Shown here: positions 1 to 64,000 of the stretch, piece by piece
Layout: the number at the start of each line of letters is the position of its first letter
Numbering within the stretch: position 1 is the first letter of the stretch
Virus record (IMG/VR): IMGVR_UViG_3300045970_000794
Location: 62,001-126,000 of that record
Strand: one strand, 5' to 3'
Length of the DNA: 64,000 nt
The notes under the pieces: generated by a model
What the model was told of the DNA's origin: nothing
The model's input: only the letters and a program-made list of their open reading frames with translations
Database searches by the model: none
Program-made: the position numbers and the translations under genes

Positions 1-6942: not shown

Positions 6943-7494
6943 TTATTGTTTTTTATAAATTCCAACAAATTTACCCGCTTGGAAGAATTCAAACCCATTA
7001 GGTATATTCTTTTTAAAAAGGTAACTATATAAATCCATTCTTCGATTACTTGATGGGGTTTCACCTTTACGAGAATTATATGTTGGCTCAGCGAAAATCA
7101 TTTGAAGTGGTATATCAGCATCATTTAATTTACCAAGAGCACTAGCGATAATACTCTTAACTGTATTCATAATCATAATTACGTCACCTTTATTTGACGT
7201 ATCAGCGAATAAACCTTCATCTTCTCTAAAACTAACATCTAAATAAGCACCATTTTCATCATGATTTAAATTAAGTTTTTTAAGTAATTCCATAAGTAAA
7301 TCTATTGATACTATGTCATTAGCAATTATAACTTCAATCTTATATTCACCATGTTTTTCATTTGGTACTCTGAATTTGTATAAGAAATTAATTAAATTAC
7401 CACGAATTACATTAACTGTTTGTATGAACGGTAAACCATCACCTTCACCAAACTCTTTTAATAATGCTTCCCTTAATTTAAGTTGTATATTCAT
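6943..7494 (-). CDS. hypothetical protein
   Basis: 183-aa ORF preceded by TATTTATA motif. Confidence 0.65.
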   Translation of the reverse strand: MNIQLKLREALLKEFGEGDGLPFIQTVNVIRGNLINFLYKFRVPNEKHGEYKIEVIIANDIVSIDLLMELLKKLNLNHDENGAYLDVSFREDEGLFADTSNKGDVIMIMNTVKSIIASALGKLNDADIPLQMIFAEPTYNSRKGETPSSNRRMDLYSYLFKKNIPNGFEFFQAGKFVGIYKKQ

Positions 7495-7506
7495 AAAATA
7501 ATTTTA

Positions 7507-8670
7507 TTATAAATATCTGGTGAACTTATCAAATTCAGCATGTTCGATTGCTCTACCCATGTCTGGACCTGGTTTTATTCCTTTATCTAACATTTCATCA
7601 CCAGTAACTGATAATTTAAACTGAACAAACGCCTCAATCATTTTCATATCCAATGCATTTAATTCAGCAAATCTTATTAACTCATTAGGCTCGATTTTAG
7701 AGACTATCTCAGCTTTTTTGTATCTGAATACCAATTCTGGTTTAAAGTTAAGCATACGCAATAAAAAGACTATTTTAGATACCTCTATCCAACTATATGT
7801 TAAAGCGTTTAATGCCTTTTGAACTTCTTCTAGATTATTTTTAATTAATAGTCCAGCAATTAATACAATTGGGTCCTTTTCTTCAATAACACCAGCCATA
7901 TTAACATTTAATTTACCAAATATCCATTTAAGTAAATCATATTGTCTGTACATACCAAATAAATGAGTAATTGATTTTGCTGATTTAAATGATTTCAAAA
8001 ATTCATCCCTAATTCTCTCTGGTGAAATACCTTCCAAGCTAGAATCATTTCTTAATGCCATATCAGTAGCTTCATCAAGATTAGAACCAAATCTAGCTGC
8101 GAAACGAATCGCTCTCATGATTCTAAGTCTATCTTCACCAAATCTATCCATTGGCTTACCTACAGTTCTAACAACTCCATTTTCAATATCTTTACGCCCT
8201 TTAACCAAATCAACGATTTCACCAGTTTTAAGGTCATAGAATAACGCATTAATAGTTAAGTCACGTCTTTTCACATCTTTATTTATGTTTGTGAAATTAA
8301 CTCCATCTGGCCTACGCCCAGAACCAACATCACTACGAAAAGTTGCAATCTCAAATTCATCATTAGCAGTAAACACATTAACAACACCAAAAGCTTTACC
8401 AGTTTCTAATATATTAGTAACAAATGGTTGTCCTTTAAGTGTAGCAATAACTTGGTCTGGTGTAGCATCAGTAGCAAGGTCAAAATCTTTAGGTTCTTTT
8501 CCTAATAACGCATCCCTAACTGAACCACCAACTAGGTAAAGGTCAAATCCTTTACTAGCCATAGCGTTTCTAATTAAAATGATGTCATTAGGTACTTGGA
8601 TGTGTGTTTTCTTCCTTTGTCCTAATAACCTTTGTTTTATTCTATTAAATACTGATTCTATAATTTCCAT
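7507..8670 (-). CDS. cca: CCA-adding enzyme / tRNA nucleotidyltransferase
   Basis: LVGGSVRD...KDFDLAT...RRDLTINALFYD...EDRLRIMRAIRFAARF; start MEII at 8670 lies just downstream of a TAnnTTTG promoter. Confidence 0.9.
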   Translation of the reverse strand: MEIIESVFNRIKQRLLGQRKKTHIQVPNDIILIRNAMASKGFDLYLVGGSVRDALLGKEPKDFDLATDATPDQVIATLKGQPFVTNILETGKAFGVVNVFTANDEFEIATFRSDVGSGRRPDGVNFTNINKDVKRRDLTINALFYDLKTGEIVDLVKGRKDIENGVVRTVGKPMDRFGEDRLRIMRAIRFAARFGSNLDEATDMALRNDSSLEGISPERIRDEFLKSFKSAKSITHLFGMYRQYDLLKWIFGKLNVNMAGVIEEKDPIVLIAGLLIKNNLEEVQKALNALTYSWIEVSKIVFLLRMLNFKPELVFRYKKAEIVSKIEPNELIRFAELNALDMKMIEAFVQFKLSVTGDEMLDKGIKPGPDMGRAIEHAEFDKFTRYL

Positions 8671-8713
8671 GATATTTTTTTTTGCAAAGATACTAATTAT
8701 AATATAAATATCC

Positions 8714-8744
8714 AAAAAAAATGGCGAGAAAATTTCCCCGCCAT
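8714..8744 (-). terminator. intrinsic terminator ending the amber-tRNA/pth operon
   Basis: ATGGCG...CGCCAT hairpin plus T run. Confidence 0.6.
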
Positions 8745-8748
8745 CATT

Positions 8749-9198
8749 TTAATGATAAAATAATCCTTTTTTCACTTTAAGTATTATTCTAGCCTCCTCT
8801 ATTTGAACTTTAAGTCGTTTATATTCGGCTCTAAGTTTAATGAGCTCTTGTTCTTGGTGACTTGGTTTGATTTTAATCGTCACACCAGTGATTACACCAA
8901 TTTTAATCATTACATGGAAGAATAAATTGATTGACCTAAGGCTTTTACGTTCTAATGAAATATAAATGCGTTTAGCCATTTTTTTCTTACCGTTTTTACT
9001 CATATTATTTAATATATCACTATTAATAGGGATTGATGCAAGGTTTGCGATATTTGATTCTTCACCATTAATCATTACTACATAGTTATTTTCTTTAATA
9101 ATATCAATAATATGATATAATGCATTATCAAATGCATTCATTAAGTCTTTAGTGTTTCTATAACCTAATACTTCTTTGTTTGTTACTATAGTTTCCAT
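8749..9198 (-). CDS. hypothetical protein (downstream of TAG-containing leader ORF)
   Basis: 149-aa ORF with C-terminal coiled coil. Confidence 0.65.
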   Translation of the reverse strand: METIVTNKEVLGYRNTKDLMNAFDNALYHIIDIIKENNYVVMINGEESNIANLASIPINSDILNNMSKNGKKKMAKRIYISLERKSLRSINLFFHVMIKIGVITGVTIKIKPSHQEQELIKLRAEYKRLKVQIEEARIILKVKKGLFYH

Positions 9199-9275
9199 AA
9201 TTTAAATTTTTTATTTGTTTTTATTTTATTTTACCATGATTTTAACGTATCATGATTTGACGTTATTTTCCCGAG

Positions 9276-9326
9276 TTATAATATGGAAACTGTGGGACAT
9301 CTGATTTTAATCTATAAATCTTTCAT
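9276..9326 (-). CDS. mini leader ORF with in-frame amber: MKDL*IKIRCPTVSIL
   Basis: ATG AAA GAT TTA TAG ATT AAA ATC AGA...TAA, preceded by an A-rich initiation region. Confidence 0.6.
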
Positions 9327-9336
9327 AACTTTAATT

Positions 9337-9690
9337 TTAAATTATTTTATTATTGTATAATTTTAATGCTAATGGTAAACTGCTGCATAGTTTATCGGAA
9401 CCTTCACAAGGTTCTAAGGCAATAGCAGTTATCTCGTAACCAAGGTCTGGCTCGATGAATGTAGAATATTTAATGTTGCGATTTTCGGCTTTGGAAAGTA
9501 ATTCTTTGAGGTGTTCCTCATTACGTGCCGATAAATAAACGAGATATTTGGAATCTCGGTGCCAAATTTTGGCAACTTCTGAATGGTCATGCTGAAATTG
9601 AACGGCAGCGTGTCCCGCTTGAACTGCTTGATAGCTAGGTTCTAAATCGTCTCTGACAATTACATACATTTTTCTGTTAATCTACGTCAT
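9337..9690 (-). CDS. Pth2-like peptidyl-tRNA hydrolase with in-frame TAG at codon 3
   Basis: MT*INRKMYVIVRDDL...QAVQAGHAA...F.EPDLG..ITAIA (PTH2 motifs); upstream ATG ACG TAG ATT is in frame. Confidence 0.8.
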
Positions 9691-9732
9691 AATTTTAATT
9701 TTTAAGTTAAACAATTTTATTTATAATTTTTG

Positions 9733-9807
9733 AGACTCTAGTTGGATTCGAACCCACGCTGACGGGTTTAGAAGCCGCCGCTTTAGACCAAGCTAAGCTA
9801 TAGAGCC
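9733..9807 (-). tRNA. amber suppressor tRNA (CTA anticodon)
   Basis: GGCTCTA/TAGAGTC, D stem GCTT/AAGC, GCGGC-TTCTAAA-CCCGT, U73. Confidence 0.75.
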
Positions 9808-9820
9808 ATTTAATTTAATG

Positions 9821-9852
9821 CAAAGATAATACAAATAATTTAAATGTCCAAA
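9821..9852 (-). promoter_or_regulatory. Bacteroidota sigma70-type promoter
   Basis: TTTG-N20-TATCTTTG; similar motifs near 665-700, 8684-8716, 17892-17926, 22390-22422, 28214-28246, 29049-29082. Confidence 0.75.
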
Positions 9853-10141
9853 TATTTTTGCAGTTTTTTTAAAAAAAATCATAATAGTCTGATTATTAAT
9901 TAATAAAAAACGCTAAAATAATATAAACAAATATTAATGTATAAAGTAAAGCAGCATTTAAAAACCTATTTAAGGTTCCATAAATGCCACTTGACTTATC
10001 ATCACCACCATTAAACAACTTAAAGTTAAAAAATTGATGTGGTTTTACTATTAATGATATTATCGATTTCAATACAAACATTAAATTATTTTTTTATAAT
10101 AAATATCATCAAAATCAATAATATACAAAATAATTTATTAA

Positions 10142-10667
10142 CTACCTGTTTAAAATTTTACCAAAGCGAATTACTTTTTCTATGAATTCTTCCTCTGTAC
10201 CATTATTATCAATGATTACATCAGCACAAGATATGCCAATATTAAATGAATCAGCTGACTCTTGTTCTAATCTTTTAGATGCATCAACCCAAACAATTAA
10301 ATCAAATAACCCTTGTTTCATACATTCTTCAATTTCACCCCTATCTCTCATACCAACATAACAGTCGGCTAATTCAAGAATTCCTTTAGCTAATCTAGCT
10401 CGGTCATCTTTATTATAATCACAAATCACAAATCATATTATACCATTCAGCTCTATGATTTGACCTATCTTCGTAACATTCCTCAGATGTCTTATAATCA
10501 TACTTTTCACTTAATTCATCATAAATGAATATATCAGCAGCTGCTTGTGATGATGAGATAAACTTTAAACCAAAATTATCTCTTAAAATTTCAGCAAACG
10601 TATCTTTACCATGTCTGGCATTTCCAAGGACTAACAGCCTTGGGAACTTACTTTTTCTTGTCTTCAT
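10142..10667 (-). pseudogene. P-loop nucleotide (dNMP-type) kinase split by a 7-bp tandem duplication
   Basis: GNARHGKDT P-loop; ATTTGTG repeated near 10420-10434 separates the 82-aa and 95-aa ORFs, both containing ICD. Confidence 0.75.
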
Positions 10668-11424
10668 AAAAATCTATTTTAAATGTTTTTTTAATTAATT
10701 TATTGTTTTTAATTGCAAATACTATTGAACTTTGAGATACTCCTATGACTCTAGCAGCTTCAGCTCCAGATTCTAAAATAGTAATTTCATTTGTTATAAT
10801 GTTTTTAATCGTAACTTTTTTACTACGTAAACTAATTTGACCAATTTTAAAAGAGTTAGAATTAGATTTAAAATTTTTAGTAAAACGAGCCTCAACTAAC
10901 TCTTTAATATCGGAATTTTTTATTTCATCATGATAAAACCAAGCAATATTTTTAACTGTTTTACAATTACCAAGGCAACATTTTGGAATTACACTTCGAT
11001 GTGTTTTTAATTCTCTAGATGCATCTTCAGCACTATTAAATTCATAAACAATAACACCTTCTTTATTATAACCAATCACACTTTTAGCATTATTACCTTT
11101 CTTGAAACTAGTGTTGTTACCAAATGTACAACCATCACCACCTAATGTATTATTAACTAAATCAAATCCCCATAATTTCATTTGACTAATCCAATATTTT
11201 TCCCAAAAAACCCATTCATCTATCGGTACTACATCAATCACCCATAAAATTGGTTTTAACTCTTCATTTCTTAATGAATTAATCCAATTTCGTTTATGTG
11301 TTTGATGGTCTCTAGCTCTATTCAAATGAGCTTTATATCTTTGTGTTATATTATTCGCTTTACCAACATATCTTACATGACCAGTCCTAGGGTCAATAAG
11401 AACATAAATATTTGTCGTTTCCAT
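10648..11424 (-). CDS. GIY-YIG homing endonuclease with NUMOD1-like repeats
   Basis: NIYVLIDP...YVGKA...E.YWI...L.N; C-terminal AEAARVIGV repeats. Confidence 0.85.
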   Translation of the reverse strand: METTNIYVLIDPRTGHVRYVGKANNITQRYKAHLNRARDHQTHKRNWINSLRNEELKPILWVIDVVPIDEWVFWEKYWISQMKLWGFDLVNNTLGGDGCTFGNNTSFKKGNNAKSVIGYNKEGVIVYEFNSAEDASRELKTHRSVIPKCCLGNCKTVKNIAWFYHDEIKNSDIKELVEARFTKNFKSNSNSFKIGQISLRSKKVTIKNIITNEITILESGAEAARVIGVSQSSIVFAIKNNKLIKKTFKIDFYEDKKK

Positions 11425-11458
11425 ATTAATACATTTCTATATAAATATGGTGAAATCT

Positions 11459-11533
11459 TTAAAAAGTTACAAGCCCATGTCTTCCCGAACCAATGATAAG
11501 TAATTTAGGGAATTGTTTCTTTTCATTAACCAT
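11459..11533 (-). pseudogene. orphan N-terminus of the kinase gene (MVNEKKQFPKLLIIGSGRHG)
   Basis: Manual translation; parallels MKTRKSKFPRLLVLGNARHG downstream of the endonuclease. Confidence 0.75.
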
Positions 11534-11555
11534 TTTAATAATATTTTATTTAATT

Positions 11556-11990
11556 TTATAATCCTTGACTGCAAATACCGTAATTATACTCCAAATGAAC
11601 AGTATTATCGTCATATTGAACAGCTTTAATGTATGGTGACTCATATCCATGGCTCCTAGAATCAAAATACTCGTAATGATGCATAATATCAGATTGAATT
11701 ATCACTTGTTTTCTATTCTTAGCTAATTTACCAGATTTGGTTAATATGATATTATCATAAATCAATTGGTTGATGTCAGTATCTAAATTCATGATTTTTT
11801 CAATAAATTCAGTTTTATATCGATTAAATTCAGCTTCATTTGAAGTGAATCCTTCATCACCACCGTATTCGTTAACATCTTGGGAGTGTTTGAAGTTTTC
11901 TTCATCCCATTCTAATTGATTAACTTTATTTACTAGGGCTTCAATATCATATATAATATCTAAACCATTAATTTTAATATTTTTTTCCAT
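11556..11990 (-). CDS. hypothetical protein
   Basis: 144-aa ORF. Confidence 0.6.
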   Translation of the reverse strand: MEKNIKINGLDIIYDIEALVNKVNQLEWDEENFKHSQDVNEYGGDEGFTSNEAEFNRYKTEFIEKIMNLDTDINQLIYDNIILTKSGKLAKNRKQVIIQSDIMHHYEYFDSRSHGYESPYIKAVQYDDNTVHLEYNYGICSQGL

Positions 11991-11992
11991 AA

Positions 11993-12493
11993 TTACTTTA
12001 ATAATATTGTTATATACCCAATTGGTTCGGTACTATCATCTAAAACTTCAAAATTTGTAATTTCTTTAGTACTTTTAATTGAAAGTCTGGTTGGTATATA
12101 CCGATTAGAATCACATTCAAAACACCATTCAACTTCACAAGCAATTACTACTTCATGTACTTTACCACCAATTTTAAAGTAATCAATTGTTTCAGCACCA
12201 TCTTTATTTAATTTCTCATCACCAAACATATCATAATAACCACAAGTAAAGGCATGTGATTTTAATTGTGTAGTAATAAATTCTTCCACAGTATTAAAGA
12301 CTGGTTGAGGGCACATGACTTCTTTTGTGTTTTTATTAATTTCTTCGGCTTGCTTTTCAGCTTCTTTTTCAATACCATCAAAAATATCTAGAGTTTCAAT
12401 GAATTCATTAAATGGGCATTCAATTTTTTTATCATTGAATGCTTTTTCAATCACTTCAATACTGTATTTCTTCATAATAATTTCATTAGACAC
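11993..12493 (-). CDS. hypothetical protein
   Basis: 166-aa ORF. Confidence 0.6.
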   Translation of the reverse strand: MSNEIIMKKYSIEVIEKAFNDKKIECPFNEFIETLDIFDGIEKEAEKQAEEINKNTKEVMCPQPVFNTVEEFITTQLKSHAFTCGYYDMFGDEKLNKDGAETIDYFKIGGKVHEVVIACEVEWCFECDSNRYIPTRLSIKSTKEITNFEVLDDSTEPIGYITILLK

Positions 12494-12525
12494 AAATATA
12501 CTATAAAATTATGATAGATGCCATA

Positions 12526-13201
12526 TTATTTTAATAATTCTATCTTACCTTTTAAGATTTCTTTTAGACTCACTCTTTTACCAGTTATATGGTCAATAAC
12601 AGTATCATCTTTAACTCTATATGTTCTTCGTTTATCACCACGACACCCATTACCGATTTGTTCTCTTCTCTCATCAATTTCTTCTTCAATAACACCAGTT
12701 TGATAGAATTTATTAACCCGCTTAGTTAATTCACTTAATGCTTCTTCCCTATTTTTATGCTGGTCACGACCATCACGCACTACTTTAATACCAGTAGCAT
12801 AATGAGTCATTACAACGCATGAATCAGTAGTGTTGCGGTGCTGACCACCTTTACCACTACCTCTAATAGTTTCAATACGAATCTCAGATGGGTGTATTTC
12901 AACCATCTTATATTCATTTTTTTCTAAAATTGCTACAGTTATTGAACTTGTGTGAACTCTACCACGTTTTTCTGTTGGTGAAACTCTTTGCCATAAATGG
13001 GTGCCCGATTCTGAATTGAAAAAATCGGAGGCTTCTGGTGAGCTAAAGGCAGAAAACTATATTACTAGGTGTCTCACTTAATAATTCATATCTAAAATCG
13101 TTACGATTACACGCTTTCACGTATATTTTATATAACTCCCTAACTAATAATTTTGAATCTTCACCACCCTCGGCAGCTCTAATTTCAACTGTTGTTTTCA
13201 T
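12526..13201 (-). CDS. class I peptide chain release factor (about 224 aa) requiring a +1 frameshift at CTT-TAG-C
   Basis: Frame 0: [19 protein letters not shown]...VFCL*; +1 frame: [34 protein letters not shown]...GSGKGGQH, joining ORF 12526-12906. Confidence 0.85.
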
Positions 13202-13937
13202 AATATTTATTTTTATTTAAATTTCCAATATATTCTATACCGTTTATTATTCTTGTTGTAGCCCATAACGGACGTAAATTATTCAACGCATTTACAACAC
13301 TAGGCGGTGAATCAATTGGGAATGACGATATTGGTTTAATATGGTCAACATGCCATTCACCATGATTATCCCACGACATCCCTTCAGTAAATAGTGATTC
13401 AATATGATGTTTAAATTGGGTTGCAGAATACCCTAACAAGTCAATAGTATGACCTTCTTTAGACTTACCTAATCGTTTAAGTGTGAAGTATAATAAATCA
13501 CCCCAAATTTTACGATATGGGTGATTTTTCCTGTATTTTTGTCTATTTTCATCAATCTTACTTTTATTTAATTTTCGGTATTCTTTATCATAAGCTCGTT
13601 TCTTATCTCGATTTTCTTTAGCGTAAAGTCTATCTTTCTCTCTAACATCATCAACATTATCTAACCGATATTGTTTTTGATAATCATTTCGCTTATCCTT
13701 ATTAACTTCCCGATATTCTTTAAAATAAATATCTAACTTATCTTTATTCTTATCTCTATACTCACTGTCTTGTTTACGTTTAGAATCTAAATATGTTTCA
13801 GAATAAACAACAACATCGAAAATTTCTTCTCTCAATTTTTTTATTGTTAACCCATGTTTTTTCAAATGACTACTACTTAAATATAATAATTCGTTATCAC
13901 AAATAGGACAGACAATATAATCAACATTTTTTACCAT
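13185..13937 (-). CDS. HNH endonuclease
   Basis: FKHHIESLFTEGMSWDNHGEWHVDHIKP...NALNNLRPLW. Confidence 0.85.
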   Translation of the reverse strand: MVKNVDYIVCPICDNELLYLSSSHLKKHGLTIKKLREEIFDVVVYSETYLDSKRKQDSEYRDKNKDKLDIYFKEYREVNKDKRNDYQKQYRLDNVDDVREKDRLYAKENRDKKRAYDKEYRKLNKSKIDENRQKYRKNHPYRKIWGDLLYFTLKRLGKSKEGHTIDLLGYSATQFKHHIESLFTEGMSWDNHGEWHVDHIKPISSFPIDSPPSVVNALNNLRPLWATTRIINGIEYIGNLNKNKYYENNS

Positions 13938-13998
13938 AATTATAAATATAATGAAAAATTAAAAAACATCAATAGTAGCGAGTATTTATTTTAAAAAT

Positions 13999-14026
13999 AA
14001 AAAAAAAGGAATCCGAAGATTCCTTT
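13999..14026 (-). terminator. terminator of RNA operon 2
   Basis: AAGGAATC-ttcg-GATTCCTT plus T run. Confidence 0.8.
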
Positions 14027-14036
14027 GTAAAATGGA

Positions 14037-14089
14037 CAGGTTAGCTTTTTTTTTCTAATAAAGAGCGTTTTAATTGCTGAATGTAACCT
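14037..14089 (-). ncRNA. stem-GCAA family small RNA
   Basis: AGGTTA-CATTCAGCAA...TAACCTG. Confidence 0.6.
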
Positions 14090-14097
14090 TTACCTTG

Positions 14098-14162
14098 TAG
14101 AGGTGGATGGATATGAACCGCCAACCTGTCTTACGACCGCTCTGGACTTGAGCTACACCTCT
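14098..14162 (-). ncRNA. anticodon-less tRNA-like RNA
   Basis: AGAGGTG/CACCTCT, D arm, GTC-GTAA-GAC in place of the anticodon arm, T-like arm. Confidence 0.7.
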
Positions 14163-14173
14163 AATTGAATTGT

Positions 14174-14286
14174 TGGTGTGAAAACCTATTTCGTTCTGGT
14201 TTTTCTTTTACCCGTCATTACATCGGGACACAAATTACGTCCGTAATCGGAGACTATCCACGATTATGTTACCATAACCTTTTCAC
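14174..14286 (-). ncRNA. structured RNA closed by a 7-bp acceptor-like stem with encoded ACCA
   Basis: GTGAAAA/TTTTCAC-A-CCA; no canonical T loop. Confidence 0.4.
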
Positions 14287-14346
14287 AATTTTAACCTTGG
14301 CCTTCGGTTTCCATCGAGATTTAGATGTTTCGTAATCAACAATTTG

Positions 14347-14423
14347 TAGCGGGTCATGGGAGTCGAACCCAGTATCTCTGAGGTTATGAGCCTCGAATGA
14401 TTATTCCGTTTCACTCACCCGCA
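14347..14423 (-). tRNA. tRNA-Met(CAT), initiator-like
   Basis: 1:72 mismatch, GAGG-CTCATAA-CCTC. Confidence 0.8.
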
Positions 14424-14429
14424 ATATCG

Positions 14430-14502
14430 TGGGAAAGAAAGGAGTCGCACCTTAACTTGTATCAACCTCAGATTGTTACCAACCCTACTATACAACTTTC
14501 CC
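14430..14502 (-). ncRNA. anticodon-less tRNA-like RNA
   Basis: GGGAAAG/CTTTCCC-A, GTAT/ATAC stem with expanded loop, AAGG-TGCGACT-CCTT. Confidence 0.6.
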
Positions 14503-14515
14503 AATTTTTTTTTTG

Positions 14516-14587
14516 TAGCGGGAGTAGGACTCGAACCTACGACCTACGGGTTATGAGCCCGCCGAGCTACCACTGCTCCACCCCGCA
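14516..14587 (-). tRNA. tRNA-fMet(CAT)
   Basis: 1:72 mismatch, GCGGG-CTCATAA-CCCGT. Confidence 0.9.
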
Positions 14588-14621
14588 ATATATTTTTAGT
14601 TTAGCTATTTTCAAAAAAAGT

Positions 14622-14694
14622 GTTAAGACGGCTGGATTTGAACACAGCAACTCGGGATTTAGTCCACGCAAGATACTATTTCTATACATCTTAA
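14622..14694 (-). pseudogene. degenerate tRNA-like sequence
   Basis: TTAAGAT/GTCTTAA acceptor and GTTCAAATC T loop; aberrant anticodon loop GGA-CTAAA-TCC. Confidence 0.5.
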
Positions 14695-14726
14695 CACATA
14701 TATAAATATGCGCTAAATTGAAAAAG

Positions 14727-14798
14727 TACTCGATAGGAGAATCGAACTCCTATTTAAAGCTTGAAAAGCTTCCGTCCTAACCGTTAGACGAATCGAGC
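14727..14798 (-). tRNA. tRNA-Glu(TTC)
   Basis: Standard cloverleaf, loop TTTTCAA. Confidence 0.9.
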
Positions 14799-14806
14799 AT
14801 ATGACA

Positions 14807-14866
14807 CAGGAAAACTTTGTTTTCAAATTTTCAGATTTTGATTTTTAAGTTTGCTGAATGTTTCCT
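14807..14866 (-). ncRNA. stem-GCAA family small RNA
   Basis: AGGAAAC-ATTCAGCAA...GTTTTCCTG. Confidence 0.6.
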
Positions 14867-14882
14867 TTAGTCACTTTGTAAA

Positions 14883-14950
14883 CAGGCTAGTTACTTTAAC
14901 ACTACTGAATTTTAAATTTAGTTTGTTTTTAGTTTTGCTGAACCTAACCT
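14883..14950 (-). ncRNA. stem-GCAA family small RNA
   Basis: AGGTTAG-GTTCAGCAA...AACTAGCCTG. Confidence 0.6.
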
Positions 14951-14958
14951 TAATCCCG

Positions 14959-15051
14959 TGGCCCCCGCTGGATTTGAACCAGCACCTATCTTGCGATATG
15001 CTCTCGAATCATTTCTATAAATAGAAGTTATTCTCCTTGAGCTAGGTGACC
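14959..15051 (-). ncRNA. anticodon-less tRNA-like RNA with expanded D loop
   Basis: GGTCACC/GGGGGCC, GCTC/GAGC, TATC-GCAA-GATA, GCTGG-TTCAAAT-CCAGC. Confidence 0.7.
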
Positions 15052-15396
15052 GTGATTTTAGGGATTTTACTTATCTTACGATAGCTGTATCCATTACTGG
15101 TAACTTCATCCCTAAAATTGTGCTTCGAATTCAGTTTGACTGTAGTTCACTAGCTACCACTCATTTTATTGAGCTCACTATGAACAATTCGAAGTGTTTG
15201 TTTGTCTGGGAATCGGCACCCAGAATAGCCTACTATTCACATTTTTATTTTAACAACCCTAAGATGATTCCTTATCGGATAAGCTGGATTCTCAAATCCG
15301 ACAGTAAGGTTGCGTTAGCTAACCAATTATCATTACATTATTGCCGCTCACCATAACGGGTGAACCATAACTACATCTGCTAGACCAAACAATTTG

Positions 15397-15494
15397 TGCC
15401 CGATGGAGGACTCGCACGCTCCACTCTATCTTTCGATATACTCTAGTATCCATTATTATTATAATATGGTAGTACCACTTTAAGTTAATCGGGC
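15397..15494 (-). ncRNA. anticodon-less tRNA-like RNA with expanded D loop
   Basis: GCCCGAT/ATCGGGC, ACTT/GAGT, TATC-GAAA-GATA, GTGCGAG T-loop variant. Confidence 0.7.
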
Positions 15495-15508
15495 TTATTC
15501 AATATTTG

Positions 15509-15612
15509 TGGAGTCCGCTGGAATTGAACCAGCACTGCAATTTCTTGGCGTGCTTGAATTAATAGATTAGCTAAAAGCTTCTCATGAGTATTCTCCCTTA
15601 CACTAGGACCCC
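15509..15612 (-). ncRNA. anticodon-less tRNA-like RNA with G3:U70 acceptor
   Basis: GGGGTCC/GGACTCC-A, GTGT/GCAC, GCTGG-TTCAATT-CCAGC. Confidence 0.7.
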
Positions 15613-15780
15613 AGTTGTGACGGAATGATGATTTATAGATAATTTTACGTGCTACCTAGAAACACCAGTTTTTCACACAGACCACCCGTGAACCCCTTTA
15701 TAACGTAATCATGTTACCCACTTTTTTTAAATTCTCTCATCCGCATAGCCTTTCAGCATTTTTTCATCGGACAAATTAAT

Positions 15781-15846
15781 TAGGAAAACTGGAAGAAAAA
15801 CCCGCCGTTCAAATCTAAATTTTTACGGTTTGCAGAAATCATTCCT
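15781..15846 (-). ncRNA. stem-GCAA family small RNA
   Basis: AGGAATGATTTCTGCAAACCGTAAAAAT...TTTTCCTA. Confidence 0.55.
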
Positions 15847-15924
15847 TACACTTCTTCAAAGAACTAGTTCTTAAATTTATAAAAGTTTGTAACTTAAATA
15901 TATTTTTAGAACGAATTGACTTTG

Positions 15925-15976
15925 CAAATTTACAAACTATTTTATTAAAAAGCAAGTTTTTTTGCAATTATTTTTT
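15925..15976 (-). promoter_or_regulatory. promoter of RNA operon 2 (near-identical to 6863-6912)
   Basis: Direct comparison; one extra T. Confidence 0.75.
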
Positions 15977-16244
15977 AATTATTTTTCTTTTCATTCATTT
16001 CCAATGGTTTAACCATGATAAAAATATGGTGTCTGAGTTGGATATGGTGAAAAACTCTATCCACAGAGTAATATGGTCCATTATAATTAAAATAAACTAT
16101 ATCACCTTCATTTGGTATTAATTTTGATTTAAACCTAACTTTCAACGTTTCATGATTACCATCTTTACCAGCAATCGCAAACGTAATGATTGGCTTCCAA
16201 CTCATCAACCAATGATATGTTATTACAACCCATTTAAATAGCAT
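15975..16244 (-). CDS. hypothetical protein
   Basis: 89-aa ORF (true start may be internal). Confidence 0.5.
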   Translation of the reverse strand: MLFKWVVITYHWLMSWKPIITFAIAGKDGNHETLKVRFKSKLIPNEGDIVYFNYNGPYYSVDRVFHHIQLRHHIFIMVKPLEMNEKKNN

Positions 16245-16429
16245 TAATCTAGATTTTTTTTGGATTGAATGTAAATGGCTTTCTTTTTATTAAGCCTTTT
16301 CTTAACTGATGGTTTTTCGAAATAAACTAAACCCTTTAGTTTTTCAACTAATTTAGTTTTTTTAACCTTAACTTTGAATATTTTTAAGGCTTTATCTATA
16401 CCACCATCTTTTACTGGTATTATTAACAT
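16244..16429 (-). CDS. rpsU: ribosomal protein bS21
   Basis: IPVKDGGIDKALKIFK.KV.K...YFEKPSVKKR. Confidence 0.85.
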   Translation of the reverse strand: MLIIPVKDGGIDKALKIFKVKVKKTKLVEKLKGLVYFEKPSVKKRLNKKKAIYIQSKKNLD

Positions 16430-16433
16430 ACGT

Positions 16434-17036
16434 TTATTTATTTAATTTACTCGTTATTTTTCGTAGTAATCTATCAGTTGAAGTGATTTGAGGAAGAACA
16501 TCAATCATATCACCACCATTAAATATGATGATATCAGATTTAGCCATTTTTTCATCATCACTCATCTGATTTGAGATTCTATCCATTATTTCAACCTCAC
16601 TTAATGTACCTCTAGTCACTGCCCGCTTAATTCTAAGTTCAAGTGGGCAATATACTGTAATAATAAAATCAAAATTAGACTCACCATTAGTTTCAAATAA
16701 TATTGCAGATTCACATAAAATATATGGTGATGTTTGTTCATTAACCCATTCTTCAAATTTTTGACGAAGAACTGGTAATATTATTAAATGTAATTCACTT
16801 AACTTTGATTTATCATTAAACATGATACTACTTATTTTTTTTACATTTATTTTATCAAATTCATCATAAATATCTTCACCAAAAAGTGCCTTAACTTTTA
16901 ATTTCACATCTAACACATCATAACAAGCCTTAGCCTCAATGTCTGTATTATATATTGGAATACCCAAATTATTGAATTTTCGGCAAACATATGATTTACC
17001 ACACCCAATACCGCCAGTAATTGCTACTTTTATCAT
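16434..17036 (-). CDS. coaE: dephospho-CoA kinase
   Basis: KVAITGGIGCGKS...IYNTD...ESAILFE...KSDIII.N. Confidence 0.9.
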   Translation of the reverse strand: MIKVAITGGIGCGKSYVCRKFNNLGIPIYNTDIEAKACYDVLDVKLKVKALFGEDIYDEFDKINVKKISSIMFNDKSKLSELHLIILPVLRQKFEEWVNEQTSPYILCESAILFETNGESNFDFIITVYCPLELRIKRAVTRGTLSEVEIMDRISNQMSDDEKMAKSDIIIFNGGDMIDVLPQITSTDRLLRKITSKLNK

Positions 17037-17038
17037 AA

Positions 17039-17878
17039 TTAATCAAATAAAATTTTACTAATAGGTTGAATAGCCTTTTTATGTTTAAATTTATACTTAT
17101 TATTCCCAAGTAATTGAATTATCTCAAGACCCAGATTGGAAGCTTTAACCGTATCCTCATAAACAACAAACTCAGTAGCACTATGCCAATCATAATATCC
17201 AGCAAACAAATTCATACAATTAAAATCAAAACTGCGTTTAATCGCAAATACATCGGTAAATGGGTCAGTATCTCGAATATTAGAAATACCATATCTTAAT
17301 AATATTGGGTCAACTAGTTTAAAGAACTCTCTATTAAATAGTTGCGTCCTATTTGAAACATATGATAACCAATCAGAACCTGGTGCATCAAATTCAATCG
17401 CATATCCAACACTATTGAATATATCAACATCAGCATTTCTGGAGCCAAGACAACCAATTTCTTCACCTTTAAAAAATGCACCAATAATATTATCAGTTTT
17501 ACTTATTATATCTAAACAAATTGCTATACCAGCTTTATCATCACCGCCAACACCAGTAATAGAATCTATACCTTGTTTTAATGGGTTCAGTGCCGTTAAA
17601 ATAGTTTTATTTTTATAAAATTTTTCATTGATTTTTAATTTTACATCTTTTTCAACCAGCTCACGATGCTCTTGAACGGTATCCATATGTGCAATCACAC
17701 ATGGGAAATACTCACCTTCACCAACTTTACCTTTTTTAAGATAAACATTACCATATGAATCAAGAATTACTGGTATAGAATTTTTAACTCCCCAAGAAAT
17801 TAAAAAATCAATCATCCGTTTTTCATAGTTATAAACGGTTGGAACTGCTAGTACTTCTTTCAATAATTCTATGTCCAT
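17039..17878 (-). CDS. M20/M28/M42-clan zinc peptidase-like protein
   Basis: AHMDTV...GGDDKAGI...EEIGCLGS...EFD...YYDWHSATE. Confidence 0.75.
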   Translation of the reverse strand: MDIELLKEVLAVPTVYNYEKRMIDFLISWGVKNSIPVILDSYGNVYLKKGKVGEGEYFPCVIAHMDTVQEHRELVEKDVKLKINEKFYKNKTILTALNPLKQGIDSITGVGGDDKAGIAICLDIISKTDNIIGAFFKGEEIGCLGSRNADVDIFNSVGYAIEFDAPGSDWLSYVSNRTQLFNREFFKLVDPILLRYGISNIRDTDPFTDVFAIKRSFDFNCMNLFAGYYDWHSATEFVVYEDTVKASNLGLEIIQLLGNNKYKFKHKKAIQPISKILFD

Positions 17879-17995
17879 AATTTAATTTTTATGCAAAGAT
17901 ATGTAAATTATATGTAAAAACCAAATATTAAAGTATTTATTTTAAAATAAAACTCATTATATTGAAATAATAACAATTATTAAAAAACATTAATT

Positions 17996-18145
17996 ATGTA
18001 TCTATTCGGATGTGGATGTGGTAAAAAGAGAGATAATGTAAGGACTAGACCACAGGTAACTAAACCTGTTCAAACCCCTACACCTCCACCAACTAATCCA
18101 CCTAAAACAAACCAATCAAACGGCTACCAAGGTCAAGGTAGTTAA
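17996..18145 (+). CDS. small protein with GCGCGKK motif and Pro/Thr-rich tail (49 aa)
   Basis: Manual translation MYLFGCGCGKKRDNVRTRPQVTKPVQTPTPPP...; followed by a terminator at 18148-18174. Confidence 0.6.
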   Translation: MYLFGCGCGKKRDNVRTRPQVTKPVQTPTPPPTNPPKTNQSNGYQGQGS

Positions 18146-18176
18146 AATAAAAAGCCAGATTACTCTGGCTTTTTCG

Positions 18177-18755
18177 TCAATAATTAATTGAACATTTGCG
18201 GTCTTCCCAATAATCATGTATTATTTTACAAAAATCAAGCATTTCTTGATGAGTCATATTATTTTTAGTATGATTAGCACTTATACTAATAAATTGAATA
18301 TTTCCTTTAATGTACCCTTTTTTAGAATCAATTCTGTCTAATGAAGCGGTATTATTATAATTGCAACCACATTCATTTTTTCGATTGGATTTATGTTTTA
18401 ATTCAACACCAGTATAAACACATAAACCTTTTTGTGAAGTCCACTGAGTTAATAAATCATCTAGGGTTATTGTACATTCAATATTTTTTTCTTTTTGTCT
18501 AATTTTTATACGTCTTAGATATTCTCTAAATTTAGTATATTCATCACATTTAATAATCTTTAAATTTTCATTGTGTTGACCATAGAAATTTTTTAATACT
18601 TCATAATAGGTTGCACTACAATTTAAAGAACAAAAATTTTTCCTACCAATTTTATTATTGCGTCTAACTTCAGAACCATCTTTCATAAATTTAGACCCAC
18701 ATTTTTCACAAATAACTTCAATTTGTGGTCGTTGATATTTCTTTTTATTTTCCAT
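18177..18755 (-). CDS. HNH-like endonuclease
   Basis: CEKC...CSLNC; CVYTG...ASLDRIDSKKGYIKGNIQFI...N..K. Confidence 0.8.
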   Translation of the reverse strand: MENKKKYQRPQIEVICEKCGSKFMKDGSEVRRNNKIGRKNFCSLNCSATYYEVLKNFYGQHNENLKIIKCDEYTKFREYLRRIKIRQKEKNIECTITLDDLLTQWTSQKGLCVYTGVELKHKSNRKNECGCNYNNTASLDRIDSKKGYIKGNIQFISISANHTKNNMTHQEMLDFCKIIHDYWEDRKCSINY

Positions 18756-18950
18756 AATAATAAATATCCCCACAATATAAAAACGCCCAGCTCCACGTGT
18801 CATAAAATAAAAAAAGTGCCATTGGCACTTTTCATATTAATATAAACCAAAATGTTAGTTTATCATAAAAGTAATAGTTTGTTAGTATTTAGTCGAATTT
18901 ATTCAATTCGTGTAGTGCATACCACGTACAGGTAACTAACCTAATGCACC

Positions 18951-19364
18951 TGGAGTTGGAGGGTAATGAACCCTCGTCTTACGAGCTCTTCAATAATATT
19001 CTACATGCTTAGGATTAAGTTTTCTTACTTACCAAAAATATTTAGTTGATTTATGTCACGGTTCAACTACTAAAACCGAGTGTTAATTAGACACCGACAC
19101 TACGGTGCTTTTTTTGTCATTCTTACTCTACTTACACTAAACTAAGTAAAGACTCAGCTTAATGTCATTGAGCAATGACCCGTCTGGCTTCAGTTAGGCA
19201 GCCATCGCCTCTCCAGCAAAAACACCACATGTGGCGTTTGCAAGGAAGTTTTCGTCAACAGATAATTCGTTGCCAGTTACTATTTTGATAGGTTTTTAAG
19301 TGTTTCCATCTAACACTGCATGCTAATTATTTACGACTACACGTAATCTAATCATTTCAACCCC
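18951..19364 (-). ncRNA. ssrA: tmRNA
   Basis: 5' GGGGTTG / 3' CAACTCC-A with G3:U70, T arm GAGGG-TTCATTA-CCCTC, tag ORF 19274-19194 ending AA*. Confidence 0.9.
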
Positions 19365-19412
19365 GTGTTCTGATAAATATAGCGATTTATCAGAAAATGT
19401 AAAGAACGTTAA

Positions 19413-20078
19413 TTATATTTTCTTTTTTGAAACAACAATTTCATCAATGATACCATAATCCTTTGCCTCAACAGCTGTTAACCATTTATCTCTAGTTGCA
19501 TCAGCTTTAACTTCATCAGCAGTTTTACAACAAGCATCACCTAAAATACCGAAAAGAATATCATTGTATTTTTTAGTTTCAGACATTGTAATTTCCATAT
19601 CTTGAATATTACCAACAGCACCAGCAGATACTTGATGTAACATTACTTTACTATAACGTAAACTAGAACGTTTTCCTTTAGTACCTTTAGCCAATAAAAT
19701 TGAACCCATAGATGCGCACATACCAGTATTAACTGTTACTATATCACATTCAATTATATCCATAACATCAACAATTGAAAGTCCAGATTTAACACATCCA
19801 CCTGGTGTATCAATATGCATTCTAATGTCTCTCTTTTCTTGATTATCCATAAACATTAATTGAGCTTGAATAATACTAGCCATAATCTCATCAACAGGTC
19901 TGGCAATCCAAATAATTCTATCCATCATTAACCTAGAAAAAATATCCATTTGGGTTACCCTTAATTGTCTTTCTTCTAGAATATAAGGTGTCATGGAATT
20001 CTCATATCGATATAGATTCAACCCAGAAATACCAGCATGCTTAGTAGCATATTTTTTAAATTCATCGTGTTCACTCAT
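19413..20078 (-). CDS. clpP: ATP-dependent Clp protease proteolytic subunit
   Basis: DIFSRLMMDRII...IDTPGG...CASMGS...MLHQ...RDKWLTAVEAKDYGIID. Confidence 0.95.
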   Translation of the reverse strand: MSEHDEFKKYATKHAGISGLNLYRYENSMTPYILEERQLRVTQMDIFSRLMMDRIIWIARPVDEIMASIIQAQLMFMDNQEKRDIRMHIDTPGGCVKSGLSIVDVMDIIECDIVTVNTGMCASMGSILLAKGTKGKRSSLRYSKVMLHQVSAGAVGNIQDMEITMSETKKYNDILFGILGDACCKTADEVKADATRDKWLTAVEAKDYGIIDEIVVSKKKI

Positions 20079-20090
20079 ATTTTTTTTAAT

Positions 20091-20350
20091 TTAAGTTGTG
20101 TGTATAAATAATGGTGTATTATCACCGAACCAAGCTGAAAGTGTATTAAATTCGAAATATTCTACAGCTTCTTCATATTCCATTCCTTTTTCAACTAATA
20201 TGTTAATGTATTTATCATAATCATATGTAACCACAGCATTAACACCATTCCAACCCTATAAGCTATACCAATAATAGCTTCCTCGTATTCATCATATAAA
20301 ATAGCTTCTTCATTATGTTCAGCTACTTGTTCACGTGTCCATTCACCCAT
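20091..20350 (-). pseudogene. small phage protein, frameshifted
   Basis: MGEWTREQ...EEAIIGIAYRVGM then another frame NAVVTYDYDKY...YFEFNTLSAWFGDNTPLF; 260 nt is not a multiple of 3. Confidence 0.6.
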
Positions 20351-20352
20351 TA

Positions 20353-20835
20353 CTAGAATACTTCACTATCATTAGAATCATTAACTTTCAAATCTGGTTC
20401 AGAATCTGGGTCAATTTCACCATCTTTTTTCTTTTTCTCGTGTTCAAACAACGTTTTAATTGTTTCATGCACTCTTTCACAGATTGGGAAAGTATATTTG
20501 TTGATTACACCAGTGTAAACGCACATATCTGGTTTCTCAATTGTGATTTTACCACTTTCAAGACTGCAATGTATACCAGCAATTAATGTTTCAGCAACAA
20601 TAAGTTTTTGCTGTTCTTCTAATTTATCAAAGATAACTTCATTAATTACAATGACAATATCAATACTTGTCATATGGGTAACTAAATCATTAGCTTTAAT
20701 AGGTTTACCAATTTCTTTTAATGAATTATTGGCCAAAATTTTAATACTAATTTTACTTTCACCTAAACTAGATGCTTTTATTACTTGATTGAAGATTTCT
20801 TCATTCTCATGCTCAATTTCATTATATGTTGCCAT
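20353..20835 (-). CDS. hypothetical protein, resembling putative phage metallopeptidase fold without HExxH
   Basis: DIVIVINEVIFDKL...KITIEKPD pattern. Confidence 0.45.
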   Translation of the reverse strand: MATYNEIEHENEEIFNQVIKASSLGESKISIKILANNSLKEIGKPIKANDLVTHMTSIDIVIVINEVIFDKLEEQQKLIVAETLIAGIHCSLESGKITIEKPDMCVYTGVINKYTFPICERVHETIKTLFEHEKKKKDGEIDPDSEPDLKVNDSNDSEVF

Positions 20836-20880
20836 AAAAATAATTTAATTTAATATTATTGTTTGGCAAAAATACTATAT

Positions 20881-21912
20881 TTATTTCCCTTTGTCCACTA
20901 ATTTCTTCATTTTTTTTAAAATTTCTTTATATTCACTTGAAATATTCTTCGGAACTTCTATACTAGTAACCACATACAAGTCACCTCTACCTTGATTACC
21001 TCTAATATTTAATCCTTTACCTTGTAATCTAAATTGTCTATCAATATCAGTACCCTCTGGTATGTTAATTTTAACAATCGAGCCATCAATGGTTGGAACT
21101 TCAATATCAGAACCCAAAACTAATTCATAATATTTAGCTTTATACTTATAAATTAAGTTATTTTCACTCCTAATGAAGATATCATGAGGTAATTCTTCAA
21201 TTAAAATGTGTAAATCACCAGGTTTATCACCTTTTCTAATTTCACTTCCCCCACCATTAGAAACAAATGTATCACCATTAATTAAACCACACGGTAAATC
21301 AAACTCAAACTCAACTTCATTCATTAACGTACCAGACCCACCACATTTTTCACATGGTTTTAGTATAATTTCACCCTCACCACCACAACTTCTACATACA
21401 AAACTTTGATGTATAATACCCATTGCCGATTGTTGAACTATTGTTTCCATACCACTTCCATTACACACTGTACATGACTTAAAATCACCGCCAGTTCCAT
21501 GACATGAATCACACTTAATTAACCTATTATATTTAATAGTCTTATGTGTACCATTGTGAATATCCTCTAGTGTTAGACTAACTTTAACTCTAAGCGTTTG
21601 TCCAACCCTAATATTACGTTGTTGACGATTTCTACCCATGAATTGATTAATAATATTATGAATATCAACGTTTGATGCGTTATTTTGATGTCCTCTTACG
21701 GAACCAGTAGTATCAAACATTTGTTTCTTTTCTGGGTCAGATAGAACTGAATATGCATCAGAAATCTCTTTGAATTTTTCTTCAGCTTCTTTATTATCTA
21801 GATTTTTATCTGGATGATATTGAAAAGCCTTTTTCCTGTAAGATTTTTTAATTTCTTCGTCAGTTGCATTTCTTTCAACACCTAAAATAGCATAATAATC
21901 TTTATTTTCCAT
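20881..21912 (-). CDS. dnaJ: DnaJ chaperone
   Basis: J domain with HPD; four CxxCxGxG repeats; C-terminal domain. Confidence 0.95.
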
Positions 21913-22387
21913 TTATTTGTAGTTTAAGTTCTTTAATAATTTTTTCTTTAATACCAGTTTGTTTAATACCTTGCATCCATTTCGGACAACATACGAAATA
22001 CTCTAATTGGAACATTAATAAATCATCAACAGCTACCCACGCTAAAATTTCATCTTTATTGCGTTCTAAATAGAGTGTTATTTCTTCAATTCTACCACCT
22101 TCTAAATTAGTTGGCGTATATCCACCAGAATTTGGTGTAATATCAATAACTGGTGCTTTTATATTGTAATGTGCGAACATTTCTCGTAGATTATTAATAC
22201 TAAATTGATTCCTCCAATCTGAACTAATAACTATTTCATATGGTATCTCATCATATAAAGCATTTAATACATCACAACATTTTTTATCGAGTGGTGGGCA
22301 TAGACCCCATTTGGTTAGTTTTGATTTACACCAACCAACAGAAATAACACCATCAATATCAAGAAATATAACAACTCTTTTTTTCAT
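21902..22387 (-). CDS. HAD-domain (Swiss-Army-Knife RNA repair-like) phosphatase
   Basis: IFLDIDGV...IVISSDWR...WVAVDD. Confidence 0.75.
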
Positions 22388-22444
22388 TTTGCAAATATAA
22401 TACTTTTTTATTTATTTTCCAAAAAAAATGTATATTATTATCAC

Positions 22445-23107
22445 ATGTATCGAATTATTTTAGCTAAAAACAAAAAACATAAAAAAATACTGTTCAAATC
22501 TAGGGATAAAGATTTGACTTATGATGAATTTAATGCATTAATTGAAGAGAATGTTGTATTATTCCCAAAAAAATTCGTTAACTATAATACTATCACCCCA
22601 GTCCAATATGAAATATTAATAATAAAAAGACGTAAAGATGGTGATATTAATAGAATGGTTAGAAATGATTTGGGGCAACTTGTTGAAGAAACAACAACAT
22701 CCGCAAAATGGATTATAATAGATAAACACCCATATTACATGGAAGAAACATTCTGGGTGTGGGGTTTTAACCATAGGTCAGACCGTTTCGATGCAAAACG
22801 AATTGTTCAAGAAATCTTATTAAAGAACATTCGTAAAAAACATATGGTAAAGCAAGTTGTAATTGTCTATAATAAGCTAATTATACAGTCAGATTCAGAC
22901 GATTTTAATCTAATCATATGCAAGTGTCAAAATGATGCTGTTCGTCTTCACAACGCTTTAAAACAAGCCGTATCAAAATCCAGAATAAAAAACATAATTT
23001 TCTTTGGATTAGCTAAGCCAAAACAAATTAGTGATATGTATGAAATCATTATGGAACATACTGGTTGGGACCGAATGCAAGTTAGAAGATTAAGTACAAG
23101 GCATTAA
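22445..23107 (+). CDS. hypothetical protein
   Basis: 220-aa plus-strand ORF. Confidence 0.65.
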   Translation: MYRIILAKNKKHKKILFKSRDKDLTYDEFNALIEENVVLFPKKFVNYNTITPVQYEILIIKRRKDGDINRMVRNDLGQLVEETTTSAKWIIIDKHPYYMEETFWVWGFNHRSDRFDAKRIVQEILLKNIRKKHMVKQVVIVYNKLIIQSDSDDFNLIICKCQNDAVRLHNALKQAVSKSRIKNIIFFGLAKPKQISDMYEIIMEHTGWDRMQVRRLSTRH

Positions 23108-23634
23108 GGACCTGGTGTTATAATTTCATCATCCTCAGCTTCATTCAAATCTACTTGACCAACATCAAAATTTTTAGCAATTTCATTAATTACATCATTA
23201 ATTTTACTCATATCAGCTGGCTTAATTTGAATTGGATTAATGCATTCAATTCTTTCTTTATCATCAGTTGGTAGGAAGAATGCCATCATATTTGCTTTAC
23301 GAGCTGCAATTACATCATTCACTGATTGAGCGTAAGGTGCCATTATTTTCGGATTCATCATTAATTCTCGGTCCAAATAAAATACTAGTATTAATGGGTG
23401 TGACTCACTTGCAGTGTACTCTGATTCTTCATCTTTTTGTTTAATATATTCATCAAATGAAACATATTCATATTTTTCTAATGGGATATCGTATTTCCTC
23501 ATTAATTCAGATTCTTTATCTAATTTACCATTTTTATCCTTAACAAATTCATGACACTCAATTGAATTATCATTATCATCTTTTAAATAAACTAGATAAA
23601 CGTCATCCCCAGTGCATTTTGTAACTACTTTCAT
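23104..23634 (-). CDS. hypothetical protein
   Basis: 176-aa ORF. Confidence 0.65.
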   Translation of the reverse strand: MKVVTKCTGDDVYLVYLKDDNDNSIECHEFVKDKNGKLDKESELMRKYDIPLEKYEYVSFDEYIKQKDEESEYTASESHPLILVFYLDRELMMNPKIMAPYAQSVNDVIAARKANMMAFFLPTDDKERIECINPIQIKPADMSKINDVINEIAKNFDVGQVDLNEAEDDEIITPGP

Positions 23635-23703
23635 ACTATAATTTTAATGTATTATTATTATAGCGTAATAATATTTAAAATTTTTGAATTAGTAAAGGAT
23701 ATT

Positions 23704-23738
23704 AAAAAAAAATGGCCACAATCGTTAGATTATGACCA
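23704..23738 (-). terminator. terminator after vWA gene and small RNA
   Basis: TGGTCATAATC/GATTGTGGCCA plus T run. Confidence 0.7.
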
Positions 23739-23753
23739 ATTTTTAACTTGAGA

Positions 23754-23903
23754 CAGAATGGGGGAGTCGTTTACTTCAAGATTCCGATTAGAAGGTTTTT
23801 TTTGTTTCACACGTTTATAGTGCTCGGTAGAATAATATCTAAAACTACCAACGGATTACAGTTATTAACATTTTCATATTTTTACCGTTGCCGCAATCAT
23901 TCT
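23754..23903 (-). ncRNA. stem-GCAA family RNA directly downstream of the TROVE/vWA gene
   Basis: AGAATG-ATTGCGGCAACGGTAAAAAT...CATTCTG. Confidence 0.6.
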
Positions 23904-23914
23904 TTACTCAAAGT

Positions 23915-24988
23915 TTATCCTAGATTGATATTTGCATATCTTTCTGACTTAACAACATCCATCATCATTGCATATGGAGTGAAATCTTTACCAGCTAATA
24001 ATGATTTCAAAATCGATGGTGAAAATCCACTTACGAGGCAAGTACCTTTTTTATCAAATTGTACTGGGAAATTGTCGTTTCTAGCGTGCAAGTTCCAATA
24101 TACAATTTTAGGTAATACGTAACCAGCATCTGCATACATTCTTTCAACCATTGCTTGCGCAGTATCTGAACGTATAGTAGCACTATTGAATTCCATATCT
24201 GAGAAAATAATCAACATAGTTGGCATTTCATCAGCTGGTACATTGTGCTTAACCGCTTGATTTAAAACCATACGGTACATAGCTTCAATATCAGTACTCA
24301 TTTCCCAATGAGCACGTTTCAATTGACTATATCTATCGCTCAAAGAACCCTTCAAGTACTGTAACTCTGGTCTTGAACTGAAAGTAACGAAAGCGTCCTT
24401 GAACATACCAACATTTCTTTCACTGATGTAAAGACCAAGTGAGATACATACGTCCATACATGTAAGTGTTCCACCACCAGCTGGGCAAGTCATTGAACCT
24501 GATACATCACAAACTGGTAACAATCTTTCCTTATTACCTTCAAGAAAATTAGGTAAAGCATTCCACTGTGCGTCAGCACCGTTAGAATTACCGTTATTAA
24601 GATTTTTGATGATATCGTATGGGTATACGGCACCAGCATTAATCTTAGTTTCACCTTTCTTCAATGAATCTAAGTATTTTGTGAATCTTTCGTAATCTCT
24701 CTTACCGAAAGCTTTCATATAGCCAGAGATAGCCTTTGATGGAAGTTTGCTATATTCAATAGCATCCCAATCTTTAGAACACATTTTTTGTTCAACAGTA
24801 TTTGACATTCTAACCAATAACTGTCTGTATTCTTTTGGAGACAAACCTAAGTATTTTCTCAACATAGTTGCTTGTAATTTCTTAGTTCTATCACCAACAT
24901 GTGGTCTTGGCATCCACTTAGCAACCAAACTCCCCGTCATTATTTTTAACGATAATAAACTTTTTAATTCTTCTTTTTTCGTTTTCAT
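23915..24988 (-). CDS. TROVE/Ro60-like DUF2828-type protein, C-terminal piece with vWA domain
   Basis: AKWMPR...NTVEQKMC...INAGAVYPY...CDVSGSM (MIDAS)...IFSDMEF...VYWNL...SGFSP. Confidence 0.85.
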   Translation of the reverse strand: MKTKKEELKSLLSLKIMTGSLVAKWMPRPHVGDRTKKLQATMLRKYLGLSPKEYRQLLVRMSNTVEQKMCSKDWDAIEYSKLPSKAISGYMKAFGKRDYERFTKYLDSLKKGETKINAGAVYPYDIIKNLNNGNSNGADAQWNALPNFLEGNKERLLPVCDVSGSMTCPAGGGTLTCMDVCISLGLYISERNVGMFKDAFVTFSSRPELQYLKGSLSDRYSQLKRAHWEMSTDIEAMYRMVLNQAVKHNVPADEMPTMLIIFSDMEFNSATIRSDTAQAMVERMYADAGYVLPKIVYWNLHARNDNFPVQFDKKGTCLVSGFSPSILKSLLAGKDFTPYAMMMDVVKSERYANINLG

Positions 24989-25080
24989 ATATTTTCATGT
25001 TAAATTGTTCGATAATTATTTATCTTTTTCAAATATTAACTATATTTATTATTAGGCATCCACTTAAAACTTTTATATTT

Positions 25081-25809
25081 ATGGAAACAATACCTTATAC
25101 TTACAAATTGATTTTTAAACCTACTGGTCAATACTATTATGGTGTTAGATACGCTAAAGGTTGTAATCCAACTGATTTATGGGACAAATATTTCACATCT
25201 TCTAAACACATCCATAAACTTATTAAAGAATATGGATTAAACTCTTTTATTATTAAGATTACTAAAACATTTAACGATAAAAATGACGCTATTACTCATG
25301 AATTAAATGTATTAACTAGAGCTAATGCTCACAAAAATGGTAAATTTATTAATAAAACAATTTGTAAAGCACCGCCATCACATGATGGATTGATAATAAT
25401 TCACCACATTGAATTAGATTTTGAAACCTTTCACAGTCCTAATTTACCAATTCCCATTGGGTGGATAAAAGGTACTAATGATAAACACAAAATAACCCAA
25501 TCTAATATTCGTAAAGGTAAACCAGCTCATAATAAAAATAAAAAATGTAAATTAACTGGTCCTTGTACCAAAGAAAGAAAAATAGCTATTAGTGAATCAA
25601 GAAAGCTAACACCAAAAATAACATGTGAATACTGTGGTAAACAATGTGATGGTGGTAATTTTAAAAGATTTCACGGAGATAACTGTAAATCGAACCCTAA
25701 TATTGACCAACAAAAAATCAAAGAACGTTCTGAGATAACTAAAAAATCTTATTTAACTCAAATAAATAAAGGTAATTTTAATAAGTTTAAAGGGAAAATT
25801 CGTGAATAA
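25081..25809 (+). CDS. GIY-YIG homing endonuclease (antisense, inside the split TROVE gene)
   Basis: PYTYKLIFKPTGQYYYGVRYAKGC...YFTSS; probable start METIP at 25081. Confidence 0.8.
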   Translation: METIPYTYKLIFKPTGQYYYGVRYAKGCNPTDLWDKYFTSSKHIHKLIKEYGLNSFIIKITKTFNDKNDAITHELNVLTRANAHKNGKFINKTICKAPPSHDGLIIIHHIELDFETFHSPNLPIPIGWIKGTNDKHKITQSNIRKGKPAHNKNKKCKLTGPCTKERKIAISESRKLTPKITCEYCGKQCDGGNFKRFHGDNCKSNPNIDQQKIKERSEITKKSYLTQINKGNFNKFKGKIRE

Positions 25810-26284
25810 GTCTTTCGCATTCTTCTTCAGATAATGTATCTATTTTAGAAAGAATTTCTTGCGCTTTTTGGTTTGACTTCAAACCTTCAGCAATAACTGC
25901 TAATGCATCATTTTGTAATGCAGTACCAACGAAAACCAAAAGGTCATCCCATCTACCATATTCTGAAATATGTACTAAATTTGCTTTGATAATATCTTTG
26001 TGCTTTTCAGCAAGATATGAACAGATTTCTCTGAAAATTCTTCTTTCACCAGCACCACCACGAACGTCACGTGCCCAGAATGCTAATCTAAGAGCAGTAA
26101 GTTTGTCTTCAGCAAATGCTTGGCTAAATGCGGCAATAATACGATTTTTATCTTGAGTTCTCATTGCACCTATTTGGAAAAATAGGTTTACGCATGAATT
26201 AAGTGAACTTGAATTGGTAACCATACCGTTTTCAGTAAAGGTATCTTCTGTCTGCATAGCAGATACTAATGAATTTTTTCTCAT
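25787..26284 (-). CDS. TROVE/Ro60-like DUF2828-type protein, N-terminal piece
   Basis: TENGMVT...FWARDVRGGAGERR...EYGRWDDL. Confidence 0.85.
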   Translation of the reverse strand: MRKNSLVSAMQTEDTFTENGMVTNSSSLNSCVNLFFQIGAMRTQDKNRIIAAFSQAFAEDKLTALRLAFWARDVRGGAGERRIFREICSYLAEKHKDIIKANLVHISEYGRWDDLLVFVGTALQNDALAVIAEGLKSNQKAQEILSKIDTLSEEECERLIHEFSL

Positions 26285-26325
26285 CGTGTTAAAGTTTTAA
26301 AAATTGTATTATTATTTCGGGACTG

Positions 26326-26365
26326 CAAAATTATAAACTATTTTATTAAAAGTCAAGCTTTTTTT
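26326..26365 (-). promoter_or_regulatory. promoter of TROVE gene, related to the two tRNA-operon promoters
   Basis: TTGACTTTTAATAAAATAGTTTATAATTTTG shares TTTTAATAAAATAGTTT with 6863 and 15925. Confidence 0.65.
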
Positions 26366-26567
26366 AATTCATTTTTAAATTATTTTCTAAGTTACTGAAT
26401 TTCACTGTTTTTCATAATATATTATTTTGATAATGCATTAATAATCCATTTTTTCATATCTTCTTTTGAATACGCACATACCCCATCTGGAACTATTAGT
26501 TTTTCAATTAAAAGTTGAAAAGCAAAATCAGTATCAGTTTCAGTTGGATTATAAAGCTTTTCGCTGA

Positions 26568-26813
26568 TTAATTCAGCAATTTTTTCGATTTCCATTTTAT
26601 ATTAATTAATAATGATTCCCTGGTGTACAACTTTGCATCACATTTATCGTAATCAGCATATTTTTCCCAACCACTTCCTTTTCGTTTTGTTAAATTTTCA
26701 ACGTAATTATCAATGTTAACAGACCCAATGGAACAAGTTGTAATGTCTTGACTAATCAATAGTTTACCATTCTTATAAAGTCTTATTAAATAATTACTTC
26801 CAGATGGATTCAT
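26568..26813 (-). CDS. hypothetical protein
   Basis: 81-aa ORF. Confidence 0.45.
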   Translation of the reverse strand: MNPSGSNYLIRLYKNGKLLISQDITTCSIGSVNIDNYVENLTKRKGSGWEKYADYDKCDAKLYTRESLLINIKWKSKKLLN

Positions 26814-26826
26814 AATATTAAATTTA

Positions 26827-26982
26827 TTATTGTTTAATTACATGTTTTTCTTTCATTTTATCAACAAATTCGATGATATCATCGGCAATTTCTTCACGTT
26901 TACCATGCTCTAGTCTACCTAAAACATCTAATAGTTCATCAATCGATTGCTTTGCAGTAACATAATCTACATCCATTCCCAT
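26827..26982 (-). CDS. small hypothetical protein (51 aa)
   Basis: Manual translation MGMDVDYVTAKQSIDELL... Confidence 0.45.
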   Translation of the reverse strand: MGMDVDYVTAKQSIDELLDVLGRLEHGKREEIADDIIEFVDKMKEKHVIKQ

Positions 26983-27161
26983 ATTACTTCTTTTTTTTTA
27001 TAATGGTCATTAAATCTTTTCTTATCTTCTTCTGATAATCCCTCACCCTTCCAATCTAAGATACCGAGGTTTTCATCAATATCCCATTGTTGTCTAGGTG
27101 ATAATTTAAAATAGTTTGAAGGTCTTCTAAACGATTGTTCAAACATTTCTCTTTCGTTCAT
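26967..27161 (-). CDS. hypothetical protein
   Basis: 64-aa ORF. Confidence 0.55.
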   Translation of the reverse strand: MNEREMFEQSFRRPSNYFKLSPRQQWDIDENLGILDWKGEGLSEEDKKRFNDHYKKKEVIWEWM

Positions 27162-27214
27162 GATATAACTTTTTTTCGTTTTTTACTGAATAATAACTTA
27201 ATATGTCGCCAAAT

Positions 27215-27418
27215 TTAATGTCCACACCCACAATCAAACGTTGCTTTCATTTCATCGAGGAAATAAGAATTTGTTTTACTTAATTGGCCAGCAATCGGGC
27301 TTTGAAACTCCATACCATCTTCCAATAGTTGAATAACATCTAATTCTGTTATCCCTAATGCATCGGCTAATTGTATTATCGCATCTTCAGCTTTCGCTAG
27401 TTGAAATTCATTTATCAT
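27215..27418 (-). CDS. hypothetical protein
   Basis: 67-aa ORF. Confidence 0.5.
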   Translation of the reverse strand: MINEFQLAKAEDAIIQLADALGITELDVIQLLEDGMEFQSPIAGQLSKTNSYFLDEMKATFDCGCGH

Positions 27419-27420
27419 AA

Positions 27421-27723
27421 TTAATTACATTTTTTAAAACCACCACCACACACTCGGCAGTTACCATAATCATGAATATCTACTTCATGTTTATACCAAT
27501 GGCACTTTGGTGTTTCATTAACAGTTACTTTATGTCTAAGCTTATGCTGAGATACTTTCCAGTTAGCATACATTTCAGCAGCTTCTTGAAAAAATACAGC
27601 TCTATGGCCAGTAACTAAGGTCTTACCCAACCCATACTTTGCAGCAATCTCAGCTTTACAGTCATTATAAGTCATTTTATTATATTTTATGTAACCAAAC
27701 ATAAAGCTTGGTATTTGATGCAT
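27421..27723 (-). CDS. hypothetical protein
   Basis: 100-aa ORF with C-terminal CxxC; true start probably internal. Confidence 0.5.
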   Translation of the reverse strand: MHQIPSFMFGYIKYNKMTYNDCKAEIAAKYGLGKTLVTGHRAVFFQEAAEMYANWKVSQHKLRHKVTVNETPKCHWYKHEVDIHDYGNCRVCGGGFKKCN

Positions 27724-28189
27724 AAATATCTGTAGCTATTCCAGCAATAACAACACCATCGGAAATGAAAGTATCACCAACTTTTATTGAGTAGCTACTT
27801 ATACCTATTGATGTGAAATTATTTAATGTTAATGTTGAATATGGTCCACCTAAAATATCAGCTAAAGAGTATTGTCTATTATGAAATACACCATATTGTA
27901 CGGTGTGAATTTCATATACATTATTAGAGATAAATTCTAGAGTATCACCAGAATTATGTGGTGTATTATTAAGGATTATTTGTGAAAAACCATCAACAAT
28001 CCATTTAGTCCCAATTAATGGGTTAGTATTTGTGTTAATTGGAACGGTACCACTGTCAGTATATTCATCATACCAATTAGTTGCTGGTATAGTATCAGTA
28101 GGTGGGTTTGGTCTTGTGTTTTGTTGTTTCTCACAAGAGGTAAATGCTAGACTTAAACAAACAATCACTAAAAACATTAAATTTTTCAT
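27680..28189 (-). CDS. lipoprotein
   Basis: Signal II MKNLMFLVIVCLSLAFTS-C. Confidence 0.75.
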   Translation of the reverse strand: MKNLMFLVIVCLSLAFTSCEKQQNTRPNPPTDTIPATNWYDEYTDSGTVPINTNTNPLIGTKWIVDGFSQIILNNTPHNSGDTLEFISNNVYEIHTVQYGVFHNRQYSLADILGGPYSTLTLNNFTSIGISSYSIKVGDTFISDGVVIAGIATDIYASNTKLYVWLHKI

Positions 28190-28249
28190 AATAGTATAGT
28201 TTTAAATTATAATGCAAATTTACAACAAATATTTTTAATAACCAAATTA

Positions 28250-28441
28250 TTATTCATTATTTTGATAAAAATCTTTTAATTTATCATCAATTATAATATT
28301 ATTGATTGTGTACCTATACATTCTATTACTATAACAGAAATTACAGCTACCATGATTTCTGCAATTTTGGTCGAAGGCTTTTGATTTATGATATTGTTTA
28401 CGCCAATCTTTACGATTTGGGTAGTCGGTGTCGAATGCCAT
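28250..28441 (-). CDS. small Cys/His phage protein
   Basis: SKAFDQNCRNHGSCNFC. Confidence 0.6.
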   Translation of the reverse strand: MAFDTDYPNRKDWRKQYHKSKAFDQNCRNHGSCNFCYSNRMYRYTINNIIIDDKLKDFYQNNE

Positions 28442-28452
28442 ATTCTTAGTAT

Positions 28453-29052
28453 TTAAATAAAATTTCTAATATATAATGTTCTGTGATATGGTGTAGCACC
28501 ATATTCTTTTAATCCTTGTGCATGTATTTTGGAATGATACCCAGCATTTGTGTTCCATCCATAATTTGGATAAATCTCATGCAACTTCTTCATATAATCA
28601 TCCCTCTGAACCTTCGCAATAATTGATGCTGCTGCTATTGATAGATATGTCCCATCACCTTTTTCGACACATGTGTGAGGTATATCTTCATATTGATTGA
28701 AGACATTACCATCCACTAAAATATGCTCTGGTACGATGCTTAAATCATCCAAGCATTTATGCATTGTAATAAACGTAGCCTCGTTAATATTGGTCCTATT
28801 AATTAATTTAACGGACCCAGCTTGTACTGAATATGCTAATGCATGTTTATAAATTATTTCAGCGGCAAATCTACGTTGTTTATCAGTTAATTTCTTCGAA
28901 TCATTAATCAACTCAGATTTAAAATCAGCTGGTAATATTACCGCTGCGGTAACAACTGGTCCAGCGAATGAACCACGTCCAACTTCGTCTAGTCCGACTT
29001 CAATACAATTTGATTTATGAAATGATTTCAACATAATTTTTATTTTTTGCAA
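28453..29052 (-). CDS. rnhB: ribonuclease HII
   Basis: GLDEVGRG..AGPV...DSKKL...VDG...KGD...SIAAASIIAKV. Confidence 0.95.
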   Translation of the reverse strand: MQKIKIMLKSFHKSNCIEVGLDEVGRGSFAGPVVTAAVILPADFKSELINDSKKLTDKQRRFAAEIIYKHALAYSVQAGSVKLINRTNINEATFITMHKCLDDLSIVPEHILVDGNVFNQYEDIPHTCVEKGDGTYLSIAAASIIAKVQRDDYMKKLHEIYPNYGWNTNAGYHSKIHAQGLKEYGATPYHRTLYIRNFI

Positions 29053-29083
29053 AGGTAATAAAAATATTTTAATCTACCAAATA

Positions 29084-29320
29084 TTATTCAACATTTTTTT
29101 CAATATCAATTCTAAATTGAACTCCACACACCTCAATCTCAATGACATCACTAGGTTCAAATTTTTCTTCTTTAGTTGTTCTATAGAATAAATCCTCATT
29201 CAATTTAAAATGCTGTTTTTCTGGTAAAGTATATACCATAACTAAATTTTCGATTGGAATCTTACCATTTTCGATAATTCCTTGTGCAATTTCCACTATT
29301 TTACTATATGAAAGTACCAT
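29084..29320 (-). CDS. hypothetical protein
   Basis: 78-aa ORF. Confidence 0.6.
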   Translation of the reverse strand: MVLSYSKIVEIAQGIIENGKIPIENLVMVYTLPEKQHFKLNEDLFYRTTKEEKFEPSDVIEIEVCGVQFRIDIEKNVE

Positions 29321-29321
29321 A

Positions 29322-29552
29322 TTAAAACCTTGTAAATATTTTAATTATTATTTTTTTAAAAGCGTTACCAAATCTAATATACCATGGTTTCCTATAGAAA
29401 GTTACTTGATATGGATTTTCTTTAATTGTTTTACCTAAACCACCATTAATTTCACCAATAAAGGTTCGTTTGGCCAATTTTGTTTTATAATCTAAAGACT
29501 TTTTATCGTATAAAGTCTTAGTGATTTCATTTTCAATTTCTTTATCGTACAT
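29322..29552 (-). CDS. hypothetical protein
   Basis: 76-aa ORF. Confidence 0.55.
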   Translation of the reverse strand: MYDKEIENEITKTLYDKKSLDYKTKLAKRTFIGEINGGLGKTIKENPYQVTFYRKPWYIRFGNAFKKIIIKIFTRF

Positions 29553-29556
29553 AAAA

Positions 29557-29940
29557 CTACATTAAATTAAATATTTTTTTACCCATTCTTGGATATAATG
29601 GTGTTGGTAAATCATTTTTATCAAACCAACCCCACGCTAAGTTTTCATAATTCAAAGTTGGTTCAAATTCAGTATCAGTAAATCCAATGAAATAATAAAA
29701 ATCCAAATCATTAGATTTTTCAGTGTATGCGTAATGATATTCGATTATATTTGGGTCAATACTAATTTCCTCACCAACTTCACGTTTTAATCCATCCAAT
29801 GGGCGTTCACCATTATCAATCTCACCACTAAGCATAGCCCAAGTCATTGGGTATTTACCAAGGTCAGCTCTTTTCATTAAAAAACAGTTACCAGTGGTCC
29901 TAGCTACAATTAGCACACCAGCCGCTTTACGTTTCTCCAT
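29557..29940 (-). CDS. NUDIX hydrolase
   Basis: GEIDNGERPLDGLKREVGEE Nudix box. Confidence 0.85.
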   Translation of the reverse strand: MEKRKAAGVLIVARTTGNCFLMKRADLGKYPMTWAMLSGEIDNGERPLDGLKREVGEEISIDPNIIEYHYAYTEKSNDLDFYYFIGFTDTEFEPTLNYENLAWGWFDKNDLPTPLYPRMGKKIFNLM

Positions 29941-30008
29941 AATTCTTTTTATTATAAATATTGACTTATTTAACAAATATACTTAAATTAAATGAAAATT
30001 TCAAGGAT

Positions 30009-30350
30009 ATGAAAGAATTAGTTTTATTTAGCGGAGTCGTTTATGGTATATCAAACATTGTTGTTTATAGTACAATGTTCACATGGTTACGAAATTTCTT
30101 TATGTATATTAGCCCGAAAATATTGGGTAAATTATTTACCTGTATGATGTGCTTCCCTACATGGTGTGGATTTCTACTATCATTCACATTACACATGTAT
30201 GGTCACGCCAATTTAACACCAATGGGAGTATGGGGAATCACAACTCCATGGTTGGCTATATTTCTAGATGGTTGTTTAGCATCTGGAACAACTTGGGGCA
30301 TCAATACAATTCTCGAGTATTTTGAATACAATACCCCTTCAGTTGATTAA
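30009..30350 (+). CDS. membrane protein (DUF1360-like, CxxC)
   Basis: Hydrophobic helices and LFTCMMCFPTW. Confidence 0.6.
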   Translation: MKELVLFSGVVYGISNIVVYSTMFTWLRNFFMYISPKILGKLFTCMMCFPTWCGFLLSFTLHMYGHANLTPMGVWGITTPWLAIFLDGCLASGTTWGINTILEYFEYNTPSVD

Positions 30351-30755
30351 TGTTTAAGTACTGCGATATTTCTAGCTTTGGTTCGTTTACACAAATTACA
30401 AGTTAAACAAGAACCTGGCATACGAATTTATCGAATTCTTCACCAATTTTGTTGATGACGTAGAAGTTGTTTGATACCATAAATCCAGAACCATTAACCA
30501 CTAGGTTATCCGATATGTTTTCGTAGTTTAAATCTTTTCTTGCGGTGTATGTGTACACTACAACAGTACCGTACAACGAAACTTGCGTAAACTTACGCAA
30601 TCACGTTTTCTTGCTTCATAACAGCTTTTAGCATGCTGGCAAAAGTTTAGTTTTTCAGATGGGCAATCTAAGGCCGCATTCATGTTGAAAATTGCTGTAT
30701 CATTCCCAACTTTACTATTTCCGAAACTAAGTAAATCTTTTAATTTTTCACTCAT
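30346..30755 (-). pseudogene. Gp88-like Cys-rich protein, fragmented
   Basis: LSFGNSKVG..TAIFNM...DCPS...C..CY N-terminus; YTYTARKDL...VNGS middle; GSCLTCNLC C-terminus in different frames. Confidence 0.55.
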
Positions 30756-30819
30756 AAGTATAACATTTATAGTTATAAATATCCTGTAAAATAAAAAACC
30801 ACTCATTGAGTAGTTTCAT

Positions 30820-31464
30820 TTATAATCCTTTTCTATCCATGCATTTGGGGCAAGCTTCGTTCTCACCGCAATTACAATCTCCTTCAGTCATTTCAGAAGG
30901 GAGCTCATGAACTTCAAGCTCTACCTTACCATTTTTAGGTGGTAATTCAATTTCATTTAAACCTGGTTTTTTAGGTCTATTTTTGATTGGTGCTCTATCT
31001 TGTTCAATTTTATTCGTATCATTCGATTGTAGTGGTTCAGATTTTACTGGTTGGGTAATTCCTAAATCAACACTAAAATCTTCGCTCATTAAGTCTGGTA
31101 CTAAGTTTTCTTTACCTAATACAAATTTCAATGTTTTAAGTTTTTCTAATGGATTTTCTCTAAAAACTATTTGAAGTTCTTTCACCTTAACTTTAAGTAA
31201 CTCTTGTTTAACCTCACGTTCGATGTTAATGTTAATAATACCTTCAACATAATCCAAAAGTTCATCAAACCCAACACCTTCTTTTTCAGTATAAAATAAA
31301 TAGTAATTTGGGTCCTTTTCACTTACTTCCTTGAAAACTGTTTTTGAATCTGGTATATTCCAACCTTCTTTAAAAACAACATCAACAACTGGAACTCCTT
31401 GTATAAAACGAATACCAGCAACATAAGGTTGAAGGTCATTTAATCTCTTTTGAATTTGTGACAT
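30820..31464 (-). CDS. hypothetical protein
   Basis: 214-aa ORF ending CNC...CPKC. Confidence 0.65.
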   Translation of the reverse strand: MSQIQKRLNDLQPYVAGIRFIQGVPVVDVVFKEGWNIPDSKTVFKEVSEKDPNYYLFYTEKEGVGFDELLDYVEGIININIEREVKQELLKVKVKELQIVFRENPLEKLKTLKFVLGKENLVPDLMSEDFSVDLGITQPVKSEPLQSNDTNKIEQDRAPIKNRPKKPGLNEIELPPKNGKVELEVHELPSEMTEGDCNCGENEACPKCMDRKGL

Positions 31465-31487
31465 TTTTCTATAATAAAACTATTTAG

Positions 31488-31685
31488 TTATAATTTAATT
31501 CCTGTGAATACACAAGTTAATATGTATGCGATGGAAGCACCTAGAAATAATAAATTAATCGGTTTCATAGTATAGCGTTCACGGCTAATCCATGATTGTA
31601 CCAAAAAATACCCAGTTCTTATAACATGCATTGACGTTAAAAAGAATATAAAGAATAATATTTTATCTATTGCTTCCATCACCAT
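31488..31685 (-). CDS. small membrane protein
   Basis: Two hydrophobic helices. Confidence 0.55.
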   Translation of the reverse strand: MVMEAIDKILFFIFFLTSMHVIRTGYFLVQSWISRERYTMKPINLLFLGASIAYILTCVFTGIKL

Positions 31686-31690
31686 TTAAA

Positions 31691-31867
31691 TTACATATTG
31701 TTTTTTCTGTCAGAAACTTCAGCTCTCATTTCTTGAGCTACTTTCTTAATATCCTGTAATCCTTTTCTAATTCTTACAGCTGCGGCTTTAACGTCTTTGT
31801 TATAAAATTTGTTTACATCATTGTCTAATGATTCGATTAAGCCTTTTAATTCAGTATACTTTTCCAT
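31691..31867 (-). CDS. Hc1 / histone-H1-like protein of Bacteroidota type (58 aa)
   Basis: Manual translation MEKYTELKGLIESLDNDVNKFYNKDVKAAAVRIRKGLQDIKKVAQEMRAEV; below the ORF-track cutoff. Confidence 0.75.
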   Translation of the reverse strand: MEKYTELKGLIESLDNDVNKFYNKDVKAAAVRIRKGLQDIKKVAQEMRAEVSDRKNNM

Positions 31868-31880
31868 GTTCTTTTTTTAT

Positions 31881-32105
31881 TTAGGAAATGTTATTTTGTT
31901 CAGATTTTGGTTCGACATTTGTGTACGATAACCACATGGATGCCATCTGATTATAATTAACCAATTTAGATAATTGTGATTTAATGAGTGTAACTTTAGT
32001 GTGAACATCAATCGTTGCGTCATTGATTATACGCTCTAATTCATCCTCAGCTTTCAGTCTATCAGCCAATAAATCAGCATTAACTATTTGAATTAATCTA
32101 TCCAT
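31881..32105 (-). CDS. hypothetical protein
   Basis: 74-aa ORF. Confidence 0.55.
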   Translation of the reverse strand: MDRLIQIVNADLLADRLKAEDELERIINDATIDVHTKVTLIKSQLSKLVNYNQMASMWLSYTNVEPKSEQNNIS

Positions 32106-32157
32106 AGCACCAATTTAATAAATTTTTAAAGAAAATCAATAGTAAACCTAACTTTTT

Positions 32158-32634
32158 TTACATTTTTTCCAATGATTTGGAAAATAATGTGTAAATTTCA
32201 ATCAACATGTCAATATCTGAGCGTGTTTTAACCACATTGCTATTAAATAAATAACTCCATAATTTAGTTAAATTTGGTCTTAATGTTGGAAATCCATCTT
32301 TATTTTGTACAGAATAAAAGGTTTCTATGAAGAAATCTAAAAAATAATTATACAATTCATTGGTTGAATTGAAGTGAATATTCTCAGATTTGAAATTATT
32401 TACATTCTTACCCCAAGCCCATTCAAAATGTTTTATCCTAAATTCTTCATCAGTAACATCATCACCTAAATAGGTGTCAAATACTATTGCAACCAATGAT
32501 TGAATAAAATCATGGTATAATAAACATCTCTCATATGAGATGTTGCATGAGGAATATAACGATGTTATCATCTCAGGTGTTAATGGTGTTTTAATATATT
32601 CCAAAAACTTATTAGCATTGTGTATATGATTCAT
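32158..32634 (-). CDS. hypothetical protein
   Basis: 158-aa ORF. Confidence 0.65.
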   Translation of the reverse strand: MNHIHNANKFLEYIKTPLTPEMITSLYSSCNISYERCLLYHDFIQSLVAIVFDTYLGDDVTDEEFRIKHFEWAWGKNVNNFKSENIHFNSTNELYNYFLDFFIETFYSVQNKDGFPTLRPNLTKLWSYLFNSNVVKTRSDIDMLIEIYTLFSKSLEKM

Positions 32635-32663
32635 AATTGTAATATACTAAATAATTTTTATAA

Positions 32664-33281
32664 TTAAAGAGTATTGTTAGACTCAATAATCATTATGGCA
32701 TTATAATGCGCTATTGCTATCTTTTCTCTACCTTCATCAGACATAAGCAATTCACAATCTGGTGTTAATGTATCCATAAAGAAATTTTCGGTTAATATTG
32801 CTGGCATTGATGTGTTTCTTAAAATTGCGAAATCACTATCCCAATCTGGTTCCCCATCACTCCAATCACCTCTGGCTTTCATAGTTGGGAATTGTTTAAC
32901 CATTTCTTGATGAAATATAGTTGCTAATTTATCTGATTTGCTTTGACCTTTATATGTATGAACTTCGAAACCAGTACCACCGCCAGCATTAGCGTGAATT
33001 GAAACTAAAACCGTTTGTTTATTATGACCTAGATTAATATTATTAGCTCTGATTACTCTCTGTGCTAATGATATATCCGATTCTTCTGATACTAATATGA
33101 AATTTTGAATATTTGCTTCAGTTAACATATTAGATAATCGTTTTACGATGTCTCTGTTGAATTCACCTTCAAATAATTGTCTCCCATCTGGCCATACTGG
33201 TGAACATTTACCGTTTGTTTGATAAACCCCATTTATCATCCCTCCATGGCCATTATCTAAGATATATTTGTATTTACTCAT
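32664..33281 (-). CDS. N-acetylmuramoyl-L-alanine amidase (Amidase_3)
   Basis: LDNGHGG...FEGEFN...VSIHANA...AILTENFFMD. Confidence 0.9.
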   Translation of the reverse strand: MSKYKYILDNGHGGMINGVYQTNGKCSPVWPDGRQLFEGEFNRDIVKRLSNMLTEANIQNFILVSEESDISLAQRVIRANNINLGHNKQTVLVSIHANAGGGTGFEVHTYKGQSKSDKLATIFHQEMVKQFPTMKARGDWSDGEPDWDSDFAILRNTSMPAILTENFFMDTLTPDCELLMSDEGREKIAIAHYNAIMIIESNNTL

Positions 33282-33349
33282 TTAATTTATTTAATTAATT
33301 AAAAAAAAACCCCAATGAAGGGGCTTTTAATTTATTTTCAATATGTTAA

Positions 33350-34513
33350 TTACTTTTTGTCATCACAACCTTCTTCAACGTCAGTTCCTTCTTCGATATC
33401 AGTAACTTCTTCATCTGGTTCAACTTCTTCACCCATTACTGGTTTAACTTCTTTTCCGAATGCGTTTTTTGGACCTTTTGGAGTTTCAGCTTCACCACCA
33501 ACTTTAGGGGCTACAGTCATTTTAGCTTCTTCAGCGATAACTTTCATCTTTTCAGTAATATCTTTGAATCTAGCATCTTCGATTAATCTATCTTTACCTT
33601 TAACAGTTCCTAAGGTGTTTTCAGATTTATAACCCATAAGGTGTTTAATCTTAGCCATATCTTCAGCGATAAATTGCTTGTTTGATTCTTGCAATACAAC
33701 AGCTTTTCCTTCAGTTAATGAACCTTCCCATCTAACTTTGTAAGTTTCATTTCCATCAGTCATTTCGAATGTTTTATCATCTACTTTGTAATGCTCTGGA
33801 ATTACATTCAAGGCATTATTAATACCATTAAATGGTGTTTTAAATCTTAATCTTTTCATTTTATTTTCGATTATATTTGTATTATTATTATCAACACTTT
33901 CAGTTGTTGCATCTTTTTTCTTAGTTGTGAATGGTGTTGTTGCACCTTTTTCAGCACCTTTTTTAGCTAGGGCTGTTTGTTGGTGTGTAATACCAGCGGC
34001 CTTACCATTACTGCCAGAACCAATTGTTGCTTCTTGACTTGTATCTTTAACACGGTCAATTTTAGTTTTAACTAAATCTTTACCGTAATCATCTTTTGAT
34101 GCACCCCATGTAGATTCAGTATTACCATTATCTTTACCAGTATAAACTTTATTACCCATTGTTGAATCACCCTCGATAGATTTTTTAGCTCTATCTTTGA
34201 ATTTTTCTGGAACTTCAAGCATATCATATGTTAAATCAGCATTGTCTTCACTCATTTCGATTTCATCATGATATTTTTTAGTACCATCTTTATCTTCAAC
34301 ATTGGTTTTAGGTGGTTTGATTGCGTCTTTAACCTCAGTAGTAGAAGCTTTGTCGTAATCTTTCATGGTTTTTTCAACTTCTTTAGAAGCATCATCATTA
34401 ATTTTTTTATCTTGAGATTTAATTGAATTAGCCATTGTAATAGCTGGATGTCCTTTTGACTCCGCTTCGTTCACCTTAATCTTCAAGTATTTTTTAACCA
34501 AATCTTCGTACAT
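33350..34513 (-). CDS. hypothetical charged protein, possibly head-packaged
   Basis: 387 aa, low complexity, several (V/I/L)xE sites. Confidence 0.6.
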   Translation of the reverse strand: MYEDLVKKYLKIKVNEAESKGHPAITMANSIKSQDKKINDDASKEVEKTMKDYDKASTTEVKDAIKPPKTNVEDKDGTKKYHDEIEMSEDNADLTYDMLEVPEKFKDRAKKSIEGDSTMGNKVYTGKDNGNTESTWGASKDDYGKDLVKTKIDRVKDTSQEATIGSGSNGKAAGITHQQTALAKKGAEKGATTPFTTKKKDATTESVDNNNTNIIENKMKRLRFKTPFNGINNALNVIPEHYKVDDKTFEMTDGNETYKVRWEGSLTEGKAVVLQESNKQFIAEDMAKIKHLMGYKSENTLGTVKGKDRLIEDARFKDITEKMKVIAEEAKMTVAPKVGGEAETPKGPKNAFGKEVKPVMGEEVEPDEEVTDIEEGTDVEEGCDDKK

Positions 34514-34716
34514 AGTTTTTATTTTAAATACATGTCATTTCTCGTTAATTGTAACCCTAAACCAAAGATTTTAGCTTTTAACTTAGCTATTACTTTTTCA
34601 TCTGGAACTTCTTTCTTGTATTCATCTTCAAGCTCCTTTTGCAAATCTTTCAACTTTTCGGTTACGACTGTCATAAATATAAATATCTGTTAAATTAAAT
34701 AAATTATTAATATTTG

Positions 34717-37290
34717 TTATATTTTACCACTTTCTACAACTTCATCTATCTTTTCAATGATGAATTGAGATACTTTGGAAATAATTTCCATATTTTTCTG
34801 AATTCTTTCTTTATTAGCTTTCCATAATGCTAAATAAGTCGCATGTTGTGTCGTTGGTAATCCATAATGTTTCAATACTACATAAGATACGCTTTCAGCT
34901 TGTAATTCCTGTAATGCTGAGGTTTGATAATTACCATTATCAATATGAAAAATAGATTTTTCTTTCCAATGCATTAATTCATGACCAAGTTCATGTACCA
35001 TAGTTGATAATTTACCAATACCAGTCATATCTGATGATATATTAATCTTATCACCAGCACTATAACCCTTTTCTTTACCTTTTGACGAATCAACTGTTAC
35101 ATCCACACCCATATATCTTGCAACTTCAGTTACAGCATCAAATAATTTATCAGCGGTTTCTGATGGTGTATTATCACCCCACCATTGTGGTTCATCTGGA
35201 ATATCACCCCTTTCATCAATTGCTTTTGTATCTGACACATCAAATACTCTTGCTGGTACAAATCTAATCTGACTATCTTGATTTTGTCCTAAAACATCCA
35301 ATTGATTGTCAGTTTCATCATCCGATAATGCAGTATTAGGTTTATTAGATTTCTGTGGGCGAAGTATACTAATAGATGTCGCACCTTTTTGTACTTGTCT
35401 ATGTACTTTTTGCCATGTATTATAGCCAGCAACCTTAGTTGCATCTGGTTTTTGTATGTAAATAAGTATTCTATTGTAAAAACTATATTGATGGAATTTT
35501 GAGAAGAATGTTAAATATCTTCTAATTTCAGCTGATAATGCCACCTCATCAGTTGCATTAGCTAAATCTGAAATATATTGTTCTAATTTACCTTTTAGAA
35601 AATCTTTATTTTCAGTACCAGAAGCTTCAACAGCATCTTCAATATCTTCCAATGAATTAATGATATACTCAGCTTTATTAACCAATGATAATGTTCTTTT
35701 AGCGATTTCCAATTTATCAGCTGGAATCACCCATGCTTTACCATTCCAATTAAATCCATTTTGTTTTAAAACATTTTTATTTCTGAATGTTTCATTACTA
35801 GCATCTTTACCCTCTAAATCGGATAAAACAATCAACATATTGTTTGGTTTATCGTGTTGTAGTTTTAATGATTCATCTAATGATGGAGAAATCATTGAGT
35901 TTCTACTTTTTTTTTGTTTAACTACATTATCAACAGCACCAACACTACAACCACCTTCTTGTGCTTTAGTATTGTTATTTAATTTAGTACAATTATCAAG
36001 TTCAACAAACCCACCATTAGGGTAAGCTGTATCGGTTTGATTACTTTCTAATATTTTACCACCTGGTATCATCGGTTTTTTACCATGTACCGAACTATTT
36101 TTATCTTTAGCCCAAATCTTAGGTTGAACGAATGAACCACCAACACTACCAGTTGTTGTATTTTCATCAACTTCTTCAGATTCTTCAATCTCTAATGTTT
36201 CATCCAATTCTTTAATTTTAGCTTCTAATGCTTCTTGTATTTTTCTACTTATAACACCCATAGGTGCTACAAAAGAACCGCCAACACCACCAGCAGTTGT
36301 ATTTTCATTTTGTTGAATGTGTAATATCTCAGCTAATTTATCACTTGGGAATGTTCTACTTAATTCAGCAGCCAATTCAGAATCAATCTTAATAATATCA
36401 TCACCATTTCCAAATCCCTCAAGACCTTGGCCTTTAGTTAAATCGTTAAAATGATAATTAACATAACCATTAATCACATTACCATCAATTTCTACTGAAT
36501 CATAATCATATTCGAAATCTGGTTGACCATCTTCATCATTACCAATATAATCCATTGGTACTTCAGCGAATTCCATAAAATCTTTTGGGTCAATGCCAGA
36601 GTAATAAAATACAAAAAATTCACCACCACTATTCTTCATGATGGCAATCTCATTATTCATATATAATGTATTGTAATTAGATTCAGAAACTTGTGTAGGT
36701 GTAGTTGTTCTGGTTGTTTGATTACCAGGTTCTTGGTCTAATGAATGTGATGGGTCTGGTGTAAAATTACCAGCTTCAACTAATTTCATTTCACTTAGCT
36801 CTTGAGCTAAATGTTTGATATTTCGTTTAATATTTTTAGAGTTAACATTAATTTTACCATCTTCATTATTTATAATATCAAAATCGATTAAACGATTCAT
36901 CAATTCTTCACGTTTTAACCCTAGTTTTGTTATGATTGGACTTGTTTTACTAATTTGCTCACCATTAACTAAACCAGATAATACCTTTTTAATTTCCTCA
37001 CCAACTTCTCTTAACGTAAATCCCTCTTCACTTTCAGTAATTTTAGTTGCTGGTGTGAATGATTTAGTTGTTTTCTCATTTTCTTTTGGTGTTTGTGGTT
37101 TATAATCAGTACCCATAACTGGATGCTCACCTAAATCAGTATCTTCAGTAAAATTAATTTTTTCCTTCATACCACTATTAGCAGCACTTTGTTGGAACTG
37201 TGCTTTTAAATTATGGGTTGCTTTGCTTTCTTCAATATGTTCAACAACCTTTGATAATTGTTCTTGTGTTAATTTAACTTTTTTTCCCAT
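34717..37290 (-). CDS. polyvalent protein: low-complexity N-terminus plus ArdC-like ssDNA-binding domain and zincin (HELGH) domain
   Basis: FHQYSFYNRILIYIQKPDATKVAGYNTWQKVHRQVQKG...VFDVSDT...HELGH...ELQAESVSYVV. Confidence 0.75.
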   Translation of the reverse strand: MGKKVKLTQEQLSKVVEHIEESKATHNLKAQFQQSAANSGMKEKINFTEDTDLGEHPVMGTDYKPQTPKENEKTTKSFTPATKITESEEGFTLREVGEEIKKVLSGLVNGEQISKTSPIITKLGLKREELMNRLIDFDIINNEDGKINVNSKNIKRNIKHLAQELSEMKLVEAGNFTPDPSHSLDQEPGNQTTRTTTPTQVSESNYNTLYMNNEIAIMKNSGGEFFVFYYSGIDPKDFMEFAEVPMDYIGNDEDGQPDFEYDYDSVEIDGNVINGYVNYHFNDLTKGQGLEGFGNGDDIIKIDSELAAELSRTFPSDKLAEILHIQQNENTTAGGVGGSFVAPMGVISRKIQEALEAKIKELDETLEIEESEEVDENTTTGSVGGSFVQPKIWAKDKNSSVHGKKPMIPGGKILESNQTDTAYPNGGFVELDNCTKLNNNTKAQEGGCSVGAVDNVVKQKKSRNSMISPSLDESLKLQHDKPNNMLIVLSDLEGKDASNETFRNKNVLKQNGFNWNGKAWVIPADKLEIAKRTLSLVNKAEYIINSLEDIEDAVEASGTENKDFLKGKLEQYISDLANATDEVALSAEIRRYLTFFSKFHQYSFYNRILIYIQKPDATKVAGYNTWQKVHRQVQKGATSISILRPQKSNKPNTALSDDETDNQLDVLGQNQDSQIRFVPARVFDVSDTKAIDERGDIPDEPQWWGDNTPSETADKLFDAVTEVARYMGVDVTVDSSKGKEKGYSAGDKINISSDMTGIGKLSTMVHELGHELMHWKEKSIFHIDNGNYQTSALQELQAESVSYVVLKHYGLPTTQHATYLALWKANKERIQKNMEIISKVSQFIIEKIDEVVESGKI

Positions 37291-37292
37291 AA

Positions 37293-37550
37293 TTATGCTG
37301 ATTTATTTGACAATGATGACTTCCAGAAATTACGTTTAGTCCATAAAGTCTTATATAATTGAGTTATTACATTACCAGCAATATCAACAATTTTATCTTC
37401 CAATTCTTTATTGGATTTAAGATGTTGTTTAACGATGGCCGTAACTTTATCCTTCAAATCGTTAGAATTAAGAACGGTTTTAACCTCTTGTTTAACATCG
37501 TCTCTGGTTAACTCTTCGTGTAATCTTGTTTTAATGAAATTATTCTCCAT
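37293..37550 (-). CDS. hypothetical protein
   Basis: Start MENNF after TATTTATA motif. Confidence 0.6.
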   Translation of the reverse strand: MENNFIKTRLHEELTRDDVKQEVKTVLNSNDLKDKVTAIVKQHLKSNKELEDKIVDIAGNVITQLYKTLWTKRNFWKSSLSNKSA

Positions 37551-37789
37551 AATTTTGTTTTTATATAAATATATCAATGTCATGGTAACTTAAATGAAAA
37601 AAGCTCATAATGAGCTTTAATCTTGAAAGTATCTTGGTGGGATTTTACTAGCCGCATATAATCTAGTTCGAAAATAGTCTATACATTCGATTGGTATTAA
37701 TTTCTTTTTAAAATCTTCAATACTACTGAAACCTTTAATTATTAAACTACCCATTTCAGCCTTTGAGAATAACTCTAATTGCTCTTTCA

Positions 37790-38587
37790 TTAAAATTTGA
37801 ATATTGAGAACGTTATACCTAAACCAACCTGTAAATTAAACTTCAAATCAGAACCAACGCCAACTCCAATATACGGACCAACACCCCATTTTTTGTTTTT
37901 AGTGAATTTTTTCATCACTGGATGATTTTTAGGGTCAATAATAGCACCTTCTAAATCACTTATAGTTAGGTTAGGATAATCGCTTCTGGCGAATATTTCA
38001 ATATTACCATCTTTTTCACGTAACCCTGTGATTAAATTAAATTTAATATCATCTTTAAATAAACTAGTATTTAGCGGAGTTATTTTATACTCAACCTTTT
38101 CAACACCATTAACAATTGTTTTTATTGTATCTTGTTTAAATCTACTTTCACCAGCAATTGACCTAGAATTCTTCGCATTGAAGGTCGTATCATAATCCCA
38201 TTTTAATCCATAAACACCATTACTATATTGAATTAATTTATTCTCAATGTATATCGTATCTCTAAGCTTAATATGTGCTAAAATACTCATTAATTCACTA
38301 ACTTTACCTTTTTCTTTCTTTAATTCATCAGCTAAATTTTTACTTAATTTATCTAAATCACCTTTTTCGGTAATTAATACATTAATTGATGATTCTAGTT
38401 GACCATTTTTTGTTTTACCAACTCTAACACTATCAGTCAACGCCTTTGTATTTTGTTCTGACATTGAAAGTCTAGTATCAAGATTTTGTATTCTAGTCCA
38501 ACCAATATAGCCAATGATAACCAACAATAATATTACTATGATTAAAACATTGCGCTGTACTTTAATATTTAAAGTTTTATCTTCCAT
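37790..38587 (-). CDS. membrane-anchored coiled-coil protein with C-terminal beta strands (spanin-like)
   Basis: N-terminal TM helix, coiled coil, WGVGPYIGVG...GLGITFSIFKF; next to amidase. Confidence 0.5.
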   Translation of the reverse strand: MEDKTLNIKVQRNVLIIVILLLVIIGYIGWTRIQNLDTRLSMSEQNTKALTDSVRVGKTKNGQLESSINVLITEKGDLDKLSKNLADELKKEKGKVSELMSILAHIKLRDTIYIENKLIQYSNGVYGLKWDYDTTFNAKNSRSIAGESRFKQDTIKTIVNGVEKVEYKITPLNTSLFKDDIKFNLITGLREKDGNIEIFARSDYPNLTISDLEGAIIDPKNHPVMKKFTKNKKWGVGPYIGVGVGSDLKFNLQVGLGITFSIFKF

Positions 38588-38593
38588 TTTTTG

Positions 38594-39139
38594 TTACTCC
38601 TTATACCTATATTCTGTATGTAATTTTACTGACCACTCTTTTGACCAATTTTTATAAAATCCGTAAAGCTTATTCATTGTTGTAATAGTATTATCATCAA
38701 TTTTAAGACTTTGAACGGTAATATTTAAACCATCTGAATCTTTTAATGACATAACCCATTCCAAACCACCTAAATCTTGGAAAACACCGCTAAATACAGC
38801 ATTTTGCTCTTTACGATAAATTTTAAATCCATTAAATTGAACTTTAGGGCTCACGGAATCCATAAACGCTTTTTCTATGTTCTTCATTTCATCTGGACTT
38901 AAATCTTCTGCTTCAGAAGGTTCTTGGTCAACGTTGGTTACGCCATTAGTTGACGATTCCATTCCACCAGATACTTCTTCAGATTCAGTGATTAATTTAA
39001 CACCATTTCTCATTGTGTTAAGCATTTTCTTAGTTATGTCATGTTCTTCAACTAATACTGGTTTCTCAGGTGAACCATTTCTCATTGTGTCAAGCATTTT
39101 CTTTGTCATATCATGCTCTTGTTCATATAATTTATTCAT
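38594..39139 (-). CDS. hypothetical protein with internal repeat
   Basis: EHDMTKKMLDTMRNG / EHDITKKMLNTMRNG. Confidence 0.65.
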   Translation of the reverse strand: MNKLYEQEHDMTKKMLDTMRNGSPEKPVLVEEHDITKKMLNTMRNGVKLITESEEVSGGMESSTNGVTNVDQEPSEAEDLSPDEMKNIEKAFMDSVSPKVQFNGFKIYRKEQNAVFSGVFQDLGGLEWVMSLKDSDGLNITVQSLKIDDNTITTMNKLYGFYKNWSKEWSVKLHTEYRYKE

Positions 39140-39755
39140 ACTTAAAATTTTTTAATTCTAAATTATTTTTAAATTCAATAAAATCGAACGCTGGGCTTAA
39201 ATCGGTGAATTCCTTAGAGAAATTACTTCTAAAAACAACACCACCATAATCTAATATTGAATCAACTTTAGTATTATGCCCAACAGTCTTTAAATAAATA
39301 TCATATTTCTCACATAGATACCTAATTAAATTAATTAATGAATTCATTTGCACTTCAGAATATGGGGTCCAATATTTTTGACTCCTCCATTTTCGTTCAA
39401 TTACATCATCAGATTCGAATTTATTACCATATATTGTAGTGTATGTATTATCAAGTTCATTTTTTTCTAACCAACCTTCATTAACTAAAACAATTGATAT
39501 AATCGTCTCATTAACACCTTTAATATTCATAAATTCAGAGAAATATTTTGGGTCAAAATGTTGATAGATTTTACCATCAACATCAATCGTAAAATTAGTA
39601 GTACCTTTAAATTTACCATTTAATCTAGTAATCCAACCATTATAATGATTCATATTAGAATTGAATGAATGACCAATCACTATCTGATTTTTTTTAGTCT
39701 CAATTTTATGGTAATTATCTTCATTTAGTTTATATAATTCAGAATCTATGTTCAT
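39132..39755 (-). CDS. Amidase_2-like cell-wall hydrolase
   Basis: QIVIGHS...NFTIDVDGKIYQ...SIVLVNEG...DLSPAF. Confidence 0.65.
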   Translation of the reverse strand: MNIDSELYKLNEDNYHKIETKKNQIVIGHSFNSNMNHYNGWITRLNGKFKGTTNFTIDVDGKIYQHFDPKYFSEFMNIKGVNETIISIVLVNEGWLEKNELDNTYTTIYGNKFESDDVIERKWRSQKYWTPYSEVQMNSLINLIRYLCEKYDIYLKTVGHNTKVDSILDYGGVVFRSNFSKEFTDLSPAFDFIEFKNNLELKNFKYE

Positions 39756-39756
39756 A

Positions 39757-40734
39757 CTAAACATCCCCTCTCTTATAATAAATTTCATTAGGATTTAAAT
39801 TCTTAATTATTTTATTACGACCTATTCGACCAATACTCATTATACTCGCATTCTTATCACTTGTACGATGATTTATCACCTCAGGTGGTGTTTCGATATC
39901 TTCAGACACAATCGTCTCTGTAATCGCTTCTAAATTCGTTTCAGCTTCTGGTTCATTAACAATGGTAATATCTTCTTTGATTGGCTCCATTTGTTTATAC
40001 TCAACCTCGGTAATCTCTGGTTTAATATTATATGAATTAGAACCAACTGGTATTACAAATGTTCGTTTAACTTCATTACTTTTATCAGTATGACCTAATA
40101 TCCTAGCATCTTCCATTAATTGTTCTATATTTGATGGTAAATAAAAATCCTTTTCAATTTTTTCTGGGTTATACTCCATATTAACGATACCAGTAACTGG
40201 GTCAACTAAAGGTTTAGTAATATCATTAGCTGGATATGGTATTGGGTCGGTTGTTTCTTTTTTAGGTTCTTCATCCCTATCATTGAATGATATTAATAAA
40301 TGTAAAAATGATAATGAAATAACTGGTATTAATCCACCAGCAAATAATGCTAACCATCTTTTATGTGCTAATAAATCACCAGATGTTGCCATTCCAATTG
40401 AATCGAATAGTGGATTCACTAAGTCAACCCAAGCTAAAAACACTTTATTCGTAATATCAATATATTGGAATGAAAAAAATACATTACCGATAAACTGAAT
40501 TAAGGTTACTATTAGAAATGGTAAATAAACCCATTTATTCATTTTGGCTGTTATACCAGCTAATGCACTTAATGCCGCAATTTCAACCCCAACTGATAGA
40601 TATGTAGCCCATGACATTGGATTAGTCATTCCATACCAAGTAATAACGTGCGCTATTGATACACCAGCGGCGAATAATATTGGAATTATGTAGGATAATC
40701 TAATTATTGTTTTATAATTTCTTTTGAACCACAT
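39757..40734 (-). CDS. multi-pass membrane protein with acidic tail
   Basis: Four hydrophobic segments in the N-terminal half. Confidence 0.65.
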   Translation of the reverse strand: MWFKRNYKTIIRLSYIIPILFAAGVSIAHVITWYGMTNPMSWATYLSVGVEIAALSALAGITAKMNKWVYLPFLIVTLIQFIGNVFFSFQYIDITNKVFLAWVDLVNPLFDSIGMATSGDLLAHKRWLALFAGGLIPVISLSFLHLLISFNDRDEEPKKETTDPIPYPANDITKPLVDPVTGIVNMEYNPEKIEKDFYLPSNIEQLMEDARILGHTDKSNEVKRTFVIPVGSNSYNIKPEITEVEYKQMEPIKEDITIVNEPEAETNLEAITETIVSEDIETPPEVINHRTSDKNASIMSIGRIGRNKIIKNLNPNEIYYKRGDV

Positions 40735-40784
40735 AATATTTAATTTAAAAACCAAAGCCCCTATTATCGGGGCTTTTTATTTAG

Positions 40785-40964
40785 TTATTTTTTCACTTCG
40801 ATTTTCTTTGTCGTGTCAGCAATAGTTTTACTGGTGTCACAAATAGTTGTATCCTTAACTACACAAGAATCAACACAACTCTTTTTATCTTTAACACCAC
40901 CGTTGTTGCATGATACGATGAATAAACTAGTTAACATCGCAGCAAAAATTAATACATTTCTCAT
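40785..40964 (-). CDS. small lipoprotein (59 aa)
   Basis: Manual translation MRNVLIFAAMLTSLFIVS-CNNGG; followed by terminator 40753-40778. Confidence 0.65.
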   Translation of the reverse strand: MRNVLIFAAMLTSLFIVSCNNGGVKDKKSCVDSCVVKDTTICDTSKTIADTTKKIEVKK

Positions 40965-40982
40965 CTACTTTTACTTTTTAAT

Positions 40983-41327
40983 TTAATTATTATTATTTTT
41001 ATTATTCTTATTCTTGAGTTTAGTCTCAATTAACTTTAATCTATTAGTCAACTCTTCGGAAGTTATTTTATTATTCACAATTGCGAAGACTAACATATTG
41101 TATTCTTTAAGCATTTCATTATTCATTAAAATAATATCGCTCTTATTTGGTGCATTTAAATGACTTGCTATTATTAAACTATCAATAGTGGCATGTTCAT
41201 TTTTACTTATTTCATTAGCCTCTTTTAGTTTCTGACCGCTTGAGCATGTCTTGAAAAAGCTTACCAAACTTAGGGATAATATGATAATTAAACCATATTT
41301 GTTTACAAATTCAATTAATTTATTCAT
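40983..41327 (-). CDS. membrane-anchored hypothetical protein
   Basis: N-terminal hydrophobic segment. Confidence 0.55.
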   Translation of the reverse strand: MNKLIEFVNKYGLIIILSLSLVSFFKTCSSGQKLKEANEISKNEHATIDSLIIASHLNAPNKSDIILMNNEMLKEYNMLVFAIVNNKITSEELTNRLKLIETKLKNKNNKNNNN

Positions 41328-41387
41328 AATTCAATATTTTAAATGTTTTTAGTTTCATAATAAATATACTTAACTTGATAAATGAGA

Positions 41388-42227
41388 TTACAATAACTCA
41401 AATATGTTTCTAATATGATGTCTAAGTTTCCTTATCGCCTTTTCTTTTATTTGACGAACTCGTTCCTTAGTTAACTCATATATATCACCTATAGCCTCTA
41501 AAGTCATAGCTTCAAAGTCTGGATTTAACCCAAAATAAAGTTCAATAATTTCTCTTTCCCTTTGACTTAAATGACTTAACGCATTTGTTAATTCTTTTGT
41601 AATTAAAGAATTGTTGGATTCTAGTTCATCTGGGCTTTTGGCTGAATTATCACACAATAAATCACATAATTCATCACCATCTTCATTTATTTCAATATTT
41701 AACGAAGTGCATGATGGATATGTCATATTGGTGTACTCAACCTGTAAATCAGAACCAACTTCAGATATAATCTCACCATCAACAGGCATTCGGCCATTAT
41801 CCATTTCGAATTTAGCTAATAATTTACGTACTTGTGATAATTTATTAATAATATTGGTTGGTAACCTTATAGTTCTAGAGTTTTCATTTAATCCTTGTAA
41901 AATACATTGTTTAATCCACCATACCGCATATGAAATGAATCTAAAACCACGTGATGGGTCAAACTTCATTGCTGCTTTAATTAAGCCTTCATTACCATCG
42001 TTAATTAAATCAGGTAATTCAACGCCATGTCCTTGATATTCTTTTGCAATTGATACTACAAATAATAGGTTAGCTGAAACTAATTCTTCAATCGCTTTTT
42101 CATCACCTTTTTGAATTCTAAGCGCAATTTCAATTTCTTGTTCTGGGGTTAGTAAGTTGGAGCCGTTAATGTCTTTGAAATACCTATTAATACAGGTATC
42201 TGTTGTGTCAATAAATTTTTTAACCAT
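41388..42227 (-). CDS. RNA polymerase sigma70 factor (RpoD/RpoS group, Bacteroidota-like)
   Basis: ANLLFVVSIAKEY...DLINDGNEGLIKAAMKFD...FISYAVWWI...TKERVRQIKEKA. Confidence 0.95.
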   Translation of the reverse strand: MVKKFIDTTDTCINRYFKDINGSNLLTPEQEIEIALRIQKGDEKAIEELVSANLLFVVSIAKEYQGHGVELPDLINDGNEGLIKAAMKFDPSRGFRFISYAVWWIKQCILQGLNENSRTIRLPTNIINKLSQVRKLLAKFEMDNGRMPVDGEIISEVGSDLQVEYTNMTYPSCTSLNIEINEDGDELCDLLCDNSAKSPDELESNNSLITKELTNALSHLSQREREIIELYFGLNPDFEAMTLEAIGDIYELTKERVRQIKEKAIRKLRHHIRNIFELL

Positions 42228-42318
42228 CTATTCATTTCTTTACGTTTTAAATTATTGTATTCGTTTAAATCTAATAATAAATACGCAAAAGTAAATAGTA
42301 TGTTGCTAGGTTTCTTAA

Positions 42319-42855
42319 TTATTTTTTATAATTAGATACTTTTTTTAATAGTTTTCTATCATAGTCAGTTAAGTTCTCAATACCCTTATCTATGATTTCA
42401 TCAACAATTTTATTACGCTGGTCAATTGATAGATTATCTAAATTAATGGAATTTAAATCACTTTTCTTATTTTTAATGATTTTAGTCTGAGTTGAGCCAC
42501 TGATTACTGGTTCTGGTATTCTACTAATAGAACCATTAATATCAGATAATAATTTACCAGTTAATGTATTCAAACTTTGGAACCCACTAATATCACCAAA
42601 TAAGTGTTCATGAATTGCTTTATTTGTTAGATTAACACCATAATTATCTTGACCCATTTCAAATAATATGAATGACCGATTATTTAATGTGAAAAATTCT
42701 TTCAACTCCAAGGTCGTTGCTATCGTGGAAAATGTTGCAATAACAATCCCTTTAGCATCAACATAACGCACAGCGGTTTCGGATATCTTACCGATTTCAT
42801 CCTTAACACCTTCAACTCGCCCAAGTACTACTAGGCAATAATTTTTAAATTCCAT
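42319..42855 (-). CDS. hypothetical protein
   Basis: 178-aa ORF. Confidence 0.65.
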   Translation of the reverse strand: MEFKNYCLVVLGRVEGVKDEIGKISETAVRYVDAKGIVIATFSTIATTLELKEFFTLNNRSFILFEMGQDNYGVNLTNKAIHEHLFGDISGFQSLNTLTGKLLSDINGSISRIPEPVISGSTQTKIIKNKKSDLNSINLDNLSIDQRNKIVDEIIDKGIENLTDYDRKLLKKVSNYKK

Positions 42856-42906
42856 AATTTAAAATTTAATTTATACAAATATACTTTAACTATTATAAAT
42901 AATCAA

Positions 42907-43567
42907 CTATTTGGTTGAAATTATTGAAATATTATTAGTTTTCTTAATAGTGACAATATTATCTCTTTTTTCATCCCTATTAATTTTACTACATAATGGC
43001 TGTAAATTACTATAATAACTTAATTTTAATATTTCTTCTTCAGTTTTGGCTGAAGATAATGGTATAATGTGGTCAATATCCCAACCATAACCATATTCAC
43101 CATTATATTTACCGTAATTAACCCAATTCATCCATGACTCAAATTTTGATTCTAAATGTAGTTTAAATTCTTCAATAGTACAACCAAGTATTTCAAATGT
43201 TTTTGATTTTTTAATTATATTTCGTTTCTTTAAAATCATTCTATATTTCTTCGCAAATTAGTGGTTAATTTAAATAATGGGTCAACTTCTCTACGTTTTT
43301 TATATCGTTCATTATTTTTACGTTGTTTTACCTCTTTATTCTCTTTAAAATATTCTTTACTATATTCTTTAATTTTCACCTTATTTTCACCTTATTTTCA
43401 ATATAATAAGTTTTTAAATATTCTTTTCGCTTCTCAAATCTTTCTTTTTTTAATCTTTCTTTTTCTTCATCAGTAATTGGAGTCTTTCTAAATTTATCAT
43501 AATATTTTCTAGCTTCTATTTTTCTAGCAGCTTTCTTTTCATCATCAGTAAAATATTTTTTCTTCAT
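42907..43567 (-). pseudogene. HNH endonuclease, frameshifted
   Basis: HLESKFESWMNWVNYG...WDIDHIIP...NLQPLC; broken by an 11-bp tandem duplication near 43373-43394 and a probable 1-nt deletion near 43240. Confidence 0.75.
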
Positions 43568-43628
43568 ATCTTTATTTTATAATAAAAAAATACATATGAA
43601 GAAAAATGTAAAGTCTTTAACAATTTTT

Positions 43629-45986
43629 TTATGACACACTAATAGTTGATATGTTATTAACTTTTTTAATAGTAACAATGTTATTTGACCAATCTTTTAC
43701 TACATCATTGTGTGTTATAAGTATTATAGTATCGTACCAATCTAATATTTTATCGAACAAAGCTTTCATACTATCTAAATTTTCAACAGCTACTGGTCCA
43801 AATATTTCATCAAATTGTAAGAAGTTTGGCTTTGGTAAATATGATACTCGACCAAGTACCGTTCTTAATGCTATTGCTGATGCAAATCGTTCTAAACCAC
43901 TAGCAGATTTTAATTTCTTTTCAATCCCATCAAGAATCATTAGAAATTCAACATCATTCTTATCATTAAGATATAATTCAATATCAAAATTACATACATC
44001 ATCTAATAATCTATGTAATTCAGCATTAATTATTGGTATAACTGAACGAAGTACTAATTTACTAATACCACGCTTACCAACCATATCAATATATATCTTG
44101 AAAATCTTTTCAATTTGGTCTTCCTTTTTAATTTTAACAATAATAGCTTCTTTTTTAGTAATATCGTTAGTATCAGTTTGAATATCGGTTTCGGTTAACT
44201 GAATGCTTTTAATTAAGCCATCACGTTTAAATTCTAATGTTTGAATTTCTGTTTGAACAATAGCTATTTCCATATCCCATTTTTTATTCATTTCAATAGC
44301 ATCATTATTCAAATTATATTGCTTCAATTGGGTTCGTTTACTCTTTATCTTATTTCTTAAACTATCCATTTCAACTAATAATTTATCACGTTCCAATTCC
44401 AGTGAATTACGTTCAGTCACCAATTTCTTTGTATCGGAAAATTCAAGTAATTCTTTTTCAATATTAATTAAACGAAGATTATAAACCTTATTTTTTTCCA
44501 CTAATGAATCAATAGTGCTGTTGTGTTCTAATATTATAGCACTATTATCAACACCTTCCAATGGGCGATTACAAGTAGGACAAATTTCACCATTCTTTAA
44601 ATCTTCAATTAAATTAGTTAATCTATTAATTTCACTATCGTTTTTTGTTTTAGCTATTGATATTGTTTTATCTTCAGTAGTTGTAGCTTGATACAAATCC
44701 TCATCAAATTCAATATCACCTATTTCAGTTAAACGCACTTTAATTAATTCAACACGAGCATTGGCAGCTAAACCTTTAGTAGTATACTCACTAATATCAC
44801 TTTCAATAGTATCTGGATTCGTTTTTAATATTTCATCATCGATGTTATATTTTTTACCGATTAAATCTTCTTTTTTATTAACACTTTTAATAATTTCACC
44901 TTTAACTTCAAGTAACCCATCATTTAAACTAGTTAATAATTCACCATTCGATACAATATCCTCCAAATGCTCAGTAATCTCAGTCTCTAATTGGATGATG
45001 TCATATTGATTAGAAGTCATTTTTTTAGCAAACTCATTATACAATTCCCTAGCTTTACTTTCTTTCATTTCAATAGGTTCTAATCCAATGAACCTAGTTA
45101 ATAACTTACCACGTTCAGTTGGTTTAGTATCAATTAAATCTTCCAAATTTTTAGAATTAGCTGAAATAATAATTTCAAAATCAGCCTCACTACCAATAGT
45201 ATCTTTTATCTTAGCTAACGTTTCACTGGATTCCTCACCCTTCAAATCTTTTTCACTACCATCGGCCATTAATTGATAATATTCAACACTACCTTTAACT
45301 GTATAACTACCTTCTTTTGTTGCTCTCCTAGTAAGCTTACGTTCGATAATAAATTCTTCATCTTCAATATCAATACCACCTCTAACTAATACTTCATCAC
45401 TGTCAGAATATGAATTAAATATTTCTTCATTTCTATCATTTTTACTAGTGGTTCCGAATAATAGATATCTTACCGCTTCCATTGAGAATGTAGTTTTACC
45501 ACCTTGGTTTTTAGGTTCGGATATTACTAGAGTTATTCCCTTTAGTCGACTAAAATATACTGGTTCATTATTACCAAAACATAGGAAATTATTAATTTTT
45601 AACCATTTCAAATTCCATTTACGTTGTCTGGTTGAGAATTCTTCAATTTTAAGTGCTGAATTAACCTTATCATCCAAAGCAATTAACCTATCAAAGTCAA
45701 CTACCTTTTTCTCACGCTCCAACCATTCTTTGAAGAGTTTACGTTGGTAATTAATATCCATTATATTATCAATTCCAGCTTGACACATATCAATAGTGTT
45801 ACCGTTTTCATCAATCTTAAATGGTCTAAATATTACATTAACATTTTTTCTATTAACCCCATATTTTTTACTAAAATGTGAACGAATCCTATTTTTAGCT
45901 TCTCTAGTGTAGTTTTCAGTGGTATCATCCCAGTATACTTTTATTTTAGCATTGGATGGTACATACATTGTATCGTTATTCCCCAT
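43629..45986 (-). CDS. SbcC/Rad50-like (gp46) recombination ATPase
   Basis: NFLCFG...NQGGKTT, CPTC zinc hook, ASGLE signature, QFDEIFG, LITH. Confidence 0.9.
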   Translation of the reverse strand: MGNNDTMYVPSNAKIKVYWDDTTENYTREAKNRIRSHFSKKYGVNRKNVNVIFRPFKIDENGNTIDMCQAGIDNIMDINYQRKLFKEWLEREKKVVDFDRLIALDDKVNSALKIEEFSTRQRKWNLKWLKINNFLCFGNNEPVYFSRLKGITLVISEPKNQGGKTTFSMEAVRYLLFGTTSKNDRNEEIFNSYSDSDEVLVRGGIDIEDEEFIIERKLTRRATKEGSYTVKGSVEYYQLMADGSEKDLKGEESSETLAKIKDTIGSEADFEIIISANSKNLEDLIDTKPTERGKLLTRFIGLEPIEMKESKARELYNEFAKKMTSNQYDIIQLETEITEHLEDIVSNGELLTSLNDGLLEVKGEIIKSVNKKEDLIGKKYNIDDEILKTNPDTIESDISEYTTKGLAANARVELIKVRLTEIGDIEFDEDLYQATTTEDKTISIAKTKNDSEINRLTNLIEDLKNGEICPTCNRPLEGVDNSAIILEHNSTIDSLVEKNKVYNLRLINIEKELLEFSDTKKLVTERNSLELERDKLLVEMDSLRNKIKSKRTQLKQYNLNNDAIEMNKKWDMEIAIVQTEIQTLEFKRDGLIKSIQLTETDIQTDTNDITKKEAIIVKIKKEDQIEKIFKIYIDMVGKRGISKLVLRSVIPIINAELHRLLDDVCNFDIELYLNDKNDVEFLMILDGIEKKLKSASGLERFASAIALRTVLGRVSYLPKPNFLQFDEIFGPVAVENLDSMKALFDKILDWYDTIILITHNDVVKDWSNNIVTIKKVNNISTISVS

Positions 45987-46272
45987 ATAAATCTATATCA
46001 TTAGGTTTTTTATTATTTTCAATCTTAATTTCTACTATAGGTATAATTTCTTCTACCTTTAATTCTTCTATAGGTTCCTCCATAGGTTCCTCTATTGGTT
46101 CTATTACCTCTTCTGGTATAGGTATAGTAATGTTTGGTGTATTACCATATTTTTCAATGGCAAATGCAGTCCTTATAAGCTTATATATGAAATTTTCAAC
46201 GTTTTCAATATCATTTAACTTACAATACTCACTAATTTCATCATATACATTACTCTTTATCTCCATTTTCAT
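45976..46272 (-). CDS. hypothetical protein
   Basis: 98 aa with EEP repeats. Confidence 0.55.
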   Translation of the reverse strand: MKMEIKSNVYDEISEYCKLNDIENVENFIYKLIRTAFAIEKYGNTPNITIPIPEEVIEPIEEPMEEPIEELKVEEIIPIVEIKIENNKKPNDIDLYGE

Positions 46273-46504
46273 CTTTTTTAGCTACATCACCTTGAATTGT
46301 TTCAACTTCTTCATCAGTTTGATGTAAAAATATCATTTCTTTATGTTCTTCATCAACATGTAATGCAACTATTGACTTATCAAGTCTATAATAAAACTCT
46401 TTTTCTTTATCAACCATACCATATTCACCATTTGCAATAGTAAATTCATCAAATTCTAGTGGTAATGTATTTAAAAATCCTTTTAATTCTTTAATTTTAA
46501 GCAT
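46250..46504 (-). CDS. hypothetical protein
   Basis: 84-aa ORF. Confidence 0.55.
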   Translation of the reverse strand: MLKIKELKGFLNTLPLEFDEFTIANGEYGMVDKEKEFYYRLDKSIVALHVDEEHKEMIFLHQTDEEVETIQGDVAKKDENGDKE

Positions 46505-46512
46505 AAAACAAT

Positions 46513-47331
46513 TTATTTATTAGTTAATTCTTCGGAACCAGTTTCTAAATCTTCCAAAGATGTTATTTTAAATTGGTAAAAACCATAATCATTGATTAAA
46601 TCACGTGTAATATATGTTTTTTCTTTAATATCCCATATTAAATAACCATGACCAGTAATAGTTTCACCGAAATCTTGTTGTATTAACGATGATGGAAACG
46701 CCATTACAGTACCAAATTCATTAGTAAAGTGCTGTCTTTTGTGAATATCACCTAATAATACTATATCACAACCCTCAAAATAGTCTGGATGTGCACCACT
46801 ATCAACAAATTCATACCCTAATGAGGTTTTTGAACCTATAATAGGTGCATGGAATAGTCCTATAACTGTTTTATCTGGGTGTTCTTTCTTTATAGTAAGG
46901 ATATTATCTGGGGGTAGGTTATCATTAAAGATTGAATATACAGCCCATATAACATTATCATCTTCATAACACTCACTTTCTTTATAATAACGTATGTTTT
47001 CATGACTCATTAATTCTATAATAGGTGTTAATGAATCCATACGGTCTTTATTGTCAGCTAGCATATCATGATTACCAGCAATAATTATAACAGGGCAAAT
47101 AGCTGCACACTGTTTAAGGAACCACGCAACTAGCATGGTTAATTCATTAGAAATAGTTATTTTTTGATGAACAATATCACCAGCAATTACGATTCTAAGC
47201 TCATCAGATGAGTATTCGGTACTTAATTCATTAATCTCATCAATAAATTGATTGAGAACGACTAGATATTCATCATGTCGTTTATATGTTCTGAAATGTA
47301 TATCAGAAATATGTATTATTTTTTTAATCAT
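46513..47331 (-). CDS. SbcD/Mre11-like (gp47) nuclease
   Basis: HISDIH...AGDIVH...GNHD...LGDIH. Confidence 0.9.
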   Translation of the reverse strand: MIKKIIHISDIHFRTYKRHDEYLVVLNQFIDEINELSTEYSSDELRIVIAGDIVHQKITISNELTMLVAWFLKQCAAICPVIIIAGNHDMLADNKDRMDSLTPIIELMSHENIRYYKESECYEDDNVIWAVYSIFNDNLPPDNILTIKKEHPDKTVIGLFHAPIIGSKTSLGYEFVDSGAHPDYFEGCDIVLLGDIHKRQHFTNEFGTVMAFPSSLIQQDFGETITGHGYLIWDIKEKTYITRDLINDYGFYQFKITSLEDLETGSEELTNK

Positions 47332-47332
47332 A

Positions 47333-48097
47333 TTAAGCAACTTGATTTAATTTTGTGTTATATTCGTGAAGCTTTAATAATTTTTTAGCTTCATTTTTTA
47401 GATACATTATAGGAATTTTTTCAAACTTTAACGTTACTTTATTAAAGTGTGCCACCCATAATTGTCTACATTTTTTACCTGTTTCCATTTCATACATCAA
47501 AGCGTATACACTCAATTGTATTGAATATACACTGTATTGGCAATCTTGCATGTGTTCAAATGGTGGTAGTAACCATGTTCTATAAGGTGAATAGAAATTA
47601 AATACTTTATTTGTTTTCCAATCACCAATATCAAATAATTCATCGTCTATATCAATTAATAAATCAGTCATACCAGCTAATTTATACTCAGCTGAGAACA
47701 TAATTCTTTCTGGGAATAATTCACGACCTTCATCCAACCCTAACTCTTCATAAGCCGCAATAACAGAAGCTTCGAAATCATTTTTAGGGAAATAGAATTT
47801 ATTAGCCATTAAGTAATCTTCAACTATTTCATGAACCATTGAACCGTACATGTTTGCTTCATCATTCTCACGTTGCCACTCATCCAATATATCATACTTA
47901 GACATCCCAACATATTTAGGATTCTTTTTAGAGTTAGATTGTTTAGTGATTGCTTCGGCAATATCCTCAGCTGCAAACGGTGGTTCAATCAAACTAATTA
48001 CTTTTGTAACTGAAGTGAATTTTTCACCAGATTTCTTATGAATATAAACGTGTTCAATTGGTTCTAAATATACTGGTCCATTATGCTTTCGAGCCAT
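47333..48097 (-). CDS. PD-(D/E)XK exonuclease
   Basis: YGSMVH...LAGMTDLL...DIGDWKT...YSIQLSVY. Confidence 0.8.
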   Translation of the reverse strand: MARKHNGPVYLEPIEHVYIHKKSGEKFTSVTKVISLIEPPFAAEDIAEAITKQSNSKKNPKYVGMSKYDILDEWQRENDEANMYGSMVHEIVEDYLMANKFYFPKNDFEASVIAAYEELGLDEGRELFPERIMFSAEYKLAGMTDLLIDIDDELFDIGDWKTNKVFNFYSPYRTWLLPPFEHMQDCQYSVYSIQLSVYALMYEMETGKKCRQLWVAHFNKVTLKFEKIPIMYLKNEAKKLLKLHEYNTKLNQVA

Positions 48098-48407
48098 TTT
48101 TTCCTTCTTTCGCTATCTTCATTATTTCATTTATCCACTCACGCTCTTTCTCTTCAAGTTCACGCATGTCTTTAAACTTTTTATTTTTTTCGTATTTAAA
48201 TTTTTGATATTTAAATGAATGTTCTTCTATCTCAAGCTTATTATTAAATTTAATTTCTTCATCGGTAAATCCCAATATATGTGTCGATTTGACATTACTC
48301 TCTTCAACCGATTTAGATGATTTCTTAAATTTACTAACTATGTATTTATAAAGTCCCATACTTGTTTTTAATATACTATTTTTTATTGAAATATACATAG
48401 AAATCAA
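48081..48407 (-). CDS. hypothetical protein
   Basis: 108-aa ORF, start uncertain. Confidence 0.4.
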   Translation of the reverse strand: MISMYISIKNSILKTSMGLYKYIVSKFKKSSKSVEESNVKSTHILGFTDEEIKFNNKLEIEEHSFKYQKFKYEKNKKFKDMRELEEKEREWINEIMKIAKEGKNGSKA

Positions 48408-49375
48408 TATATTTCTTCACAATCTGGAATGCGCTCAGCATTCTTTAATGTTAATAATACCCCGTTATTACCCAATAATTCATGTATTTTAGCAATATCA
48501 TATTCCTCTGGAATAGTTAATACTGCCCTTACCCTATTGTGTAATTTAAAAATATTATTTAGTTTGAAATATAAACGTTTTATGTTTTTCAGTGCGTCAC
48601 CATCCAATACAATCACAATTAAACCACTTGATTTATTTATGATTTCATCCATTAATAAATAATTAAAATCTAAAAATTTACCTAATAATGGTACTGAATT
48701 AGGTACAACTACATGGTCAAATGGGCCTTCTACTAAATAAATCGTAGCGTCCCAATTCAATTTATATTCATTGAATATGATAGTTGTTTTATCGGTATCT
48801 GGGTTCAGATATTTTGGCTTAATACCATTTTTATAAGCTCTACCAGCAAAGTAATTTACCCTACCATTGGCATCGTATGAAGGAATAATTATTCTACCAA
48901 CATATTTACCACTAGAGCAATATCCTAGATTGAATTTCTCAATGATATCAACCCCAATATTACGTGTTTTTAAATAACTTATAGCTTTTTTATACTCTGG
49001 GTGATTTGATTTGATTAGTAATGATTGGAATTCTTTAGGTAATTCACTAACAATTTCATCACTAGTGGTTTTAAATTCAATATCGAAATTTAATTCTTTA
49101 GCTATTAAAGTAAAATCACCAATATCTTCCTTGGAACCGTGATTCTTTATTAAATGGTAAATGCCACCACTCATGTGGTTTGTTTCATAACAAGACCAAC
49201 ATTTATAAACTCCTTTATAATAATTTATTTCTAAATTTCCTTTACCATCACCGTCAGACAGTCCTTTCTCAGCTGAACATGCGGGGCAGTCAAATGCTAT
49301 TTGGCCTTTCGAATGATTATGTTTTCGAGAGGGTCCTAAGAAATTTGTTAATATATTTATGAGTTCATCATGCAT
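48404..49375 (-). CDS. DNA primase
   Basis: CPAC...CWSC zinc finger, RIIIP, YLVEGPFD, VLDGDA TOPRIM. Confidence 0.9.
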   Translation of the reverse strand: MHDELINILTNFLGPSRKHNHSKGQIAFDCPACSAEKGLSDGDGKGNLEINYYKGVYKCWSCYETNHMSGGIYHLIKNHGSKEDIGDFTLIAKELNFDIEFKTTSDEIVSELPKEFQSLLIKSNHPEYKKAISYLKTRNIGVDIIEKFNLGYCSSGKYVGRIIIPSYDANGRVNYFAGRAYKNGIKPKYLNPDTDKTTIIFNEYKLNWDATIYLVEGPFDHVVVPNSVPLLGKFLDFNYLLMDEIINKSSGLIVIVLDGDALKNIKRLYFKLNNIFKLHNRVRAVLTIPEEYDIAKIHELLGNNGVLLTLKNAERIPDCEEIY

Positions 49376-49415
49376 CTAACAAAGATACAATAAATTATTC
49401 AATTTTGCAACTAAT

Positions 49416-50063
49416 TTATGACCAAGCCCCAGTTTTTCTCATTTGACCTAGTACCGAAGAAAAAGCATCGCTCATATCAAAGTTTTCTTTCTTTAAAATT
49501 CCATTTTTATCGTATAACCAACTAACTTTTGGTTCTAGATTAGAAACTTTTTTCCAAATAATTTCTTTTTTATCAATATCAAAATCATACGCACCGAAAA
49601 GAACTGGCTTTTTGTTTTTAATCTCCTTTTCACTATATGGTTGCCCTTTTTTATCAAACTTTCTAACAGCGATTAAATCTGGAAATGCATAGGCTCTAGA
49701 ATCATATGAACTAATGAATTCTGGAACAACACCCAATGTTTCATAAATTGCTTTACTAATCATACCATTAAATCTTAGTAATGTTGCAACAGTATTCACA
49801 TTATTTGACCTAAGCAATGGTTCTTCAATTATAACCTTAGTGATATTCATCCCAACGTATTTATTGATGAACTCAGTCTGGAATATTTGCGCTTTCCTAA
49901 ATAATTCCTCCATTTTATTGTCGGTTGTTGGTTTAACTTTCGGACTTACCGCAGTTAATAAATTCAACTTACCATTGGTTCCTAAATCTTCAAATAATGC
50001 ACAACCAATTGTTTTAGTACTAATATCTAATCCAATAATGAATTTACCAGTTTCTTTACTCAT
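49416..50063 (-). CDS. RuvC-like Holliday junction resolvase
   Basis: IIGLDISTKTIG...VIIEEP...FDMSDA. Confidence 0.8.
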   Translation of the reverse strand: MSKETGKFIIGLDISTKTIGCALFEDLGTNGKLNLLTAVSPKVKPTTDNKMEELFRKAQIFQTEFINKYVGMNITKVIIEEPLLRSNNVNTVATLLRFNGMISKAIYETLGVVPEFISSYDSRAYAFPDLIAVRKFDKKGQPYSEKEIKNKKPVLFGAYDFDIDKKEIIWKKVSNLEPKVSWLYDKNGILKKENFDMSDAFSSVLGQMRKTGAWS

Positions 50064-50135
50064 AATTTTAATGTTTAAAACTTATTATTTTAACCTAATA
50101 TAGTGATTTAACTTAAAACATAAATAGTATAAATG

Positions 50136-50160
50136 AAAAATGACGTATTTCTACGTCATT
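50136..50160 (-). terminator. terminator after structural cluster
   Basis: TGACGTA-gaaa-TACGTCA plus T run. Confidence 0.65.
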
Positions 50161-50186
50161 CAATCACTAATATTAAATAATATTTA

Positions 50187-51389
50187 CTATATTACAATTT
50201 TAACCGTCAATGCCATGAATGAACTTGATGGTATTTCAATTTGTTGATTTGGTTTAGCAATCGCTATTAAATTATCGGAAACATCATATAAACCAACTTC
50301 ACTAACTCTAGGTGTATCACCAGTCACCCATGTTGGATTACTTGACCTAGCAAATTCACCTCTATCTGAAATACATGTAATGTCTTGGAATATTCTTGTC
50401 ACAACACTATCAAACGTTACAGTTGTTGCACTTGAATTAGTAGTTAAACTAAAATTATTAACAATTGTTGGTTCAGTAATTACAATAATACCTTTATCTA
50501 AATAAACAATACCGCATGCAGTATCAGCAGTTTTACTTAAAGTAAGTATATTTGTGTAATTAAAAGACTCTTTACCATTCACACTAAATGGTTTATAAGT
50601 ATTCCAACCAGTTGACCAGCTTTTTGATGCATTACCATTTGGTTTTCTAATCGAATCCGAGAATAAAAATGCAATGTTATTACCAATAACAGCTGTTTCA
50701 TTTGATGATTCACGATATATCGCATCTAATTGAGCTGGTGAATAAATTCCACCCCTAAATGTTGCATATAGATTAAATGTTGCCGCTGTTGTGGTAATAT
50801 CAACTTTAACTGTTTTACCATCAATCAATTCACCGTATGTTGAACCAGTTAATGCTATCACTAATATCGTATCTTGGCTTATTCCACTAATAGCAGTATT
50901 AGAAAATCCATTACTATTGGTTGTAATTGCTGAGAAGTATGATTTATCTGTTTCACTAATAGGTAAACCAAAACTAAAATATAAATTACCCATCATATCA
51001 GTATAATCAGTCCTATTAACTAAATTATGAGTTAAATTTGACCCAGATATTGTAGAAATACCTAAGCTTTCAGTCATTACTGATACAGTACCAGAATTAG
51101 GAGTAACTAATTTATATGGATTATCTGAATTTAATGCATACTTCAATTTACTTCTTAATGTAATATTACCAAATGTACTAGTTGTCGCACCAGAATCTGG
51201 TCCAATATCACCACCAGTCGCTGGTATATTACCAGTTGTTAGTGGATATTGAGTGTTATAATTGGCATCTGAATCACCAAGAGCAAATTTACTAATAATG
51301 CCAATACTATTAGTTAGAATTGATTGTCTTCCATATGGCGTTAATTTAGCCACTAAGGTTAAGGTGTTAGCTGATGATATATATCCCAT
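50187..51389 (-). CDS. virion structural protein (baseplate/tail-collar-like)
   Basis: LTPYGRQ...FALGDSD N-terminus; SEVGLYD...LIAIAK C-terminus. Confidence 0.6.
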   Translation of the reverse strand: MGYISSANTLTLVAKLTPYGRQSILTNSIGIISKFALGDSDANYNTQYPLTTGNIPATGGDIGPDSGATTSTFGNITLRSKLKYALNSDNPYKLVTPNSGTVSVMTESLGISTISGSNLTHNLVNRTDYTDMMGNLYFSFGLPISETDKSYFSAITTNSNGFSNTAISGISQDTILVIALTGSTYGELIDGKTVKVDITTTAATFNLYATFRGGIYSPAQLDAIYRESSNETAVIGNNIAFLFSDSIRKPNGNASKSWSTGWNTYKPFSVNGKESFNYTNILTLSKTADTACGIVYLDKGIIVITEPTIVNNFSLTTNSSATTVTFDSVVTRIFQDITCISDRGEFARSSNPTWVTGDTPRVSEVGLYDVSDNLIAIAKPNQQIEIPSSSFMALTVKIVI

Positions 51390-51391
51390 AA

Positions 51392-53551
51392 TTAAAAGTC
51401 CATACTAGCCTCAATCATTATTGTTTGTCCCGCAACCAACGCAACTGGTTGACTTAATTTACCAATCATAACTAAATTTTTGTTACTATCATAAATAGCC
51501 AATTCAGATACTCTTAAATTAGGCGGGTTTGTATTAATATCAGTACTTCTAGTACTGTTTGTTGTATCACTAAAATAATTATAATCCAATGTAATTTTAA
51601 ATATTGTTTTATATATTGTAGCACCGATTTGTGTGTTTATATTACCGTAGAAAAATCTTTCATCACCGAATTGTAAATATTCTGGATTTGATTGTGGAGC
51701 CAATGATAAATCGCTTATCATTGAGAATAACGTACCACCACTAGCCACTGTATTTGATAAAATAAATCCATTTGCAGTCGGATTTTGATTATCTAATGCG
51801 AATGCACCACCAGTATAACTAGTAGGATTAATAGTCGCATTTAAAGTTTCTGTTATAGCTGTAGTTGTATAATTAATAGCTGACCAAGCATCTGGGTCTG
51901 GTCTAGTATTATTATCATCAACAATTTGATAAACCAAATTAAATGCATTTGCATAAAATCCTCTACCATCATAACCAGCATCTTCTACTTTTCTCATATA
52001 TGGTAATAAATTGATATCTTCAATCCTAAATTGAATATCTTTTGAAGCATTAGTAGAATTTAGAATTTTAGCATATTTTTGACAAGGTAACGATGTTGTA
52101 AATCCAGTTGTACCAGTATTAGCTAGTTGATATGTGACGTACATTACCTTATTTTGCTCTAAAATACCAGTACCAGTACTAGATGATTGTAGATTTAACG
52201 CTAATGATGGTAATGTCCAGTTTCTATTTGATTTATATGACATTGCTGAAGCTAATTCTTCATCATGTATTGTGATAATTTTTAATTGTGGGTAAACACG
52301 TCCAACCGAAATTGTAGTTCTACCAGTTACATATGTTGGACTCTCAATTAAATCATAATATTCAATATTCGATGTCCCTACATATTGTGAGCTACCACTA
52401 GTTGTAAATTCCATACCCATAGTTAATCCACTATTACCAGTACCACTATTATTATCTCTTCTATGATACATAATATCTGGGATAGTAACAGTTAATCGCT
52501 TATCATTTGCAATATCAATATGGAAAAATTCACCATAGAAATTAGAAATTGTGTAATTTGTGTAATGTAGTACTGATAAAACTTTTTGACCATTATCTAA
52601 ACCACTCAACCCTTGACATACAGATGTTACGGCCGTTGATGATATTCCAGTACCTTCTAAATCAAATCCAAAATATGGATTCATTTGACCTAAATATGTA
52701 TAAGAACCAAATCTTTGATATCCTTCATAAGTAGATGATGTTCCAGTAATACCAGCTGGAGTTTCAGCATAAATATTATTCATATTCCAAACAGGTACGT
52801 CTTCAATTGAGACATCACAACTAGAATCGAATGCTAATGTACCAGTATCCCAATAATATGTTTGACTTGGCATTCCGAATGCATCTTTTACTTCACCTTG
52901 TGGGTAAATAATATATTGGATATCAACAGCTGTTGCGGCACTAAGATTAGGTAATGCTCTATCGACAACTATTTCAGTTGTAGAGGCGGTTGACTGTATT
53001 TTATAGAATAAATGAGGTGTAGCTTCATTATTTGTGTTTAATGTCAAAGCACCTTTAGTTTGAGTTGTTAACTTTAATAATAAAATATCACCAATGGTTA
53101 ACGATGCGGCACTTAATGCTAATGTAGTCCCACCAGTTAATTTATCAGTGCTTATTATACCAGTGTCAACAACATATGATGAACCAGTTAATGTTTGAAT
53201 ATTAGCAGTAGTACCACTAAAAAATCCTCGTTCAGTTGCCGCATTATTAACAATAACTTTAACTGTTTTAATAACAGCTGGTGTGATGTCATTAAAATAA
53301 CTATTTGAGCTATTAACTAGATAAGACTTTAATTCTGGTTGCCTATCTTTTGGTCTTAAAATCTCACTAGTTACACTTAATGCAATAACTAATGGATTAG
53401 CTTCAACGATAGCCTCTCTATCATAATTAATCTCAGAATCACCAGCAGCCCAAAATGAAAAATTTAATTGACCTTTAGCCAATTGCATCCTACCAACATC
53501 TGTTAATTTTAATGAAACAAAAGGGTCTACACATTTAATAATATATGACAT
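51392..53551 (-). CDS. virion structural protein (paralog-like of 50187-51389)
   Basis: LTDVGR...WAAGDSE; SELAIYD...MIGKL. Confidence 0.6.
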   Translation of the reverse strand: MSYIIKCVDPFVSLKLTDVGRMQLAKGQLNFSFWAAGDSEINYDREAIVEANPLVIALSVTSEILRPKDRQPELKSYLVNSSNSYFNDITPAVIKTVKVIVNNAATERGFFSGTTANIQTLTGSSYVVDTGIISTDKLTGGTTLALSAASLTIGDILLLKLTTQTKGALTLNTNNEATPHLFYKIQSTASTTEIVVDRALPNLSAATAVDIQYIIYPQGEVKDAFGMPSQTYYWDTGTLAFDSSCDVSIEDVPVWNMNNIYAETPAGITGTSSTYEGYQRFGSYTYLGQMNPYFGFDLEGTGISSTAVTSVCQGLSGLDNGQKVLSVLHYTNYTISNFYGEFFHIDIANDKRLTVTIPDIMYHRRDNNSGTGNSGLTMGMEFTTSGSSQYVGTSNIEYYDLIESPTYVTGRTTISVGRVYPQLKIITIHDEELASAMSYKSNRNWTLPSLALNLQSSSTGTGILEQNKVMYVTYQLANTGTTGFTTSLPCQKYAKILNSTNASKDIQFRIEDINLLPYMRKVEDAGYDGRGFYANAFNLVYQIVDDNNTRPDPDAWSAINYTTTAITETLNATINPTSYTGGAFALDNQNPTANGFILSNTVASGGTLFSMISDLSLAPQSNPEYLQFGDERFFYGNINTQIGATIYKTIFKITLDYNYFSDTTNSTRSTDINTNPPNLRVSELAIYDSNKNLVMIGKLSQPVALVAGQTIMIEASMDF

Positions 53552-53563
53552 ATTTTTATATTT

Positions 53564-54436
53564 TTATATTTTTATTAGTTTATTATAAATACTTTCTTTA
53601 TGTGAAATTCGTAATAATTTTATTTTATTATTAAAACAATAATCTGTTTTAATTTTATCTTTGTTTTGTTGGTCAATTAACCCATTAACCCCACCCCACC
53701 TATCTATTATTTCAAAATGTTGTCTACCATCATATTCAATACATGTATTATATTCTGGAAGATAAAAATCAAATGGTAATGGCTTAATATCTTTACAATC
53801 ATCAAATTTATGTTGTGGAATGAACTTGATATTATTTTTAGTTAAATAATCTCTAATAATTTTTTCACCTTTAGATTCTTTACATTTAGGACACCCACAT
53901 CCTTTTAAATGACTATTGGGTGTCTGTTCAAATTCACCATGAATTGAGCAAATTATTTTTATTTGTTTAAAAACACTAATATAATTAACTAATGAATAAT
54001 CATATTTTTCACCATGAATAGTTTTAGCTTTTTCAATAAATTCATCAGTCGTTTTATATTTACCAACGCATTTAGGGCACCCACATCCTTTTAAATGACT
54101 ATTGGGTATTTGTTCAAATTCACCATGAATTGGGCAAATTATTTTTATTTTAATTTTATTATTTTTATAATTAACTAATGAATAATCATATTTTTCACCA
54201 TGAATAGTTTTAGCTTTTTCAATAAATTCATCGGTTGCAACATAATTACGACTACATTTATAACAATTAATACCTTTCAAATGACTATTTGGTATTTGTT
54301 CAAATTCACCATGAATTGGGCAAATTATTTTTATTTTAATTTTAGAACCGACATAATTGACTAATGAATAATCATATTTTTCACCATGAATAGTTTTAGC
54401 TTTTTCAATAAATTCACCAATAGTTTGTTTTTCCAT
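53564..54436 (-). CDS. homing-type endonuclease: three Zn-finger (DUF723-like) repeats plus PD-(D/E)XK domain
   Basis: Repeat EFIEKAKTIHGEKYDYSLVNY...ICPIHGEFEQ...C..C; PFDFYLP...IEYDGRQH. Confidence 0.85.
   Translation of the reverse strand: MEKQTIGEFIEKAKTIHGEKYDYSLVNYVGSKIKIKIICPIHGEFEQIPNSHLKGINCYKCSRNYVATDEFIEKAKTIHGEKYDYSLVNYKNNKIKIKIICPIHGEFEQIPNSHLKGCGCPKCVGKYKTTDEFIEKAKTIHGEKYDYSLVNYISVFKQIKIICSIHGEFEQTPNSHLKGCGCPKCKESKGEKIIRDYLTKNNIKFIPQHKFDDCKDIKPLPFDFYLPEYNTCIEYDGRQHFEIIDRWGGVNGLIDQQNKDKIKTDYCFNNKIKLLRISHKESIYNKLIKI
53884..54420. repeat. three tandem repeats of about 180 bp inside the endonuclease gene
   Basis: aatgaataatcatatttttcaccatgaatagttttagctttttcaataaattc recurs three times. 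Confidence 0.85.
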
Positions 54437-54490
54437 ATCAATAAATATCTACAATTTAGATAAAAGTTAAATTATCTCCACATTTTTCAT

Positions 54491-56338
54491 TTAATATGAA
54501 TTTATTGCATTACTCATAATTGTTATTGGAATAATTTCACTATAAGCTTCACTAGCGATAATATCACCAGTTAAATTTTCATAATTTTTAACATTTTTAA
54601 CTCTATAATATAAATCAGTACCAGCAACACCACTAATTGATATAGTACTACTATAAACTGATACACCAGCAATATATTCTGTTGTTGATGACGCTACTAG
54701 TGTTGTAAAAGTATTTCCAGTACTCACTTCTAATGTAAATTCACCATTAGCTAATTGTGGCTTTATCGCTACTTCCCAAGTTACTGTTAAGTTATTACTA
54801 TAAAGATTGTCAACAACATTTGTTTTTGGTAAATAATATAAATTAATTACATCAGTAACAATTATAGTTCCTTCAAGAATAAATCTTTTAGGGTTACTAA
54901 TTGATTGGTAATAATCAATATTTGGAGCTAAAATAACTCCATTTAATGTTATTATCACTTGATTATTAGTTCGTGGGGTTAATGATGTGTAAACTTCATT
55001 TTTACCAGTGGTTGTATTATAATAAACACTATTAGTTCCTTCACTACCAGTAGCACCGCTAGCAATTGGATTACGAATAATTATCAAATCATTATGTGTT
55101 GGTGCTGTTATATCACCAATTGAACCGATAATTGTAACAACATCAGTTTTTTTAACAGCATATGAGAACGTAATTGTATTACTACTAATTGAATAATCAA
55201 AATTTTTGGCTAAAACCAATCCATTCAATGCTATTATTGGTGAATCAATAAAATTAATATTATACGATAAATTGGTTTGGTCATCATATGATGGAAATAG
55301 TGTTATACCGTATAATCTACTACCAGCATTGTCAATTAAAGTACCTAAAAATGTTGGTGTCATTGCCGATGTTAAACCGATGAAATAATAATCTAATTCT
55401 TCATTATACAATGAATATAAGTTACCGTTAGAATATTGTGATGTATCGTATCTTTCACCCAATCTACCTAATATATCAGTACAATAATTACATATAAAAT
55501 TACCTTTTATTAAATAATCACCATCTAAATTTAATGTGGTTGATGATATCGTCATTGTAATGGAACTAGTTACACTAACGGCTGAATATGCATAGTCATC
55601 GCTAATATAAATCGCTGGTTTTTCGAATCCATTCAATTTAGGGTTATATTTGAAAATACTATATTTGAAAATCGTATCACTACTAGATTGAACATCGAAA
55701 GAATCCATATTACCTGTGAAAACTATTGATAAATCAACTGATGATTTTGTCGTTCCGAAAAAATAAACACCAGAGCTACCACTAGTCATATATGGGTAGT
55801 TTAATGAACATGCCGTTGTGCAAACACCACAAGTACCTGTAGTACAACCAGAATCATAATTAGCATCAACACATAATTCAAAATCAATAGAATTAATACC
55901 ATATGGTTTTGGTAAACTAATAATAGATGTGCCACTCAATGAATATGGGTACCCTAAACTAACCAATGATGATAATACCGATGTATTATAATTACTTTGT
56001 GTAAATGTATTAGCTGAAGATATACTAGTTAATATTTCACCACTATAAGCTAAATCATTGTTAGAATAAACTAAATTATTCCAAGTTAATCCACAAAAAC
56101 ATGTTGATAATGAATAAGCACTAAAACAAGTTGCTGATAATGTTGATTCCATAGCGGTATAACTAGTACCACTTAAATTACATGTTTCAATTGAAAATGG
56201 AATTTTAGTTGCACCAGAAATGTAGAATTCTGGAGCTGTGTAAATGCAAAAATCAGAGCTAGTATTAACATTATTTATAGCTTTGTTTCTAACATTACTT
56301 GATTGTGTTTCAGTATATATTGGTAATTGCTTTCTCAT
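54491..56338 (-). CDS. putative virion protein (Ser/Thr-rich)
   Basis: 615 aa in structural cluster; repeated LNGxxLA...DY motif. Confidence 0.55.
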   Translation of the reverse strand: MRKQLPIYTETQSSNVRNKAINNVNTSSDFCIYTAPEFYISGATKIPFSIETCNLSGTSYTAMESTLSATCFSAYSLSTCFCGLTWNNLVYSNNDLAYSGEILTSISSANTFTQSNYNTSVLSSLVSLGYPYSLSGTSIISLPKPYGINSIDFELCVDANYDSGCTTGTCGVCTTACSLNYPYMTSGSSGVYFFGTTKSSVDLSIVFTGNMDSFDVQSSSDTIFKYSIFKYNPKLNGFEKPAIYISDDYAYSAVSVTSSITMTISSTTLNLDGDYLIKGNFICNYCTDILGRLGERYDTSQYSNGNLYSLYNEELDYYFIGLTSAMTPTFLGTLIDNAGSRLYGITLFPSYDDQTNLSYNINFIDSPIIALNGLVLAKNFDYSISSNTITFSYAVKKTDVVTIIGSIGDITAPTHNDLIIIRNPIASGATGSEGTNSVYYNTTTGKNEVYTSLTPRTNNQVIITLNGVILAPNIDYYQSISNPKRFILEGTIIVTDVINLYYLPKTNVVDNLYSNNLTVTWEVAIKPQLANGEFTLEVSTGNTFTTLVASSTTEYIAGVSVYSSTISISGVAGTDLYYRVKNVKNYENLTGDIIASEAYSEIIPITIMSNAINSY

Positions 56339-56344
56339 TATCTA

Positions 56345-56629
56345 TTATGCATATGAAATTGTTAATTCTGTATATTTTGATTTTGCATTATAACCATTTA
56401 ATGATAATACTGGGTGATTACCATCATCTGGGATTCTATAAGCATCTAAACCATCAATAAATAACTCAGTTACAGATTTTGCAAATAGAAAATTTTGAAG
56501 TATAGCTTTTAACCCTTGAACTTCGATATAATCTTCTAAGTCCAACTCAGATAAAATTCCCATAATTTTAATCGTACCTTGGTAGTCATAAATTACTTCA
56601 CCTTGTATTTCTTTAATTAATATTGGCAT
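56345..56629 (-). CDS. hypothetical protein
   Basis: 94 aa after TATTTATA motif. Confidence 0.5.
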   Translation of the reverse strand: MPILIKEIQGEVIYDYQGTIKIMGILSELDLEDYIEVQGLKAILQNFLFAKSVTELFIDGLDAYRIPDDGNHPVLSLNGYNAKSKYTELTISYA

Positions 56630-56679
56630 ACCTATAAATAGTTTATTATTTAAAATTTATTTTATTCTTGTACCAGTTG

Positions 56680-59600
56680 CTATGACACCAATTGAATTGG
56701 TTTAGTTTTGACTGGTAATGCATTGCTTGGTATTGTTTCACTAACGATAATCATATCCTTATTAACTACAGAATCAGATGGATTTACACCAGATTTCATA
56801 ATTGTAACAGTACCATAAAATTCGGACCCATCATCAACTTGTTTAATATAAACACCACTACAGGTATCAGCTTGTACTTCAGTTACAATACAATTAGCTG
56901 TAAAACTTTGTACTTCACCATATTCAACATCAACATTATAATCATATGACATTCGTTCAGAACAATTAGTACAATTAGATGATGCTGTTATAATTATTTC
57001 ATCAAGTAATGCATTTACTTCATTATAAGCTGAGATATATTCATTTAATAAGTCGGTAACATCCTCATAATTTAAATAAGCATTTATTAATAATGTTATA
57101 TAATCACTAAAATTAGTATTAGCAATCACAGCAAGGGGTCTCAATTTACGTACTTTCACAGTACAATCACGTGATAATGTTCTTAACGTTACATTATACC
57201 AAGTATTAATCAAACATGATAAATAAGTATTTCTAACATTCATATAATAAGCAAAAAAATCATTAATATCATCACAGGATGTATAACCATTTGTCATAAT
57301 ATCAACGAATGTTTCATGTGCTAATGTAAAACTAGCTAAATATCTATCACAATCAGTTGGTCCTTCTGGTAAACAATAAAATAATGTACTTCGTTTGTAT
57401 TTAAACTTTGGTTGGTCAAACATAGTATTTCTATAAACATATGTTGAACCCCATATTGTTGTTGCTGGAACGACTTGTTCAATAATATCAACCCAATATG
57501 TACCAATTAAATCTACAAATCTAGTTAACATACAATAATTGTATGACCTACTATCCGCTGTACATCCAACTGATGATGGATTATTGTAACTATCGTAAAT
57601 ATACCTTAATGTTGGATATGCACTTAATACTTTTCTACTCTTAACATCAATCAATTCAGTTTGTATTACCGAAATAAATTCTTGCGTATTAGTAATACTA
57701 GACATATCAGTATCTAATAAATCGCCAATCGTTGAATGTGTACACCCACTAGGTTCATATGTGTAAATTAATTTACTTAAATTAATGCAACTTAATATTC
57801 CATCCTCATATGGTGTATTGGTTAATCTAAAATATAAATAATCGTAATTAGTATCACCAGTTAAACTAGATAATAGTACTGTATAACTAGTAAGTCCAGT
57901 CGTATTAGTGTTAACAATCAACACTGGTGTTGATGCAGTACCAATTTGAACATTAAGTTCTGTTTGTGAATCACCAGACCAAGTTCCTAAATTAAAACTA
58001 AGTAAATAATCACTACCAGCAGTTATTCCAGTTATTTGTTGATACATGTATTCACTATTACCAGATGATGTCATGTGAACCGTATTAGTTGGGGCCCACC
58101 AAAAATCTGGTTGTGAACCTAAATTATAAAATGAGCTTGTCCATCCACTTAATTCTAGTGTTATCGCATCATATTCAAAAAAATCATAATTATTTACTAC
58201 TTGAGCAATAATTGTATGTGTTAATGATTCTGGTGTGTAATTACTACAAATTTGATTTGATAAAATACAATCATTATTTTGTAAAAAATCAAATACATTA
58301 CATTCAATTGCTGATGCCGAATCTAAATTAATATCAACTTCTTTTGTATTAACAATTAATTTAGAGTGATTAGTACTATAATTAGTATCTCTTAAAGTTA
58401 GATTATACTCTCTAATATGTGGTGATGCATCATACACCCAAGATTTTTTATTATCGATTTCACGATTTAATTCAAAACCTGGTGATGTATTAACAACAAT
58501 ATCAGCTTTTTCAACCTTAGTACAGACTTTATTTATTTTAATATTATCTAATAACAAAGAAAAATCGCATGTACATCCATTAATTTGGATTCCTAGTTTA
58601 ATTCTTTGGTTTTCAATTAAACTTAATATATCTGGTTGGCTTATTACGTATGAATAATGAACCCAACTAGAATTAAATGTATCACCACTAATAATCCCGC
58701 AGTTTTCACCTAAACCGTCCATTACACAATTAATTGTTGAAGTGCAATCACCAGTAAATAAAAATCCAGTATTTGTATTATTAGTAAAATAAGTAACAAA
58801 ATCAGGTGTTATCTCAAAAAATCTTTTAGAATAAACAGTTTCTAACCTTGTCGGATTTTGATAATATATCGGCGGTGTACTAGTTACCCCAGTAATAACT
58901 TCAAGAGTCGTATCTAATGTAATATTATTTAATACTGATATAACATCACAACCATATACGGTTGTTAGTGGTATACATGTAGTCAAAGTATTAATTAAAT
59001 TAGTTAAACTAGTGTTAACTAAAGCTATTTGTGCTTGATATGTATAAACATCAATTTTAACATTAGGGTTTGGTGGTGATATTAAATTAATCATTTCAAT
59101 TAATACATTTACATCAGCAATTGCTATATTTAATGCACCTTGAATTAATTTAATACATTCATCACTAAGACCAGTGGTTGAATAGGTAGAATTAAATGAG
59201 TTTAACCATGAATTCCAACAATTGATGAATGCTGTGTAATTATTTGAATAACCAGTGTATACATTATCCAAATTTTGACTTAAATTAGTCGCTTTACCTG
59301 TTTGTGTAGTGCCGCTATCATAAATATTACTCAATTCAGCATACATCTCGAGATATTGACCTTGTGAGATGGCCAATGCACTTAATAGTGTTCTGCAATT
59401 CATTAACTCTGATGCTAAAATGTTTGATGATGTTTCTGTTTTAGCACATTCCATTAATGTATCACAATCAAATAGGATAATATAATCAAAACTAACTTCT
59501 AAATAACATGTTTCATTTGAATCAACATCAAATAAAGCACCATCATTCTCTTCTGGTGATAAAATTAATTTATATTGTCCGTTTAAATCACATGCTGAAC

Positions 59601-59901
59601 CCCAACGGCATTGATTTGTTGTTGCATCCCAAGTGATATTTAAATTAGTATTAGATGGAAGTGGTAATAAACCAGAAGCATAAGCATTACAGCACTCAGC
59701 AACTAATCTAGTACCAGGTGATATTGGTGTATTACCGTATTGTCCAGTTGGTAATTCACTAGCAGTTAACCCATAAATAGTACCATTGGTATTTAATATA
59801 ATACCAAGAAATGGATTACCATTGGCACTACCATCATCAGTACAAAAATGATAGTCATAATTAGGGTTATTAGTATCTGGATTTAATATTTTCATTGTCA
59901 A
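56680..59901 (-). CDS. large putative virion protein
   Basis: 1073 aa, Cys/Thr-rich, in structural cluster. Confidence 0.6.
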   Translation of the reverse strand: MTMKILNPDTNNPNYDYHFCTDDGSANGNPFLGIILNTNGTIYGLTASELPTGQYGNTPISPGTRLVAECCNAYASGLLPLPSNTNLNITWDATTNQCRWGSACDLNGQYKLILSPEENDGALFDVDSNETCYLEVSFDYIILFDCDTLMECAKTETSSNILASELMNCRTLLSALAISQGQYLEMYAELSNIYDSGTTQTGKATNLSQNLDNVYTGYSNNYTAFINCWNSWLNSFNSTYSTTGLSDECIKLIQGALNIAIADVNVLIEMINLISPPNPNVKIDVYTYQAQIALVNTSLTNLINTLTTCIPLTTVYGCDVISVLNNITLDTTLEVITGVTSTPPIYYQNPTRLETVYSKRFFEITPDFVTYFTNNTNTGFLFTGDCTSTINCVMDGLGENCGIISGDTFNSSWVHYSYVISQPDILSLIENQRIKLGIQINGCTCDFSLLLDNIKINKVCTKVEKADIVVNTSPGFELNREIDNKKSWVYDASPHIREYNLTLRDTNYSTNHSKLIVNTKEVDINLDSASAIECNVFDFLQNNDCILSNQICSNYTPESLTHTIIAQVVNNYDFFEYDAITLELSGWTSSFYNLGSQPDFWWAPTNTVHMTSSGNSEYMYQQITGITAGSDYLLSFNLGTWSGDSQTELNVQIGTASTPVLIVNTNTTGLTSYTVLLSSLTGDTNYDYLYFRLTNTPYEDGILSCINLSKLIYTYEPSGCTHSTIGDLLDTDMSSITNTQEFISVIQTELIDVKSRKVLSAYPTLRYIYDSYNNPSSVGCTADSRSYNYCMLTRFVDLIGTYWVDIIEQVVPATTIWGSTYVYRNTMFDQPKFKYKRSTLFYCLPEGPTDCDRYLASFTLAHETFVDIMTNGYTSCDDINDFFAYYMNVRNTYLSCLINTWYNVTLRTLSRDCTVKVRKLRPLAVIANTNFSDYITLLINAYLNYEDVTDLLNEYISAYNEVNALLDEIIITASSNCTNCSERMSYDYNVDVEYGEVQSFTANCIVTEVQADTCSGVYIKQVDDGSEFYGTVTIMKSGVNPSDSVVNKDMIIVSETIPSNALPVKTKPIQLVS

Positions 59902-59906
59902 TTATT

Positions 59907-62660
59907 TTAAATTATAGCCGCATTACGAGGATTGTGAGTTATTTTAACATTACCACATACATTAACTTTTAATTGGTTATCATATGGGTCAGTCGTGGTA
60001 AATACACTACCACCCAATGCTATACAACATTCAAGTGGTATATTATCCATATTATACGTTTCATTAATTGTATCTGGATTGAATATGTAAAAATTATGAA
60101 TAAAATCATAAGTATACGTTAGTTTTCCACATGGACCACTTGGTGGTATAGTGATTTGACATACATTACCAGTTTCAAGTGATACGACAACACCTCCATG
60201 TATTCTACAACATTCAGCTCCATTAACACCAGTCACTTGAGCTAATGATGTTATTGATGTGATATCATTACCATTAATATTAAAATGAAGGATACCATTA
60301 GCATCAACGGTGATATGGTCTTTTAAATCTTCACAATTGATAACTTGTGGCTCTGCAATTGTATTTGGGGAGCATTTGAAATCAATTTTCAATGCATCAT
60401 CACTAGTTGCCAATACACAACCACATTCAGTTAATTTATCAACTGCAAACGGACTATCAATTATTGATGTTGATACTGTAATACACGTGCTAGTATTATT
60501 ATTACCATCAACAACTTCAGTATAAATTGGTGTATTAGTAGGGTCAGCTAAATCATTAAATGTCCCACTATTGTAATTAACAAATATGTTAGTAGTACCA
60601 GTAGTGATAATTTCATTAAGTATTGTTGTAGCTGTAAAATCTGGTATTAGATTTGTAAAATTAGAAATATACGCATAACCTCTATCATATGGGCCAACGT
60701 GTGGGTTATTACCGTGTAAAATATCAACAATAGCATTAGCACCACCAGTTTCTCTATACCATAAACCACCTTTTTGGAAATACATACTACTAGTATTCCT
60801 CAATGTTTTAGGGTAACCGAATTGGTCTAACCACATTTGATTTAATATGGTTGCATCTTCTGGTAATATGTTATTTGTGGTCATCAAATCTCTGAATTTT
60901 AAAACTTGAGTCATTGATGATGGATTGTATTCATATAAATTACTACTAAATGTACTTACGGTTAAATTAACCCCAGATAATGCTGCTGTCGATAAGAATG
61001 AATTAATATTAAGTCCAACTATTGGAATATAATGATATTCAACAGATTCTTCCCATGTCATTTTAAATACGTAAGTTCCATCTAAATCAAAATTAGTTAA
61101 ACCTTCAGCATTTAAAATCCTCAAGAATAAATCAATATTTATTGGTTTTTCAGCATTATAAACGTATTCATTAAATGTTATTAAACCATTTGGCGTTCCA
61201 ATTATTTTGAACAAAAATTCAATAGTTTTTCTAGTACCCTTAGATTTCCAAATCCATGGACTATTAATGATTAATCGTCTCCAAAACTCCATTTCAGACT
61301 CAATAGGTGTTAATCCAACGGTTTGACCCGAATATGTACTAGTGTTAGCTGTTAAATATGAAGCTAAAATATCATTATCAACAATTGATTGTGCTAATTC
61401 CCAGCCAAGGGTATTCGCCACAAGCTTTATAATGCCATCTGGTGCATTATCTTTCTTATCATAAGAAAAACTATGTGCGAATGATAAGCCATCGGTAAAA
61501 CGCTTTATTTCGTCAAATTCACGACCATATATTTTAAGTGTCTTAGCGATTTTTTGGTCATCATTACCAGTTGTTGATGTTTCATTAGAACCATTATCAA
61601 TTGATACAGTATCAAATGTAGTAATTGATTCACTAACGAAGAACCTACTAACTAAATTAGTTTCAACAGCATCAGAGCCATCAGCAATGTCAAGTAATGT
61701 TTCAACGTAATCCAAATAATATGTTGTATCATAATCTAAATTGTAACCATCTTGTGTTGGCCATGTGGCTGTTTTAATTTGACTTAAAACAACACCAGTA
61801 TCAGACTTAGATTTAAAACTAAACGTAATTGTATATTGTGGTATTACCAATCTATTCAATAATTGACTCTTGAAATCATCTAATGAGTTAAAGAATTCTT
61901 CTCGTTTCAATTTATTTGGTAGTATATGGTAGTTATCACCATAAGTACCAGTACTAATTGCACTTGGGAATGGATTACCATTAACTTTTAAATAAACATA
62001 ATAATCTGATAGACCACTATAACTCAATATTTCACATTCCAATGTCTCACCAGAAACTGAATAATCAATATAATTTTCAGTGAAGTTACGTAAATCGAAT
62101 AAATCAGTATGTAATGGTGTGATAAATCCACTATTAGTATAATTTATATCAAATTTATTTACAATATTGTTTATTGGAATTTTAAATGTTGAGAAATTAT
62201 TAAGTGTATCATATGCATAATCTTGTACTGTATTACCAGTATATCCTTGATAATATCTATAAACGTATAATGATGCTGGCCATTCGGTTAATGTTTCCTC
62301 TAATGCTACTCTAATGAACTCTCTAAATGAACCAAAGAAAGCATAATTAGTTAATTTTGTTTTATCTAAATTAAGTTTTAATTCTGTAGTACTAGGTAAT
62401 ATAGAGATTGATTGATTTGTAGTTACATTTAAATCATTTAAACTATAAAAACTAGAAAACATTCTAGTATTGAATAGTTTAGAAATTCTAGGGTCAACAT
62501 TTTCTGTAATCGTAAAATTACCGATAGTAAATAGAGCATCGCCACCTCCCTCGGTGAATTGCTGACCCACTAATGAGTCGCTAAAATTACGATATTCTAT
62601 TCCTCCATCGTAGAATACTCTTTGAGCGTATCCAACTACTTTAACTCTACCAGTTCCCAT
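59907..62660 (-). CDS. baseplate-wedge-like virion protein
   Basis: WRRLIINSPWIWKSKGTRKTIEFLF motif typical of phage baseplate wedge proteins. Confidence 0.6.
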   Translation of the reverse strand: MGTGRVKVVGYAQRVFYDGGIEYRNFSDSLVGQQFTEGGGDALFTIGNFTITENVDPRISKLFNTRMFSSFYSLNDLNVTTNQSISILPSTTELKLNLDKTKLTNYAFFGSFREFIRVALEETLTEWPASLYVYRYYQGYTGNTVQDYAYDTLNNFSTFKIPINNIVNKFDINYTNSGFITPLHTDLFDLRNFTENYIDYSVSGETLECEILSYSGLSDYYVYLKVNGNPFPSAISTGTYGDNYHILPNKLKREEFFNSLDDFKSQLLNRLVIPQYTITFSFKSKSDTGVVLSQIKTATWPTQDGYNLDYDTTYYLDYVETLLDIADGSDAVETNLVSRFFVSESITTFDTVSIDNGSNETSTTGNDDQKIAKTLKIYGREFDEIKRFTDGLSFAHSFSYDKKDNAPDGIIKLVANTLGWELAQSIVDNDILASYLTANTSTYSGQTVGLTPIESEMEFWRRLIINSPWIWKSKGTRKTIEFLFKIIGTPNGLITFNEYVYNAEKPINIDLFLRILNAEGLTNFDLDGTYVFKMTWEESVEYHYIPIVGLNINSFLSTAALSGVNLTVSTFSSNLYEYNPSSMTQVLKFRDLMTTNNILPEDATILNQMWLDQFGYPKTLRNTSSMYFQKGGLWYRETGGANAIVDILHGNNPHVGPYDRGYAYISNFTNLIPDFTATTILNEIITTGTTNIFVNYNSGTFNDLADPTNTPIYTEVVDGNNNTSTCITVSTSIIDSPFAVDKLTECGCVLATSDDALKIDFKCSPNTIAEPQVINCEDLKDHITVDANGILHFNINGNDITSITSLAQVTGVNGAECCRIHGGVVVSLETGNVCQITIPPSGPCGKLTYTYDFIHNFYIFNPDTINETYNMDNIPLECCIALGGSVFTTTDPYDNQLKVNVCGNVKITHNPRNAAII

Positions 62661-62665
62661 ATTAA

Positions 62666-63571
62666 TTATACATTAGTAATATCATTAAATTGTTTAGTGA
62701 AATCAATAGAAGTTCTTTCTTCTCTAACCTCAAACAATGGTTTACCATTGAATTGTTCTTTGATTTCATATAAATTGTATTGTTTATAGATTTGACCTTC
62801 GAAATTGTAAATAGTGTAAACACCATCTTCAAGTGATTTGGTTTGATTAGCTAATAACGCATATGCTAATGTTTCAATATCATGGTCAACTAATTCAATT
62901 TCCAACATTATTGGATTGAAGAATGTATTAGTGATAATTACACTCTGACCAGCGGTTCCAATATATGGGGTCGCATTTGGTCTTACACTTGGTGATGATG
63001 ATGGTGAAACAGTACAAAACGTTAAAGTTCCATTATCATTAAATGAATATCTAGTACTAGAAATATTAGTATTTGATTGGTCGGCATTCACAGCCTCAAC
63101 TTTATTATTAGAAGTTACAATTCTAAAAAAATTATTAATTTTAACATCATCTGAATTAGCTGTTGAAAGATATTCAATACGATACCCAATTAATCCATTA
63201 TTAATAAATCGATTAACAAATTTCTGGTCAATTGTATTAATATCAAATACAATACCTTTATTATCTGGTAAATTACTTAATACACCACAATCAACAATAG
63301 TAGTTCTGATTTCAATCGGTTTTATTATTATGGTATAAATTCCTTTAAGGTTGAAATTAGCTGTTGGCAATTTCAATGTATATAAACCGCCAAATAATTC
63401 AACACTTGTATTATTTGGATTAGTAGTTTTAACTAATAAATCCTCACCATTGTATTTAGTTAGAACATTATCACCACTTTGACTTCTACTTGGTGTGAAG
63501 TGAACAAATATTTCAGCATCACTTGGTTGAATGTCGGCGGGTCTTACTGTCCCGTATGCGCCAGTTGCCAT
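62666..63571 (-). CDS. putative virion protein
   Basis: 301 aa in structural cluster. Confidence 0.55.
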   Translation of the reverse strand: MATGAYGTVRPADIQPSDAEIFVHFTPSRSQSGDNVLTKYNGEDLLVKTTNPNNTSVELFGGLYTLKLPTANFNLKGIYTIIIKPIEIRTTIVDCGVLSNLPDNKGIVFDINTIDQKFVNRFINNGLIGYRIEYLSTANSDDVKINNFFRIVTSNNKVEAVNADQSNTNISSTRYSFNDNGTLTFCTVSPSSSPSVRPNATPYIGTAGQSVIITNTFFNPIMLEIELVDHDIETLAYALLANQTKSLEDGVYTIYNFEGQIYKQYNLYEIKEQFNGKPLFEVREERTSIDFTKQFNDITNV

Positions 63572-63574
63572 ATT

Positions 63575-64000
63575 TTATAAATTATTTTTTACTACGTTAT
63601 AATATCCATTACCATATCGAACTAAATGTTCAACACTTTCAATTTCTGATAATCTTAGATGATTTTCAAGCGCACTCGTCACACCTCTATCTATAAATAC
63701 ATCAGTTTGAACTTCTGGTGAAGAAACTATTCCTAAATATATTTCTTCTTTTACAACCGCTGATAGTGTTGTATTACCTGAGTTCCAACCCTCACCAATA
63801 TATGAAATTGTTGTATTAACTTCTTCTGGCACATCAAAATCTAAACTATTCCTTAAATTAATTAAATTAGGGAAATAATTAATTATTTTATTATCACCGC
63901 TTAATGGATATGTTGTGTATTTAAACCCAGTTGTTTGATTTGGGGTTCCTATATTAGCATCAAAATTTGCTTTATTCACATATGTAATTGCAGATTGTGA
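63575..64000 (-). CDS. putative virion protein, C-terminal part (runs off window end)
   Basis: Frame open from 64000 (SQSAITYVNKAN...) to 63575. Confidence 0.55.
   Translation of the reverse strand, partial: SQSAITYVNKANFDANIGTPNQTTGFKYTTYPLSGDNKIINYFPNLINLRNSLDFDVPEEVNTTISYIGEGWNSGNTTLSAVVKEEIYLGIVSSPEVQTDVFIDRGVTSALENHLRLSEIESVEHLVRYGNGYYNVVKNNL

Follow-up and report, generated by a model that had tools for sequence, protein, structure and literature searches.

A stretch of giant-phage DNA carries an amber (UAG-reading) suppressor tRNA gene next to two short reading frames in which translation would begin and then meet an in-frame UAG within a few codons, an arrangement conserved in other large phages, including cultured ones. 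The arrangement probably represents programmed amber read-through, in which the phage's own tRNA(CUA) seems to act as a switch for specific genes and not as a change of genetic code. This reading, in which we have fair confidence, rests on comparative evidence only; that read-through occurs, and its regulatory character, remain inferences.

Results

Organization of the locus

The window, meaning the whole 64-kb stretch analysed, comprises bases 62,001-126,000 of a 362,102-bp viral contig (IMGVR_UViG_3300045970_000794, JGI Ga0485187_0000003). It has about 30% G+C, and nearly all of its genes are on the minus strand. The region is rich in translation functions, with at least 13 tRNA genes, a tmRNA (18950-19364), a CCA-adding enzyme (7507-8670), a 126-aa GGQ/RF-1-domain protein (12526-12906), bS21, ClpP and DnaJ. 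The features of interest form one transcription unit on the minus strand:

9852-9821, minus strand: Bacteroidota-type promoter, TTTGG-N19-TAtcTTTG
9807-9732, minus strand: amber suppressor tRNA gene, anticodon CUA, class I, without encoded CCA
9690-9670, minus strand: amber leader of the PTH2-like gene, ATG ACG TAG ATT AAC AGA AAA, with the TAG at 9684-9682
9690-9337, minus strand: PTH2-like ORF read through the TAG (117 codons plus stop); an alternative start, ATG 9669-9667, gives 110 aa
9326-9276, minus strand: amber mini-ORF (uORF), ATG AAA GAT TTA TAG ATT AAA ATC AGA ... TAA, with the TAG at 9314-9312 and the TAA at 9278-9276
9198-8749, minus strand: 149-aa gene of unknown function (family Y)
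8745-8720, minus strand: intrinsic terminator, an 11-bp stem followed by a T run

The promoter assignment is based on consensus only. The pattern TTTGN{18,22}TANNTTTG matches 8 times in the window, and the seven matches on the minus strand all lie just upstream of genes, with the next one after this unit at 8716-8685. This suggests, by inference, a Bacteroidota host.

The tRNA was detected by ARAGORN and by Rfam (RF00005, 51.2 bits against a gathering score of 29). Its anticodon loop is U-U-CUA-A-A, with three stem irregularities: a C.C mismatch at 31-39, a mismatch in the T stem, and G2.U71. The closest relative, locus L005, has the same arrangement and a tRNA with a higher score (65 bits). 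ARAGORN labels the gene tRNA-Pyl, but this label follows from the anticodon alone. The atypical tRNAPyl architecture would be expected to include a very small D loop, no G18G19 or T-psi-C, a 3-nt variable loop and a long anticodon stem, while here the D loop is 11 nt with GG, the T loop is TTCGAAT, the variable loop is 4 nt and the anticodon stem has at most 5 bp with a mismatch; the structure is that of an ordinary class I tRNA. No ribozyme family appears among the Rfam matches at E<=0.1 in positions 1-20000 of the window, which would exclude a theta/HDV-like ribozyme beside the tRNA only if Rfam 15 holds the theta subfamily.

The PTH2-like protein matches Pfam PF01981 (40.6-43.2 bits against a cut-off of 23), with an E value of 3e-10 from ATG 9669 and 5e-11 when the four codons after the TAG are included. 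In the latter case the match starts at profile position 2, on a conserved Lys encoded upstream of 9669. A family profile also hits solved Pth2 structures (1rzw, E 6e-9; 2zv3, 2e-7; 1q7s, 5e-6). However, in the alignment to AF2095 the Gly-Lys of the G-K-x-A-x-Q motif aligns with G-Y, and the Asp of D-A-G with the invariant Glu73; what is likely the catalytic Lys of archaeal Pth2 thus appears replaced by Tyr, so the substrate of the enzyme is uncertain.

An earlier note on this DNA had pointed to the recurrence of the TAG-ATT-AA context. All the features it described are present, but the repeat of TAGATTAA is not significant by itself, as this 8-mer occurs 16 times in the window against 9.5 expected and 3 of 100 shuffles reach 16. 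What makes the pattern non-random is its conservation in other phages.

The amber leader of the PTH2-like gene is conserved

The closest database homologs seemed to have Gln where the window has TAG. Inspection of their DNA showed that this Q is itself a TAG, translated by gene callers with code 15, and not a real Gln. To investigate the leader further, we scanned IMG/VR with a 12-sequence alignment and analysed the best 80 of 193 confirmed hits, many from contigs of 100-500 kb; the frequency of the arrangement in more distant PTH2-like genes may therefore differ. Of 60 non-identical genes, 58 have an ATG, 0-6 codons, and then a TAG lying in frame 2-8 codons before the conserved K-L-x-V-I-x-R-x-D. 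Leader lengths differ by whole codons, so the frame is always kept. Only 3 of the 58 have an ATG, GTG or TTG between the TAG and the domain, and only the window has an ATG there. The same leader is found in ENA/Logan contigs.

The base after the TAG is a purine in 57/58 genes, against 24/43 for terminal TAGs of long ORFs in the same DNA (Fisher, p 7e-8); a 3' purine is probably the classical context favouring amber suppression in E. coli (Bossi; Miller and Albertini). In lineages that use Shine-Dalgarno (SD) sequences, the SD lies 6-8 nt before the ATG that precedes the TAG, as seen in loci L051, L053, L058, L075, L091 and L103, and in phages XacN1 and fHe-Yen9-04.

The main alternative is that translation starts only downstream of the TAG, at ATG 9669 here and by termination-reinitiation at near-cognate AUU, AUA or GUG elsewhere, the ATG-x-TAG element being a coupling or minigene element without involvement of the suppressor tRNA. 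The internal ATG of the window is compatible with this view, as are the 41/58 leaders with AUU, AUA or AUC after the TAG, which can act as weak starts; two- and three-codon minigenes also appear to be linked to Pth in phage lambda (bar). On the other hand, 17/58 leaders have GUA, GUU, CUU, AGC, AAC or GGC after the TAG, none of which initiates. The codon after the TAG is ATT in 37 genes, GTA/GTT in 13 and ATA/ATC in 4 (54/58 together), an Ile/Val alternation that points to amino-acid-level selection and fits elongation, not initiation. Notably, the stop is always TAG, never TAA or TGA. We consider this explanation unlikely, although in this particular phage PTH2 could be made from ATG 9669 without suppression. 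The earlier note proposed this ATG as an alternative start; being peculiar to this phage (1 of 58), it is a possible bypass here and not the general start.

A suppressor tRNA is linked to the leader

ARAGORN finds a tRNA(CUA) within 3 kb, always on the same strand, in 66 of the 80 loci, either about 70-85 nt upstream of the leader or 0.4-3 kb downstream, and sometimes duplicated; the other 14 loci show none within 3 kb. This linkage also speaks against simple reinitiation. The 60 distinct tRNAs are diverse in their stems, but 54/60 have the loop C/U-U-CUA-A-A, and their anticodon stems are more often unpaired at the ends than those of neighbouring tRNAs. The U73 mentioned in the earlier note is not conserved, since the discriminator varies among relatives (A most often, also G and U), and a Cys-like identity has no support. 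The short variable loop excludes Ser, Leu and bacterial Tyr types, but BLAST against phage and E. coli genomes and a nearest-tRNA comparison gave nothing usable on the inserted amino acid.

The second amber codon lies in a conserved uORF

The mini-ORF is in frame neither with PTH2 nor with the 149-aa gene; it is a separate uORF, and not the start of the 149-aa gene. By tblastn, the 149-aa protein has homologs in at least 13 loci beside PTH2 or tRNA(CUA), and nearly every one has an amber mini-ORF 77-183 nt upstream; the element recurs in 13 lineages with the post-TAG consensus I-(K/R)-(I-R)-x-P-P-stop. Peptides encoded before and after the TAG include:

window: MKDL-TAG-IKIRCPTVSIL
L005: MKDT-TAG-VIRGPT
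L055: MKDT-TAG-IRGP
L036: MKNT-TAG-IRIRNPP
five lineages: MF/MS/ML-TAG-IKPP, MY-TAG-VKPP, MI-TAG-MLKPP
L050: MK-TAG-IKITIRGPTYLF
L049: MKH-TAG-IHIRSP..
L010: M-TAG-IRIRSPGG..

In these upstream regions 13 of 18 TAG mini-ORFs carry the K/R-x-P motif, against only 1 of 24 TAA/TGA mini-ORFs, although TAA trinucleotides are four times commoner. Conservation of the peptide after the TAG is hard to explain unless it is translated, and it is a further argument against the reinitiation model. No common RNA structure was found between the uORF and the 149-aa gene.

For the 149-aa protein itself, we found no Pfam or PHROG family and no k-mer homologs; 1 of the 13 family members gives a marginal PHROG match (phrog_28995, E 0.0066). 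Its AlphaFold2 model is confident (mean pLDDT 86.5), but has no PDB fold match at E<=0.001.

Conservation of both TAG elements across dozens of lineages, spanning 23-50% G+C and several host phyla, contradicts as a general account the idea that the features are decaying or accidental (a nonsense mutation in PTH2 rescued by a new start, an inert mini-ORF and a degenerate tRNA). For this phage alone, the three mismatches and lower score of the tRNA, the unique internal ATG, and the abundance of TAGATTAA in AT-rich DNA could be read that way, but we regard it as very unlikely.

Other amber-led genes and cultured phages

A domain of about 190 aa (X; motif H..HDCGKPYC..RRHFPDH) lies just upstream of PTH2 with its own amber leader in several phages, and is fused to PTH2 in others. 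Its only structural match was a marginal PDB hit to the body of an A-adding enzyme (E 0.04). Remarkably, homing-endonuclease ORFs inserted next to PTH2 are fused in frame to a duplicated amber leader plus about 20 PTH2 codons in 6 of 6 cases. Within the window, further candidates at 46001 (upstream of the SbcC-like gene), 46284 and 16407 look like chance, the last lying out of frame inside the bS21 gene.

The family is almost absent from cellular genomes, with 9 loci in 185,579 species genomes, mostly mis-binned huge-phage contigs. Of the eight non-duplicate loci checked, seven have the leader and seven have a nearby tRNA(CUA), the exceptions being different loci.

Among cultured phages, XacN1, Xoo-sp13 and Stenotrophomonas CM1 have ATG AAG (AAG) TAG A.. 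in frame with an X-PTH2 fusion, and the XacN1 authors reported two CUA suppressor tRNAs without an identifiable target (PMC5852040). GAP32 and fHe-Yen9-04 have M-A-Q-TAG-N-E-K and M-S-H-TAG-I-D-K leaders, respectively, on the PTH2-like gene, and a TAG about 45 codons into the X gene, where reinitiation would truncate the domain; both genes are annotated only as fragments. GAP32 has an annotated Sup-tRNA with anticodon CTA 2.3 kb downstream. Cluster C mycobacteriophages have ATG TAG GTG (ScottMcG, Cane17) or GTG TAG GTG (Myrna) before the annotated start, with a tRNA(CUA) 130-300 nt downstream. Here, however, the SD spacing favours the GTG immediately after the TAG (1 nt to ATG, 7 nt to GTG), so the TAG may lie in the spacer and this case is ambiguous.

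The sampled DNA reads as standard code

A third possibility is that the phage recodes TAG as a sense codon (code 15 type) in late genes elsewhere in its genome, the two TAGs being merely part of that recoding. Phage-encoded tRNA(CUA) is the hallmark of TAG-recoded phages, in which recoding is concentrated in late genes (Borges et al., preprint), and gene callers chose code 15 for several relatives. However, the window, 10 kb beyond its right end (L003) and a further 10 kb from a near-identical 45.9-kb Logan contig (L097) contain no long ORF interrupted by TAG. These approximately 84 kb, about 23% of the genome, include at least 12 large baseplate-region and structural-like genes (baseplate-region genes of up to 1,378 aa) and replication genes, with gp32, DnaB and RNR among the genes covered. 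In the window, stop-to-stop ORFs of at least 100 codons total 59.9 kb in code 11, and 7 of 66 minus-strand genes end in TAG. Backup stops after TAG-terminated genes show only a weak trend (median 5 against 8 codons, p 0.045, n 7).

A general sense codon would be scattered, yet the 60 PTH2 ORFs, with 6,693 codons and 391 CAA/CAG, include none of typical length (99-127 codons) cut short by an extra TAG, the only TAG being at the fixed leader position. TAG is therefore not a general Gln codon in these genes. Relatives show no local excess of TAG-bridged ORFs over TGA/TAA controls, and cultured carriers are annotated and propagated in standard code. On the DNA sampled, hidden recoding seems improbable, in agreement with the earlier note, which had proposed regulatory read-through rather than genome-wide recoding.

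Discussion

The previous analysis leads to the hypothesis of a translational gate. Mechanistically, ribosomes would start at ATG 9690 and meet UAG at codon 3; if mature, charged tRNA(CUA) outcompetes RF1, they would read on and make the full PTH2-like protein, and otherwise a dipeptide would be released. The uORF at 9326 would work in the same manner, its short conserved peptide, I-K/R-..-P-(P), being translated only after read-through. We infer that this peptide slows or arrests the ribosome and so sets expression of the 149-aa gene about 80-130 nt downstream. Output of both genes would therefore track suppressor activity. In this phage, the ATG at 9669 and the imperfect tRNA may indicate that the PTH2 gate is partly relaxed or bypassed.

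The purpose is likewise inferred. Since the phage also encodes tmRNA, an ArfB-like GGQ protein, ClpP and a CCA-adding enzyme, we tentatively favour a feed-forward or homeostatic coupling of peptidyl-tRNA and ribosome-rescue functions to the level of stop-codon suppression, or feedback on the suppressor itself, although a simple timer is also possible.

The arrangement shares its effector with code-15 phages (crAss-like, Lak and others), where a phage suppressor tRNA has been proposed to time late-gene expression; there, many TAGs are scattered through late genes and coding density collapses in code 11, while here one TAG lies at codons 2-8 of one to three specific small gene families, or in a uORF, next to the tRNA. 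In prfB (RF2) autoregulation an early in-frame UGA senses decoding versus termination capacity, through +1 frameshifting and with the gene's own product as effector; here the ORF continues in frame 0 in all 58 relatives and a dedicated tRNA would be the effector. The Pro-Pro-stop or R-G-P ending of the uORF peptide seems to resemble arrest or slow-termination leader peptides (SecM, ApdA/ApdP, TnaC), but it is only 4-16 residues long and becomes translatable only after amber read-through. The lambda bar minigenes are, as far as can be judged, not in frame with a downstream gene and act by sequestering tRNA, whereas the in-frame relation to PTH2 is conserved here. Synthetic amber-suppressor AND gates (supD tRNA plus amber-containing T7 RNA polymerase) would similarly require both a target mRNA and a suppressor tRNA, and the present system would be a natural counterpart. 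We found no description of an amber-led PTH2 gene in the open-access literature searched (PMC and bioRxiv, without subscription journals).

Many cultured and uncultured large phages that use the standard code nevertheless carry tRNA(CUA), and no target has been known; the XacN1 authors searched for read-through at gene ends and found none (PMC5852040). Our analysis points instead to specific, conserved targets at gene starts. It also matters for annotation, as these genes are currently truncated, fragmented or translated with the wrong code (GAP32_397-399; the Q in database proteins), and it suggests a natural suppressor-tRNA gate and a candidate amber-dependent arrest peptide that may interest synthetic biology. 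A broader reading is possible, although we hold it with less than even confidence: amber suppressor tRNAs of many standard-code large phages would not be relics or precursors of code change, but the trans-acting component of a natural translational switch whose dedicated targets are amber codons at the very start of a small regulon (the PTH2-like gene, the X domain and the Y-gene uORF), the uORF being an amber-dependent arrest peptide. This would be a new class of gene regulation in which a virus-encoded tRNA is the regulator, and would also explain orphan suppressor tRNAs such as those of XacN1, GAP32 and Bxz1-type phages. Finally, the arrangement offers an intermediate state between standard code and full TAG reassignment.

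Variation of the amber device among relatives

The two relatives without the TAG leader are loci L088 (3001-3030) and L062 (about 3600). In L088, a TGA is found nine codons into the PTH2 domain, while L062 presents a tRNA(UUA) 600 nt downstream and no tRNA(CUA), raising the possibility that both are analogous devices using other stop codons. Comparison of the 60 unique tRNA(CUA) from the fetched loci revealed that the suppressor tRNAs often have shortened anticodon stems: pair 31-39 is unpaired in 21/60, against 13/68 in other tRNAs, and pair 27-43 is unpaired in 17/60, against 3/68.

A domain of about 190 aa (H..HDCGKPYC..RRHFPDH), which gave no Pfam hit, is either amber-led and adjacent to PTH2 or fused to it on either side (loci L053, 2391-2984, L058 and L075; L066, 3001-3900; L096, 2437-3303). 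Its only structural indication is a marginal PDB hit to the body of an A-adding tRNA nucleotidyltransferase (E 0.04).

Within the window, ATG ATA TAG ATT TAT ATG (45993-46001, minus strand) lies in frame just upstream of the 785-aa SbcC-like gene, inside the end of the preceding gene. Although it has the same TAG-ATT context, this occurrence is probably due to chance.

Gene content around the suppressor-tRNA unit

The surroundings of the unit include the following elements of the window, in order of position:

3129-6648 and 14515-15051, minus strand: tRNA array
10142-10667, minus strand: nucleotide-kinase-like gene, apparently split
10648-11424, minus strand: GIY-YIG/NUMOD homing endonuclease gene
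12526-12906, minus strand: 126-aa RF-1/GGQ-domain protein
16244-16429, minus strand: ribosomal protein bS21
16434-17036: dephospho-CoA kinase gene
18950-19364, minus strand: tmRNA
19413-20078, minus strand: ClpP protease gene
20881-21912: DnaJ gene

The tRNA array includes unusually long predictions (87-94 nt: Asn, Trp and 'Tyr(ata)') together with several weak tRNA-like hits detected only by Rfam (3129-3207, 3352-3431, 3986-4066 and 5761-5842), which may be intron-containing or degenerate tRNAs. The nucleotide-kinase-like gene appears divided into two overlapping ORFs (10667-10419 and 10429-10142) at a short tandem repeat, AATCACAAATCACAAATCA, and its 5' ORF has a 77%-identical DNA match to a phage deoxynucleoside monophosphate kinase. 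The split could reflect a frameshift, a sequencing error or a programmed shift. The GIY-YIG/NUMOD homing endonuclease gene sits between this kinase-like gene and the suppressor-tRNA unit.

Functions linked to translation and protein turnover are also encoded in the region. The phage carries its own ribosomal protein bS21 (PF01165, E 1.6e-12), directly after the dephospho-CoA kinase gene. The 126-aa protein consists only of the RF-1/GGQ domain (PF00472, E 4e-24) and looks like an ArfB-type ribosome rescue factor, that is, one independent of the stop codon. In addition, the phage-encoded tmRNA (Rfam 72.6 bits) lies next to the ClpP protease gene (Pfam E 3e-51) and, taken together with the DnaJ gene, these elements look like a tagging-and-degradation module carried by the phage.

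Homing endonucleases fused to the amber leader

Homing-endonuclease ORFs, either of the DUF723/DUF4379 zinc-finger type or HNH+NUMOD3, were found in loci L014 (1763), L024 (1968), L029 (1972), L027 (1930), L046 (2166) and L090 (2212). Notably, these ORFs are fused in frame to a duplicated amber leader plus about 20 codons of PTH2, immediately upstream of the intact PTH2 gene, and the endonucleases may borrow the gated start.

Follow-up and report, generated by a model that had tools for sequence, protein, structure and literature searches.

A homing endonuclease cassette was identified in the genome of a giant phage, which has inserted into the ATP-binding-loop codons of a small P-loop kinase gene and brought a substitute start of that gene with it, although the kinase is broken further downstream by a 7-nt duplication and is probably inactive in this phage. 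The stretch analysed here (the window, 64,000 nt) comprises bases 62001-126000 of a 362,102-bp virus record (IMGVR_UViG_3300045970_000794) with terminal repeats, which was rated complete, has about 30% G+C and came from a pond metagenome. On the minus strand, on which all genes around the insertion lie, a 20-codon orphan kinase start is followed by an 866-nt insert and then by the kinase body, and the insert lies exactly between the Gly and Lys codons of the Walker A loop (Table 1). A sequence-only reading had proposed a GIY-YIG insertion in a kinase P-loop that carries its own recoded, cleavage-immune repair patch; its features were confirmed where it had placed them and its core idea was supported by comparison with endonuclease-free relatives, whereas it had ended the kinase at 10419 and missed the frameshift, and its claims of recoding and immunity hold only in the weaker form described below.

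Table 1. Coordinates of the cassette and of the invaded kinase gene within the 64,000-nt window.
Feature	Coordinates	Strand	Description
Orphan	11474..11533	-	Resident first 20 codons of the kinase, ending ..IIGSGRHG, cut off after the second Walker A glycine (codon GGG)
Orphan ORF	11459..11533	-	Orphan plus the cassette 5′ end
Cassette	10608..11473	-	866 nt; stop tail, leader, endonuclease gene and replacement kinase start
Cassette 5′ end	11459..11473	-	Four codons (LVTF) and a TAA stop that end the orphan reading frame
Leader	11425..11472	-	Inferred cassette-borne promoter with two boxes 18-19 nt apart
Leader box 1	11467..11472	-	TTGTAA
Leader box 2	11440..11449	-	CATATTTATA
Endonuclease gene	10648..11424	-	GIY-YIG, 258 aa, intact
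Patch	10608..10667	-	Replacement first 20 codons of the kinase, ending ..VLGNARHG (Gly codon GGT); start codon inside the endonuclease ORF, 20-nt overlap
Kinase body	10142..10607	-	Resident, from the Walker A lysine onward (KDTFAEIL...), in two frames: 10607..10419, then 10429..10142
Tandem duplication	10422..10435	-	TGATTTG twice (10435..10429 and 10428..10422); shifts the frame by +1
Premature stop	10419..10421	-	TGA

The endonuclease belongs to the I-TevI-like GIY-YIG enzymes, as Pfam yielded the GIY-YIG domain (PF01541, 2.3e-6, 28.2 bits against a cut-off of 22.6) and NUMOD1 (26.4 bits) above their cut-offs, and the I-TevI DNA-binding domain (24.4 bits) and an I-HmuI NUMOD-like module (22.3 bits) just below theirs. 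The catalytic-domain residues Y7, Y19, G21, R29, H33, E75 and N91 are invariant across 8 homologues, and a profile aligned to the I-TevI catalytic domain 1mk0 and to the I-HmuI C-terminus. Counted from the junction (11473), the leader has 49 nt, of which the first 15 are the LVTF-stop tail. Its two boxes are conserved across cassettes whose endonucleases are only about 50-60% identical, suggesting a promoter, although a simple sigma-70 scan did not call this site and found promoter-like sites no more frequent than in shuffles; a fixed-spacing TAnnTTTG-N20-ATG pattern was not enriched either.

The two kinase halves hit nothing in Pfam, but each shows about 80% amino-acid identity to the closest kinase relative (locus L003; L numbers denote viral-contig and metagenomic loci), and both halves lie in a single ORF of about 165-175 aa in all 70 related loci. 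The Walker A motif (G-x4-G-K-[DST]) is present, and full-length relatives weakly matched the dNMP-kinase models, namely Pfam DNMK at 15-25 bits, below its cut-off of 27.1, and PHROG 139 at 2.6e-9, with a better hit to the unnamed PHROG 38514. A structural model built from 33 relatives was confident (AF2, pLDDT 93.5) and predicted a P-loop nucleotide-kinase fold, with an adenylate-kinase-related protein, dephospho-CoA kinase and T4 dNMP kinase as the best Foldseek hits (E about 1e-5, TM 0.46-0.64). The protein is a small P-loop nucleotide-type kinase, probably of the dNMP type, although its substrate is only inferred. Within the genome, the DNMK model found nothing, PHROG 139 found one other weak P-loop match outside the window, and no second copy of the kinase was detected beyond the orphan, to which the patch is only weakly similar (tblastn, E 0.004).

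The same three-part layout was found in 10 other distinct loci. Among the 70 viral-contig loci holding the kinase, six have a related endonuclease immediately upstream, and four of these (L045/L046, L058 and L059) show an orphan kinase start cut after the same glycine and followed by the same sequence. A metagenome scan with the endonuclease added L098, L100 (endonuclease frameshifted), L101, L102/L107, L103 and L104, as well as L105, in which the layout sits in a different kinase family, with an orphan ending ..NGNNNSG, then the endonuclease, and then a kinase reading ..NGANNSGKD. The first bases of the cassette, (C/G/A)TTGTAAC followed by a T-run and AA, are conserved in the window, L045, L058, L059, L098, L100, L102, L103 and L104, with a second box CATATTTAT 18-19 nt later. 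In contrast, L003, L040 and L099 have the endonuclease but no clear orphan, though L003 keeps the junction motif. An exact-pattern scan of viral contigs for the 5′ junction returned only the known loci plus chance matches, and a single-protein scan with the endonuclease returned mostly endonucleases in other contexts.

Nearly identical empty and filled alleles fixed the boundaries of the insert. L102 and the endonuclease-free L051 are 98.8% identical over 2163 nt upstream and 97.4% over 2142 nt downstream, and differ by an 884-nt insert exactly between the Gly and Lys codons; joining the L102 orphan to its kinase body recreated the L051 sequence over ±110 nt except for one base in the junction codon, GGG in L102 and GCG in L051. 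L058 and the endonuclease-free L060 are homologous upstream up to the last base of the Gly codon and again from the patch onward, and the L059 orphan is 44 of 44 nt identical to the start of the endonuclease-free L072. For the window itself, a megablast of 9000-13000 against deposited phage genomes gave no match and a search of viral contigs with the upstream neighbour (11556..11990) found no relative, so that synteny could not be followed in IMG/VR; however, a 330-nt contig from another sample (run X3) joins 11670..11487 (7 differences in 184 nt) through 13 diverged bases directly to 10607..10519. This single short, low-depth contig comprises the end of the upstream gene, the ‘orphan’ as the working start of an endonuclease-free kinase, a P-loop reading ..SMRWG and the kinase body, the lower side of the joint beginning at the first base of the Lys codon. 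Endonuclease-free genomes have one kinase with one start, and the two starts are not paralogues.

The endonuclease and the patch travel together as one unit with sharp ends. Between L058 and L059, the orphans are about 70% and the kinase bodies about 84% identical, while the 678 nt from the first cassette base to the Gly codon of the patch are 98-100% identical, and identity changes within about 10 nt of each junction. Carriers are scattered on the kinase tree, although this tree is poorly resolved and does not exclude a single origin of the cassette. It should be noted that mobility is shown for sister cassettes and not for the window's own, of which no second copy was found, the closest endonuclease being 60% identical.

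Sequence comparison at the junction indirectly supports a specific target and immunity of the carrier. All nine scorable orphans end in CAYGGG, against 12 of 50 non-redundant endonuclease-free alleles (Fisher 2e-5), and none of nine patches uses GGG, although the patches did not differ significantly from the endonuclease-free alleles on their own (p 0.18). A boundary one base earlier, with the third G of the orphan's GGG belonging to the cassette, was rejected, because the patches of L058 and L059 both have GGT and that of L102 has GGA where the matching empty alleles have G. Of 12 endonuclease-linked working alleles, 11 lack CAYGGG, having either another glycine codon or Trp or Ser in place of His. 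Endonuclease-free alleles often carry changes at exactly this site as well: six non-redundant ones have Ala in place of the invariant Walker A glycine, always at the insertion codon, and the X3 allele reads RWG; overall, the variants RWG, RSG and RHA occur in patch alleles and in endonuclease-free alleles, and we read them as target-site resistance. The window's patch still encodes RHG and keeps CATGG, however, its only junction-codon difference from an invaded allele being GGT for GGG. Orphan and patch are only modestly more divergent than random allele pairs (19.1 against 21.7 identical bases of 36, and 26% against 37% identical codons where the amino acid is the same; 20 of 36 nt over the last 12 codons in the window), so that ‘recoded’ is a fair but mild description and the patch is essentially a start from another kinase lineage.

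Several endonuclease-free alleles keep pieces of the endonuclease 3′ end just upstream of their start codon, namely L072 (108 nt, 86%, E 6e-23), L030 (32 nt, 100%), L013 and L012/L061, so the patch persists as the working gene start after the endonuclease is lost. An L072-type start was later invaded again, giving the L059 orphan.

Collectively, these comparative data are best explained, with good though not full confidence, by a mobile homing-endonuclease cassette specialised for the Walker A codons of a phage P-loop kinase gene, in which a stop tail ends the orphaned resident start, a leader probably serves as promoter, and a start codon with about 20 substitute codons, abutting or overlapping the end of the endonuclease gene, joins in frame to the resident body. 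We infer that the enzyme cuts endonuclease-free alleles at or next to CAYGGG followed by the Lys-Asp codons, and that the break is repaired from a cassette-bearing genome in a mixed infection, with the orphan start and upstream DNA as one homology arm and the kinase body as the other. The carrier's own junctions would not be full targets, as the orphan junction lacks the downstream half and the patch junction has a non-GGG glycine codon and different upstream codons. The family goes through a cycle of invasion, decay or loss of the endonuclease with the patch kept, and re-invasion. Homing endonucleases are thought to need an intron, an intein, an intergenic site or a tolerated gene split to persist in coding DNA, and bringing a spare gene start is another route in phages. 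It is somewhat more likely than not that such patch-carrying cassettes, with a heterologous, cleavage-resistant gene start and their own expression signals, are a distinct and recurrent strategy in large phages, the full cycle of which would explain why the first ∼20 codons of these kinases are a mosaic, and would drive an arms race visible as the recurrent catalytic-loop changes in endonuclease-free alleles. Orphan mini-ORFs, ‘odd’ P-loops and mosaic N-termini may be traces of homing, and the 24-codon orphan and the two-frame kinase should not be annotated as separate genes.

Alternatively, a free-standing endonuclease gene could normally sit upstream of the kinase, as with the T4 seg and mob genes, the orphan being an accidental scar of one illegitimate repair event that was then inherited vertically. 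Endonucleases directly upstream of the kinase without an orphan do occur in L040, L099 and perhaps L003, a single origin is not excluded, and this is a plausible account of how the first such cassette arose; as a general explanation it is nevertheless unlikely, given the near-identical cassettes in different allele backgrounds, the nearly isogenic empty allele, the orphans that differ between loci and match local endonuclease-free alleles, and the same layout in a second kinase family.

The frameshift deserves separate consideration. Relatives read ..ATGATTTGTGATTAT.. where the window has TGATTTG twice, and the duplication, which breaks the frame of the rebuilt gene 180 nt downstream and is unrelated to the cassette, is real, because it was reproduced without difference in contigs of two pond samples from different studies (X1 record 1, and X2 record 10, which spans 10267..10629). 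Alternative genetic codes did not rescue the gene, since the stops are TAA and TGA and reading TGA through runs into TAA two codons later. Programmed +1 frameshifting, or two polypeptides that assemble, could make the duplication harmless; the second frame opens with a GTG 8 nt before the first frame's stop, and recoding occurs in this genome, as the same phage has a release-factor gene with a CUU-UAG-C shift site. Yet this seems improbable, because the site (GAT TTG TGA) has no known shift-prone motif, the relatives have one uninterrupted frame, and the break falls inside a single domain predicted with confidence.

A group I intron or another spliced or bypassed element, as might be expected for an I-TevI-type enzyme in a conserved catalytic motif, is very unlikely, as only 49 nt precede the endonuclease ORF and none follow it, Rfam found only the tRNA and no intron at E up to 1, the insert ends with a start codon plus a homologous in-frame copy of the same 20 codons, and endonuclease-free alleles that keep the patch exist. 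An assembly chimera of co-occurring alleles is equally improbable even though related strains co-occur in the same waters, since X1 in one piece and X2 in overlapping pieces including both junction regions reproduced the stretch without difference, and more than 10 independent contigs from other samples show the architecture.

The closest known systems are the mobile endonuclease ORFs (mORFs) of fungal mitochondria, i.e. Allomyces macrogynus atp6 and Glomus atp6, atp9, cox2 and nad3 (PMC3630166, which cites the Allomyces case), in which a LAGLIDADG or GIY-YIG gene inserts with a foreign copy of the displaced gene end, the resident end remains as an unexpressed remnant, the two copies are much more divergent in DNA than in protein, and a hybrid gene results. 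There, the 3′ end is replaced, and the inserted piece comes before the endonuclease and is often fused in frame with it; here, the 5′ end is replaced, so the cassette must also supply a start codon and probably a promoter, the insertion point is a catalytic-motif codon pair, and spread in a phage host depends on mixed infection. Free-standing endonucleases of T4-like phages (PMC2988022) likewise spread without an intron by a double-strand break and repair with co-conversion, and are sporadically distributed, but sit between genes or split a gene into two separately made polypeptides (mobE in nrdA of phage Aeh1, mobA in T4 gene 60); none is described as bringing a substitute gene start and leaving the resident one as an orphan, nor did our literature searches find such a phage cassette. 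In T4, an endonuclease gene can also travel with an extra piece that preserves expression of the invaded gene and makes the carrier's site uncleavable, which is a 50-nt translational bypass element in a split gene, whereas here it is a plain duplicate of the first 20 codons. Integrative elements in tRNA or protein genes restore their target by a copy of the displaced end too, but use integrases and short identical core sites, while here movement is by endonuclease break and homologous repair and the replacement copy is unlike the resident one. I-TevI of T4 td shares the N-terminal GIY-YIG domain and a C-terminal helix-turn-helix DNA-binding module but is intron-encoded, and the C-terminal modules of the present family differ from it and come in two types at the same site, long with two NUMOD1-like repeats and short with a NUMOD3-like linker.

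In the window, a release-factor gene with an RF-1 domain and a GGQ motif lies in two frames, with frame 0 ending ..NIVFCL at a TAG and the protein continuing in the +1 frame. The shift site reads CTT TAG C, which is the classic prfB-type +1 frameshift context, but with UAG instead of UGA, and the same two-frame layout is present in L040, one of the related loci. A suppressor tRNA with anticodon CUA, which reads UAG, lies just downstream of the kinase and next to a PTH2 peptidyl-tRNA hydrolase; it was labeled Pyl by ARAGORN and scored 51 bits with the Rfam tRNA model. Twelve more tRNA genes were also found in the window, and together with the release factor, this looks like a stop-codon recoding toolkit.

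Among the endonuclease-free kinase alleles, those of the loci L007/L008, L024, L026/L027, L028, L031 and L051 read GHARHA-KD, namely that the second Walker A glycine is replaced by alanine exactly at the cassette insertion codon. This replacement occurs in several clades and with different codons, and L051 differs only by this base from the reconstructed empty site of the cassette-bearing locus L102. In addition, remnants of the 3′-end of the endonuclease gene lie directly upstream of the endonuclease-free kinase starts in L072, L030, L013 and L012/L061, indicating a past loss of the endonuclease with the patch, i.e. the replacement kinase start, retained. The same orphan-endonuclease-patch layout was observed in a different, T4 gp1-like kinase in the metagenomic locus L105, where the orphan ends ..NGNNNSG and a GTG-started patch reads ..NGANNSGKD; while in L073/L074 a related endonuclease sits directly upstream of a third P-loop protein, with no orphan.

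Within the patch coding region of the window, a 9-bp inverted repeat (sense strand: TTCCCAAGG, 8 nt, CCTTGGAAA) was found about 20 nt after the new start codon, which could affect translation or be chance, and it is not conserved in other patches. The kinase of L023 is frameshifted relative to the near-identical L015 by a one-base deletion in a T-run, and this may be an assembly error or a second independent inactivation. Outside the window, two further GIY-YIG endonuclease-like stretches are present in the same genome (contig G000:C1), of which one has internal stops (45% identity) and one is open (31% identity). The endonuclease gene in the orphan-type cassette of L100 is itself frameshifted, with 84 aa and then continuing in another frame, and this is a decaying copy.

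Positions of the additional features in the window, in the remainder of the genome and in the related loci
Sequence	Position	Strand	Feature
Window	12526..13201	-	Release-factor gene in two frames
L040	3317-3478 and 3444-3995		Two-frame layout as in the window's release-factor gene
Window	9732..9807	-	Suppressor tRNA
Window	9337..9669	-	PTH2 peptidyl-tRNA hydrolase
Window	3271..15051		Stretch holding the twelve further tRNA genes
L007/L008, L024, L026/L027, L028, L031, L051	about 4829 in most		Walker A glycine-to-alanine alleles
L072	4676..4783		Endonuclease 3′-end remnant
L030	4753..4780		Endonuclease 3′-end remnant
L013			Endonuclease 3′-end remnant
L012/L061			Endonuclease 3′-end remnant
L105	2440..3330		Orphan-endonuclease-patch layout
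Window	10621..10646		Inverted repeat
L023	about 4905		One-base deletion
G000:C1	181487-181738	-	GIY-YIG endonuclease-like stretch
G000:C1	213366-214046	+	GIY-YIG endonuclease-like stretch
L100	1116..1850		Frameshifted endonuclease gene

Follow-up and report, generated by a model that had tools for sequence, protein, structure and literature searches.

An RF1-type release factor gene on a viral contig is encoded in two frames that meet at a conserved CTT TAG C heptamer

Introduction

Autoregulatory +1 frameshifting in prfB, the gene for bacterial release factor 2 (RF2), is a textbook case of recoding. Among more than 12,000 bacterial genomes surveyed, TAG was seen at 0 of 8,164 prfB shift motifs and no credible frameshift in prfA came to light (PMC12421855); every CUU-stop +1 site in RECODE belongs to prfB (PMC10885494), and a UAG/RF1 counterpart of prfB was stated to be unknown by Atkins et al. 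(PMC5009743). A giant-virus release factor gene that needs both readthrough and frameshifting is mentioned in the same article (PMC5009743, ref. 349). Phages that change their genetic code have been described with RF2 where TAG is recoded and with RF1 where TGA is recoded (10.1101/2021.08.26.457843; PMC6784885; PMC13037316). Papers on huge or recoded phages make no mention of frameshifting in phage release factor genes, and no description of a frameshift in a phage release factor (RF) gene or in prfA was found by full-text search of the literature.

Here we describe a release factor gene on a 362-kb viral contig (IMGVR_UViG_3300045970_000794). The stretch analysed, referred to as the window, comprises 64 kb of this contig, has 30% GC, and carries its genes mostly on the minus strand. 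A first-pass annotation made from the letters of the window had proposed a prfB-style +1 frameshift on UAG, and we followed this up with profile searches, a census of relatives, and an analysis of the sequence context.

Results

Anatomy of the gene

A single RF1-type protein of roughly 224 residues, lacking domain 1, is encoded across two frames (Table 1). On the minus strand, frame 0 opens with the ATG at 13201, only 3 codons ahead of an EIRxxEGG motif, and runs to TGC CTT (13048-13046) TAG (13045-13043) C (13042). The +1 frame is open from the AGC at 13044-13042 to the TAA at 12528-12526, and since it is closed on its upstream side by a TAG (13059-13057), any shift is confined to 11 nt, CTT T included. 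The predicted junction peptide is ..VFCL-SSPEA.., and across this junction the product aligns residue for residue with its relatives. The helix-alpha5 tip is encoded in frame 0 only, and the first ATG of the +1 frame lies downstream of the decoding loop, so that frame 0 is needed. Frame-0 readthrough of the shift-site TAG adds 27 codons without RF homology and then meets a second TAG; UAG readthrough would thus yield a dead-end product. Transcriptional slippage was rejected as a source of the offset, the T-run being merely 3 nt.

Table 1. Coordinates of the release factor gene, its motifs, and the neighbouring genes in the window.
Feature	Position	Strand	Remarks
ORF1, frame 0	13046-13201	-	52 codons; start of RF domain 2 including helix-alpha5 tip; PCRF
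AEGGEDS, helix-alpha5 tip	13154-13174	-	aligned with Thermus RF1 GTGGEEA; frame 0 only
TAG in +1 frame	13057-13059	-	closes ORF2 on its upstream side; 4 codons upstream of shift site
Shift heptamer CTT TAG C	13042-13048	-	kept in relatives at same codon
ORF2, +1 frame	12526-13044	-	172 codons plus TAA; rest of domain 2 (decoding loop), domain 3 (GGQ), domain 4
SPT tripeptide	12973-12981	-	position of RF1 PxT / RF2 SPF; flanked by RF1-type Q (WQRV) and HTS
Second frame-0 TAG	12959-12961	-	27 codons past first TAG
GGQ catalytic motif	12841-12849	-	sole GGQ ORF in window
CoaE	16434-17042
tRNAs	14515-15051
ORF with HNH-like H..N..H pattern	13185-13937		overlaps RF start by 17 nt
Two unknown ORFs	between RF gene and GIY-YIG endonuclease
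GIY-YIG endonuclease	10648-11436
Amber suppressor tRNA, anticodon CUA	9732-9807	-	ordinary 7-nt loop; 2.7 kb downstream of RF gene
PTH2	9337-9681
CCA-adding enzyme	7507-8748
Further tRNAs	3271-6648

Relationship to bacterial release factors

The frame-0 product (N piece) and the +1-frame product (C piece) were run as separate queries and never joined. The N piece matches Pfam PCRF and positions 106-150 of the RF1 model NF001859 (30.3 bits), and aligns with residues 108-151 of Thermus RF1, the helix-alpha5 region. The C piece matches Pfam PCRF together with the RF-1 domain (6e-24), and positions 172-333 of NF001859. Among NCBIfam models it scores 158.9 bits with RF1, 100.6 with RF2, 77.1 with PrfH, and 32.5 with ArfB; among PDB chains E. 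coli RF1 scores 121 bits (residues 177-340) and RF2 about 72 bits. The combined RF1 score (30.3 + 158.9, about 189 bits) is below the prfA equivalog cutoff of 400 bits. Structure prediction for the C piece was too poor for a fold search (mean pLDDT 64, pTM 0.42).

These matches bear out several proposals of the first-pass annotation. It had read frame 0 as ending at CTT TAG C with the +1 continuation completing a release factor, and the two pieces do match consecutive positions of the RF1 model; the N-terminal motif that it placed in frame 0 is encoded in the 52-codon ORF. It had also described domain 1 as missing. The NF001859 and Thermus RF1 alignments both start near residue 105, at the beginning of RF domain 2. 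Domain 1 is therefore absent, and because all members of the family start 1-8 codons ahead of the N motif this is true family-wide.

The helix-alpha5 tip of RF1 reads the first base of the stop codon (U), as seen in RF1-ribosome structures. The tripeptide rule of Ito et al. (2000) reportedly assigns base 2 to the first residue of the loop and base 3 to the third. The decoding-loop stretch aligns with that of E. coli RF1 (QRVPATESQGRIHTS; QRV-PAT-ESQGRIHTS), with SPT opposite PAT, the Thr kept, and Ser in first place. The RF1-type Q, T, and HTS residues suggest that the product would read UAG. SPT had been taken for a hybrid of the RF1 and RF2 loops, a description that does not hold as a trait of the family: the HMM comparison is clearly RF1-type (159 versus 101 bits), and most relatives have a PPT loop, in which S and P vary sporadically with no link to the stop used. 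Covariation of SPT or PPT with the stop at the shift site was looked for and not seen.

Two other placements were rejected. Membership of PrfH does not agree with a score of 77.1 bits against a cutoff of 166.65, and no Pfam match to RtcB was found among the scanned flanking ORFs. For a rescue factor of the ArfB / ICT1 type the score is 32.5 bits against a cutoff of 100, the match spans residues 46-88 only, and a PCRF domain is present.

Relatives and conservation of the shift site

Protein searches recovered more than 1,200 relatives, which fall into two length classes, one of about 225 aa and the other made up of fragments of 126-186 aa whose start lies in the +1 frame. Their DNA was collected from viral, genome, and metagenome collections, and the frame relation was scored between the EIRxxEGG and WQRxPxTE motifs. 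The pooled census contains 149 loci representing 126 distinct genes, of which 63 require a +1 shift, 58 have in-frame TGA or TAG codons, four are uninterrupted, and one is ambiguous. As judged from these sequences, nearly all of the family would be recoded, and the shift appears to have arisen repeatedly, alternating with in-frame stops. A tree built from the C pieces shows at least 11 changes of recoding type; the stop itself changed identity at least seven times, with the loop unchanged. Family contigs reach 482 kb, range from 21 to 65% GC, and are mostly of huge phages; the family is rare in cellular genomes, the exceptions including a scaffold of Thiobacillus denitrificans and a Cupriavidus plasmid of 306 kb. 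Members are present in the cultured Thiobacillus denitrificans DSM 12475, with CTT TGA C, and in Cupriavidus sp. TMH.W2, where the gene on plasmid pTMH.W2_2 has an in-frame TGA.

CTT stands directly ahead of the frame-0 stop in all 63 shifted genes, and C follows the stop in 55 of them, well beyond what chance would give. This cassette occurs at three alignment columns (33, 43, and 49), and the spacing between the N and C motifs is constant at about 66 codons; these are therefore independent shift sites. Site 33 has 26 TGA, 11 TAG, and 2 TAA stops, and site 43 has 3 TGA with neither TAG nor TAA. The window's own site, 49 codons past the N motif, is represented by 21 distinct genes. Single-frame homologs lacking a conserved TAG were among the findings that the first-pass annotation had named as refuting its interpretation, and on this point the outcome favours it. 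Twenty of these genes have CTT TAG C and one has CTT TGA C (TAA does not occur), in flanks that are free to vary: the preceding codon may be TGT, TGC, or TAT, and the following codons differ as well. The Ser codon entered after the shift is AGC in 20 of the 20 site-49 TAG genes, and the synonymous AGT is never used. Across all three sites UGA and UAG are found 30 and 31 times. TAA, which is read by both host factors, accounts for just two of the 63. It is likewise avoided at the shift sites of prfB (PMC12421855).

Relatives with in-frame stops

Relatives that appear to be single-frame have TGA, or rarely TAG, at columns 33/34, 39, 43, and 47, the last of these being one codon ahead of the site-49 Leu; each gene carries one or two such stops. 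The 225-aa database proteins with W at these columns were translated under code 4 from genes that carry TGA or TAG in frame. These homologs do not have clean frames, and we reject the argument that they refute the shift.

For these genes we also reject the possibility that the in-frame TGA is an ordinary Trp codon of a TGA-recoded genome. The Trp of the WQR motif is TGG in 55 of 55 distinct genes and never TGA, TGG is absent from the stop positions, and where column 47 is a sense codon it encodes K, R, Q, or L. Within 10 kb on either side, about 1% of the codons in neighbouring genes are TGG and TGA serves there as a true terminator, although recoding confined to late genes, with a UGA suppressor elsewhere in the genome, may still exist beyond this range. 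Family members are present in Cupriavidus and Thiobacillus, both of which use the standard code. A crude comparison of ORF coverage under different genetic codes did not discriminate between them.

Sequence context and host

There is no Shine-Dalgarno (SD)-like motif ahead of CTT in any of ten distinct sequences of the window's site, which belong to the low-GC clade. Among genes of the higher-GC clades, 24 of 28 at site 33 and 3 of 3 at site 43 have an SD-like GGAGG 3-6 nt upstream, as in prfB. No conserved RNA structure flanks the shift site (0 predicted pairs across 18 sequences; z = -1.6 for the fold of the window's sequence). SD sequences precede 2 of 58 genes of the window, which is below background; the upstream regions are A-rich and several contain TAnnTTTG. 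This motif occurs 57 and 49 times on the two strands of the window, and with such near-equal counts it is a weak indicator of promoters. One relative lies on a scaffold of a 'Bacteroidetes' MAG. The absence of an SD stimulator, and a host resembling Bacteroidota, had both been noted at first reading and hold on these counts; the missing SD fits a Bacteroidota-type host.

A bare site of this kind has a parallel. The prfB site of Flavobacterium johnsoniae gives about 7% shift without SD help, naturally SD-less sites being equally good, and SD-less prfB sites are present in Flavobacteriales and still shift (PMC10798248). An internal SD is thus a frequent part of prfB-type cassettes but a dispensable one, and the SD-independent shift in F. 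johnsoniae makes a bare CUU UAG C mechanistically credible.

Gene neighbourhood

The RF gene lies within a translation island (Table 1). Its 83%-identical relative P0109 has a neighbourhood in the same order, with the RF gene, two ORFs, PTH2, one ORF, and the CCA-adding enzyme, and with bS21 upstream. Most low-GC relatives have an amber suppressor tRNA no more than a few kb from the RF gene, in the usual case 1-4 kb downstream of it, and this is so for shifted and unshifted genes alike. On the coding strand of the 64-kb window there are no genes other than the RF gene that are split by TAG or TGA. The window contains replication-type genes and no late genes, so recoding may occur elsewhere in the 362-kb genome. 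TAG is the rarest stop of the window, closing 5 of 63 long ORFs.

Discussion

Proposed mechanism

The reading that we prefer, at a probability of about 0.75, is that a programmed +1 frameshift makes an RF1-type factor whose yield would be inverse to UAG decoding, most likely with negative self-feedback. A ribosome would halt at an A-site UAG while peptidyl-tRNA-Leu is paired with CUU in the P site; the P-site tRNA could then re-pair +1 onto UUU, and AGC would be read next, giving the VFCL-SSPEA junction. This would be a P-site slip of the prfB type, made without an SD or RNA-structure stimulator. We infer that the slip occurs, with an efficiency set by the competitors at UAG, which are host RF1, the amber suppressor tRNA of the phage and, should it read UAG, the phage factor itself. 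Slow UAG termination would lead to more factor and a greater UAG-decoding capacity to less, and the expected outcome is a low, termination-sensitive supply of extra RF1-type factor.

Two elements of the first-pass annotation have to be revised here. It expected a suppressor tRNA to raise expression; such a tRNA should lower the shift, since in-frame reading reaches the second TAG 27 codons on. A suppressor that fills the A site at UAG would commit the ribosome to the frame-0 dead end, and the phage's own amber suppressor would in this way divert ribosomes at the shift-site UAG, which is a counterpoint to the mechanism as drawn. Engineered prfB sites with UAG are said to shift as well, with suppressor tRNAs competing, in the studies of Weiss et al. 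(1987) and of Curran and Yarus (1988).

The second element is the idea that the stop at the site is the factor's own codon, acting as its sensor. This is not established. Relatives with the identical loop WQRVPPTE..GRVHTS carry UGA, UAG, or UAA, and at site 33 these same-loop relatives use UGA more often than UAG (26 versus 11) and sometimes UAA. The stop thus changes without a change of loop, and for some members the equation of the stop with the factor's own codon fails unless specificity is broader than that of RF1. For the relatives with UGA or UAA sites, either the cassettes sense host RF2 or the factors have a broader codon range than RF1. Self-regulation of the window gene is plausible, with feedback as the simplest reading, although not a secured one.

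Alternative readings

A real frameshift may exist with no autoregulation. The stop would then be the slowest-terminating codon of the host (UAG-C in SD-blind, TAA-rich hosts and UGA-C elsewhere), and the cassette would set a low fixed ratio or report host RF1/RF2 capacity, the phage factor acting as a back-up under termination stress or after the phage has disabled the host factor. The interchange of TGA, TAG, and TAA at the sensor with an unchanged decoding loop agrees with this, as do the use of the RF2-specific UGA by most of the RF1-type members, the sister genes with in-frame UGA or UAG in place of a shift, and the rarity of TAG among the stops of the window. It accounts poorly, however, for the preference for TAG over TGA of 20 to 1 at the window's site, since UGA-C is also a weak terminator, or for the retention of the RF1-type Q, T, and HTS residues, from which UAG reading would be expected. 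We regard a frameshift of this unregulated kind as unlikely, if worth keeping in view.

The offset could also reflect a pseudogene, or an indel of sequencing or assembly, given that the window's contig is known from a single assembly. Against this, the same one-base offset recurs at the same heptamer in 21 distinct genes. P0109 is represented by contigs in at least five samples; its DNA is readable in three different samples (ERZ27313531, ERR4221447, and ERZ18658410), and the sequence is TGC CTT TAG CGG in all three. In those P0109 contigs that keep the upstream flank, a 53-aa upstream ORF is also called by gene callers. Both halves are conserved as protein down to 45% identity, and none of the relatives in the low-GC clade reads cleanly in one frame. 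Sequencing error or pseudogene formation is excluded for the family, and is very unlikely for the window's single contig.

It is similarly improbable that the CUA tRNA decodes the site, whether as a four-base UAGC codon or as in-frame sense, in place of a P-site slip. Within this clade the amber suppressor is conserved beside the gene, and quadruplet reading of UAGC would give a product of equal length; but the 35 distinct CUA tRNAs all have ordinary 7-nt CU-CUA-AA loops, and quadruplet reading needs no invariant CTT. In-frame reading of the TAG meets the second TAG after a stretch without RF homology, and the CTT rule holds equally for relatives shifted at TGA or TAA and for loci without a nearby suppressor.

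Least credible of all is the production of two small proteins without a shift, one being the N piece of 52 aa and the other a C-terminal product of 126 aa initiated at the ATG at 12906: exactly these products are annotated by gene callers (P0004), but the 126-aa product would be without the decoding loop, the stretch between the TAG and this ATG keeps a conserved +1-frame protein sequence in all relatives, and the two pieces together rebuild one RF domain 2.

Significance and comparison with known systems

Beyond the window gene, the sequences lead us to lean slightly toward a wider proposal: a family of domain-1-less RF1-type genes, about 122 of 126 of which would need a stop to be bypassed, by a CUU-stop slip or through one or two leaky in-frame stops, with the slip having evolved at three codons, one of them the first natural RF1/UAG version. 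If true, the family would let viruses sense termination capacity and would provide them with a back-up release factor, and the interchange of UGA, UAG, and UAA with an unchanged loop would raise the possibility of factors that read beyond the codons of RF1. Such genes would offer a natural system in which to study the sensing of termination rate, and a handle on huge phages that carry both suppressor tRNAs and release factors. For synthetic biology and recoded strains they may supply compact, SD-independent switches that respond to RF1 or RF2. Annotation is affected as well, in that current gene calls in the family are either fragmentary or made under the wrong genetic code.

The locus resembles phage code-change modules in having an RF gene in a tRNA island beside a suppressor tRNA, in a huge phage with a probable Bacteroidota host. 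It differs from them in that an RF1-type factor lies beside an amber suppressor, and no TAG- or TGA-interrupted gene other than the RF gene is found in the 64-kb window. With PrfH (TIGR03072), the RtcB-paired factor, the window protein shares its status as a short class-I RF homolog without domain 1, whereas it scores below the PrfH cutoff and keeps the RF1-type stop-reading elements. The giant-virus eRF1-like gene is similar in being a viral termination factor with recoding signals in its own mRNA; compared by description, however, that factor is of the eukaryotic/archaeal type and comes from an amoeba virus, and both the protein and the signals are unrelated.

Bacterial RF1 (prfA; NF001859 / TIGR00019) provides the best HMM and PDB match, and the window protein shares with it the PCRF and RF-1 domains, GGQ, the helix-alpha5 tip, and the Q..T..HTS residues. 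Unlike RF1, the window family is without domain 1 (about 105 residues), has an SPT or PPT loop in place of P[AV]T, and has an interrupted gene.

The closest likeness in the signal is to bacterial prfB (CUU UGA C), which has the same arrangement of a P-site CUU, an A-site stop, and a following C, as well as a short frame-0 ORF and a class-I release factor as the product. TAA is avoided in both, and the higher-GC relatives of the window gene also have GGAGG 3-6 nt upstream. Unlike prfB, the window gene is RF1-type and viral, uses UAG, and has no SD. Its site lies in domain 2 (codon 52/53) whereas that of prfB lies in domain 1 (codon about 26), so the window cassette arose independently of that in prfB. 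As far as the literature that we found extends, the window gene would be the first natural RF1/UAG counterpart of the prfB frameshift, with the same mechanism, an independent origin, a viral setting, and no SD, and it extends to RF1 and UAG a device familiar from RF2.

In-frame stop codons among relatives of the release factor gene

Among the 126 distinct genes pooled as the family of RF1-type genes related to that of the window, most of them on huge-phage contigs, 58 that are otherwise single-frame are interrupted in frame once or twice by TGA or, in rare cases, by TAG. These stops (loci L084-L112, L124/L125, L132-L159, L164 and L166 of the pool) fall at alignment columns 33/34, 39, 43 and 47, counted in codons after the EIRxxEGG motif. 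TGG is never found at these columns among the single-frame relatives, and the Trp codon of their conserved WQR stretch is always TGG; protein databases give W at the stop columns, a consequence of gene calling under code 4. The in-frame stops look like programmed read-through or suppressor-dependent expression.

Four genes (L093, L111, L267 and L268) combine an in-frame TGA at column 34 with a CTT TAG C shift site at column 49, and expression would require both bypass of the TGA and the +1 shift. L165, a family member with an in-frame TGA on a Gammaproteobacteria MAG scaffold, lacks a CTT-stop and has an offset of 2, not 1, between its N and C parts; the cause may be faulty assembly or a recoding event of another kind. 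On the 362 kb contig IMGVR_UViG_3300042502_001233, two RF-like genes lie ~3.4 kb apart (L018/L098 and L037).

GRVQTS replaces GRVHTS in many relatives (the clade with its shift at column 33, L126-L158, and others), putting Gln in place of His beside the decoding Thr; no link was found in these relatives between the variant and the sensor stop, the stop codon at the shift site.

Two family members occur in cultured Betaproteobacteria: L166, which has an in-frame TGA, on plasmid pTMH.W2_2 of Cupriavidus sp. TMH.W2, and L167 in Thiobacillus denitrificans DSM 12475, with CTT TGA C at column 43 and GGGG before it. Both strains are possible experimental systems.

Genomic neighborhood and tRNAs

The arrangement of genes flanking the RF gene recurs at an 83%-identical relative, where a ribosomal protein bS21 gene is also present upstream. 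Homing-endonuclease-type genes are scattered within the tRNA/translation island of the window (three are listed). At 80-94 nt, four of the tRNA calls are oversized; these include two tRNA-Trp(CCA) whose anticodons sit in unusual places, as well as a 'tRNA-Tyr(ATA)'. The four may contain introns, which have been reported in tRNAs of jumbo phages (PMC13037316), or may be mis-folded calls.

Features of the window
Feature	Position	Strand	Remark
Oversized tRNA call	3811-3897	-
ORF	5053-5808	-	weak NUMOD3 match
Oversized tRNA call	6354-6444	-
Oversized tRNA call	6450-6529	-
CCA-adding enzyme	7507-8748	-	flanks RF gene
PTH2-type peptidyl-tRNA hydrolase	9337-9681	-	flanks RF gene
Amber suppressor tRNA	9732-9807	-	CUA, ordinary anticodon loop
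GIY-YIG/NUMOD1 endonuclease	10648-11436	-
ORF	13185-13937	-	HNH-like H..N..H pattern; 17-nt overlap with RF start codon
Oversized tRNA call	14958-15051	-
Dephospho-CoA kinase	16434-17042	-	flanks RF gene
861-aa protein	34717-37302	-	ArdC N-terminal (anti-restriction) domain and IrrE/M78 peptidase-like domain

The amber suppressor tRNA is a conserved neighbor of the RF1-type gene in the low-GC clade (L084-L113, L248-L308). The published phage pairing is of RF2 with TAG recoding, whereas the low-GC clade has the reverse, an RF1-type gene with an amber suppressor tRNA.

What the first reader, a model, noticed from the sequence alone, without database searches (positions are those of the whole stretch)
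14037..23903. Family of stem-'GCAA' small RNAs, one directly downstream of the TROVE/Ro60-like gene
Five elements (14037-14089, 14807-14866, 14883-14950, 15781-15846, 23754-23903) share a closing helix starting AGG/AGA and ending CCTG/TCTG/CCTA. The helix sequence varies with compensation, is followed by a conserved (TTCA/TTCT/TGCG)GCAA, and encloses a variable A-rich interior. The 15781 and 23754 copies also share ATGATT..GCAA.C.GTAAAAAT. Ro60/TROVE proteins bind Y RNAs through a terminal stem. Inference: these are Y-RNA-like partners of the DUF2828-type protein.
Basis: partly seen in the sequence, partly recalled or inferred. Interest (0 to 1): 0.75.

Follow-up and report, generated by a model that had tools for sequence, protein, structure and literature searches.

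The report
Phage mini Y-RNAs beside Ro-like gene
A 362-kb pond phage carries a family of 55-150-nt structured small RNAs (a terminal stem followed by a CAGCAA motif) that travels across many phages with a Ro60-shaped "DUF2828" protein gene, so they are most likely that protein's Y-RNA-type partners; the short ones also look very like the Class I RNAs of Dictyostelium.

Summary
All five elements lie on the minus strand. E1-E3 (14036-14090, 14806-14867, 14882-14951) are clear members of one family: AAG, a 6-7-bp covarying stem, (A/U)U(U/A)CAGCAA, a variable A-rich interior, the 3' stem, CUGU. E5 (23753-23904) is a long form that starts 11 nt after the stop codon of the DUF2828/DUF7788 gene. It has orthologues with compensatory changes in relatives. 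E4 is a doubtful paralogue of E5.

A covariance model, and a separate pattern scan that did not use the protein, find the family in many phages. It lies on the same strand as a DUF2828-type gene and usually within 700 nt of it. In a blind control of five tRNA-rich phages, only Aeh1 had the gene and only Aeh1 had the RNAs.

The intact protein is predicted to fold like Ro60 (TM 0.63, top 13 PDB hits). In relatives the same stem and motif enclose a YrlA-type tRNA-like domain.

The Y-RNA-partner reading is therefore supported, though neither binding nor expression has been shown. The kind of system is known (Ro60 with Y RNA, also in phages). The motif, the minimal form and the protein family are a new variant. 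Rfam's only resemblance is a sub-threshold match to Dictyostelium Class I RNA.

The parts
14036..14090 (-). E1, short Y-RNA-like element: A-AGGTTA stem, CATTCAGCAA motif, A-rich interior, TAACCT-GT. It is the last gene of the tRNA array.
   Evidence: R1 66.4 bits; R2 52.6 bits with filters off; pattern match; RF01414 24.2 bits, below threshold
14806..14867 (-). E2, short element: AGGAAA/TTTCCT stem, CATTCAGCAA motif, inner helix ACTT/AAGT and hairpin TCAAA/TTTGA
   Evidence: R1 63.8 bits; R2 48.3 bits; fold
14882..14951 (-). E3, short element: AGGTTAG/CTAGCCT stem (one G-U pair), GTTCAGCAA motif
   Evidence: R1 56.5 bits; R2 37.2 bits
15624..15847 (-). E4, doubtful. The 5' end AAGGAATGATTTCTGCAA and the CCGT/ACGG hairpin resemble E5. 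It is the first transcribed feature after the array's promoter-like block.
   Evidence: sequence; MFE uses the 8-bp closure, z-score -0.27; not found by R1 or R2
23753..23904 (-). E5, long form: AGAATG/CATTCT closing stem, ATTGCGGCAA motif, three internal hairpins, CUGU end. It starts 11 nt after the stop codon of the Ro-like gene.
   Evidence: orthologue L182:1676-1834 with 22 shared pairs, 5 compensatory; syntenic long forms in L003, L005, L010, L048, L183; R2 only 11.4 bits
23713..23738 (-). intrinsic terminator immediately after E5
   Evidence: 11 pairs, T-run
14005..14026 (-). intrinsic terminator immediately after E1, ending the tRNA/sRNA array
   Evidence: 9 pairs, T-run
15925..15975 (-). 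promoter-like block (TTGCAAAAAAACTTGC...TAGTTTGTAAATTTGCA) upstream of E4. It is repeated upstream of other tRNA arrays.
   Evidence: near-identical copies at window 6870-6912(-) and L002 ~4200-4250(-); function inferred
23915..24988 (-). C-terminal piece (357 aa) of the Ro60-like protein: end of the DUF2828 helical ring plus the DUF7788 vWA domain
   Evidence: Pfam PF25043 2.4e-50 and PF11443 2.5e-19; intact homologue folds like Ro60
25787..26284 (-). N-terminal piece (165 aa) of the same protein: residues 1-138 of the ring
   Evidence: 84% identical to residues 1-138 of the intact 478-aa homologue P0003; Pfam DUF2828 positions 1-136
24997..25809 (+). GIY-YIG (SegE-like) homing-endonuclease ORF lying between the two pieces, on the opposite strand
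   Evidence: Pfam PF19835, E 6.4e-4, below its cut-off; the same split layout occurs in L183, L184 and L190

Best explanation
The elements are genes for small stable RNAs that serve as the Y-RNA-type ligands of the phage's Ro60-like protein, which belongs to the DUF2828/DUF7788 family.

Shown:
- They form a conserved, covarying family built as AAG, a 6-7-bp terminal stem, (A/U)U(U/A)CAGCAA, a variable interior that often holds a hairpin with a 7-nt anticodon-loop-like loop, an A-rich tail, the 3' stem, then CUGU or CUGG.
- The family co-occurs with the Ro-like gene, on its strand, across distant phage groups.
- The protein is predicted to be a Ro60-type helical ring closed by a vWA domain with an intact MIDAS motif.
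- In some phages the same stem-and-motif module encloses a YrlA-type tRNA-like domain.

Inferred:
- E4, the tRNAs, E3, E2 and E1 are transcribed as one array, from the promoter-like block near 15950 to the terminator at 14005-14026. They are cut out together with the tRNAs at the conserved A|AG and CUG|U borders.
- E5 is made by read-through from the Ro-like gene and ends at its own terminator.
- The ring binds the terminal stem and the single-stranded CAGCAA motif on its outer face, as Ro60 binds the GGUCCGA or GNCGAA strand of Y RNAs.
- The variable module (anticodon-arm-like, T-arm-like, or larger in E5) then gates the ring's cavity or tethers it to a host partner such as PNPase or tRNA-handling enzymes. 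This would fit RNA quality control or repair during infection by a phage that brings its own tRNAs, tmRNA, ClpP and DnaJ.
For: - Family and covariation. The 47 unique pattern-scan members have 28 different stem tetramers, a median length of 62 nt and 32% GC.
- Co-occurrence: 98 of 99 model hits lie on the gene's strand in 63 homologue loci. Gene within the stored flank: 29 of 67 paired loci against 0 of 48 unpaired loci; all 29 are on the same strand and most lie within 700 nt. Twelve more records hold the gene elsewhere, and all five records at least 90% complete have it.
- Blind control: concordant in five of five phages.
- Mycobacteriophage Rumpelstiltskin has three elements (stem + CUAACAGCAA or CUACAGCAA) directly after its 'Ro-like RNA binding protein' gene. 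No tRNA was found within 2.5 kb, and the middle element carries T- and D-arm mimics.
- L006:4922-5037 combines the family's ends with a tRNA-like core that scores as YrlA at E 7e-7.
- Related jumbo phages repeat the layout: a long form after the gene and short forms kilobases away.
- Protein: AF2 pLDDT 91.7. The top 13 PDB hits are all Ro60, Rsr or phage Ro60, best E 1.6e-8, TM 0.63. The top five Swiss-Prot models are RO60. The MIDAS residues D-x-S-x-S, T and D are invariant in 63 homologues.
- Precedent: Ro60 orthologues with adjacent same-strand Y RNAs in 254 bacteria and 22 phages (PMC4201824), and Thermus phage phiLo Ro60 binding two phage-encoded Yrl RNAs and host PNPase (PMC12135203).
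Against: - No binding data and no expression data. The window's DNA is found only in two pond-metagenome DNA runs.
- The motif is not the GNCGAAN0-1G or GGUCCGA motif of known Y RNAs, and no window element reaches Rfam YrlA even at E<=10.
- E1-E4 lie 8-10 kb from the gene, inside a tRNA array, so linkage within this genome is loose.
- E4 and E5 are not significant under the general model.
- Folding energies do not differ from shuffles (z -0.27 and -1.14).
- The Ro-like gene is split here, so its activity depends on two pieces assembling.
- About 24 paired loci lie on fragmentary contigs with no gene visible, one of them 118 kb long.
Confidence: 0.7

Rival explanations
1. The elements are by-products or punctuation of tRNA arrays: decayed tRNA remnants or processing signals for RNase P, Z or E. 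They would be linked to the Ro-like gene only because both sit in the tRNA-rich regions of large phages.
For: E1-E3, E6 and E8 lie between tRNA genes, each a few nt after a tRNA 3' end. One partial copy sits at the variable-arm position of a tRNA-like gene. Interiors carry anticodon-loop-like and T-arm-like hairpins.
Against: The tRNA-rich phages T4, T5, phiCbK and S-PM2 have neither the gene nor the RNA, whereas Aeh1 has both. Rumpelstiltskin has three copies right after the gene, with no tRNA found within 2.5 kb. In 29 of 29 loci the RNA is on the gene's strand, mostly within 700 nt. The conserved CAGCAA motif and AAG/CUGU ends are not tRNA features.
Confidence: 0.12
2. They are cis-acting regulatory structures (attenuators, RNase targets or protein-binding operators) that control expression of the Ro-like gene or of the tRNA operon, rather than free-standing RNAs.
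For: E5 lies in the 3' UTR position of the gene. In other phages copies lie just upstream of the gene.
Against: There are several copies per genome, up to tens of kb from the gene. Copies lie both upstream and downstream. Separate intrinsic terminators follow E1 and E5. Both ends are conserved, as expected of a processed RNA. Relatives have a terminator between the gene and the long form.
Confidence: 0.08
3. They are free small RNAs of the Class I type that act through a different partner (an RRM protein, as in Dictyostelium) or as sponges or base-pairing regulators. The Ro-like protein would then be only a genomic neighbour.
For: The architecture matches Class I RNAs, for which the known direct binder is the RRM protein Rnp1A (PMC7919456). 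Rfam RF01414 is the only family that picks them up, at 22-30 bits.
Against: No RRM gene was noticed in the locus. The tight same-strand linkage to a Ro60-fold gene, and the fusion of the module to YrlA-type cores, point to Ro biology.
Confidence: 0.08

Closest known systems
Bacterial and phage Y RNAs (YrlA/YrlB, Rfam RF02553) with Rsr/Ro60; Thermus phage phiLo Yrl1/Yrl2 with phiRo60
   Same: Small RNAs encoded next to a Ro60-fold ring protein and on its strand. The 5' and 3' ends pair into a stem, with a conserved single-stranded motif on the 5' side. There are several paralogues per genome. Some members carry a tRNA-like T/D-arm module (PMC4201824, PMC12135203).
   Different: The protein matches Pfam DUF2828 + DUF7788, not TROVE, even at E<=1. 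The motif is (U)UACAGCAA or AUUCAGCAA, not GNCGAAN0-1G or CGAA. The window's copies are 53-70 nt without a tRNA-like domain, and none reaches RF02553. Most lie inside tRNA arrays, kilobases from the gene.
Dictyostelid Class I RNAs (Rfam RF01414)
   Same: About 60 nt long and about 32% GC. A 6-bp terminal stem in which structure, not sequence, is conserved. A motif directly after the 5' stem (consensus CCUUACAGCAA; many phage copies have UUACAGCAA, the window has AUUCAGCAA). A variable, A-rich remainder. Start AAG and end CUGU (PMC7919456). RF01414 hits of 22-30 bits fell on R1/R2-detected or pattern-matched elements wherever they were checked against those positions.
   Different: Every score is below the gathering threshold of 41.5. 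The distance from the conserved G to the motif is one nt shorter. The phage copies have no DUSE promoter. Class I RNAs are reported as restricted to Dictyostelia and as binding the RRM protein Rnp1A. Whether Dictyostelium has a DUF2828-type protein could not be checked here.
Ro60 / Rsr (TROVE + vWA ring)
   Same: The predicted fold of the intact homologue superposes on Xenopus, human, Deinococcus and phage Ro60 over residues 13-468 (TM 0.48-0.63). The vWA domain has MIDAS residues.
   Different: Sequence identity is 11-17% and there is no sequence-level PDB hit. The protein is about 480 aa rather than about 530. In this window it is encoded as two polypeptides.

Membership tests
Y RNA / YrlA (RF02553) | Encoded close to a Ro60 orthologue and on its strand | tested here: met
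   E5 starts 11 nt after the stop codon. E1-E4 are on the same strand, 8-10 kb away. Across phages, 29 of 29 are on the same strand, mostly within 700 nt.
Y RNA / YrlA (RF02553) | The 5' and 3' ends pair into a stem that carries the Ro-binding site | tested here: met
   Stem 99.4% paired with strong covariation; 28 stem variants. That this stem is the binding site is inferred.
Y RNA / YrlA (RF02553) | GNCGAAN0-1G (bacteria) or GGUCCGA (animals) motif near the 5' end | tested here: not met
   The motif here is CATTCAGCAA or GTTCAGCAA (E1-E3), ATTTCTGCAA (E4) and ATTGCGGCAA (E5).
Y RNA / YrlA (RF02553) | tRNA-like domain (T-arm and D-arm mimics) in at least one Y RNA of the genome | tested here: inconclusive
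   No YrlA hit in the window at E<=10. E8, outside the window, has a T-arm-like hairpin. Relatives L006 and L181 have the domain inside the same module.
Y RNA / YrlA (RF02553) | Rfam gathering score of 69 bits | tested here: not met
   No window hit; relatives score 21-39 bits.
Y RNA / YrlA (RF02553) | Bound and stabilised by the Ro60 orthologue | not testable with these tools
   Needs RIP, EMSA or Northern blots in a strain lacking the protein.
Dictyostelid Class I RNA (RF01414) | Short (about 6 bp) stem joining the 5' and 3' ends, conserved in structure but not in sequence | tested here: met
Dictyostelid Class I RNA (RF01414) | Conserved 11-nt motif (consensus CCUUACAGCAA) next to the 5' half of the stem | tested here: inconclusive
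   The window copies share CAGCAA plus two further positions. Many relatives share UUACAGCAA, 9 of 11. Spacing is one nt shorter.
Dictyostelid Class I RNA (RF01414) | Conserved ends AAG ... CUGU, length about 60 nt, GC 32-41% | tested here: met
   E1, E2, E3, E5, E6 and E8 start A-AG and end CTG-T. Family median is 62 nt and 32% GC. The window copies are 26-29% GC.
Dictyostelid Class I RNA (RF01414) | Rfam gathering score of 41.5 bits | tested here: not met
   E1 scores 24.2 bits; relatives 22.3-30.1 bits.
Dictyostelid Class I RNA (RF01414) | DUSE promoter about 60 nt upstream; dictyostelid genome | tested here: not met
   Phage genome; the elements lie inside a polycistronic tRNA array.
Ro60 / TROVE protein | Helical-repeat ring closed by a vWA domain with MIDAS | tested here: met
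   AF2 pLDDT 91.7. Foldseek top 13 PDB hits are all Ro60 or Rsr, TM up to 0.63. D281, S283, S285, T352 and D384 are invariant.
Ro60 / TROVE protein | Match to Pfam TROVE (PF05731) | tested here: not met
   Only PF11443 and PF25043 match at E<=1.

The most novel reading that the evidence does not exclude
The phage RNAs and the Class I RNAs of dictyostelid amoebae may be one RNA class. Both are about 60 nt, start AAG, have a covarying 6-7-bp terminal stem followed by UUACAGCAA, and end CUGU. Class I RNAs have no known mechanism and are thought to be unique to Dictyostelia. On this reading they would be Y-RNA-type ligands of DUF2828-type Ro60 paralogues, a protein family that also occurs in eukaryotes. 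Either Dictyostelia acquired the system from bacteria or phages, or it is much older than assumed.
Probability: 0.3. Interest if true: 0.85.

Novelty: new variant of a known kind. Interest (0 to 1): 0.62.

Why it matters
Ro60 with Y RNA is a conserved RNA-surveillance particle and a human autoantigen. In bacteria and phages it has been traced only through TROVE-annotated proteins and YrlA-type RNAs.

This analysis assigns an RNA ligand family to a much larger Ro-shaped family labelled only with DUF names. That family has 6,909 clusters at 50% identity and occurs in 710 GenBank phage records, including Felixounavirus, Listeria A511-like, Campylobacter, Vibrio and mycobacteriophages. Many of those phages are cultivable, so the prediction can be tested at once.

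The analysis also defines a minimal Y RNA: a stem, a 9-nt motif and one variable hairpin. That should help to separate what Ro recognises from what the RNA recruits.

If the resemblance to Class I RNA reflects common descent or a common partner, it would give a first mechanistic handle on an abundant RNA class that regulates development in Dictyostelium.

Tried and rejected
- Rfam at gathering thresholds gave only tRNAs and the tmRNA. Lenient scans gave only sub-threshold Dicty_Class_I hits and, in relatives, YrlA hits.
- Expression. The window's sequence is held only by two pond-metagenome DNA runs. For a Felixounavirus locus, contigs from 'RNA' metagenome runs cover genes and RNAs evenly and carry no read ends, so they cannot be told apart from phage DNA carry-over.
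- Thermodynamics. E4-long and E5 fold no better than shuffles.
- A five-way MAFFT/RNAalifold alignment of distant long forms recovered only the closing stem. The pairwise comparison with the close relative was informative.
- A sequence search of the PDB with the protein found nothing. The fold search was needed.
- AlphaFold-DB clusters and the ESM Atlas confirmed eukaryotic DUF2828/DUF7788 proteins, but organisms were hidden or coarse, so whether Dictyostelium has one could not be settled.
- Avesson et al. 2011, which names the four proteins bound to DdR-21, is not in the library.
- Considered and rejected: a + strand promoter (all neighbouring genes are on the minus strand and the stems covary); a MITE-like repeat (copies differ throughout except for the motif and the paired positions).
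- No complex prediction was sent, because that tool gives no verdict for RNA partners.

Full report
CONTEXT. The window is bases 62001-126000 of a 362,102-bp IMG/VR phage genome with direct terminal repeats, rated 100% complete. Its DNA is found in pond metagenomes. The genome is about 30% GC, and almost all genes near the finding are on the minus strand. The window holds 13 ARAGORN-called tRNAs, a tmRNA (18950-19364, minus strand) and genes for ClpP, DnaJ and CoaE.

THE OBSERVATION. All five elements exist as described when read as reverse complement. E1 (14036-14090), E2 (14806-14867) and E3 (14882-14951) share one plan: A-AGG, four variable nt, RTTCAGCAA, 30-45 nt of A-rich sequence, the complement of the variable nt, then CCTG-T. 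The 5' pattern alone occurs three times against 0.00 expected. The stems AGGTTA/TAACCT, AGGAAA/TTTCCT and AGGTTAG/CTAGCCT compensate one another.

These three lie between tRNA genes of one array. A promoter-like block repeated before other tRNA arrays opens that array, and an intrinsic terminator right after E1 closes it. The rest of the genome holds two more full copies, at 27442-27498 and 37794-37883 on the minus strand. The second has an exact UUACAGCAA and a T-arm-like hairpin. There is also a partial copy inside a tRNA-like gene.

THE FAMILY. I built a covariance model (R1) from four copies of this genome and one copy from another phage, with only the 6-bp closing stem as structure. In 63 viral loci fetched because they encode a homologue of the DUF2828 gene, R1 gave 99 hits at E<10, and 98 were on the gene's strand. 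In 31 aligned members:
- the stem is 99.4% paired;
- five of six pairs show double changes (48 cells);
- the covariation score is 0.753 against 0.293 in shuffles (0 of 500 reach it);
- sliding the 3' partner drops pairing to 24-40%.

I then scanned all viral contigs for AAGGNNNNTTACAGCAA, a 25-55-nt gap, then CCTGT, which makes no reference to the protein. The outcome was bimodal: 62 matches have all four N positions paired with the four nt before CCTGT, and 30 have none. About 2% would be expected to pair fully by chance. The 47 unique paired elements use 28 different stem tetramers, have a median length of 62 nt and are 32% GC. Eighteen have a hairpin with a 7-nt loop (2.6 in shuffles), and 13 of those fit Y-U-NNN-R-A like an anticodon loop (0 in shuffles).

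LINK TO THE GENE.
- Of 67 paired loci, 29 hold a DUF2828-type gene within the stored flank. All 29 have it on the RNA's strand, mostly within 700 nt, either upstream or downstream.
- Of 48 unpaired (chance) loci, none hold the gene.
- Whole-record searches add 12 more paired records with the gene.
- All five paired records that are at least 90% complete have it. The records without it are fragments of 2-57% completeness.
- Fourteen control records have none, apart from one 20-bit marginal match.

As a blind control I took five tRNA-rich reference phages without knowing their gene content. Aeh1 has the gene (99276-100694, minus strand) and three model hits (111136-111516, minus strand, E 9e-9 to 3e-3). 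T4, T5, phiCbK and S-PM2 have neither.

Mycobacteriophage Rumpelstiltskin shows that the link does not depend on tRNA arrays. Three elements directly follow its 'Ro-like RNA binding protein' gene: GGACG + CUAACAGCAA, GGACUC + CUACAGCAA and GGUCA + CUAACAGCAA, each closed by the complementary strand. No tRNA was found within 2.5 kb. The middle element carries T- and D-arm mimics.

THE LONG FORM, E5. E5 starts 11 nt after the stop codon of the gene's C-terminal piece and ends at a terminator. The general model scores it at only 11.4 bits. Its orthologue in a close relative with an intact gene (L182; protein 79% identical) keeps the ends, the motif and three hairpins, while the loops diverge. The two share 22 pairs, 5 of them compensatory. 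More distant relatives (L003, L005/L035, L010, L048, L183) have 126-195-nt RNAs at the same place, with covarying closing stems (AGAATAC/GTATTCT, AGATG/CATCT, AGGTGC/GTATCT, AGATA/TATCT) and an N-T-N-C-N-GCAA motif. Their genomes also carry short forms kilobases away.

E4 shares about 24 of its first 30 nt and one hairpin with E5, with one compensatory change. Neither model finds it, and its better closure (8 bp) would extend it to 15624. I regard it as a probable but unproven paralogue.

THE PROTEIN. The 357-aa ORF matches DUF7788 (a vWA domain) and only the last quarter of DUF2828. Most homologues are about 480 aa. The missing 138 residues are encoded by a separate ORF at 25787-26284, which is 84% identical to the N-terminus of an intact homologue. 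A GIY-YIG endonuclease ORF on the opposite strand lies between the two pieces. Some relatives share this split.

An AlphaFold2 model of the intact homologue (pLDDT 91.7, pTM 0.91) matches Ro60 over its whole length:
- The top 13 PDB hits are Xenopus and human Ro60, Deinococcus Rsr and Thermus phage phiLo Ro60 (best E 1.6e-8, TM 0.63). The next hits are isolated vWA domains at E>0.01.
- The top five Swiss-Prot models are RO60.
- MIDAS residues are invariant in 63 homologues.
- No TROVE Pfam match and no sequence-level PDB match exist.

The protein is therefore a divergent Ro60-fold family. GenBank phage records call it 'RNA-binding protein', 'vWFA protein' or 'Ro-like RNA binding protein'.

RELATION TO KNOWN Y RNAs. 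Chen et al. 2014 (PMC4201824) found YrlA RNAs within 4 kb of TROVE-annotated Ro60 genes and on their strand in 254 bacteria and 22 phages. These RNAs have a 5' GNCGAAN0-1G motif and a tRNA-like core. The phiLo study (PMC12135203) showed a phage Ro60 binding two phage Yrl RNAs and host PNPase.

The present family has the same logic but a different motif, and none of the window's copies reaches Rfam YrlA. The bridge is L006:4922-5037. It has the family's ends (AAGGATTC + TTACAGCAA ... GAATCCTGT) around a T-arm and D-arm core that scores as YrlA at E 7e-7. The neighbouring L006 element and the middle Rumpelstiltskin element are similar. I therefore read the short forms as minimal Y RNAs that keep the presumed Ro-binding module and carry a small variable hairpin.

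RELATION TO CLASS I RNAs. The only Rfam family that picks up the short forms is Dicty_Class_I_RNA (RF01414). E1 scores 24.2 bits and copies in other phages 22.3-30.1 bits, all below the 41.5-bit threshold. Wherever I compared these hits with R1/R2 or pattern positions they coincided with family members; the remaining hits were not individually inspected.

Kjellin et al. 2021 (PMC7919456) define Class I RNAs by five features: about 60 nt; 32-41% GC; a 6-bp terminal stem conserved in structure only; an 11-nt motif next to the 5' stem; and conserved ends AAG and CUGU. The phage family shares every one of these, including nine identical motif positions in many copies. The spacing differs by one nt and there is no DUSE promoter. 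Kjellin et al. found no Class I RNAs outside Dictyostelia and do not mention Ro60. I could not test whether dictyostelids encode a DUF2828-type protein. This is a lead, not a result.

MECHANISM.
Shown: a covarying RNA family; its genomic coupling to a Ro60-fold gene; terminators after E1 and E5; fusion of the module to tRNA-like cores in some relatives.
Inferred: co-transcription with the tRNAs and processing at the conserved borders; binding of the stem and CAGCAA strand to the ring's outer face; gating of the ring or tethering it to a host nuclease or tRNA enzyme.
Not shown: expression, binding and phenotype.

VERDICT. This is a new variant of the known Ro60 and Y RNA system. It is widespread in cultivable phages, so it can be tested directly. 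The sub-threshold resemblance to Dictyostelium Class I RNAs deserves a direct test.

Noticed in passing
window 23915-26284 (-) and 24997-25809 (+): The Ro-like gene is split into a 165-aa N piece and a 357-aa C piece, with a GIY-YIG (SegE-like) homing-endonuclease ORF on the opposite strand between them. Close relatives have either an intact 478-aa gene (L182) or the same kind of split (L183, L184, L190). No group I intron was detected by Rfam.
   Followed up: partly
window 14090-15700 (-): The tRNA array holds many tRNA-like sequences with good T-arms and acceptor stems but odd D or anticodon arms, or 20-50-nt insertions. ARAGORN and Rfam miss them or score them weakly (for example 14958-15051, called 'tRNA-Tyr(ata)', 94 nt, 28.7 bits; and 14430-14502, 22.3 bits). 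Several have a variable arm with a GNRA loop.
   Followed up: no
genome 27793-27829 (-) = L002:3793-3829: A partial copy of the element (AAGAATGC TTTCAGCAA plus the E2-like hairpin) sits at the variable-arm position of a tRNA-like gene. Its 5' half-stem pairs with the sequence just upstream, like an anticodon stem. This hints that the short RNAs and tRNA genes have exchanged parts.
   Followed up: partly
window 15925-15975 (-), 6870-6912 (-); L002 ~4200-4250 (-): A near-identical ~50-nt block (TAATTGCAAAAAA(A)CTTGCTTTTTAATAAAATAGTTTGTAAATTTGCA) precedes tRNA arrays. It resembles a Bacteroidota-type promoter (TTG ... TAnnTTTG), which may hint at the host.
   Followed up: no
window 18950-21912 (-): A phage-encoded tmRNA (72.6 bits) lies next to ClpP (19413-20078) and a full DnaJ (20881-21912). 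The same order is conserved in relatives (L182, L190).
   Followed up: no
window 9732-9807 (-): A tRNA with anticodon CUA (an amber suppressor; ARAGORN labels it tRNA-Pyl). ORFs near the finding are intact under table 11, and I did not test for TAG recoding.
   Followed up: no
L040:7125-7198 and L046 (same place): In a ~150-kb phage group the Ro-like gene is followed by a c-di-GMP-I-GGC riboswitch-like element (55.9 bits, gathering score 59) instead of a long-form RNA. The short-form RNA lies upstream of the gene there.
   Followed up: no
L118:5023-5084 (-), L114:3461-3522 (-): The Rfam 'freshwater-1' RNA (72.9 and 68.6 bits, gathering score 72) lies in the same tRNA arrays as the Y-like RNAs in two phages that carry them (the Ro-like gene itself was found in L118's locus; the L114 record is a fragment with none visible). 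It is a second orphan small RNA kept in this kind of array.
   Followed up: no
viral loci L066-L180: Many short-form members carry an internal hairpin whose 7-nt loop reads Y-U-NNN-R-A (CUUUUAA, CUUGAAA, CUGAUAA and others), like an anticodon loop: 13 of 47 against 0 in shuffles. The window's own E1-E3 do not show it clearly.
   Followed up: partly

What the first reader, a model, noticed from the sequence alone, without database searches (positions are those of the whole stretch)
23915..26284. TROVE/vWA gene in pieces around an antisense GIY-YIG endonuclease
Both halves are open. The N piece gains a helical tail (..NQKAQEILSKIDTLSEEECERLIHEFSL) and the C piece a new start (MKTKKEELKSLL..) before AKWMP. 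The 12-mer TAAGTGGATGCC (AKWMP) occurs twice, at 25056-25045 as a remnant and at 24920-24909. This parallels Aeh1 nrdA split by mobE, which stays functional. The added segments may reassemble the halves.
Basis: partly seen in the sequence, partly recalled or inferred. Interest (0 to 1): 0.6.

Follow-up and report, generated by a model that had tools for sequence, protein, structure and literature searches.

The report
Mobile cassette splits phage Ro60-like gene
A roughly 1-kb homing-endonuclease cassette has cut a huge freshwater phage's Ro60-like RNA-binding gene into two halves that look functional, and it brings the short peptide ends that appear to hold them together; this is a well-populated new example of a trick known from T4-like phages.

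Summary
One coordinate is off: the second 12-mer lies at 25055-25066, not 25045-25056. The window belongs to a complete 362-kb phage from pond metagenomes.

- **The gene.** It has a Ro60-type TROVE + vWA fold (Pfam DUF2828/DUF7788). Relatives encode it as one ORF of about 480 aa.
- **The insert.** Here a 960-bp insert (24924-25883) splits it in a loop between two helices. The insert encodes an acidic 31-aa tail on the N piece, an antisense GIY-YIG/zinc-finger endonuclease, and a basic 21-aa head on the C piece.
- **Spread.** At least 82 protein clusters from other assemblies are stand-alone N pieces with the same conserved tail. All 18 split loci examined keep both halves open, including one that has lost the endonuclease.
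- **Mobility.** On the host-gene tree, split alleles are scattered among intact ones. Monophyly is rejected, and several split/intact sister pairs exist. Endonuclease and host-gene identities disagree. The whole tail-endonuclease-head unit therefore moves.
- **Assembly.** A complex prediction supports binding of the halves, with tail and head in the interface.
- **The extra 12-mer.** It is conserved beside the endonuclease start in 12 further cassette-bearing loci (identical in 7, one base different in 3) and inverted in two of them. It looks like a target-site mimic, not a scar.

This is a new member of a known kind: Aeh1 nrdA/mobE and the T4 MobA element.

The parts
25883..26284 (-). N piece, core: codons 1-134, the first helical repeats of the TROVE-like ring
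   Evidence: Pfam DUF2828 positions 1-136 and PHROG 850 positions 10-146. Homology with intact alleles ends at codon 134.
25787..25882 (-). Cassette-encoded acidic C-terminal tail of the N piece (codons 135-165) plus the TAA stop; overlaps the endonuclease 3' end by 23 nt
   Evidence: Absent from intact alleles. A conserved motif ending in LSEEEC occurs in at least 82 stand-alone N-piece clusters. Mean net charge of 77 tails is -2.6. Residues 137-163 lie in the predicted interface.
25081..25809 (+). Homing endonuclease gene, antisense to the split gene. GIY-YIG domain about 25081-25365; C2HC zinc-finger DNA-binding region about 25624-25686
   Evidence: PHROG 314 'homing endonuclease' at 1e-16. 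Pfam SegE_GIY-YIG scores 21 bits, below the cut-off of 25. Invariant Y..YYYG.R...E...N and CxxC..H...C columns. The best Foldseek hits of its model are the I-TevI catalytic domain. All full-length relatives in IMG/VR sit between split halves of this gene.
25055..25066 (-). Copy of the AKWMP-coding 12-mer, 14 nt upstream of the endonuclease ATG; proposed target-site mimic or operator
   Evidence: Identical or nearly so, 9-23 nt from the endonuclease ATG, in 12 further cassette-bearing loci. It is inverted in the L068/L157/L176 subtype. It matches the two commonest variants of the site in intact alleles.
25042..25050 (-). AATAAATAT box just downstream (gene sense) of the 12-mer copy; role unknown
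   Evidence: Conserved after the copy in most cassettes. It is not enriched in the window: 12 matches against 9.8 expected.
24926..24988 (-). Cassette-encoded basic N-terminal head of the C piece (codons 1-21), including the new start codon
   Evidence: K5, L8 and L12 are invariant in 8 C pieces of 45-65% identity. Mean net charge of 13 heads is +2.4. Residues 3-27 lie in the predicted interface.
24909..24920 (-). Native AKWMP-coding 12-mer; conserved site next to the insertion point and presumed endonuclease recognition sequence
   Evidence: In 82 distinct intact alleles, 52 have this 12-mer with at most one mismatch.
23915..24925 (-). C piece, core: rest of the TROVE-like ring plus the vWA domain with a DxSxS MIDAS motif
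   Evidence: Pfam DUF2828 positions 276-395 plus DUF7788 at 2.4e-50; PHROG 850 positions 143-475. Invariant D161, S163 and S165.
24924..25883 (.). The mobile cassette as a whole (960 bp): tail, endonuclease, 12-mer copy, head
   Evidence: A 6-kb contig of a relative in run X3 joins 24923 to 25884 with 24 other letters between. Seven split/intact pairs place cassettes of 0.9-1.14 kb at the same point, replacing 4-40 bp.
23713..23738 (-). Terminator-like hairpin downstream of the C piece; the only one predicted in 23700-26500
   Evidence: consensus scan only.

Best explanation
A mobile homing-endonuclease cassette of about 1 kb sits inside the phage's Ro60-like (TROVE + vWA) gene, in a surface loop just before the conserved AKWMP motif.

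The cassette carries three things:
1. coding sequence that gives the upstream half an acidic helical tail of about 30 aa and a stop;
2. an antisense GIY-YIG/zinc-finger endonuclease gene;
3. a start codon and a basic head of about 20 aa for the downstream half.

The two halves are translated separately and reassemble non-covalently into the normal fold, with tail and head forming part of the interface. The insertion is therefore close to harmless.

The endonuclease presumably cuts intact alleles of co-infecting relatives near the AKWMP-coding site. Repair then copies the whole cassette in. This explains why split alleles are scattered among intact ones. The endonuclease can later decay, be replaced or be lost while the split persists.

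The copy of the target 12-mer next to the endonuclease start is most likely a binding site for the endonuclease's own DNA-binding domain, as in I-TevI-type autoregulation.

Shown here: anatomy, conservation, polyphyly, cassette boundaries, and a predicted complex. Inferred: actual cleavage and homing, assembly in cells, and the operator role.
For: **Gene and fold**
- Intact relatives are single ORFs of about 470-500 aa. The model of one (pLDDT 89.4, pTM 0.89) puts the break between helix 122-134 and helix 138-143.
- That model matches Ro60/TROVE structures (9kop, 9l5y, 2i91, 1yvp, 2nvo) at E 6e-9 to 1e-6 and TM 0.5-0.6.

**The split is kept, not decaying**
- A search that could only see proteins of 91-289 aa found 252 matches. 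Of the 120 listed clusters, at least 82 are stand-alone N pieces with the conserved tail, on contigs up to 385 kb.
- All 18 split loci read have both halves open. L179 has no endonuclease and only a 31-nt gap. L159 has a frameshifted endonuclease. L002 has overlapping halves.
- Tail pN/pS is 0.48 and head 0.57, against 0.45 and 0.46 for the cores.

**The halves are predicted to bind**
- Complex prediction gave ipSAE 0.74 (runs 0.78, 0.73, 0.74) against a best control of 0.00. Partner pLDDT was at least 73 and contact agreement at least 68%. The mark was reached by 58 of 80 solved complexes and 2 of 110 mismatched pairs; these counts hold only roughly here because my own alignments were used. 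The interface includes head 3-27 and tail 137-163.
- Tails are acidic (mean net charge -2.6) and heads basic (+2.4), the same charge logic as the Aeh1 NrdA tails (PMC3045599).

**The cassette moves**
- With 18 split and 59 intact alleles, the tree needs at least 15 changes of state, 14 of them forced by starred branches.
- In a 35-row subset, holding the 11 split alleles together costs 922.6 lnL; p-AU 0.00076.
- Seven split/intact sister pairs have flanks 65-91% identical in DNA, with a 0.9-1.14 kb insert at the same point.
- Endonuclease and host identities are discordant. L147-L148: 89% endonuclease, 65% host. L067-L148: 63% endonuclease, 75% host.
- An intact allele and cassette fragments occur together in metagenome X3.

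**Endonuclease turnover at one site**
- L143, L177 and L178 have HNH-type enzymes (PHROG 655) carrying the same zinc-finger region. L139 has an unrelated ORF in the gap.

**The 12-mer copy**
- It is conserved in 12 further cassette-bearing loci and inverted in one subtype.
Against: - No expression, protein or activity data exist. No RNA run holds the locus.
- A complex prediction for two pieces of one fold is expected to score well, and it does not show that tail and head touch each other.
- The endonuclease's Pfam match is below threshold. Its model is only moderate (pLDDT 67) and its Foldseek E-values are weak (0.04-0.2).
- Cleavage specificity is unknown. The native 12-mer is intact in the donor, so protection from self-cleavage has to be assumed to come from the changed upstream flank.
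- Polyphyly shows transfer of the cassette by recombination, not that the endonuclease drives it.
- The AU test ran on a subset with the simpler model. The full-set test did not finish.
- pS is near saturation, so the pN/pS ratios are only comparative.
- The HNH-type cassettes carry at best a degenerate copy of the 12-mer.
Confidence: 0.75

Rival explanations
1. One ancient split, inherited vertically. The gap between the two genes is simply a safe landing place that various endonucleases invade later. Tail and head belong to the host gene, not to a mobile unit.
For: Endonuclease-free split alleles exist (L179, L002). Three different kinds of ORF occupy the gap. Tail and head motifs are homologous in all split alleles, which fits a single origin.
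Against: Split alleles are scattered over the host-gene tree: at least 15 changes for 18 split alleles, close to the shuffled mean of 16.5. Monophyly is rejected in the subset test, p-AU 0.00076. Seven split/intact sister pairs have closely similar flanks. A single origin of tail and head combined with this scatter itself requires that the junction moves between alleles.
Confidence: 0.1
2. The cassette spreads only by ordinary homologous recombination between co-infecting phages. The endonuclease is inactive or irrelevant, a passenger.
For: Nothing here shows cleavage. Some copies are frameshifted or lost (L159, L179). Phage genomes are highly mosaic.
Against: The endonuclease ORF is intact in most cassettes, with catalytic-type residues invariant. 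It is more conserved than the host gene in many pairs. Relatives that share only the nuclease domain sit at other loci, while every relative that shares the DNA-binding part sits at this site. A mimic of the target site is conserved beside its start.
Confidence: 0.1
3. The gene is dead: the endonuclease insertion destroyed it and the two ORFs are decaying fragments.
For: There is a 1-kb interruption with a stop codon. Gene callers annotate the pieces as separate hypothetical proteins.
Against: Both pieces are open in all 18 split loci at 44-86% identity. The MIDAS and other invariant residues are kept. Constraint on the pieces and on tail and head equals that of intact cores. At least 82 N-piece clusters carry the conserved tail.
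Confidence: 0.03
4. The halves are rejoined by RNA splicing, protein splicing or translational bypass.
For: Endonucleases often live in group I introns and inteins. The T4 MobA element carries a bypass cassette (bioRxiv 10.1101/2022.08.31.505936).
Against: No Rfam family, group I intron included, matches 23500-26700 at E up to 1. The endonuclease is antisense. The tail ends in TAA and the head starts at a conserved ATG. The extensions are about 30 and 20 aa, too short for split-intein halves, and the conserved Cys lies about 20 residues after the junction. The gap is about 800 nt.
Confidence: 0.02
5. The second 12-mer is a neutral scar of the original insertion, a leftover of the target, with no function.
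For: It is identical to the native site 134 nt away and lies at the edge of the endonuclease module, where a target remnant would be expected.
Against: Among the 12 further cassette-bearing loci it is base-for-base identical in 7 and differs by one base in 3, although their endonucleases are only 57-89% identical and the surrounding spacer varies in length and sequence. In the other 2, the L068/L157/L176 subtype, it is inverted and carries the other common target variant. In L150, L155 and L148 it stays the same although the native site differs.
Confidence: 0.2

Closest known systems
Aeromonas phage Aeh1 nrdA split by the HNH endonuclease mobE (Crona et al. 2011, PMC3045599; review PMC2988022)
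   Same: A free-standing homing endonuclease splits a gene that is contiguous in relatives. Both halves are made separately. Short, oppositely charged C- and N-terminal tails that came with the insertion are needed for the assembled enzyme.
   Different: That case is a single phage, an HNH enzyme in the same orientation as the host gene, and an essential enzyme with a split active site. There the tails promote dimerisation of heterodimers rather than pairing of the halves. Here there are dozens of lineages, a GIY-YIG enzyme in antisense, a Ro60-like RNA-binding protein, and tails shown to travel with the element. There is no biochemistry here.
T4 MobA element splitting topoisomerase II into genes 39 and 60 (Manning & Atkins 2022, bioRxiv 10.1101/2022.08.31.505936)
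   Same: An element of about 1.1 kb made of an endonuclease flanked by a conserved C-terminal extension for ORF1 and an N-terminal extension for ORF2. There are repeated insertions at one site and close genome pairs with and without it. The endonuclease can be pseudogenised, lost or replaced by other families while the extensions survive.
   Different: MobA is an HNH enzyme, co-oriented, with extensions of about 44 aa and the 50-nt ribosomal bypass cassette. Here there is no bypass, the extensions are shorter (about 30 and 20 aa), the endonuclease is an antisense GIY-YIG type, the host gene is different, and a conserved target-site copy sits beside the endonuclease start.
I-TevI autorepression through an operator that mimics its homing site (summarised in PMC2988022)
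   Same: A GIY-YIG endonuclease with a zinc finger and a separate DNA-binding region. A sequence resembling the homing site lies just upstream of its own ORF.
   Different: I-TevI is intron-encoded. Its operator (15 of 20 identity to the homing site) overlaps a mapped late promoter, and binding without cleavage was measured. Here only the conserved 12-mer copy is seen; promoter, binding and cleavage are unknown.
Ro60 / Rsr / phage phiLo Ro60 (PDB 1yvp, 2i91, 2nvo, 9l5y; PMC12135203)
   Same: Whole-length fold match: a helical-repeat ring plus a vWA domain with a MIDAS motif.
   Different: Sequence identity is 12-18%. Pfam files this protein under DUF2828/DUF7788, not TROVE. No Y-RNA partner was found, and none of the solved proteins is made from two genes.
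Fractured genes with split inteins and endonucleases (Dassa et al. 2009, PMC2677866)
   Same: Genes broken into two ORFs with an endonuclease gene between them, found in environmental metagenomes.
   Different: Those halves carry split-intein halves and are ligated by trans-splicing. Here the extensions are too short and carry no intein motifs.

Membership tests
Ro60 / TROVE + vWA proteins | Ring of helical repeats followed by a vWA domain (overall fold) | tested here: met
   The model of intact relative L070 (pLDDT 89.4) matches Ro60 structures at E 6e-9 to 1e-6 and TM 0.5-0.6 over the whole length.
Ro60 / TROVE + vWA proteins | MIDAS-type DxSxS motif in the vWA domain | tested here: met
   D161, S163 and S165 are invariant in 8 C pieces. 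D279, S281 and S283 are invariant in 71 intact proteins.
Ro60 / TROVE + vWA proteins | Sequence-level match to the TROVE family or to a solved Ro60 | tested here: not met
   Pfam gives DUF2828 and DUF7788 only. phmmer and hmmsearch against PDB sequences find nothing relevant.
Ro60 / TROVE + vWA proteins | Bound Y RNA or misfolded RNA | not testable with these tools
   No Y-RNA family matched in the window at gathering score. That is no evidence of absence.
GIY-YIG homing endonucleases | GIY...YIG hairpin with conserved Arg, Glu and Asn, and the catalytic-domain fold | tested here: met
   Invariant Y8, Y18-Y20, G21, R23, E74 and N91. PHROG 314 at 1e-16. The top three Foldseek hits are the I-TevI catalytic domain (probability 0.95-0.99, TM to target 0.55-0.60), but E is only 0.04-0.2. 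Pfam SegE_GIY-YIG scores 21 bits, below the cut-off of 25.
GIY-YIG homing endonucleases | Presence/absence polymorphism at one site among close relatives | tested here: met
   Seven split/intact sister pairs, with the cassette at the same codon. An intact allele also occurs in run X3.
GIY-YIG homing endonucleases | Site-specific cleavage of the endonuclease-less allele | not testable with these tools
   Needs purified protein and an intact-allele substrate.
Endonuclease cassettes that split a gene and supply extensions (Aeh1 mobE, T4 MobA type) | Gene contiguous in relatives; split exactly where the endonuclease sits | tested here: met
Endonuclease cassettes that split a gene and supply extensions (Aeh1 mobE, T4 MobA type) | Extensions absent from intact alleles, conserved among split ones, inherited with the element | tested here: met
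   (conservation). (scattered distribution, discordance with the host gene).
Endonuclease cassettes that split a gene and supply extensions (Aeh1 mobE, T4 MobA type) | Halves assemble; extensions needed for function | tested here: inconclusive
   The prediction supports binding: ipSAE 0.74 against 0.00 for the best control, with tail and head in the interface. No experiment.
Group I intron or intein | Intron RNA structure, or intein blocks flanking the endonuclease | tested here: not met
   No Rfam match at E up to 1. The endonuclease is antisense. There is a stop after the tail and a conserved start before the head. No intein family appears in Pfam.
I-TevI-type autoregulatory operator | Homing-site-like sequence just upstream of the endonuclease ORF | tested here: met
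   The 12-mer copy lies 9-23 nt from the ATG in 12 further cassette-bearing loci and matches the commonest target variants.
I-TevI-type autoregulatory operator | Overlaps the endonuclease promoter; bound but not cut | not testable with these tools
   The promoter type of this phage is unknown. The sigma-70 scan is uninformative: 10 sites against 15.3 expected.

The most novel reading that the evidence does not exclude
The cassette is a self-contained 'split-and-tether' module. It carries a matched acidic tail and basic head that have evolved as portable heterodimerising peptides, so it can enter any allele of this Ro60-like gene without cost. Its endonuclease also binds a conserved mimic of its own target next to its start codon to limit its expression. 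The DNA-binding module stays fixed on this site while nuclease domains (GIY-YIG, HNH) are exchanged.
Probability: 0.45. Interest if true: 0.65.

Novelty: new member of a known kind. Interest (0 to 1): 0.52.

Why it matters
**Rare kind, few studied cases.** The only examples I could read about are one phage (Aeh1 nrdA/mobE) and one element family (T4 MobA). This is a second large natural family, in a different gene and with a different endonuclease class. It has at least 82 N-piece clusters and many split/intact sister pairs. That is enough variation to ask which tail and head residues matter and how an element makes its own insertion harmless.

**Practical uses.**
- Annotation: the 160-aa and 360-aa ORFs should not be called fragments or pseudogenes.
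- Protein engineering: the tail and head are candidate natural tethers of about 30 and 20 aa for splitting a helical-repeat protein.
- Endonuclease biology: a compact zinc-finger DNA-binding module appears here with two different nuclease domains on one target.

**Open question.** The gene itself, a Ro60-like protein common in large phages, still has no known role there.

Tried and rejected
- **Megablast.** The locus against GenBank phages gave no match. Only protein-level searches worked.
- **PDB sequence searches.** Searches with the C piece and with the N-piece profile found nothing relevant. The fold search was needed.
- **Single-protein locus search.** With the endonuclease as query it found only one distant locus. 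An alignment query was needed.
- **An internal insert in intact proteins.** tblastn seemed to align tail and head to intact proteins L038-L040. Reading those ORFs showed only a short loop, so I rejected the idea that tail and head derive from an ancestral internal insert.
- **Covariation of the copy with the native site.** It holds only for the inverted subtype. In L150, L148 and L155 the copy stays constant while the native site differs, so I dropped covariation as an argument.
- **AATAAATAT as a general promoter box.** It is not enriched in the window.
- **Sigma-70 and terminator scan.** Uninformative.
- **AU test on all 77 rows with the mixture model.** It did not finish in four calls. It was replaced by a 35-row test with LG+G4.
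- **RNA evidence.** No RNA run holds the locus. The runs laid are contigs, so they say nothing about transcripts.
- It was redone from references.
Full report
**What is there**

The window is bases 62001-126000 of a 362,102-bp virus record with direct terminal repeats, rated complete. It has about 30% G+C. Its sequence words occur in pond and other freshwater metagenomes.

- a 165-aa ORF on the minus strand (25787-26284);
- an ORF on the plus strand (24997-25809). Its conserved start is the ATG at 25081, by alignment with six homologues;
- a 357-aa ORF on the minus strand (23915-24988).

All three end in TAA.

PHROG 850 ('RNA-binding protein') covers profile positions 10-146 with the first ORF and 143-475 with the third. 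They are therefore the two halves of one protein, and nothing is missing. Pfam gives DUF2828 for both and DUF7788 for the second.

The 12-mer of the finding occurs exactly twice in 64 kb, at 24909-24920 and at 25055-25066. Chance expectation is 0.12.

**What the gene is**

Sequence searches against solved structures find nothing. I folded an intact relative (L070) with an alignment of 71 intact proteins; the model has pLDDT 89.4 and pTM 0.89. It matches Ro60/TROVE structures over its whole length. The matches include the Ro60 of Thermus phage phiLo, Xenopus Ro60 and Deinococcus Rsr, at E 6e-9 to 1e-6 and TM 0.5-0.6. The vWA part keeps a DxSxS motif. 'TROVE/vWA' is therefore right at the level of fold, though not of Pfam family.

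The family is common in phages. tblastn finds it in 710 GenBank phage records, all under 60% identity, and as single genes where I looked, for example Cronobacter phage S13 gp245.

In the model the break falls in the loop between helix 122-134 and helix 138-143, just before the conserved AKWMP motif.

**The split is widespread and conserved**

The word-based protein search sees only proteins of 0.55-1.75 times the query length. With the 165-aa N piece as query it therefore cannot see intact proteins. It still returned 252 matches.

Of the 120 clusters listed:
- at least 82 are stand-alone N pieces of about 160-167 aa, on contigs up to 385 kb;
- all of these carry the same C-terminal extension, two short helices joined around a nearly invariant LSEEEC-type motif. 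In 78 aligned tails, Leu is kept in 77, Asp in 74 and Cys in 74;
- 20 are fragments of intact genes, and the rest are truncated.

I read 18 split loci in DNA: the window, L067 (=L011), L068, L069, L139, L143, L147, L148, L150, L152, L154, L155, L158, L159, L176, L177, L178 and L179. I also read the distant L002. In every one both halves are open, and the C piece starts with a short basic helix in which K5, L8 and L12 are invariant. Intact alleles have neither tail nor head.

Over 66 pairs, pN/pS is 0.48 for the tail and 0.57 for the head, against 0.45 and 0.46 for the neighbouring cores. pS is near saturation, so this is a comparison and not an absolute value.

Tails are acidic (77 tails, mean net charge -2.6, mean pI 4.8). 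Heads are basic (13 heads, mean +2.4).

**Do the halves bind?**

Complex prediction used my alignments A3 and A4.
- ipSAE was 0.74 (runs 0.78, 0.73, 0.74) against 0.00 for the best of three controls.
- Partner pLDDT was at least 73, and the runs agreed in at least 68% of contacts.
- In the tool's calibration the mark was reached by 58 of 80 solved complexes and 2 of 110 mismatched pairs. These counts hold only roughly with my own alignments.
- The confident interface includes head residues 3-27 and tail residues 137-163, with helical periodicity, besides the core contacts expected for one fold cut in two.

This supports binding but does not show it. It also does not say that tail and head touch each other.

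**The thing in the middle**

The antisense ORF matches PHROG 314 'homing endonuclease' at 1e-16. Its Pfam match to SegE_GIY-YIG is weak, at 21 bits against a cut-off of 25.

The alignment of six homologues shows two features:
- an N-terminal GIY-YIG pattern with invariant Tyr, Gly, Arg, Glu and Asn;
- a C-terminal CxxC...H...C zinc finger, doubled in one subtype.

Its model is moderate (pLDDT 67). The top three PDB matches are the I-TevI catalytic domain, with weak E-values.

In IMG/VR every relative that shares the full length (54-75% identity, L150-L159) lies between the two halves of this gene. Relatives that share only the nuclease domain lie elsewhere.

Other split alleles carry other things in the gap:
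- L143, L177 and L178 have an HNH-type endonuclease (PHROG 655) fused to the same zinc-finger region.
- L139 has an unrelated 310-aa ORF.
- L159 has a frameshifted copy.
- L179 has nothing, only a 31-nt gap.
- L002, a 484-kb uncultured phage, has the two halves overlapping by 17 nt.

Some cassettes carry an extra small ORF with no family match.

No Rfam family, group I introns included, matches the region.

**The cassette moves**

I built trees from N core plus C core, with tail and head removed.
- With 18 split and 59 intact alleles the tree needs at least 15 changes of state, 14 of them forced by well-supported branches. Shuffled labels give a mean of 16.5.
- In a 35-row subset, forcing the 11 split alleles together costs 922.6 log-likelihood units; p-AU is 0.00076. 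This used LG+G4. The full-set test with the mixture model did not finish.
- There are seven split/intact sister pairs. In each, DNA homology stops at the same codon on either side of an insert of 0.9-1.14 kb that replaces 4-40 bp. An example is L147 against L071: flanks 86-90% identical, with 1138 bp against 19 bp.
- In the window the same boundaries, 24924-25883, are given by a 6-kb contig of a relative in metagenome X3. It joins 24923 to 25884 with 24 other letters between. Low-depth contigs of the same run cover the endonuclease.
- Endonuclease and host-gene identities disagree in both directions. L147-L148: 89% against 65%. L067-L148: 63% against 75%. Window-L069: 69% against 56%.

Tail and head are homologous in all split alleles, yet the alleles are scattered. 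So the unit tail-endonuclease-head is what is transferred. Whether the endonuclease drives this (homing) or only rides along is inferred, not shown.

**The second 12-mer**

It is not a decaying scar.
- In 12 further cassette-bearing loci the same sequence lies 9-23 nt from the endonuclease ATG. Three of them have a G instead of the final C. Here the endonucleases are 57-89% identical, and the spacer around the copy varies in length and sequence.
- It is followed within a few bases by an AATAAATAT box.
- In the subtype with two zinc fingers (L068/L157, L176) it is inverted and carries the AAA-Lys variant.
- These two variants are the two commonest forms of the site among 82 distinct intact alleles. 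The AAA-Lys variant occurs in 26 and the window's 12-mer in 14. In all, 52 of the 82 are within one mismatch of the window's 12-mer.
- In L150, L148 and L155 the copy stays constant although the native site differs.

Conservation that does not depend on orientation, next to the start of a gene for a DNA-binding protein, fits a binding site. The known model is I-TevI, which represses its own promoter through an operator resembling its homing site and does not cut it because the cleavage motif is missing at the right distance (PMC2988022). I give this reading about 0.4. The HNH cassettes have at best a degenerate copy, and the AATAAATAT box is not a general motif of the window.

**Comparison with what is known**

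Two precedents define the kind.

1. In Aeromonas phage Aeh1, mobE splits nrdA. [quoted passage not shown] The authors predicted that such tails may be general (PMC3045599).
2. For T4, Manning and Atkins describe the MobA element. It is about 1.1 kb: an endonuclease flanked by a conserved C-terminal extension for gene 39 and an N-terminal extension for gene 60. It has inserted repeatedly at one site, and close genome pairs exist with and without it. The endonuclease is sometimes lost or replaced while the extensions survive.

The present cassette has the same logic. It differs in these respects:
- host gene (a Ro60-like RNA-binding protein);
- endonuclease class and orientation (GIY-YIG, antisense);
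- shorter extensions, and no bypass cassette;
- a conserved target-site copy.

The searchable literature holds nothing on split DUF2828 genes. I therefore file it as a new member of a known kind: well supported, useful, but not surprising to a specialist.

**Limits**

Everything about function is computational. There is no transcript, protein or cleavage evidence. The phage is uncultured and its host unknown. What Ro60-like proteins do in phages remains open.

Noticed in passing
window 9732-9807 (-): A tRNA with anticodon CTA (an amber suppressor; ARAGORN labels it tRNA-Pyl) lies among 13 tRNA genes at 3129-15051. TAG is the rarest stop among long ORFs, 4 of 48. This raises the possibility of partial TAG read-through or recoding in this phage. 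The three genes of the finding all end in TAA.
   Followed up: partly
window 18950-19364 (-): A full-length tmRNA gene (Rfam RF00023, 72.6 bits, model positions 1-374) is encoded by the phage.
   Followed up: no
window 14958-15051 (-): ARAGORN calls a 94-nt tRNA-Tyr with the unusual anticodon ATA. Rfam did not list it at gathering score.
   Followed up: no
L143:5396-6166, L177:3977-4798, L178:3969-4640: HNH-type homing endonucleases (PHROG 655) carry the same C-terminal zinc-finger region as the window's GIY-YIG enzyme and sit at the same site. This looks like nuclease-domain swapping on a constant DNA-binding module.
   Followed up: partly
L011:2858-3223; L147:5262-5477 (also L148, L155): Extra small ORFs ride inside some cassettes: 121 aa between the N piece and the endonuclease, and 71 aa between the endonuclease and the C piece. 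Neither has a Pfam or PHROG match.
   Followed up: partly
L147:6571-7266 (-): A second endonuclease-like ORF (weak NUMOD3 match) lies directly downstream of the C piece in a 384-kb relative, where homology with the intact relative L071 ends. The neighbourhood may be a hot spot for such genes.
   Followed up: no
L068:3875-3910 (gene sense, next to the inverted 12-mer copy): A near-perfect AT-rich inverted repeat of about 18 + 18 nt directly follows the inverted target copy in the L068/L157 cassette. Its role is unknown.
   Followed up: no
window 22445-23107 (+): A lone plus-strand 220-aa ORF sits among minus-strand genes just downstream of the C piece. It was not examined.
   Followed up: no
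G000:C1:1966-2451 and window 5491-5691: The genome holds weak matches to parts of the endonuclease elsewhere: zinc-finger-like repeats near the genome start and a GIY-YIG-like stretch in the tRNA region. These suggest further endonuclease genes or remnants.
   Followed up: no
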